24,000 nt of DNA from Kosakonia calanthes. GTDB lineage: Bacteria; Pseudomonadota; Gammaproteobacteria; Enterobacterales; Enterobacteriaceae. The position numbers and the translations under genes were made by a program. Position 1 is the stretch's first letter; each line of letters starts with the position of its first letter. Under the pieces are notes generated by a model that ran no database searches, was not told the origin of the DNA, and worked only from the letters and a program-made list of their open reading frames with translations. Of the stretch, positions 1 to 24,000 are shown piece after piece. The stretch lies in the NCBI RefSeq assembly GCF_038449125.1, contig NZ_CP151800.1:10406-34405 (forward strand), given 5' to 3'.

Positions 1-116
1 CCGGCGATCGCGATACCATCCGGCAATAAAATTTTTATTAAAAACAAAACACCCTCTGTATTTAACAGGGCATGGTGAGCGGCTTCGCTATGCCCAAAAC
101 CCGGAGACAGACAGTT

Positions 117-1409
117 ATGGATATTTCTGTAACGACTGCAAAACCAGGGCGTCGCCGTTATTTGACGCTGCTGATGATCTTTATCACGGTCGTCATTTGT
201 TATGTCGATCGCGCCAACCTGGCGGTGGCCTCTGCGCATATTCAGGAAGAATTCGGTATCAGCAAAGCGGAAATGGGCTACGTCTTTTCGGCCTTCGCCT
301 GGCTGTACACGCTGTGCCAAATTCCCGGCGGCTGGTTCCTCGACCGCGTCGGCTCTCGCCTGACCTATTTCATCGCTATTTTTGGCTGGTCGGTCGCCAC
401 GCTGTTCCAGGGCTTCGCCACCGGCTTGCTCTCGCTGATTGGCCTGCGCGCCATCACCGGTGTTTTTGAAGCCCCGGCTTTTCCGACCAACAACCGCATG
501 GTGACCAGTTGGTTCCCGGAGCGCGAACGCGCGTCAGCGGTCGGTTTCTACACCTCCGGGCAGTTTGTCGGTCTGGCCTTTCTCACTCCGCTGCTTATTT
601 GGATCCAGGAACTGCTGAGCTGGCACTGGGTGTTTATCATCACCGGCGGTATCGGCATCATCTGGTCGTTTATCTGGATTAAGGTCTACCAGCCGCCGCG
701 CCTGACCAAAAGTGTTGGCCAGGCGGAACTGGACTACATCAAAGAGGGCGGCGGCCTGATCGATGGCGACGCGCCGGTGAAAAAAGAGGCGCGCCAGCCG
801 CTGACCAAATCAGAGTGGAAACTGGTTTTCCACCGCAAACTGGTTGGTGTTTATATTGGGCAATTTGCTGTCACCTCAACGCTGTGGTTCTTCCTGACCT
901 GGTTCCCGAACTATTTGACCCAGGAAAAAGGCATCACCGCGCTGAAAGCGGGCTTTATGACCACCGTCCCGTTCCTCGCCGCGTTCTTTGGCGTGCTGCT
1001 GTCCGGCTGGGTCGCCGATACGCTGGTGAAAAAAGGCTATTCGCTGGGGATTGCGCGTAAAACGCCGATTATCTGCGGCTTGCTGATCTCCACCTGCATC
1101 ATGGGCGCGAACTACACCAACGATCCGCTGTGGATTATGTCGCTGATGGCGCTGGCCTTCTTCGGTAACGGCTTTGCGTCTATCACCTGGTCGCTGGTCT
1201 CTTCGCTGGCGCCGATGCGCCTGATCGGCTTGACCGGCGGGGTGTTTAATTTCGTCGGCGGTTTGGGCGGCATCACCGTACCGCTGGTGATTGGCTACCT
1301 GGCGCAGGATTACGGCTTTGGCCCGGCGCTGGTGTATATCTCCGCCGTGGCGCTGATCGGCGCGCTCTCCTACATTTTGCTGGTGGGCGATGTGAAGCGA
1401 GTAGGCTAA
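117..1409 (+). CDS. dgoT: D-galactonate:H+ symporter (MFS)
   Basis: The ORF is 72..1409. From Met16 (ATG 117) the protein matches remembered E. coli DgoT almost throughout ([51 protein letters not shown] ... [10 protein letters not shown]). It has a 12-TM MFS pattern. Confidence 0.93.
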
Positions 1410-1425
1410 CGCCGCGTATTCCGCT

Positions 1426-1458
1426 ACCCTGAGGCTACTTATGGCTTCAGGGTATTTT
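1426..1458 (+). terminator. Hairpin plus short T-run between dgoT and yidR
   Basis: ACCCTGAGGC (1426-1435) pairs with GCTTCAGGGT (1444-1453), giving 10 bp including one G-U and an 8-nt loop. It is followed by ATTTT and sits immediately before the yidR ATG at 1460. Confidence 0.45.
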
Positions 1459-1459
1459 C

Positions 1460-2686
1460 ATGAAACAGCTCACCTTCGCCCCGCGCAACCATCAACTCAC
1501 CAACATCAACACCTGGACCCCGGACAGCCAATGGCTGGTGTTCGATGTGCGCCCTTCGGGGGCGTCGTTTACCAGTAAAACCATCGAACGGGTTAATGTG
1601 CACAGCGGCAAGGTTGAGGTGCTGTATACCGCGCCGGACAGTGCGCATGTCGGCGTGGTGACGGTTAACCCGCAGTCAGAAAAGTATGTATTTATTCACG
1701 GCCCGGAGAACCCGGACGCCGACTGGCAATATGATTTCCACCATCGCCGCGGTGTCGTCACCGAACATGGCCGCACGCAAAACCTCGATGCGCTGGATAT
1801 CACCGCGCCTTACACGCCCGGCGCACTGCGCGGCGGCACGCATGTGCATGTTTTCAGCCCGAACGGTGAAAATGTCAGCTTTACCTATAACGATCACGTA
1901 ATGCACGAGCTTTCCCCGGCGCGCGATCTGCGCAATGTCGCCGTTTCCGCGCCGTTTGGCCCGGTCACCCCGCCTTGTACGCATCCGCGCGAATATGGCG
2001 GCAGCCACTGGAGCGTACTGGTTAGCCGCACCACGCCGACTCCTGCGCCCGGCAGCGATGAGATCAATCGCGCTTATGAAGAAGGTTGGGTCGGCAACCA
2101 GCGGCTGGCGTTTATTGGCGATACGCTGTCAGTCAGTGGGGAAAAAGTGCCGGAGCTGTTTATTGTCGAATTACCGAACGATGAGCAGGGCTGGAAAACG
2201 CCAGGCGACGCGCCGCTGGCGGGAAGCGAACAAGCATTGCCCGCGCCGCCAAAAGGCGTGCAGCAACGGCGCCTGACTTTTACCCATCAAAAGGCGTATC
2301 CGGGGCTGGTCAATGTGCCACGCCACTGGGTGCGCGCGAACCCGCAAGCCACCGACATTGCGTTTTTAATGCGTGATAACGCAGGTGTTGTGCAGCTTTG
2401 GCTGATAAGCCCGGATGGCGGCGAATCGCGCCAGTTAACGCGCACCGAAAACGGCATTCAGTCGGCGTTTAACTGGCATCCTTCCGGCAACGCGCTGGGG
2501 TTTGTGCTGGATAATCGCATCGCGGTGTGTGACGCGAAGCGCGGTGATATCACCTTTTTAACGTCCGGTAATGCAAAGGTGCCGTCTGCGGATGCAGTGG
2601 TTTTTTCGCCGGATGGCAAACAGATTGCCTGGATGGAAGAGGTCGACGGTTTCCGCCAGTTATGGATGACAGAAACCAATCTGTAA
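1460..2686 (+). CDS. yidR: DUF3748 beta-propeller-like protein YidR
   Basis: The 408-aa ORF is collinear with remembered E. coli YidR (MKQ.TFAPRNH.LTN.NTWTPDSQWLVFDVRPSGASFT ... VVFSPDG). Confidence 0.9.
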   Translation: MKQLTFAPRNHQLTNINTWTPDSQWLVFDVRPSGASFTSKTIERVNVHSGKVEVLYTAPDSAHVGVVTVNPQSEKYVFIHGPENPDADWQYDFHHRRGVVTEHGRTQNLDALDITAPYTPGALRGGTHVHVFSPNGENVSFTYNDHVMHELSPARDLRNVAVSAPFGPVTPPCTHPREYGGSHWSVLVSRTTPTPAPGSDEINRAYEEGWVGNQRLAFIGDTLSVSGEKVPELFIVELPNDEQGWKTPGDAPLAGSEQALPAPPKGVQQRRLTFTHQKAYPGLVNVPRHWVRANPQATDIAFLMRDNAGVVQLWLISPDGGESRQLTRTENGIQSAFNWHPSGNALGFVLDNRIAVCDAKRGDITFLTSGNAKVPSADAVVFSPDGKQIAWMEEVDGFRQLWMTETNL

Positions 2687-2687
2687 G

Positions 2688-3014
2688 TTAGTGCGCAGGC
2701 ATTGGCGCGGGCGGGATCAGCGAGTTAGTGGCTCTGTTTTCCCGCTCGCTTTTTTCGACCCGCGATTTGACCGAGTTATCCCGGCGAAAGAGATCCCACG
2801 GCAGCAGCAGAGTGTCCATGATGGCGGTGAAAGGCATATCCAGCGCCACCAGCGACTTGGTGCCAATCCCGGTGTCATCGTCCGATAACATCTCCGAACT
2901 GGCGCGCGTGCCAGGGTAAACGCCCTCTTTGCCGCCCGTATGCGACATCACGCTGGAACACCCCGTTAGTACCACCCCGCAAAACAATGCAGAAACTATA
3001 AGAATTGTTTTCAT
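2688..3014 (-). CDS. yidQ: Small lipoprotein YidQ (DUF1375)
   Basis: The ORF 2688..3122 was trimmed to the internal ATG at 3014. The signal peptide plus lipobox is MKTILIVSALFCGVVLTGCSS. The remainder matches remembered YidQ (SVMSHTGGKEG.YPGTRAS ... MPFTA.MDTLLLPWD.FR). Confidence 0.85.
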   Translation of the reverse strand: MKTILIVSALFCGVVLTGCSSVMSHTGGKEGVYPGTRASSEMLSDDDTGIGTKSLVALDMPFTAIMDTLLLPWDLFRRDNSVKSRVEKSERENRATNSLIPPAPMPAH

Positions 3015-3194
3015 ATTCGATTGATCATCGTTGTTTGTAATTTTAATGCTGTTTGGGCGGTTATAGCCTTCCGCCAGGGAAAGCAACAGCATTAACGCTC
3101 CGCTCTGTGGCGGCATTCGCACTTTAACCCTTTGTGCTGTGATCCCAGTCTATGCACTGCGTGAGAAAGTGCAAAAAAAAGTCAGTATCGCGCC

Positions 3195-3222
3195 CTTGAA
3201 AATACTCCGCGCAACCACATTT
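3195..3222 (+). promoter_or_regulatory. Sigma32 (heat-shock) promoter of ibpAB
   Basis: CTTGAAA (3195-3201), a 13-nt spacer, then CCACATTT (3215-3222). This fits the sigma32 consensus CTTGAAA-N13-14-CCCCATNT. It lies about 110 nt upstream of ibpA. Confidence 0.7.
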
Positions 3223-3306
3223 TAGGAGTGTAGCCGGGGAACACGCCGCAAGGGTGTTTGGCTGCATTGCATGACGACCTGTCCATTGTGGAAGGTTCTT
3301 CACAAT

Positions 3307-3323
3307 CTCGCTGATTTCAGGAG
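3307..3323 (+). promoter_or_regulatory. ROSE-like RNA thermometer hairpin masking the ibpA SD
   Basis: CTCgCTG (3307-3313) pairs with CAGGAG (3318-3323), with a bulged G and a 4-nt loop. The SD AGGAG lies inside the stem, 10 nt before ATG 3333. Confidence 0.6.
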
Positions 3324-3332
3324 CTTTTAAGT

Positions 3333-3746
3333 ATGCGTAACTTTGATCTTTCCCCACTGTATCGTTCAGCTATCGGTTTTGATCGCCTGTTTAACCTGTT
3401 AGAAAACAACCCGAACCAGAGCAACAACGGTTACCCTCCATACAACGTTGAGTTAGTGGATGAAAACCACTATCGCATCGCTATCGCTGTGGCAGGCTTC
3501 GCCGAGAGCGAACTGGACATTACCGCGCAGGACAATCTGCTGGTGGTGAAAGGTTCCCATACCGCCGAGCAGAAAGAGCGCAGCTATCTCTACCAGGGCA
3601 TCGCCGAACGTAACTTCGAGCGTAAATTCCAACTGGCAGAAAACATTCACGTCAACGGCGCCAATCTGGTGAACGGCCTGCTCTATATCGAGCTGGAACG
3701 CGTTATCCCGGAAGAGAAAAAACCGCGCCGTATCGAAATTAACTAA
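3333..3746 (+). CDS. ibpA: Small heat-shock protein IbpA (alpha-crystallin/Hsp20)
   Basis: 137 aa: [21 protein letters not shown] ... [20 protein letters not shown]. This is the canonical IbpA sequence. Confidence 0.97.
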
Positions 3747-3830
3747 TTGTGTCGGGTCGCCCTCGCGGCCCAATCCCAACATGCTCGCCGACAGGGAGCA
3801 TATGTGAGCCCGCGGGCTCGCAGGTATCAA

Positions 3831-3848
3831 CTCGCTTCTTAGAAGGAG
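3831..3848 (+). promoter_or_regulatory. ROSE-like SD-masking hairpin in the ibpA-ibpB spacer
   Basis: CTCgCT (3831-3836) pairs with AGGAG (3844-3848) with the same bulged G as the ibpA element and a 7-nt loop. The ibpB ATG is at 3856. Additional palindromes lie upstream, including GAGCCCGCGGGCTC. Confidence 0.5.
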
Positions 3849-3855
3849 AAACACC

Positions 3856-4284
3856 ATGCGTAACTATGATTTATCCCCACTTCTGCGCCAGTGGATTGGT
3901 TTTGACAAATTAGCCAACGCGCTGCAAAGCACCACCGAGCAACAGGCGTTCCCGCCCTACAACATTGAAAAGGGCGATGATAACCACTATCGCATTACCC
4001 TTGCGCTGGCGGGTTTCCGTCAGGAAGAGCTGGATATCCAGCTGGAGAACGGTCGCCTGACCATCAAAGGCACCCCGGAAAAACCGGCCAACGAACCGAA
4101 ATGGCTCCATCAAGGGCTGGTGATTCAGCCGTTCAGCCTGAGCTTTACGCTGGCGGATTTTATGGAAGTTTCTGGCGCAACCTTTACCAACGGCTTACTG
4201 CATATCGATTTGCTGCGTAACGTGCCGGAAAGCGCCGCGCCGCAGCGCATCGCCATCAGCGAACGCCCGGCGTTGAATAGCTAA
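3856..4284 (+). CDS. ibpB: Small heat-shock protein IbpB
   Basis: 142 aa: [24 protein letters not shown] ... [21 protein letters not shown]. It is the paralogue directly downstream of ibpA. Confidence 0.96.
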
Positions 4285-4303
4285 GCTATCCATTAATACT
4301 TTC

Positions 4304-4334
4304 AGCCCTGCTTCCTGGCAGGGCTTTTTGTTTC
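4304..4334 (+). terminator. Rho-independent terminator of ibpAB
   Basis: AGCCCTGC (4304-4311) pairs with GCAGGGCT (4318-4325) and is followed by TTTTTGTTT. Confidence 0.8.
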
Positions 4335-4384
4335 TTTCGCTGGCTGGTATACACTTGAGCAATTGCGGGATTCTGGAGACGGTT

Positions 4385-5470
4385 ATGCTTGGCGAACAGC
4401 TTGAGATTGAAGGACTTATCGGCGTAGGGCGCGCTCAATTAGCACTCGAACCCGACCAGCATATTTATACCTTTATTGGTCCTAACGGCGTGGGTAAAAC
4501 CAAAATGCTGGAAGCGCTGTTCCAGGTCTTATTTTTTAATAATGAGCTGGTAAAAAAAGCACTGACCTCGCATGACCCGGCTTTTTTCAGCTTCAAATCA
4601 TTCTCCACAAATCGCCCTGAGTTATCCGTTCTGCAAACAGAAGGGAATTATTCTCCACCCTGGCCGATTGCTCGTAAATTCTTGCCTGCGTCGTTGGCGC
4701 ATCACCTTCCAGTCGTTTTTCTGGGTGCCCAGTCTCGTGGGACGATAACGCAGGAAAATGGGATTCCTAACATCGCTTTAGGCGCGCTGGAAACACGTAG
4801 AAGGGTCTATTTCCAGTCTCTGGCAAGGCAGATGCAATTTGATTTCGGCTCCATGAATATGTCCGCCAGTATTCAGGAGTGGTTTATCTCAATTGCCCGT
4901 TCATCTAATCGTTGGCAGAAAAGTGAAGATAACCGCGAAATAGAAATTTCGACGGTTCTGCGGTTATTGCATGAAATCGACGCGCGAATTGACCCGGAGT
5001 TTATGGAAATTGGCGGCGATGATCGGGTCAGCTTAAAAGTTGACGGGCAGATTCGCGAGATAAGCCAATTAAGCTCTGGCTTTACTTCCATCCTTAAGCT
5101 GATTCAGGCCATCGTTTCGGGTTATAGCTATTTCACGAATGAAAGCAACATTCAGAGGGTGAAGGGCGTTGTTTTTATTGATGAGATAGAAAGTCATCTG
5201 CATCTTTCCTGGCAGGCGAACATCATTCCGTTGTTGAAGAAATTGTTCCCCAACACCACTTTTTACATCACCACGCACTCATCCATTGTCCTCGCGCAGC
5301 TTAAAGAAGGCGAAGCGTATAACCTTTACCGGGATGAGGATGGGATTGTTAAAACCAAAAAAATAGCCGCACCGAATAAAGCCGCCCTGGCTGATATTCT
5401 GAAAGATTTGTTTAGCGTTGATATTAACCAGATGAAGCTTGAGAACAGCAGCGTGTACTCTGTTGCCTGA
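4385..5470 (+). CDS. Stand-alone ABC-fold (AAA_21-like) ATPase, function unknown
   Basis: The ORF 4328..5470 was trimmed to ATG 4385, which has GGAG at 4373-4376. Motifs are Walker A GPNGVGKT (nt 4478-4501), signature-like LSSGF, Walker B VVFIDEIE and H-loop TTHS. The gene is visibly AT-rich (hand count 22 GC of 60 for nt 4501-4560). Confidence 0.8.
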   Translation: MLGEQLEIEGLIGVGRAQLALEPDQHIYTFIGPNGVGKTKMLEALFQVLFFNNELVKKALTSHDPAFFSFKSFSTNRPELSVLQTEGNYSPPWPIARKFLPASLAHHLPVVFLGAQSRGTITQENGIPNIALGALETRRRVYFQSLARQMQFDFGSMNMSASIQEWFISIARSSNRWQKSEDNREIEISTVLRLLHEIDARIDPEFMEIGGDDRVSLKVDGQIREISQLSSGFTSILKLIQAIVSGYSYFTNESNIQRVKGVVFIDEIESHLHLSWQANIIPLLKKLFPNTTFYITTHSSIVLAQLKEGEAYNLYRDEDGIVKTKKIAAPNKAALADILKDLFSVDINQMKLENSSVYSVA

Positions 5471-5564
5471 TGGCGCTTCGCTTATCAGGCCTACTCAATA
5501 ACTTCTCAACTTGTTGTTATGAAAGATTTTGTAGGCCGGGTAAGGCATAGCCGCCGCCCGACAT
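5468..5564. repeat. Pair of inverted REP elements (BIME-like)
   Basis: TGATGGCGCTTCGCTTATCAGGCCTAC (5468-5494) is the reverse complement of the classic GTAGGCCTGATAAGCG.AGCGCCATCA REP. GTAGGCCGGGTAAGGCATAGCCGCCGCCCGACAT (5531-5564) lies in the opposite orientation. Confidence 0.8.
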
Positions 5565-5595
5565 AAACGCTGCTCTATCCTTTGTCTTCAATTTG

Positions 5596-5623
5596 AAGGC
5601 TCCGAATCCGGAGCCTTTTTTGT
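5596..5623 (+). terminator. Rho-independent terminator shared by convergent genes
   Basis: AAGGCTCCG (5596-5604) pairs with CGGAGCCTT and is followed by TTTTTTGTTT. It abuts the stop codon of the minus-strand MFS gene at 5624. Confidence 0.8.
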
Positions 5624-6889
5624 TTATGCCCGCACACGCTGCAAAAACCGCTGGCGCCACGGTTTCAGCACAAAGAACGCCAGCAGCGCACAGAGAATAT
5701 CCAGCGTAATGGCGCAGCCAAACACCAGGTTCCAGCTACCGGTTTGCTGATACATCAGCGCCGCCAGCGGGCCGCCGAAGATCGAACCAATTCCCTGCGA
5801 GATATAAAGCCAGCCGTAATTCGAGGTCGCGTGCTGTGTGCCGAAGGTATCGGTCAGCGTCGCCGGGAACAACGAGAAGATCTCGCCCCAGCCGAAGAAA
5901 ACCACCCCGGAAAGCAGCACAAACAGCAGCGGATCATCTTTGCACAGCAGCCACAGTGCCATCGCACAACCTTCCAGACCGAAGGCGACAAACATCATAT
6001 TCTCGCGGCCAATGCGGTCGGAAATATAACCGCACACCGGGCGCGTTAAGCCATTCATAAAGCGGTCGATGGTCATCGCCAGCGGTAACGCCGCCATGCC
6101 CATCACTGTTACCGCCGTAATACCGAAATCTTCGGCGAAAATCGCCATTTGCGAGGTCACCATCAGGCCGGACGTGGACATCATGGTCATCATCACAAAC
6201 ATCAGCCAGAACAGCGGTTTACGCAGCATCTCTTTGGAGGTGAAGCTTTTATCGCTCATCGTCAGGTTGCTGTTGATCTCCTGCGTGCTCACGCGCTGCG
6301 GCGCGCGCAGACCCTGGCTGGCGAGAAAACCGACCACCGCCATTACCAAACCAAATTGCCACAGCGTGTTCTCCAGCCCTTTGGCCGCCAGCGATTGAGT
6401 CACCGGGAAAGTAGTGAGGATCGCGCCCATGCCGTAGCCTGCCGCCACCATCCCTGTGGCAAACCCGCGTTTTTCCGGGAACCAGCGCACCATCAGGCCA
6501 ACCACGCCGATATAGACAATCCCGGTGCCGAGGCCGCCCAGCACGCCGTAATAAAGGTAGAGTTCCGTCAGGCTGCTGATGGTCGCGGTCAGCATCCAGC
6601 TCACGCCGCTCAGCACGGTGCCGATGGCAATCAAACGGCGCGGGCCAAATTTATCAATCAACCTTCCCTGGAACGGGGAAAAGAAGGTTTGCAGAATAAT
6701 CAGCAGGGAAAACGTGAGCTGAATTTCCGCCAGCGGCACGCCGAGCTTTTCCATAAAGGGACGTGTCAGCAGCGCCCAGACATACTGCGGGCTGGAAATC
6801 GACACCATGCACAGTAAGCCGAGCGCCAGTTGCACCCATTTCTTTGCCGGGCTTGTCACCACCGCGTTGGTTAAGGTTGTATTTGTCAT
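5624..6889 (-). CDS. MFS transporter, oxalate/formate antiporter (OFA)-like family
   Basis: 421 aa with a 12-TM pattern and an OFA-like N-terminal half (W.QL..G...M..IS.PQY.W.L; FPEKRGFATG). It is not at this position in remembered K-12 synteny. Confidence 0.8.
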   Translation of the reverse strand: MTNTTLTNAVVTSPAKKWVQLALGLLCMVSISSPQYVWALLTRPFMEKLGVPLAEIQLTFSLLIILQTFFSPFQGRLIDKFGPRRLIAIGTVLSGVSWMLTATISSLTELYLYYGVLGGLGTGIVYIGVVGLMVRWFPEKRGFATGMVAAGYGMGAILTTFPVTQSLAAKGLENTLWQFGLVMAVVGFLASQGLRAPQRVSTQEINSNLTMSDKSFTSKEMLRKPLFWLMFVMMTMMSTSGLMVTSQMAIFAEDFGITAVTVMGMAALPLAMTIDRFMNGLTRPVCGYISDRIGRENMMFVAFGLEGCAMALWLLCKDDPLLFVLLSGVVFFGWGEIFSLFPATLTDTFGTQHATSNYGWLYISQGIGSIFGGPLAALMYQQTGSWNLVFGCAITLDILCALLAFFVLKPWRQRFLQRVRA

Positions 6890-7164
6890 TCTGCCACCCT
6901 GTGTTTAACAAAAGTGGGCTTTTGCATTAACCATGCCATAACCTGTTGTGGCGACAGACATTAAGCAAACGCTTAGCAGGCGTAGGGTTCGCGCGATTAC
7001 GGGGCTTGCTGGCGCTGCTTTGTTCCAGGGCAGGCTGCTTTATATGGTGCAGTTTTCGCCACATCGCGGGGCGCGAGAAGCCATGGACTTTGTGCGCCAC
7101 CACCCATACAACCGTGCTTGCCTCTGCCAGAATCCTTGTAGTCATCATGTACAGGGAAAAGATC

Positions 7165-8826
7165 ATGAGTGATATTGCGTTAACCGTGAGCGTGCTGGCG
7201 CTGGTTGCCGTGGTAGGGCTGTGGATCGGCAACGTAAAAATACGCGGCGTCGGGTTTGGCATCGGCGGGGTGCTGTTCGGCGGCATTATCGTCGGGCACT
7301 TCGTCTTCCAACTGGGCATCCCGTTAAGCAGCCCGATGCTGCTGTTTGTGCAGGAGTTCGGCCTGATCCTCTTCGTTTACACCATCGGCATTCAGGTCGG
7401 GCCGGGTTTTTTCGCCTCGCTGCGCGTCTCTGGCCTGCGTCTTAATCTGTTCGCGATTTTAATTGTGCTGATCGGCGGGCTGGTGACGGTGATTTTGCAC
7501 AAGCTGTTCGCCATTCCGCTGCCGGTGGTGCTGGGGATTTTTTCCGGCGCGGTGACCAATACGCCCGCGCTGGGCGCCGGGCAGCAAATCCTGCGTGATT
7601 TGGGGATTTCCGGTTCGCAACTTGACTTGATGGGCACAAGCTACGCGATGGCTTACCCGTTTGGTATTTGCGGGATTTTGCTGACCATGTGGCTGTTACG
7701 CGTGCTGTTTCGCGTCAATGTCGACGAAGAAGCCCGCAAACATGACGCCACGCTCAGCAGCGGCGTCTCGCATATTCGTACCATCAATATTCGCGTCGAA
7801 AACCCGAATCTCGACAAGATGGCGATTCAGGATGTGCCGATCCTCAATAGCGACAAAATCATCTGCTCGCGCCTGAAACGCGCGGATATGCTGATGGTGC
7901 CCTCGCCGGAAACGCTGATTCAGGCCGGAGATTTGTTGCATCTGGTCGGTTTGCCTAAGGATTTGCATAACGCCCAACTGGTGATCGGCCAGGAAGTGGA
8001 TACGTCACTGTCGACGCGCGGCACGGATTTGCGCGTTGAGCGCGTGGTGGTGACCAACGAAAAAGTGCTCGGCAAAAAAATCCGCGATCTGCATTTCAAA
8101 GAGCGCTACGACGTGGTGATTTCTCGCCTCAATCGCGCCGGGGTTGAACTGGTCGCCAGCTCAGATGCCAGCCTGCAGTTCGGTGACATCCTCAATTTGG
8201 TTGGGCGCCCAACGGCGATTGAAGCCGTCGCCAATGAAGTGGGCAACGCGCAGCAAAAATTGCAGCAAGTGCAGATGCTGCCGGTGTTTATTGGCATCGG
8301 GCTTGGCGTGCTGCTCGGCTCCGTTCCGCTGTTTATCCCCGGTTTTCCGGTGGCGCTGAAATTAGGCTTGGCGGGCGGGCCGCTGATCATGGCGCTGATC
8401 CTCGGGCGTATCGGCACCATCGGTAAGCTGTACTGGTTTATGCCGCCGAGCGCCAACCTGGCGCTGCGCGAATTAGGCATTGTGCTGTTTCTGGCGGTAG
8501 TCGGGCTGAAATCCGGCGGGGATTTTATCGCCACGCTGACGCAAGGCGACGGCGTGAAGTGGATGTGTTTCGGCATTTTTATTACCGCGATTCCGCTGCT
8601 TTCCGTCGGCATCCTGGCGCGAACGCTCGGGAAAATGAACTATTTAACGCTGTGCGGCATGCTGGCGGGTTCGATGACCGATCCGCCCGCGCTGGCTTTC
8701 GCTAACGGTTTGCACGCCACCAGCGGCGCCGCTGCGCTTTCCTATGCCACGGTTTACCCGCTGGTGATGTTTCTGCGCATTATGACGCCGCAACTGCTGG
8801 CCGTGCTGCTGTGGGGAATGGGGTGA
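7165..8826 (+). CDS. yidE: Putative transporter YidE (AAE family, two central RCK_C/TrkA-C domains)
   Basis: The ORF 6946..8826 was trimmed to ATG 7165. [43 protein letters not shown] matches the remembered YidE N-terminus and the protein is collinear to the end. Confidence 0.93.
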
Positions 8827-9723
8827 TTAGGGTTTCTCGTCACCGGCATCGTCAGGGTGCCGGTTTGGCATTTTACGCACCGCCGACGGCGCATAGCCAA
8901 ACTTCTGCTTAAACGCTTTGCTGAAGTGAAAGGAGTCAAAAAAGTTCAGCATATCAGCGATATGCGCGATGGAATTCCCCTCCTGCTTCAGCAGTGACTG
9001 CGCCAATTCAAGGCGTGCATCCAGGTAATACTCTTTCGGTGTTTTGCCGGTGTAACGCAAAAACAGCCGCCGCAACCAGGGTTCGCTGCACTGCATCCAT
9101 TGCGCCATTTCACTCACCGTCCAGCGTTTTTGCGGAGAGGCATGCAGGGCGGTAATTAATTTTTCGATATGCAATAACTGGCTATCCTTTATTCCATTTT
9201 CAGAAATAAGACAAATCCACTGATATATTATTTTGGTAAGAAAGGCCACTGCCAGGTTATTTTTCATCGGATCGCGGCTGGCGATAAGCGTCGCGACATT
9301 ACTGAGTTCCTGATTAAACACGCTGCCATTATAAATAATAGCCTGCTGTAATAATGGTATTTCCATAACGCTGGTAGGGATAAACTCCATCCAGTATTGT
9401 TCCCAAAGTAAACCGTCGCAATGATATTTTTTTATATCGGTTGGCTTTAAGAATATAACGCAATTTCCATTGAGGGTAATTTCAATATCGCCTTTAAGGT
9501 ATATTTTCCCGCAGCCTTGCAGGGTGTAAATCGCCACCCAGGAGTTAGCAATCAGCGGCTTTTTCTTATCACGAGGCCAGTAAACCCGGTAGCTTTCATC
9601 CGCAAGTGTGTGCCAGAGTGAAATGAGCGTAATTCCGCTTGAGATCACATTTTCTTCAAGAACCAGCGGAATATTGTAAGTAGTTTCGGTTTTTACATCC
9701 GAAAAATAATTTTTTCCATTCAT
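8827..9723 (-). CDS. yidL: AraC-family transcriptional regulator YidL
   Basis: The ORF 8827..10023 was trimmed to ATG 9723, which has GGAGA at 9731-9735. There is a C-terminal AraC HTH (WTVSEMAQWMQCSEPWLRRLFLRYTGKTPKEYYLDARL). It is divergent from yidK. Confidence 0.85.
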   Translation of the reverse strand: MNGKNYFSDVKTETTYNIPLVLEENVISSGITLISLWHTLADESYRVYWPRDKKKPLIANSWVAIYTLQGCGKIYLKGDIEITLNGNCVIFLKPTDIKKYHCDGLLWEQYWMEFIPTSVMEIPLLQQAIIYNGSVFNQELSNVATLIASRDPMKNNLAVAFLTKIIYQWICLISENGIKDSQLLHIEKLITALHASPQKRWTVSEMAQWMQCSEPWLRRLFLRYTGKTPKEYYLDARLELAQSLLKQEGNSIAHIADMLNFFDSFHFSKAFKQKFGYAPSAVRKMPNRHPDDAGDEKP

Positions 9724-9859
9724 TTTATTTTCTCCGCGGAGAATTATGCCCACAACCTGACCCGTGAAATCTAGCAGAAAAATCTCAGGCCAGGGAAATA
9801 ATGGTTCTATTTTGAGATGTACCACCGCCTGTACATAATCATTAATAAGGGCAATAAAA

Positions 9860-11575
9860 ATGAATATGCAGCAAATTGTGAGCTTTATTGCATTTACTCT
9901 GCTGGTCGCATTCATTACCTGGTGGAAGTTACGCAAGGCCGATACCGGTTCGCAGCAGGGATATTTTCTGGCAGGACGTTCCCTGAAAGCGCCGGTCATT
10001 GCCGCGTCGTTGATGCTGACCAACCTGTCGACCGAGCAACTGGTCGGGCTGACCGGCCAGGCGTACCGCAGCGGTATGTCGGTGATGGCCTGGGAGGTTA
10101 TCTCGGCGATTCCGCTGATCTTCCTGGCGCTGATCTTCTTACCGCGCTATTTGCAGCGCGGTATTGCCACCATCCCGGATTTCATTGAGGAACGCTACGA
10201 CAAAACCACGCGCATCATCATTGATTGCTGTTTCCTGATTGCGACCGGCATCTGCTTTCTGCCGATCATTCTCTACTCCGGCGCGCTGGCCTTTAACAGC
10301 ATGTTCCATGTGTCTGAAACCTTTGGTATTTCACAAACCAGCGCCATCTGGGCGATGGCGATTGTGCTCGGTGTTTCCGGCATTCTTTACGCGGTGGTCG
10401 GCGGCATGCGTGCGATTGCCATTGCTGATGTGATCAACGGCATTGGTCTGGTGATCGGCGGCCTGATGGTGCCGGTTTTCGGCCTGATGGCGATGGGCGG
10501 CGGCGACTTTTTCCAGGGCGTTGACCGCTTAACCAGCGATCACAGCCAGATGCTGAACTCCATTGGCGGCAGCCACGATCCGGTGCCGATTGGCGCCGCC
10601 TTAACCGGGCTGATTCTGGTTAACACCTTTTACTGGTGCACCAATCAGGGCATTGTTCAGCGTACGCTGGCGTCGCGCAGCCTGGCGGAAGGGCAAAAAG
10701 GGGCGTTATTAACCGCGGTGTTGAAAATGCTCGACCCGCTGATTCTGGTGCTACCTGGCGTGATCGCGTTCCACCTGTTCCAGGACTTGCCGAAAGCCGA
10801 CATGGCCTACCCGGCGCTGGTGAACAAAGTGATGCCGCTGCCGCTGATTGGCTTCTTCAGCGCCGTGCTGTTTGGCGCCATCATCAGTGCGTTTTGCGGT
10901 TTTTTAAACAGCGCCAGTACCTTGTTTAGCCTCGGCATTTACCGTCGGCTGATCAACGAACAAGCCTCTGACGACCAACTGGTGCGCGTTGGGCGTAAGT
11001 TCGGCCTGGTGGTGGCGGTGGTTTCCGTGCTGGTCGCGCCGTGGATCGCCAACGCGCCACAGGGCCTTTACTCATGGATGAAACAGCTCAACGGGATTTA
11101 TAACGTGCCGCTGGTGACCATTGTCATCATGGGCTTCTTCTTCCCGCGCATCCCGGCGATTGCCGCGAAAGCCGCCATGTTTTTCGGCATTTGCAGCTAT
11201 ATCACCATCAACTATTTGGTGAAGTTCGACTTCCACTTTCTCTACATCCTCGCCACCACTTTCTGCCTGAATGTGGTGCTGATGCTGGTGATCGGCTGGT
11301 TCAGACCGCGCGCCACGCCGTTCTCTTTCCACGATGCGTTCGCCGTGGACATGAAACCGTGGAAAAACGCCAAAATCGCCTCCGTTGGCGTGCTGTTCGC
11401 CATGATTGGCGTCTACGCCGGGCTGGCGCAATTTGGCGGTTACCCCAGCCACGCATTCACCATTATTTGCTATCTGATTGTCGCCGCGGTGGTGATTTAC
11501 CTGCTGGTTGACACCCTACGCCAGCGCCGCGCCGCGTCAGAAACCTACGCTGCCTCCCTCAAGGAAAAGCCATGA
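9860..11575 (+). CDS. yidK: Sodium:solute symporter family transporter YidK
   Basis: 571 aa, matching remembered YidK (WWK.RK.DTGSQQGYFLAGRSLKAPVIAASLMLTNLSTEQLVGL.GQAY). Confidence 0.92.
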   Translation: MNMQQIVSFIAFTLLVAFITWWKLRKADTGSQQGYFLAGRSLKAPVIAASLMLTNLSTEQLVGLTGQAYRSGMSVMAWEVISAIPLIFLALIFLPRYLQRGIATIPDFIEERYDKTTRIIIDCCFLIATGICFLPIILYSGALAFNSMFHVSETFGISQTSAIWAMAIVLGVSGILYAVVGGMRAIAIADVINGIGLVIGGLMVPVFGLMAMGGGDFFQGVDRLTSDHSQMLNSIGGSHDPVPIGAALTGLILVNTFYWCTNQGIVQRTLASRSLAEGQKGALLTAVLKMLDPLILVLPGVIAFHLFQDLPKADMAYPALVNKVMPLPLIGFFSAVLFGAIISAFCGFLNSASTLFSLGIYRRLINEQASDDQLVRVGRKFGLVVAVVSVLVAPWIANAPQGLYSWMKQLNGIYNVPLVTIVIMGFFFPRIPAIAAKAAMFFGICSYITINYLVKFDFHFLYILATTFCLNVVLMLVIGWFRPRATPFSFHDAFAVDMKPWKNAKIASVGVLFAMIGVYAGLAQFGGYPSHAFTIICYLIVAAVVIYLLVDTLRQRRAASETYAASLKEKP

Positions 11576-13065
11576 ATCGTCCCAATTTTCTGTTCATTAT
11601 GACCGACACCCAGGCCACCAATATGGTGGGCTGCTACAGCGGTAAGCCGTTAAACACCAACCACATTGATGCGCTGGCGCAGGAAGGCATCCGTTTTAAT
11701 TCGGCCTACACCTGCACCCCTGTTTGCACCCCGGCGCGCGCCGGGTTGTTTACCGGCATCTACAGTAACCAGTCCGGGCCGTGGACCAATAATGTCGCGC
11801 CGGGCAAAAACATCTCCACCATGGGGCGCTATTTTCAGGACGCGGGTTACCACACTTGCTACATCGGCAAGTGGCATCTTGACGGCCATGACTACTTCGG
11901 CACCGGCGTGTGTCCGCCAGAGTGGGATGAAGAGTATTGGTACGATGGCGCGAACTATCTGGCCGAGCTGACCGATGAGCAAATTAGCCTGTGGCGTAAC
12001 GGGCTGAACAGCGTGGAAGATTTGCAGGCGCACAATATTGATGAAACCTTTACCTGGGCGTATCGCATCAGTAATCGCGCCATCGATTTTCTCGCCAAAC
12101 CGGTGGTCGAGGATGAACCGTTTTTGATGGTGGTTTCGTATGATGAGCCGCATCATCCGTTCACCTGCCCGGTGGGGTATCTGGAAAAGTACGCCGACTT
12201 TTACTATGACTTGCAGGGTAAAGCGCAGGATGATTTAGCGGATAAACCGGAGCACCATCGCCTGTGGGCGCAGGCGATGCCGTCGCCGGTCGGGGAAGAT
12301 GGCCTTTACCACCATCCCATGTATTTCGCCTGTAATGATTTTGTGGATGATCAAATTGGCCGGGTGATCAACGCGCTCACCCCGGAACAGCGGGAAAATA
12401 CCTGGGTGATTTACACCTCGGATCACGGCGAAATGATGGGCGCGCACCAGCTGATCAGCAAAGGCGCGGCGATGTACGACGATATCACGCGTATTCCGCT
12501 GATTATCCGCCCGCCGCAAGGTTCGCCTGCCCAGGTGAACACGCCGGTCAGCCATATTGATGTGTTGCCGACCCTGATGGCGCTGGCGGGCATTGAAAAA
12601 CCGCCGATTTTACCCGGCGAAAACATGCTCACCGCGCGGGGCGAACGGGGCGTAATGGTGGAGTTCAACCGCTATGAAATTGAACATGATAGTTTCGGCG
12701 GGTTTATTCCGGTACGGTGCTGGGTCACTAACGGTTTTAAATTGGTGCTGAACCTGTTTACCAGCGATGAGCTGTACGACCGGCATAATGACCCGGACGA
12801 ACTGCGCAATTTGATTAACGATCCGCGTTTTGCCGACACCCGCAACAAACTGCACGATGCATTGCTCGATTATATGGATAAGGTGCGCGACCCGTTCCGT
12901 ACTTATCAGTGGAGCTTGCGCCCGTGGCGACCGGATGCCGGTCCGCGCTGGATGGGCGCTTTCCGCCCGCGACCAAAAGATGGCTACTCGCCCGTGGTGC
13001 GCGATTACGACACCGGGCTGCCAACGCAGGGGGTGAAAGTGGAAGAGAAAACGCAGAAGTTCTGA
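11572..13065 (+). CDS. yidJ: Cys-type sulfatase YidJ
   Basis: 497 aa with an ATGA start/stop overlap with yidK. The sulfatase signature is CTPVCTPARAGLFTG (C-x-P-x-R formylglycine motif). Confidence 0.92.
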   Translation: MNRPNFLFIMTDTQATNMVGCYSGKPLNTNHIDALAQEGIRFNSAYTCTPVCTPARAGLFTGIYSNQSGPWTNNVAPGKNISTMGRYFQDAGYHTCYIGKWHLDGHDYFGTGVCPPEWDEEYWYDGANYLAELTDEQISLWRNGLNSVEDLQAHNIDETFTWAYRISNRAIDFLAKPVVEDEPFLMVVSYDEPHHPFTCPVGYLEKYADFYYDLQGKAQDDLADKPEHHRLWAQAMPSPVGEDGLYHHPMYFACNDFVDDQIGRVINALTPEQRENTWVIYTSDHGEMMGAHQLISKGAAMYDDITRIPLIIRPPQGSPAQVNTPVSHIDVLPTLMALAGIEKPPILPGENMLTARGERGVMVEFNRYEIEHDSFGGFIPVRCWVTNGFKLVLNLFTSDELYDRHNDPDELRNLINDPRFADTRNKLHDALLDYMDKVRDPFRTYQWSLRPWRPDAGPRWMGAFRPRPKDGYSPVVRDYDTGLPTQGVKVEEKTQKF

Positions 13066-13124
13066 GAAGCCTGATAGCGCCCCTCACGGCAACGGTGAGG
13101 GGCCATCTATAACAAGGAGAACGC

Positions 13125-13472
13125 ATGAAAATTTCCCGCGTCGGCGAAGCCCCGGACTACCGCTTTTCGCTGGCCAACGAGCGAACTTTTCTCGCCTGGA
13201 TCCGCACCGCGCTGGGTTTTCTGGCGGCGGGTGTTGGTCTGGATCAGCTGGCGCCGCAGTTTGCCACGCCGCTGATTCGCGAAGTGCTGGCGCTGCTGCT
13301 GTGTCTTTTTGCCGGTGCGCTGGCGCTGTATGGTTATTTGCGCTGGTTGCGCAATGAAAAAGCGATGCGCCTGAAAGAAGATTTGCCCTACACCCGCACG
13401 CTGTTGGTGATCAGCGTTTCGCTGCTGGTCGTCGCGCTGGTGGTGATGGCGCTGGTGTTCTATGCCGAATAA
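13125..13472 (+). CDS. yidH: DUF202 inner-membrane protein YidH
   Basis: 115 aa: MKISR.GEAPDYRFSLANERTFLAWIRTALGFLAAGVGLDQLAP, matching remembered YidH. Confidence 0.9.
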   Translation: MKISRVGEAPDYRFSLANERTFLAWIRTALGFLAAGVGLDQLAPQFATPLIREVLALLLCLFAGALALYGYLRWLRNEKAMRLKEDLPYTRTLLVISVSLLVVALVVMALVFYAE

Positions 13473-13812
13473 CCGCAAAGCGCGCCGCGAAAGCGATCCC
13501 GGCCTGCAACCCGAACGCACGTCGCTGGCGTGGTTACGAACGCTGTTCGGTTATGGCGCGCTCATGGCGTTGGCGGTGAAACACAACTGGCAGCAATCGG
13601 GCATGCCGTTTTGGATTTCAATGGTGGTGCTGGCGTTAGCGGCGGGCATCCTCTGGCGTTACACCCGTAAGCGCCTCTTAATGGATGTCGACAACAACGA
13701 TTTTGTTCTGCCCGGCGCAATACGTGACAAATTATTGATCTCCCTCGCGGTGCTTTCCCTCGCGTTACTGTTTGCTGTGAGCCATATCCGCCAATTACTG
13801 CTATTGCTCTAA
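13462..13812 (+). CDS. yidG: DUF202 inner-membrane protein YidG
   Basis: 116 aa with an 11-nt overlap with yidH. DPGLQPERTSLAW.RT..GYGALMALA.KHNW matches remembered YidG. Confidence 0.88.
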   Translation: MPNNRKARRESDPGLQPERTSLAWLRTLFGYGALMALAVKHNWQQSGMPFWISMVVLALAAGILWRYTRKRLLMDVDNNDFVLPGAIRDKLLISLAVLSLALLFAVSHIRQLLLLL

Positions 13813-13822
13813 GGAAAAGTGC

Positions 13823-14944
13823 ATGTCAGGCTGTCATGTTATGGCTAAACCGGCCAGTTCGCGTTGTAACCTGAACTGCCGCTACTGTTTTTATATTGAA
13901 AAACAACAGCAAAAAGTGATGGATGACGCCACGCTGGAGGCGTTTATCCGCCAGCAGATCGACGCCCAACCGGGCAACGTTGTCCCCTTCGCCTGGCAAG
14001 GCGGCGAGCCAACCCTTTGCGGGCTGGATTTTTTCCGCCGCGTTAGCGCGCTGCAAAAGCAGTACGCCAACGGCAAACGCATCGAAAACGCCTTTCAAAC
14101 CAATGGCATCTTGCTTAACGATGAGTGGTGTCAGTTCTTTCGGGAAAACGGCTGGCTGGTGGGGATTTCCATCGATGGCCCGGCAGAACTGCACGATGCC
14201 TATCGCGTGAACCGCAGCGGTAAACCCTCGCACCACAAAGTGGTGAACGCCATTGCTACGCTGGGAAAACACCGGGTGGATTTCAACCTGCTCTGCGTGG
14301 TCAACAACCTCAACAGCCAGCAGCCGCAGCGTTTGTACCGCTATCTGCGCACGCTCGGTACGCCGTTTTTGCAATTTATCCCTTTGGTGGAACAGGACGC
14401 GCAAGGGGGTTTAACCGCTGAGTCGGTACGCGGCGAAGCGTGGGGTAACTTCCTGAATGCGGTGTTTGATCTCTGGGCGCGGGAAGATATTGGCCGGGTG
14501 TATGTGCAACTTTTTGATTCGACGCTGGGCGTCTGGAGCGGCTACCCGTCACAAATGTGTACGTTTGGCGAAACTTGCGGCCACGCATTCGCGCTGGAGG
14601 CCAACGGCGATGTTTACCAGTGCGATCACTACGTTTACCCGGATTATCGCCTCGGCAACCTGCATCAAATCCCGATCAAAGAGATCAACGCCAGCCGCGA
14701 AGCGATCGCCTTCGGGCAGAGCAAAAAAGCGACGCTCAGCAATGATTGCCAACGCTGCGACGTGCTGCGTTTTTGCCAGGGCGACTGCCCGAAACACCGC
14801 TTTGCGCAGGGGAAAAGTGCGTTATGCCAGGGTTATCGCCACTTTTTCACCCACAGTGCACCGCACATGCGTGTGATGCGCGACTTACTGCGTCAGCGGC
14901 GCTCGCCAATGGAGCTGATGATGGCGCTGCGCCAGCAAGCGTAA
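13823..14944 (+). CDS. yidF: Anaerobic sulfatase-maturating enzyme (radical SAM/SPASM), full length
   Basis: 373 aa. The radical-SAM motif is HVMAKPASSRCNLNCRYCFY (CxxxCxxC). C-terminal Cys clusters are CQRCDVLRFCQGDCPKHR. AAGGA lies 7 nt before the ATG. Confidence 0.88.
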   Translation: MSGCHVMAKPASSRCNLNCRYCFYIEKQQQKVMDDATLEAFIRQQIDAQPGNVVPFAWQGGEPTLCGLDFFRRVSALQKQYANGKRIENAFQTNGILLNDEWCQFFRENGWLVGISIDGPAELHDAYRVNRSGKPSHHKVVNAIATLGKHRVDFNLLCVVNNLNSQQPQRLYRYLRTLGTPFLQFIPLVEQDAQGGLTAESVRGEAWGNFLNAVFDLWAREDIGRVYVQLFDSTLGVWSGYPSQMCTFGETCGHAFALEANGDVYQCDHYVYPDYRLGNLHQIPIKEINASREAIAFGQSKKATLSNDCQRCDVLRFCQGDCPKHRFAQGKSALCQGYRHFFTHSAPHMRVMRDLLRQRRSPMELMMALRQQA

Positions 14945-14945
14945 G

Positions 14946-15865
14946 TTAGCGCGCTTTTTCCAGGTATTGCGCCATCTCCGCTTCCGGCACCATGCCGCCG
15001 CCGGTGGCCCACACTACATGGGTGGCCTGCGCCAGTTGCGCCTGGCTGAACCCGTGCAATTGATGGTAGTGGCTGTCGGCACAAACGATTTCAGGTCCGG
15101 CCATGCCTGCCAGCGCTGACGGCTCCAGCAAGATATCCTCCTCCTGCGCCAGCGCGCCGAGCAGGTTATAAAGCGTCTGATCATCAACGGTGTAGAAACC
15201 GTCCAGCAGGCGCTCCATCGCACGGCCCACAAAGCCGGAAGCGCGCCCGACTGCCAGCCCATCCGCCGCCGTCAGGTTATCAATGCCCAAATCCTGCACC
15301 GCAATGGCATCATGCAAACCGGTATGTACGCCAAGCAGCATGCATGGCGAATGGGTCGGTTCGGCGAAAAGACAGTGCACGTCATCACCAAACGCCAGCT
15401 TCAGGCCGAATGCCACCCCGCCGGCGACAGCAGCTTGCGGTAATCATCCTCTGGCGTCAGCAACCCGGCGGCGAAGGCCAGCTTTTCCGCATGGGTCAGC
15501 ACGTCGAAAATACCGCCACGCGCTTTAATTGAACCGGAAATCGGCAAATGGCTGTCTTTTTTCAGCCACAGTTCGCCGGTGATGCCCTGGCCCAGACGGC
15601 GCTGCATGTTGGGAATGGCAACCACCTCGGATTCAATCACGCCGTGGCTGGCGGCGGTTTGCGGGAAAGCCTGCGCAAGAAACGGTGCGAAGCGGGCAAG
15701 GCGCGCGTGAGCTTCGTTCACATCTTGCAGCGTCAGGCCAACATGCGGCAAACCTTCTGCAACGGACGTCGTGTTCGGGTTAAACCAGTGCGTTTCTTGC
15801 AGGTCGATCAGGTGTTGCACAAGTGGGAATTGCTGGATGAGTGTCTGGATGTCGGCGTTTTTCAT
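14946..15865 (-). pseudogene. dsdA: D-serine ammonia-lyase remnant with internal out-of-frame deletion
   Basis: Two ORFs, 15401..15865 and 14946..15416, lie in different frames. The first matches the DsdA N-terminus through ...DDYRKLLSP. The second resumes at [13 protein letters not shown]...[11 protein letters not shown]. The middle of the enzyme, roughly 135 aa by comparison with remembered 442-aa E. coli DsdA, is missing. The junction is at about 15413-15424. Confidence 0.85.
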
Positions 15866-16025
15866 CGGTTCTTCACCATCGAATGCGGGGAGTTTAAGAA
15901 AACAGGAATGCGTTGCAGGTGCAAGTATGGACGCGCATTGAAAATTTATTACGCTTTGGCGCTACGCGTCCTGGCGTAAAGCGTGCTAAATACAGGTATT
16001 CGCCCCCGATTTCACAAGGTTAACT

Positions 16026-17114
16026 GTGCGAAAGCCATTGATTGCAGTTGTTATGTTGCTGGCGGGAACCGCTGTGTTTGCCGCCGAAACTCCGCTGACG
16101 GCGGCGCGTTACGCGCAACAGTTGGGGGTGGGAATGGATGTCGACTGGGCGCGTACCGATCGCGGTATTCGCGAGTTTGACCCGCTTATCGTGCGTGATT
16201 TTTACAACGCCGGGATTCGCCATGTGCGCATTCGCGTGGCCGATAACATGACCGAAGCGCGCTTGATCCACCTGCGAAAACTGGTGGAAGCCTGCGAAGA
16301 GTACGGCGTTATTCCGGTGATTGCTTACCAGGCGGATACTTTTAAAGCCGATCCCGATGCGAAAAACGAAGCGCAATTGGTGGCGTGGTGGTCGACGGTC
16401 GGACACTTTTTTGGCAGCGATCACCCGACGCTCGGTTTTGATGTGATTTATGAACCGGCCGACAAACTCAACCGCGATCTCCCGGCGCTCAATCGCGCCT
16501 ACGAAAATGTCGTCAGAACTCTGCATGATATTGATGCGCAGCGCATGATTTTTATCGCCCCGCGCCTGCGCGCCGCGCCGGAAGATCTCTCTTCGTTAAA
16601 ATTGCCGCCGCACAGCCAAAATTACCTGCTGGCGGAATGGCATATCTTCCCGTGGGGGCCGCTGAAAGCGAACGGTAAATACCCGTGGACATCCGGCACG
16701 GCGGCGGAAAGAGCGGCGATCCGCGCGCGCATTGCTACGGCGTTGCGCTGGCAGCAAAAATCCGGGCATGCCACCTGGGTTGGCGGCTGGGCGGTGGGCG
16801 AGTCGTTCAAAAGCGCGCCGACCGCGTCGCAAATGGCGTTCGCCCGCTTTATGGCCTGCGAGTTAAATAAGGCGAAAATCCCTTACGCCATTAATGCCGA
16901 TAGCCAATTTTATGATGGCGAAGAGGGCGCCTGGCGGCCTGCGCCGGAGCCTTTACTGCAAGAGATGATTGCGCCGACGTGCGAAAAACCCGACGCGAAG
17001 CCGGGTCATCATGAGCTTAAAGCGCCGGTTCGTGGCGAGCAAAGCGCGACGCCAACGGCAGCCAGCACAACACAATCAACAGCCCGGCCAGCGTCATCAG
17101 CATCCCAAGGCTAA
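16026..17114 (+). CDS. Secreted glycoside hydrolase family 5-like (cellulase superfamily) protein
   Basis: 362 aa with a GTG start, AAGG 6 nt upstream, and signal peptide MRKPLIAVVMLLAGTAVFA. There is a GH5-like acid/base motif (FDVIYEP) and a nucleophile region (WVGGWAVGES). The last 98 nt overlap emrD antisense. Confidence 0.7.
   Translation: MRKPLIAVVMLLAGTAVFAAETPLTAARYAQQLGVGMDVDWARTDRGIREFDPLIVRDFYNAGIRHVRIRVADNMTEARLIHLRKLVEACEEYGVIPVIAYQADTFKADPDAKNEAQLVAWWSTVGHFFGSDHPTLGFDVIYEPADKLNRDLPALNRAYENVVRTLHDIDAQRMIFIAPRLRAAPEDLSSLKLPPHSQNYLLAEWHIFPWGPLKANGKYPWTSGTAAERAAIRARIATALRWQQKSGHATWVGGWAVGESFKSAPTASQMAFARFMACELNKAKIPYAINADSQFYDGEEGAWRPAPEPLLQEMIAPTCEKPDAKPGHHELKAPVRGEQSATPTAASTTQSTARPASSASQG
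16984..17006 (-). terminator. Possible emrD terminator (weak)
   Basis: On the minus strand the sequence is ACCCG-loop-CGGGT followed by TTTTT, 10 nt after the emrD stop. The stem is only 5-6 bp. Confidence 0.35.
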
Positions 17115-18201
17115 ACTGGCTGTTCTGCGGCAACTGTGCCGACAGCCATGCCAGCCCGCCGGAACCCATATTTTGCAAGCCACCAATCAGCGCGCCTGCC
17201 GTTCCGGCTAAAAACGGAAACGGCTCCATCGCGCCGCTGGTCGCCAGCGGGAACAGCATCCCGGCACCGAAGAAAAACAGCGCAGCGGGCACTGTCAGCG
17301 TCCAGATATTCATTACGCCCATCATGCCGGGGATCCACATCAACACACCGGCCGCCAGGCAGCTGATCACCGCTTGCCACATCAGCGATGTGAAGCGCTT
17401 ATTCTGCCGTCCGGCAAACCACGCGCCGAAAAACGCGGCGGGGATGGGCAGGATAAACAGCACGCTTACTGTCAGGCTGTTCAGGCCGAGCACACCGCCC
17501 AGCAACACGCCGGAACAGGCTTCAAACACCGCAATTCCGGCCAGCCCGCCAATCAGCATCAGCAGATAACAGCTAAACGCGCCGTTGCCGAGCAGGGCTT
17601 TATAACTGGTGATCAGCCGCGTGCGCGGCGCGCCCTGTGGCCGCGTTTCCGGCATCCAGCGCGCCATGCTGTAAGCGACAATGGCGCACAACACCAGCAA
17701 AAACATAAAACAGGCACGCCAGTTCATCAGCGTATTCAGTACGCCGCCAATCAGCGGCGCCAGCAGCGGACTCACAAGAATACCCATGTTCAGCAGGCTG
17801 TTGGCGTGGCGCAGTGCGCTGCCTTCATAGAGATCGCGCGGCAGGGTGCGCGCCATCACGCCGCCAACGCCCGTGCCGACACCCTGAAGTGCGCTGGCAA
17901 AGATCAACACCGCCAGGCTGTGGGTGGTGATGGCAATAATGGTCGCCAGCATAAAAATCGCCATCCCGGCGAGGATCACCGGGCGGCGTCCTACGTGGTC
18001 TGCCAGCGGGCCATAAAAGAGCTGGGAGACGCCATATGTCAGTAAGTAAGCGGCCATTACGCCCTGCACTGCGCCTTTTGATACCGCCAGGTCGCGCGCC
18101 ATATCCGCAATGGCCGGGATATAGATGGTTTGCGCCATCTGCCCGACCGCGACCAGAAGCACCAGCATCAATAACAAATTGACGTTTCTCTGCTTTTTCA
18201 T
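17017..18201 (-). CDS. emrD: Multidrug efflux MFS transporter EmrD
   Basis: 394 aa: MK.QRNVNLLLMLVLLVAVGQMAQTIYIPAIADMARDL ... close to remembered EmrD over its full length. Confidence 0.95.
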   Translation of the reverse strand: MKKQRNVNLLLMLVLLVAVGQMAQTIYIPAIADMARDLAVSKGAVQGVMAAYLLTYGVSQLFYGPLADHVGRRPVILAGMAIFMLATIIAITTHSLAVLIFASALQGVGTGVGGVMARTLPRDLYEGSALRHANSLLNMGILVSPLLAPLIGGVLNTLMNWRACFMFLLVLCAIVAYSMARWMPETRPQGAPRTRLITSYKALLGNGAFSCYLLMLIGGLAGIAVFEACSGVLLGGVLGLNSLTVSVLFILPIPAAFFGAWFAGRQNKRFTSLMWQAVISCLAAGVLMWIPGMMGVMNIWTLTVPAALFFFGAGMLFPLATSGAMEPFPFLAGTAGALIGGLQNMGSGGLAWLSAQLPQNSQFSLGMLMTLAGLLIVLCWLPLASRFARHEPAL

Positions 18202-18378
18202 AGCGATGATTACTTTATAAAAAGTTGGTATTAAAGAATATATGGCTGCGATACAGTCTTAATGAAGGAGGAATCTACCACAGAGAGAGGGCAGAACCAC
18301 TACACCGGACGGCAATGGTCAGGTGGTGACAGGCAGGATTTGTAAACAATTATCGGCAACTTTTGTTGCCAGAATGCA

Positions 18379-19212
18379 TCACGCAAGCCGCAATAACATC
18401 GCCCCGGCGGCGATACCGCAAGCGGCCACAATGCGCAGGCCAGCGACTTTCTCTTTCAACAGCAGAAAAGCCAGCAGTGCGCCGAACAGAATCGAGGTTT
18501 CGCGCAGCGCCGCGACAACCGCCAGCGGCGCTTGCGTCATCGCCCACAGCGCCAGGCCGTAGGATCCCATGGTGCCAACGCCGCCCGGCAGCCCCTTTTT
18601 CCAGTTCGCCACCAGATAGCGCGTCACAACTTGTCGGCGTGTCAGCATCGCCCACAGCAAAAGGCAAAAGCCGTTAAGGAAAAACGTCCAAAGGGTGTAA
18701 CCCAACGCGGAACCGGCGAGGCGCACGCCAGTACCGTCGACCAGCGTATACCCGGCGATAAAACAGGAGTTCAGTAGCGCCAGCCAAATCCCTTTGCGCG
18801 ACTGGCTGCGCCCGTTAAAGGCCATACCGAGAATCGATACGCAGATCACGGCAATACCGCCCCACGCCAACGTGCTGAGGGAATCGCCCAGAATCAGCAC
18901 GCTGATTAATGCCACCAGCAGCGGCGCGGTGCCGCGCATTAGCGGGTAGGTTTGGCTCATGTCCGAGACTTGATACGTTTTGGCGACCAGCACGGTATAA
19001 ACCACCTGCAAAGCGCAACTGGCGGCCAGGTAAGGTGCGCTGGCAAGCGTGGGTTGGGGAGAAAAAGGCAATAAGATAAGCGCGATTAGCGCGGCGGAGC
19101 CACTTACGGCAATGGCGGAATAGAGCTTGTCGCTGCCCGCTTTGACAATCGCGTTCCAGCTGGCATGTAACAGCGCGGCGAACAGCAAAATACAAAAAAC
19201 AGAGAGGGTCAT
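18379..19212 (-). CDS. EamA/DMT-superfamily transporter
   Basis: The ORF is 18379..19251. The likely start is ATG 19212 (MTLSVFCILLFAALLHASWNAIVK). It shows a 10-TM, two-EamA-repeat pattern. The alternative start is 19251. Confidence 0.8.
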   Translation of the reverse strand: MTLSVFCILLFAALLHASWNAIVKAGSDKLYSAIAVSGSAALIALILLPFSPQPTLASAPYLAASCALQVVYTVLVAKTYQVSDMSQTYPLMRGTAPLLVALISVLILGDSLSTLAWGGIAVICVSILGMAFNGRSQSRKGIWLALLNSCFIAGYTLVDGTGVRLAGSALGYTLWTFFLNGFCLLLWAMLTRRQVVTRYLVANWKKGLPGGVGTMGSYGLALWAMTQAPLAVVAALRETSILFGALLAFLLLKEKVAGLRIVAACGIAAGAMLLRLA

Positions 19213-19284
19213 AGCGGCATGGGTGAGTGAATTGTCATCAAAATGTAACATCCTGGATGCCGGAAAAGCCAGAACGCCATTGTT

Positions 19285-19312
19285 AAAGAGGGGCGGTTTC
19301 CCGCCCCTCTTT
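19285..19312 (-). terminator. GC-rich symmetric hairpin terminating tisB
   Basis: AAAGAGGGGCGG (19285-19296), loop TTTC, then CCGCCCCTCTTT (19301-19312). It lies 20 nt downstream of the tisB stop on the minus strand. Confidence 0.75.
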
Positions 19313-19331
19313 GGTGCGACTTGAACCTGAA

Positions 19332-19421
19332 TTACCGCAGGTATTTCAGGACAGCTTCAAGCAGTTGCAACAAGGCAACAATGAGTTTCAGGATCAGGAT
19401 GACCAGTTCCATTTCGCCCAT
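19332..19421 (-). CDS. tisB: Type I toxin TisB (29-aa membrane peptide, SOS-induced)
   Basis: This gene is not in the ORF track. The minus-strand ATG at 19421 has GGAG (19428-19431) 6 nt upstream. The translation is MGEMELVILILKLIVALLQLLEAVLKYLR. Remembered E. coli TisB is MNLVDIAILILKLIVAALQLLDAVLKYLK. An in-frame ATG at 19427 abuts the SD and is less likely. Confidence 0.88.
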   Translation of the reverse strand: MGEMELVILILKLIVALLQLLEAVLKYLR

Positions 19422-19485
19422 ACGCATCTCCCGTGGTAAGGAGCACCGGCTGACGTACCTTTCCGCTGCCTGTTGCCAGCCTTGT

Positions 19486-19508
19486 TGTTGGCGTAACGCA
19501 GTGTGCTC
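19486..19508 (-). promoter_or_regulatory. IstR-1 pairing site in the tisAB mRNA leader
   Basis: The plus-strand sequence TGTTGGCGTAACGCAGTGTGCTC is repeated at 19724-19746 with one mismatch. An RNA made from the plus strand of the second copy is therefore complementary to the minus-strand tisAB leader here, 66-87 nt upstream of the tisB start. Confidence 0.75.
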
Positions 19509-19610
19509 TCGAGGGGTTAAGGCGCTGACGGCACCACCCGTTTCAGCCAGGACTTATTGCGCCGTAGAACGCGGCCCCTCACACAGATGCGCGAAGTCAG
19601 TATATGTTAA

Positions 19611-19630
19611 TACTGTTTATATATACAGTA
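19611..19630. promoter_or_regulatory. LexA (SOS) box between divergent tisAB and istR
   Basis: TACTGTTTATATATACAGTA is a full match to TACTGT-N8-ACAGTA (CTGT 19613-19616, ACAG 19625-19628). Confidence 0.9.
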
Positions 19631-19689
19631 ATTATTGGCGGTTTTTGCGACCTTGTACCATACTCAATGCGGGAAAATACGCTTGAAAA

Positions 19690-19718
19690 TTGCGCAATCA
19701 GAGGATTCAACGTATAGT
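19690..19718 (+). promoter_or_regulatory. Putative sigma70 promoter of istR-1
   Basis: TTGCGC (19690-19695), a 17-nt spacer, then TATAGT (19713-19718). This places +1 near 19725, at the start of the complementarity block. Confidence 0.55.
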
Positions 19719-19724
19719 TTCGCT

Positions 19725-19802
19725 GTTGACGTAACGCAGTGTGCTCACGGCCACCAACCGCGAAAGCCTGTGAAAAAAACCTCGCTTCAGTGCCCGCCAC
19801 TG
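19725..19802 (+). ncRNA. istR: IstR-1 antitoxin sRNA (3' end uncertain)
   Basis: The 5' 22 nt are trans-complementary to the tisAB leader and the locus is syntenic next to emrD. No canonical terminator is present. An A7 tract plus CCTCGC (19773-19785) lacks a complementary partner, so the RNA may instead end at the hairpin 19813-19848. Confidence 0.6.
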
Positions 19803-19812
19803 GACGACTTAA

Positions 19813-19848
19813 ATTAGCGGAGAATGTCAGAACATATTCTCCGCTAAT
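19813..19848. repeat. Perfect 13-bp inverted repeat / hairpin at the core-island transition
   Basis: ATTAGCGGAGAAT (19813-19825) and ATTCTCCGCTAAT (19836-19848) are separated by 10 nt. A related third copy, ATTCCGCTAAT, lies at 19877-19887. Confidence 0.7.
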
Positions 19849-20028
19849 ATTGAGATGCTAAATCTAATCCAATTTAATTCCGCTAATCTGTAAATATATT
19901 TCTGCTGTTTCGCAAACAGGACAAATTAATTTCTCAATAATTAGCTTCTTTTTTAGTTGAGTCGGTAATGCAACGCTTTGCTTACTTGAGTATTATTTTC
20001 GCCCTGTCATCATCATGTGATTTATTTT

Positions 20029-20429
20029 ATGGGCCTGAAATTTCAACCTAAAGTTGGTTCCATTGTTATTTGTGACTTTCGCGGTATGGTTGTGCCCGAA
20101 ATCGTTAAAAAAGGCCTGTCATTGTTGTTGCCAGGAGTCGCTGTAACAGCCAGCTTGTGACTGTGGTACCAATCAGTACAACCGCGCCAGATCCCGCCAA
20201 AGACTACCATCACGCGTTACGCCAAAACCCGATTCCGGGAAATGAGCATATTCCTTGCTGGGCAAAGTGCGACATGATTAATGTCGTTTCGCTCGAACGC
20301 CTCGACAGAATTAAAAATGCAGGATGGGGGCGAGATAATTATATTGTCCCGACAATTGAGCGAGACGAGCTTGAAATGATTAAGCATGGAATATTGCATG
20401 GGCTGGGTATGTCGTATCTAGTTTTATAA
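20029..20429 (+). pseudogene. PemK/MazF-like (YifN-like) toxin-fold gene split by a frameshift in an A6 tract
   Basis: ATG 20029 encodes MGLKFQPKVGSIVICDFRGMVVPEIVKK. The frame then changes at AAAAAA (20107-20112). The -1 frame continues as RPVIVVARSRCNSQLVTVVPISTTAPD...WAKCDMINVVSLERLDR... to stop 20429. One extra A would give a continuous 133-aa protein. Confidence 0.6.
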
Positions 20430-20483
20430 GTTATTCTTTAAATTATTACGGCTGCCTGTAATTATGAATGTACAGTGTTTTAC

Positions 20484-20511
20484 TTGACATAAAACTCTCA
20501 CCAGCTAATAT
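20484..20511 (+). promoter_or_regulatory. Strong sigma70-like promoter in intergenic island DNA
   Basis: TTGACA (20484-20489), a 16-nt spacer, then TAATAT (20506-20511). Confidence 0.5.
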
Positions 20512-20517
20512 TGCCGC

Positions 20518-20636
20518 TGTTCCCTTATGGGACTTGTAAGACTTCCAGAATACCGGAAGCCAGGCGCGACAAGATGGCGATGACAAGCCTGTCGCCCCCT
20601 GTGAAAAGGCACCTTTTTAGGTGCCTTTGTCTTTTC
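20518..20636 (+). ncRNA. Candidate sRNA of about 115 nt (promoter-to-terminator unit)
   Basis: It is bounded by the promoter above and the terminator at 20605-20636. Internal hairpins include CTTCCAG..CCGGAAG and GGCGA..TCGCC. There is no SD-preceded ORF that stops before the terminator. Confidence 0.35.
20605..20636. terminator. Bidirectional rho-independent terminator
   Basis: AAAGGCACC (20605-20613) pairs with GGTGCCTTT (20620-20628). The plus strand continues GTCTTTTCT and the minus strand continues TTTTCAC. It lies 6 nt after the stop of the minus-strand operon (20642). Confidence 0.8.
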
Positions 20637-20641
20637 TGCGT

Positions 20642-20905
20642 TTACAGCTTTTCGCAAATCGCCAGATTGATGCGCACGAATTCATCCCAGGGGATGATCG
20701 CGGCGAGGTTTTGCCGGTAATACTCTTCAACACGGCACACCAGCGGGCGCTGTTCGTAGATGCGGCACAAATGGCTGTCGTCATCGAAATGGCGGCATGC
20801 CCCGTCGCCGCGATCGAGAAACGCGGTTTCGGGGCTGGCGTTCACCCTGCGACAACATTTGCCGCAGGCGGTGCAAGGGAACGGCGTGAGTGGCGCATCA
20901 GGCAT
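20642..20905 (-). CDS. YkgJ/UPF0153-type cysteine-cluster (CxxCxxCC) protein
   Basis: 87 aa: MPDAPLTPFPCTACGKCCRRV...GDGACRHFDDDSHLCRIYEQRPLVCR. The start overlaps the stop of the upstream GTPase gene by 8 nt. Confidence 0.8.
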   Translation of the reverse strand: MPDAPLTPFPCTACGKCCRRVNASPETAFLDRGDGACRHFDDDSHLCRIYEQRPLVCRVEEYYRQNLAAIIPWDEFVRINLAICEKL

Positions 20906-22544
20906 CGGTGAGCCGGTCGGAAAGCCGCTGCGCCTGCGTCAGCGCGTCGCGGTTGGCCTGCATTTCGCTGTTTGCCACATCCAGCGTTGCCGTGACTTTC
21001 TGCGTCATTTCCGTAAACCACGGCGTGAGGATGTCGCGCACTTCGTCCGCCATCGCTTTCTCAAATTTAGCGGCAATATCGCGGGAAATGTCCTCGACTT
21101 CCTGCATAAAACGCTCGCGTTCGCGGGCATAGTGTTCAGACTGCTCGCGCAAGCGTTTTTCTTGCGGATCTTCAGCCACCATATCCCAAAGCGTGCTGAT
21201 CACCGTCACGGCAGTGCCGACGTAAGGGATCCATTTCCCGACCACCAACGTACCCCATTTTTCCATGGTTTTTGGGCCGATGCCTTTCATCACCGACGGC
21301 AGCCACTCTTTCACCAGCTTCAGCCCGGCCACCACATGCTCGGGTTTGGCGACGCTGCCCACCGTGCCAACGGCGCTTTTCACCGCATCGGCATTCACTT
21401 TATCCAGCAGACCTTTGTTGGCTGGCATTGTCTCATCGGTTCCCGGCTGGATGCCCTGTACTTGCACATTATTGTGATGGGGCGCGCCCGCCAGCGCAGT
21501 TTCCAGCGCCTGCACATCCTGCGCGAATTGGCTGCTCAGAAACGCGGTTTCGTCTGTCAGCACCCGGTTCACATTGTCGACCGCTTCATGGTAAATCGCG
21601 CCAATGGTTTGCTGGCAATGCTGCGGATCCTGCTGGAGCGCGGTTTTGCTGCGCGTTTGCAGTATCAAACGGTTACGCGCAATCTCTTTGTTCACTTCAC
21701 GCTGGCAGGCGGCCTGTGCGGCAAGGAGATTTTTCAGCAGCGTGTTGTACTGGCGCACCGCGTCGTCACCGCTGTTTTGCATCAACGAGGCGAGCAACGT
21801 GTCGAGGAAATCGTGCAGCGAGTGCGCAAGTTGCTTGCTGATGTCGTCCGGCGTAATGCTGTCGATAAAGCCGGTCAACGCCGTTTCGAACGCCGGGTAG
21901 CCGCTGTATTCAATAAGGCCTGGCTTTTGGCGCAGCTTGCCATCCAGCGCGCGTTGCGCGTTGACACGCCAAATGGGAATGTCGGCTAAAACCGCGTCCA
22001 TTCCTTTCGCAGCGGCAAGCTCTTGCAGGCGCATCCGCGTGCTGTTCTTCAGCCGGGTAAACAGCTCAACGGAAAAGTCCTCTTTTTCATTGAACACCAG
22101 AAACAGCTTTTTGCCCTGCGCCAGCAGGTCAATCATCACCTGCAACGTTTTCATCTCTTCCGCCGCGCCGGAAGGGTTTACAACGAAAACAATGGCATCC
22201 ACGTTGAGCATCTGCTGTTGTGTCACTTTTTCGTGATCCAGCGGCGCATCCACGCCGGGCGTATCCAGAATGGCATACTGCCCCCAGCGGTATTCGTCCA
22301 CGCGATCGGTCAGCGGAAAATCGCCCGTCGGTGCCGTTTCCGCGCCCAGCAGGGCGTTAATCAGCGTGCTTTTACCGGCGTTATACACGCCGTAAACCAT
22401 AATGCTCGCATCGGGTTTACGCATTTTCTCTGCAAACCTGGCCGCTACCGGGCGAAACGCGGGTTCCAGCGCGGGATAGTGGCGCACAAAGGCTTCAGTG
22501 TCGTGATAAATGCGATAAAGATCGTTTAAGGAAAGCGTCATCAC
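20898..22544 (-). CDS. Bacterial dynamin-like GTPase (LeoA/BDLP-like), 548 aa
   Basis: Motifs are G1 GVYNAGKST (nt 22365-22391), G3 DTPG and G4-like FNEKED. There is a long predicted helical stalk and a C-terminal hydrophobic segment WGTLVVGKWIPYVGTAVTVISTLW. It has an ATGA overlap with the upstream gene. Confidence 0.8.
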   Translation of the reverse strand: MMTLSLNDLYRIYHDTEAFVRHYPALEPAFRPVAARFAEKMRKPDASIMVYGVYNAGKSTLINALLGAETAPTGDFPLTDRVDEYRWGQYAILDTPGVDAPLDHEKVTQQQMLNVDAIVFVVNPSGAAEEMKTLQVMIDLLAQGKKLFLVFNEKEDFSVELFTRLKNSTRMRLQELAAAKGMDAVLADIPIWRVNAQRALDGKLRQKPGLIEYSGYPAFETALTGFIDSITPDDISKQLAHSLHDFLDTLLASLMQNSGDDAVRQYNTLLKNLLAAQAACQREVNKEIARNRLILQTRSKTALQQDPQHCQQTIGAIYHEAVDNVNRVLTDETAFLSSQFAQDVQALETALAGAPHHNNVQVQGIQPGTDETMPANKGLLDKVNADAVKSAVGTVGSVAKPEHVVAGLKLVKEWLPSVMKGIGPKTMEKWGTLVVGKWIPYVGTAVTVISTLWDMVAEDPQEKRLREQSEHYARERERFMQEVEDISRDIAAKFEKAMADEVRDILTPWFTEMTQKVTATLDVANSEMQANRDALTQAQRLSDRLTDA

Positions 22545-24000
22545 TGGTTTTCCTGGTGCAGAATCCGCTGGGTTTCCAGCAAAAGATGTTCAATAGCGAG
22601 GCTCATCGTCGCGACTTCACGTTTAAGCGCGTCGGTCAGCGCCTCGCTCTCGGTTAACAACTGCGTGGTAAGTTGGTCGGCAAGCGCGCGAATGGCGCTG
22701 GCGACAGACGCGCAATAGCGCTCAATGGCCTGCGCCTGGATTGCGCTCAGGTTGTCGCCCACCGTCAATTCAATGGTGCGCGTCCCCATTCTGGGGCCGG
22801 TGCTGAGCGCACCGCCCGCACCGCCGCCAATCGTCATCCCTACCGCCGCGCCCGCCGGGCCGCCTAACGCAAAACCGAGGGCTGCGCCGGCAAGTGCCCC
22901 CAGCCCGCTGTTGCGTTTGCGGTTGCCTTTTACGACTTCACCGGGGATCTCTTCGGTGATTTTCTCTAAAGAGAAGTTCGGCAGCGTCAGCGTCGAGGCC
23001 TGCCAGCTATCGCTCATCGCGGTTTTAAACTCGCGCGTAATGTCGCGAAACAGCTCGGCGATGGCCTCCACCACCACCTCTTGATGCACCGTGTCCCACC
23101 GTGTGCGCGCCTGGCGAAGTTGGCTGTTGATGGCGGATTCGTCATCCCGCAGCGCCAGCAGCGCATCAAACGTGTCGTCGACACTCGCCCGCATGCGCGA
23201 TTGTGCGTGACGAACTTGCCGGATAATGGTCTGCGCCAATGTACGCTGCAACTTTTTAAACGTCTCACCAAACAGGGCAATTTGCTGGTGATACGGCGCC
23301 AGATCGTCGATGCAAACAGTCAGGAATTTATGGAAATTATTCAGCGGCACATGGCGTTTGATGCGCACTCCCTCGGCGTGCGACAGCGTGTGCAGAGTGG
23401 CAAACAACTGCGCCATGCCGCTCTCTGCCATGTGCTGTTCGTCGTCGAAGAAACGCTGAGCAACCTGCGCCGAAATTGAAATAATTTCGACGTTTTCGCG
23501 CGCAATGCCGTCCGCATTAAGCTCTTTCGCGACATAGTCCCTTTGCGCCAGCCGGGTAGGCGCAGGCTTCATCATTTTGCCTTTGATTACCATCCGGTCG
23601 TTTTCGTCGTCCCAGTCCTCGTCAGGCGTGTCGCTGCCGGTGATTAACAGTAGCGTCTGCTTTTTCTGATCGAGTAGCTGGCGAATCTCCTGCAAATCGC
23701 TGGCGCGTCCGGGCGCACTGGAACTCATGGTGTAGAGGATCAGATCGGCATGCTGGACGTATTCCTGCGCCAATTCGCCGTTGCACTGTTTCACCGAATG
23801 CAGGCCGGGAGAGTCCACCCACGTCAGGCCGGGCAGACGAAAGCCCTGAATCGAGCTGGTGGCTTCGGTGCCATCAACGCGAAATTGCTGGTTTTGCTCC
23901 GCTTCGCGCGGCGCGTCGCCATTTTCCGCCTCGGTGTTTTCATGGGAAAACCAGGCCGGATGTTGGTTGGCAGGCAGGCTATCTTTGGTTTGTTGCGTCG
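22541..24000 (-). CDS. Bacterial dynamin-like GTPase, 5' end beyond the window
   Basis: The frame stays open to nt 24000; the track start at 23818 is only an internal GTG. Visible features are G3 VDSPG, LLITGSD, a long helical region, and a glycine-zipper hydrophobic segment NSGLGALAGAALGFALGGPAGAAVGMTIGGGAGG (nt 22793-22912). The P-loop is not in the window. Confidence 0.75.
   Translation of the reverse strand, partial: TQQTKDSLPANQHPAWFSHENTEAENGDAPREAEQNQQFRVDGTEATSSIQGFRLPGLTWVDSPGLHSVKQCNGELAQEYVQHADLILYTMSSSAPGRASDLQEIRQLLDQKKQTLLLITGSDTPDEDWDDENDRMVIKGKMMKPAPTRLAQRDYVAKELNADGIARENVEIISISAQVAQRFFDDEQHMAESGMAQLFATLHTLSHAEGVRIKRHVPLNNFHKFLTVCIDDLAPYHQQIALFGETFKKLQRTLAQTIIRQVRHAQSRMRASVDDTFDALLALRDDESAINSQLRQARTRWDTVHQEVVVEAIAELFRDITREFKTAMSDSWQASTLTLPNFSLEKITEEIPGEVVKGNRKRNSGLGALAGAALGFALGGPAGAAVGMTIGGGAGGALSTGPRMGTRTIELTVGDNLSAIQAQAIERYCASVASAIRALADQLTTQLLTESEALTDALKREVATMSLAIEHLLLETQRILHQENQ

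Follow-up and report, generated by a model that had tools for sequence, protein, structure and literature searches.

An accessory Kosakonia operon encoding dynamin-like GTPases and a small CxxCxxCC protein, a candidate extended relative of the Eleos anti-phage system

Genes and features of the locus

The DNA analyzed here (the window) is a 24,000-nt stretch of the Kosakonia calanthes genome (contig NZ_CP151800.1, positions 10,406 to 34,405). Comparison with related loci shows that an accessory operon extends beyond its end, so that just the 3' half, comprising the final three genes, lies inside. The features are as follows:

22541..24000, minus strand: 3' 80% of dynA (protein of about 609 aa); translation, Pfam and PADLOC profiles
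20898..22544, minus strand: dynB, dynamin-like GTPase of 547/548 aa; Pfam, PADLOC, AF2 and Foldseek
20642..20905, minus strand: cys, encoding an 87-aa CxxCxxCC protein (PF03692, "YkgJ family"), terminal gene of the operon; Pfam
22541..22544, minus strand: overlap of the dynA stop and dynB start, GTGA (TGATG with the ATG start); sequence and ORF list
20898..20905, minus strand: overlap of the dynB stop and cys start, 8 nt, ATGCCTGA; sequence
20605..20628, no strand assigned: hairpin terminator with a 10-bp stem, just 3' of cys; terminator scan

The three minus-strand ORFs lie where the original prediction had placed them, and the ORF list bears out their overlapping stop and start codons. The predicted 8-nt dynB/cys overlap at 20905-20898 is exact, but the dynA/dynB junction had been misread as ATGA: the minus strand at 22544-22541 reads GTGA. 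The start of dynB may be this GTG (4-nt overlap) or the next ATG (22541-22539), which has one base in common with the dynA stop; a database protein 99% identical to DynB is recorded with an ATG start and a length of 547 aa. The hairpin, described earlier as a bidirectional terminator, is real, but the scan scores it as a terminator on the plus strand alone, the minus side having just TTTT, so bidirectional action is plausible but half supported. At 56-60%, the G+C content of the operon is the same as in the core genes on either side, so there is no compositional sign of recent import.

As predicted, dynA runs past the window edge. Its visible part (485 codons, 23998 to 22544, with the stop at 22541-22543) contains the sequence WVDSPGLHS, a long helical region and a glycine-rich hydrophobic stretch, SGLGALAGAALGFALGGPAGAAVGMTIGGGA (fragment residues 364-394, mean Kyte-Doolittle score 1.5). 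The fragment thus carries the G3 (DSPG) and G4 (TGSD) motifs, a helical stalk and a glycine-zipper segment predicted to enter the membrane, while the P-loop and N-terminus lie outside the window. It scores 41.2 bits against Pfam Dynamin_N (cut-off 27) and matches the PADLOC profiles LeoA (3.7e-19) and LeoBC (3.6e-14). Extension upstream, proposed with the original prediction, was possible using related loci and contig L012, which represents the same locus at 98.5% nucleotide identity and is 708 nt longer; together these recover the 5' end of dynA and the upstream genes. L012 contains the C-terminus of an upstream anchor protein and encodes a full 609-aa DynA with the P-loop GKVKSGKS, which is invariant in 16 homologues and visible for this locus only via this contig. 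The full DynA of a related locus (L002) matches PADLOC LeoBC at 2.6e-15 over residues 22-594.

Translation of dynB (548 aa) confirmed the predicted P-loop GVYNAGKST and LDTPG. The G4 motif is NEK, a helical stalk is present, and all of 30 homologues retain GVYNAGKST, T79, DTPG and N152/K154. A conserved hydrophobic segment, the predicted paddle, spans residues 400-457 approximately and includes the hydrophobic hairpin WGTLVVGKWIPYVGTAVTVISTLWDMVA (residues 430-457). Scores against Pfam were 51.7 bits for Dynamin_N (cut-off 27) and 52.5 bits for MMR_HSR1, and PADLOC matches were LeoA (6.7e-34 over residues 41-535) and LeoBC (1.2e-27). The AF2 model (pLDDT 70) has long helices at 232-353 and 460-547, and its best PDB matches in Foldseek were IniA (2.9e-9), LeoA (1.3e-8) and BDLP (8e-8), with further matches to Cj-DLP1/2 and mitofusins. 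Matches to IniA, LeoA, BDLP, Cj-DLP and mitofusin are full-length, and by model and Foldseek a helical neck/trunk fold follows the G domain. The hydrophobic segments of DynB (430-457) and of the DynA fragment (364-394) stand where a paddle or hairpin is expected, in a region that is modeled at pLDDT <50 in DynB. The identification of both large genes as dynamin-like GTPases is therefore upheld, by profiles for both proteins and by fold for DynB. Judged by Dynamin_N scores above the curated threshold and intact G motifs, DynA and DynB belong to the dynamin superfamily.

The third gene encodes the predicted 87-aa CxxCxxCC protein (Cys), which scores 34.9 bits against PF03692 (cut-off 23). It is 100% identical to a protein of Kosakonia sp. 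BYX6 and is named "YkgJ family" by NCBI. Eight cysteines are invariant or nearly so in 28 homologues: C11, C17, C18, C37, C47, C57 and C84 are invariant and C14 is present in at least 90%, so that the motif C11-x2-C14-x2-C17-C18 is conserved. Assignment to the YcgN family was rejected because the best score against the NCBIfam equivalogs was 22.9 bits (cut-off 170). No relative of Cys was found among solved structures by sequence or by fold, using an AF2 model of moderate confidence (pLDDT 74). Resembling FliB and other PF03692 proteins (YkgJ and YcgN), Cys carries an N-terminal, cysteine-rich CxxCxxCC-type motif, and its conserved cysteines number eight. In FliB, this kind of motif binds a [4Fe-4S] cluster that is sensitive to oxygen (PMC8598068). 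FliB, however, is a far larger enzyme with CX4CX3CC spacing, whereas Cys comprises little beyond its predicted metal-binding domain. By this analogy, Cys is probably a metal-binding subunit carrying zinc or Fe-S.

The operon in related genomes

The tight coupling had been taken to indicate a three-component machine. This does not hold, as the window cuts the operon: related loci have two further genes upstream of dynA, one for a short third GTPase and one for a coiled-coil protein with a membrane anchor, and often a WYL regulator as well. The conserved core order is short GTPase (G), anchored coiled-coil protein (TM), DynA, DynB, Cys. G is a dynamin-related GTPase of about 275 aa, and TM (170-200 aa) combines a charged coiled coil with an N-terminal MALPWLIG sequence predicted to anchor it in the membrane. 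The five-gene core was found in loci L001-L011, L162 and L164 and in about 25 metagenome loci, with this order in L002, L007 and nine others; loci of Wohlfahrtiimonas and Vibrio carry the same five genes.

An HTH-WYL-WCX regulator heads the operon in many relatives, and none is visible inside the window. It was detected in 10 of the 23 dynamin-type loci with enough upstream DNA, a lower bound obtained with three queries. WYL regulators act in defense operons, such as BrxR in BREX and CapW in CBASS. A zinc-ribbon gene or HEPN-motif gene is sometimes located 3' of the core; the HEPN gene, with an invariant RNQxxH motif, was identified in 17 loci.

The prediction that Cys is a conserved, coupled partner was borne out. 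When loci were collected using DynB, cys lay directly 3' of dynB in 10 of 12, with a zinc-ribbon gene in its place in the other two. All 30 dynamin-type loci, which come from unrelated genomes or metagenomes, keep dynB and cys in contact: in 27 a candidate cys start lies within the end of dynB, and in the remaining three no more than 5 nt separate the two genes. Chance falls far short of explaining such regularity. Klebsiella plasmids carry a distant four-gene GTPase cluster with neither a Cys gene nor a zinc-ribbon gene; this cluster and the two zinc-ribbon loci indicate that Cys is not strictly required by such GTPase machines. Across related loci, Cys identity is 54-76%, compared with 41-59% for DynB and 42-55% for DynA. 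Cys leads the GTPases in conservation by 13-25 identity points and is the slowest-evolving gene of the operon.

As expected of an accessory rather than a core locus, the cluster lacks a close E. coli match and its relatives are scattered. Apart from one 99% copy, the nearest are at most 63% identical and are spread over the Gamma- and Betaproteobacteria, mostly in environmental bacteria. The decayed state of the neighboring PemK/MazF toxin gene and the adjoining tisB/emrD region are both as described originally. In a hand-picked set of flanking genes, neighbors include DarT/NADAR, GmrSD, an AriA-like ATPase, a NERD-UvrD helicase, RhuM, VapBC, ParE and transposases. The Cys subfamily is represented in 42 plasmids and 0 phage records. 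In the H. influenzae pangenome, the M-type cluster has a frequency of about 6% (PMC11932112).

Cys in operons with other membrane proteins

Although the conservation and coupling of Cys with dynamins stand, specificity for dynamins does not, as most of its close homologues end operons that are free of GTPases. Among 74 informative metagenome loci collected using Cys, 25 were dynamin-type, 42 PDC-M09-like, three of an AAA-ATPase type and four other. The 42 PDC-M09-like loci are glycine-zipper operons resembling PDC-M09, a defense candidate in PADLOC; these sister operons match PDC-M09A at 8.6e-27 and PDC-M09B at 2.1e-23, whereas the three window proteins match neither profile. An N-terminal MxLPxxIG membrane anchor is common to the dynamin-type, PDC-M09-like and AAA-ATPase operons (aligned at hhalign probability 93%, E-value: 2.7e-7). 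In PDC-M09-type loci, the conserved FPC motif of Cys starts at most 40 nt from the upstream stop in 38 of 44 cases. The sister operons have the same Cys protein, type of WYL regulator and N-terminal MxLP anchor as the dynamin-type operons, whereas PDC-M09 as modeled consists of two genes without Cys and has candidate status only. The present findings suggest that its definition is incomplete. Because Cys ends operons with differing effectors, it would more likely act on something these operons have in common, such as the MxLP anchor, the membrane or a cue, and less likely on the dynamins themselves.

As originally stated, no dynamin system with a cysteine-cluster partner appears to have been described: a search of a literature library found no paper linking dynamins with CxxCxxCC or YkgJ proteins, none mentioning PDC-M09 and none describing an Eleos relative with a modular Cys subunit.

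Function of the operon

A two-gene dynamin-like system is known to protect against phage (bioRxiv 10.1101/2022.05.11.491447). Formerly called "Dynamins", this system (LeoA and LeoBC, tested from Bacillus vietnamensis by Millman et al. in the same work) is now named Eleos (bioRxiv 10.1101/2022.12.12.520048). A further precedent is B. subtilis DynA, which delays phage lysis (PMC8844932). The Kosakonia operon appears to resemble Eleos in having adjacent genes for dynamin-like GTPases that match PADLOC LeoA and LeoBC nearly end to end, and in being an accessory element found amid defense genes. It differs in that Eleos has two genes while the conserved core here has five, often with a WYL regulator; the additions are the third, short GTPase, the anchored coiled-coil protein and the CxxCxxCC protein, and assignment to the two-gene Eleos architecture was rejected for this reason. 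The sequence relation is also remote, the GTPases scoring 29.4 and 26.9 bits where the NCBIfam LeoA/HP0731 cut-off is 325. Among solved bacterial DLPs, ETEC LeoABC, Cj-DLP1/2, Nostoc BDLP and Mycobacterium IniA have the overall fold of DynB (Foldseek E-values: 3e-9 to 6e-7, probability 1.0), and Campylobacter Cj-DLP1/2 and ETEC LeoABC share the pairing of DLP genes. Identity with DynB is 11-16% and TM-scores are 0.25-0.31, values to be expected when proteins are hinged and the paddle of the DynB model is disordered; no cysteine-cluster partner has been described for any of these systems.

From homology and neighborhood, the operon is probably a phage-defense system. The best explanation, which we favor with modest confidence, is that it is an extended relative of Eleos, and the best reading of cys is that it supplies a modular subunit. 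We propose that the WYL protein would repress the operon until a signal of infection or damage is received. The three GTPases might then gather on the inner membrane by means of the anchor, glycine zipper and paddle, and their use of GTP would remodel, seal or breach the membrane, limiting phage spread. Cys, by analogy with the [4Fe-4S] motif of FliB, may bind an Fe-S cluster or zinc and, with its translation tied to that of DynB, would regulate or sense as a subunit present in stoichiometric amounts; the originally suggested role of a sensor or cofactor module is likewise hypothetical. Several points weigh against this explanation. To the lower-bound WYL count, the hand-picked flanking genes, the GTPase clusters lacking Cys and the moderate confidence of the Cys model must be added that both GTPases fall so far below the NCBIfam cut-off that their kinship with the tested system is distant. 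Further, G+C content is not atypical, and the upstream genes and any regulator lie outside the window. Finally, a sensor of phage proteins would be expected to evolve quickly, yet cys is the slowest gene of the operon. Eleos as tested gives few handles on how dynamin-like proteins stop phages. Three parts of this variant can be tested in addition, namely the third GTPase, the dedicated anchor and the tiny conserved cysteine-cluster protein. Cys is an obvious place to start with genetics and spectroscopy, since it occurs alongside membrane effectors that are unrelated to one another. If it were an Fe-S or zinc switch over such effectors, bacterial immunity would have a new kind of control element, and one branch of the large uncharacterized PF03692 family would gain a function.

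A broader and more tentative possibility is that the eight-cysteine protein, the MxLPxxIG anchor and (often) the WYL regulator define an unrecognized, widespread superfamily of modular membrane-targeting conflict systems with interchangeable effectors. Conceivably, its cassettes would be the three-GTPase dynamin, PDC-M09 glycine-zipper or AAA+ set, with zinc-ribbon and HEPN genes optional, and one metal-cluster subunit could sense a common cue or license assembly at the anchor.

The operon might instead be a membrane-stress or repair module, in which the GTPases patch or remodel a damaged inner membrane like B. subtilis DynA or mycobacterial IniA and Cys reports redox or iron stress. We consider this unlikely. 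IniA and BDLP are among the best structural matches of DynB, the FliB analogy would suit a redox cue, and the operon adjoins the tisB region and emrD. Besides its action against phage, B. subtilis DynA serves in general membrane surveillance (PMC8844932). Repair systems such as DynA are, however, core genes in their hosts, whereas this operon is sporadic and accessory, with plasmid carriage, defense-island neighbors, a HEPN-motif gene beside some loci and sister operons that match a PADLOC defense candidate.

Less likely still is a toxin-antitoxin-like or abortive-infection pair, with membrane proteins forming toxic pores or lesions and Cys, made at a fixed ratio through coupling, as antidote or assembly chaperone. 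The Cys gene is always last, its start overlapping or abutting the stop of the preceding membrane-protein gene, of whatever kind, and glycine zippers occur in DynA and in PDC-M09A-like proteins, the latter with a weak match to the alpha-xenorhabdolysin pore-forming family (E-value: 0.005, below cut-off). Yet one 70%-identical antidote would have to serve unrelated partners (a 550-aa GTPase, a helical protein of 136 aa, and proteins of 320 and 600 aa), profile comparison found no homology between DynA and PDC-M09A (probability 7.6%), and some operons have a zinc ribbon instead of Cys, or neither.

ETEC LeoABC suggests one more model, a device for secretion or vesicle release in which Cys is an unrelated passenger. 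This model is very improbable despite the homology to LeoA and LeoBC and the first association of LeoABC with virulence (as cited in bioRxiv 10.1101/2022.05.11.491447), since the conserved gene set includes no secreted cargo gene, the hosts are mostly environmental, and Cys keeps its start position, its place in the gene order and its sequence across dozens of distant loci.

Gene content and surroundings of the operon

Three ORFs, all on the minus strand, are listed in the interval 20642-24000. The features of the operon and its flank are as follows.

17017-18201, emrD, which like the tisB region (both within 17017-19640) matches E. coli at ~78%
18379-19251, DUF6/EamA-type membrane protein gene (290 aa; NCBIfam TIGR03340 below cut-off)
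20017-20429, + strand, PemK/MazF-family toxin gene, split by a frameshift into two ORFs of 47 aa and 90 aa
20605-20628, hairpin with a 10-bp stem, 3' of cys (terminator scan)
20642-20905, - strand, cys, 87 aa with eight cysteines, starting FPCTACGKCC
20898-22544, - strand, dynB, 548 aa with the GTG start or 547 aa with the ATG next to it
22541-24000, - strand, 3' part of dynA, which runs off the window (485 readable codons with WVDSPGLHS, TGSD and a long helical region)

The DynA fragment includes a glycine-rich hydrophobic stretch of ~40 residues. DynB has the motifs GVYNAGKST and DTPG, as well as a hydrophobic hairpin (residues 430-457). The original prediction described overlapping stop and start codons at both junctions. 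The 8 nt shared by dynB and cys were found as ATGCCTGA, but the dynA/dynB junction given as ATGA reads GTGA (or TGATG). The bidirectional terminator proposed 3' of cys was upheld as to the hairpin, which passes the scan on the + strand only, the operon being on the - strand.

An accessory island beside AT-rich DNA, a decayed toxin gene and tisB/istR had also been proposed. Base composition gives no island signal, as the operon has the same G+C content (56-60%) as the neighbouring genes. The AT-rich segment (19500-20500) is present and takes in the last part of the tisB region together with the frameshifted PemK/MazF gene, which is convergent toward the operon terminator. The longer of its two ORFs shares 38-45% identity with PemK/MazF toxins annotated on plasmids. 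The istR locus was not confirmed, no Rfam family reaching its gathering threshold in 19000-24000. The DUF6/EamA-type gene lies between emrD and the tisB region, outside the coverage of the E. coli alignment.

GTPase family assignment and the operon beyond the window

Both DynA and DynB exceed the threshold of Pfam Dynamin_N, and both are hit by the PADLOC profiles LeoA and LeoBC (DynB over nearly its full length, 6.7e-34). Under the NCBI LeoA/HP0731 family model the two GTPases reach only 27-29 bits, where the cut-off is 325; they are remote relatives of LeoA. An AlphaFold2 model of DynB (alignment of 30 homologues, pLDDT 70, paddle region disordered) had its strongest PDB hits, at E 3e-9 to 1e-5, to IniA, LeoA, BDLP, Cj-DLP1/2, SynDLP and mitofusins, in agreement with the dynamin fold originally predicted. 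Matches in a PDB sequence search with DynB were confined to the G domain (Der, Era, Cj-DLP). No close DNA counterpart was found in 5,426 E. coli genomes.

A search covering one genome per species identified relatives of DynB (31-59% identity) at eleven loci, in Aeromonas, Buttiauxella, Lelliottia, Pseudescherichia, Silvania, Huaxiibacter, Shewanella, Simplicispira, Acidovorax, Tepidiphilus and a Methylophilaceae MAG. In all 10 untruncated loci of these eleven, two more genes precede those for DynA and DynB:

short GTPase, 270-290 aa (Pfam MMR_HSR1 and Dynamin_N; PADLOC LeoA 5.8e-21)
anchor protein, 170-200 aa (N-terminal membrane helix, acidic linker, charged coiled coil)

The same five-gene set occurs in Wohlfahrtiimonas and Vibrio metschnikovii, and an HTH-WYL-WCX regulator heads several of the DynB-related loci. 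What was first described as a three-component machine is thus part of a larger operon, with a core of five genes in related loci. Upstream DNA of the Kosakonia operon was recovered for 708 nt only, from a Logan contig (L012) that is 98.5% identical to window positions 19711-24000. Because this contig provides both the DynA N-terminus absent from the window (P-loop GKVKSGKS) and the final 111 residues of an anchor protein (36% identical to its Buttiauxella counterpart), the upstream genes are present in the Kosakonia lineage as well. An identical Cys protein is on record from Kosakonia sp. BYX6.

The Cys protein and its operon partners

The 87-aa Cys protein exceeds the threshold of Pfam PF03692 (CxxCxxCC). 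Its gene lies directly 3' of dynB in 10 of the 12 DynB-seeded loci with downstream sequence, and at every locus it is conserved more strongly than any other gene (identity to the window version 54-76%, compared with 41-59% for DynB and 42-55% for DynA at the same loci). In all 30 dynamin-type loci no more than 40 nt separate the DynB stop from the beginning of the conserved FPC motif; 27 have an overlapping candidate start, usually by 1, 4 or 8 nt, and the remaining three have one no further than 5 nt beyond the stop. Since gene order, Cys identity and start positions are all conserved across loci, the sequences make a solid case for co-conservation and coupling of cys with dynB, as originally predicted.

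Two observations bear on how strictly the partner is required. First, in the remaining two loci (L009, L011) a ~69-aa CxxC...CxxC zinc-ribbon gene occupies the Cys position. This conserved gene (~65-71 aa, CxxC...CPxCG), which is absent from the window, lies 3' of cys at certain other loci, in both dynamin-type and PDC-M09-type operons:

L009 9718-9927, L011 9637-9846, in place of cys
L006 9913-10107, L001 10120-10335, also L040, L047, L063, L083 and L086

The zinc ribbon can take the place of the Cys protein, which counts against a required Cys partner. Second, 23 Klebsiella plasmids carry a distantly related type of cluster (identity about 29%) with the order GTPase / small anchored protein / dynamin / GTPase. 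In the one example inspected (L167, K. pneumoniae plasmid NZ_CP060424.1, 3829-8632) it is flanked by IS elements, contains neither a Cys nor a zinc-ribbon gene, and has the anchor MWWLLIPVVGAV, not MxLP. This cluster is counter-evidence to the proposed reading.

The Cys protein also occurs with other effectors. In Actinobacillus and Neisseria, close homologues are encoded by the last gene of GTPase-free operons. These operons also encode a WYL regulator, a small helical protein and a 320-337-aa protein with an N-terminal membrane helix and an extended glycine zipper, and the partner proteins hit PDC-M09, a PADLOC candidate (A 8.6e-27, B 2.1e-23). A metagenome scan with the Cys alignment gave 80 loci (41-71% identity). 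Typing was restricted to the 74 of them whose upstream DNA reached 900 nt or more; 25 were dynamin-type, 42 PDC-M09-like, 3 of a third type and 4 something else. The FPC motif lies within 40 nt of the upstream stop in 38 of 44 PDC-M09-type loci, mostly with an overlapping candidate start. Further arrangements ending in cys are:

L017 441-2966, L018 3245-5770, L051 32-2902, third (AAA) type: AAA+ ATPase (Pfam AAA 4.9e-27), 117-125-aa MxLP-like anchored protein, 132-aa protein, polytopic membrane protein, same Cys protein
L052 3191-5658, fourth arrangement, 3' of a WYL gene: anchored small P-loop protein (MIPLLIGG...GTTQTGKT), glycine-rich 224-aa protein, 274-aa protein, Cys protein

The Cys protein, originally seen as part of a three-component dynamin machine, is therefore not dynamin-specific, its homologues closing PDC-M09-like and AAA-type operons too. 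PDC-M09A-type proteins were considered as GTPase-less dynamin stalks and rejected (hhalign against DynA: probability 7.6%, no homology). Their first 25 residues do align with the dynamin-type anchor protein (hhalign 93%, E 2.7e-7), this N-terminal anchor being the only part shared. Each of the three operon types contains the anchor motif, M-(A/P)-(L/I)-P-(W/F/L)-x-(I/L)-G. The operons therefore have the Cys protein, the anchor and often a WYL regulator in common, while their effectors differ. There is a reasonable chance that the Cys/anchor/effector set marks a broader modular family. In Neisseria animalis (L014, 2648-5828), a Cys-ending operon has its PDC-M09B-like gene separated from its PDC-M09A-like gene by an EcoRV-type restriction-modification pair plus an IS1595 transposase, an arrangement suggestive of an insertion.

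No solved-structure relative of the Cys protein was found by profile search against the PDB, and Foldseek with its model (pLDDT 74) gave no PDB match with E below 5. The cysteine-rich motif of FliB, which has eight conserved cysteines, carries an oxygen-sensitive [4Fe-4S] cluster (PMC8598068). The Cys protein probably binds metal, since its motif is related to that of FliB and it has the same number of conserved cysteines. In the L012 Cys protein the otherwise invariant Gly15 is replaced by Ser (CTACSKCC for CTACGKCC; L012 about 3811-4070, equivalent to window 20860-20862). Nearly all of 572 subfamily cluster representatives are stand-alone proteins of 80-130 aa, and the few longer forms name no partner by fusion beyond a sub-threshold TerB match (P0311, E 4.7e-4). 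Of the others with additional C-terminal regions, P0333 looks GIY-YIG-like by eye, and P0322 and P0368 have one unknown domain in common.

Proposed function and distribution

The operon combines three dynamin-kind GTPases with intact motifs, a dedicated anchor protein and a coupled eight-cysteine protein, with predicted membrane segments and an accessory distribution. Tandem dynamin-like defence genes are already known. We lean towards reading the operon as a relative of Eleos with a role in defence or conflict. Eleos, which shields B. subtilis from phages (bioRxiv 10.1101/2022.05.11.491447; name from 10.1101/2022.12.12.520048), is a dynamin-like system of two genes, whereas the operon described here has a five-gene core. 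Its action may resemble that of B. subtilis DynA, which keeps the membrane intact and postpones lysis (PMC8844932). Because the Cys protein is slow-evolving and shared among unrelated effectors, it might act on a common element (the anchor, the membrane or a physico-chemical cue) and would recognize neither phage proteins nor dynamins as such; we offer this specific role tentatively and consider it rather doubtful. The searchable literature yielded no description of the five-gene core or of the coupled CxxCxxCC subunit, nor of the fact that PDC-M09-like and AAA-type operons share this subunit via a common anchor.

The Cys subfamily is present on 42 plasmids, 25 of them from Klebsiella. It was also considered as phage-borne, but no phage record matches, and viral contigs carry only distant PF03692 proteins below 50% identity. 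Among loci whose sequence extends far enough, a WYL gene lies within 3 kb upstream in at least 10 of 23 of dynamin type and at least 11 of 18 of PDC-M09 type. A gene for a 220-aa protein with the invariant HEPN-type (Rx4H) motif LYTLRNQxxHGG occurs 3' of or near cys in 17 loci of both types:

L013 8333-8998, L001 10444-11118 and 15 further loci, HEPN-motif gene

Flanking genes, chosen by hand, encode an AriA/HEC-01A-like ATPase, RhuM/PDC-S05, a NERD-UvrD helicase, PDC-S08, ArdC, DarT with NADAR, GmrSD, ParE, Fic, VapBC and transposases. No Pfam or NCBIfam name scored above threshold for the anchor, HEPN-motif, zinc-ribbon or PDC-M09-like proteins, and the partner genes are "hypothetical" in public annotations. 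The one Klebsiella IncF plasmid inspected has the order WYL - hypothetical - hypothetical - YkgJ. The same cluster is listed, uncommented, among the accessory genes of H. influenzae, in ~6% of the pangenome (PMC11932112).
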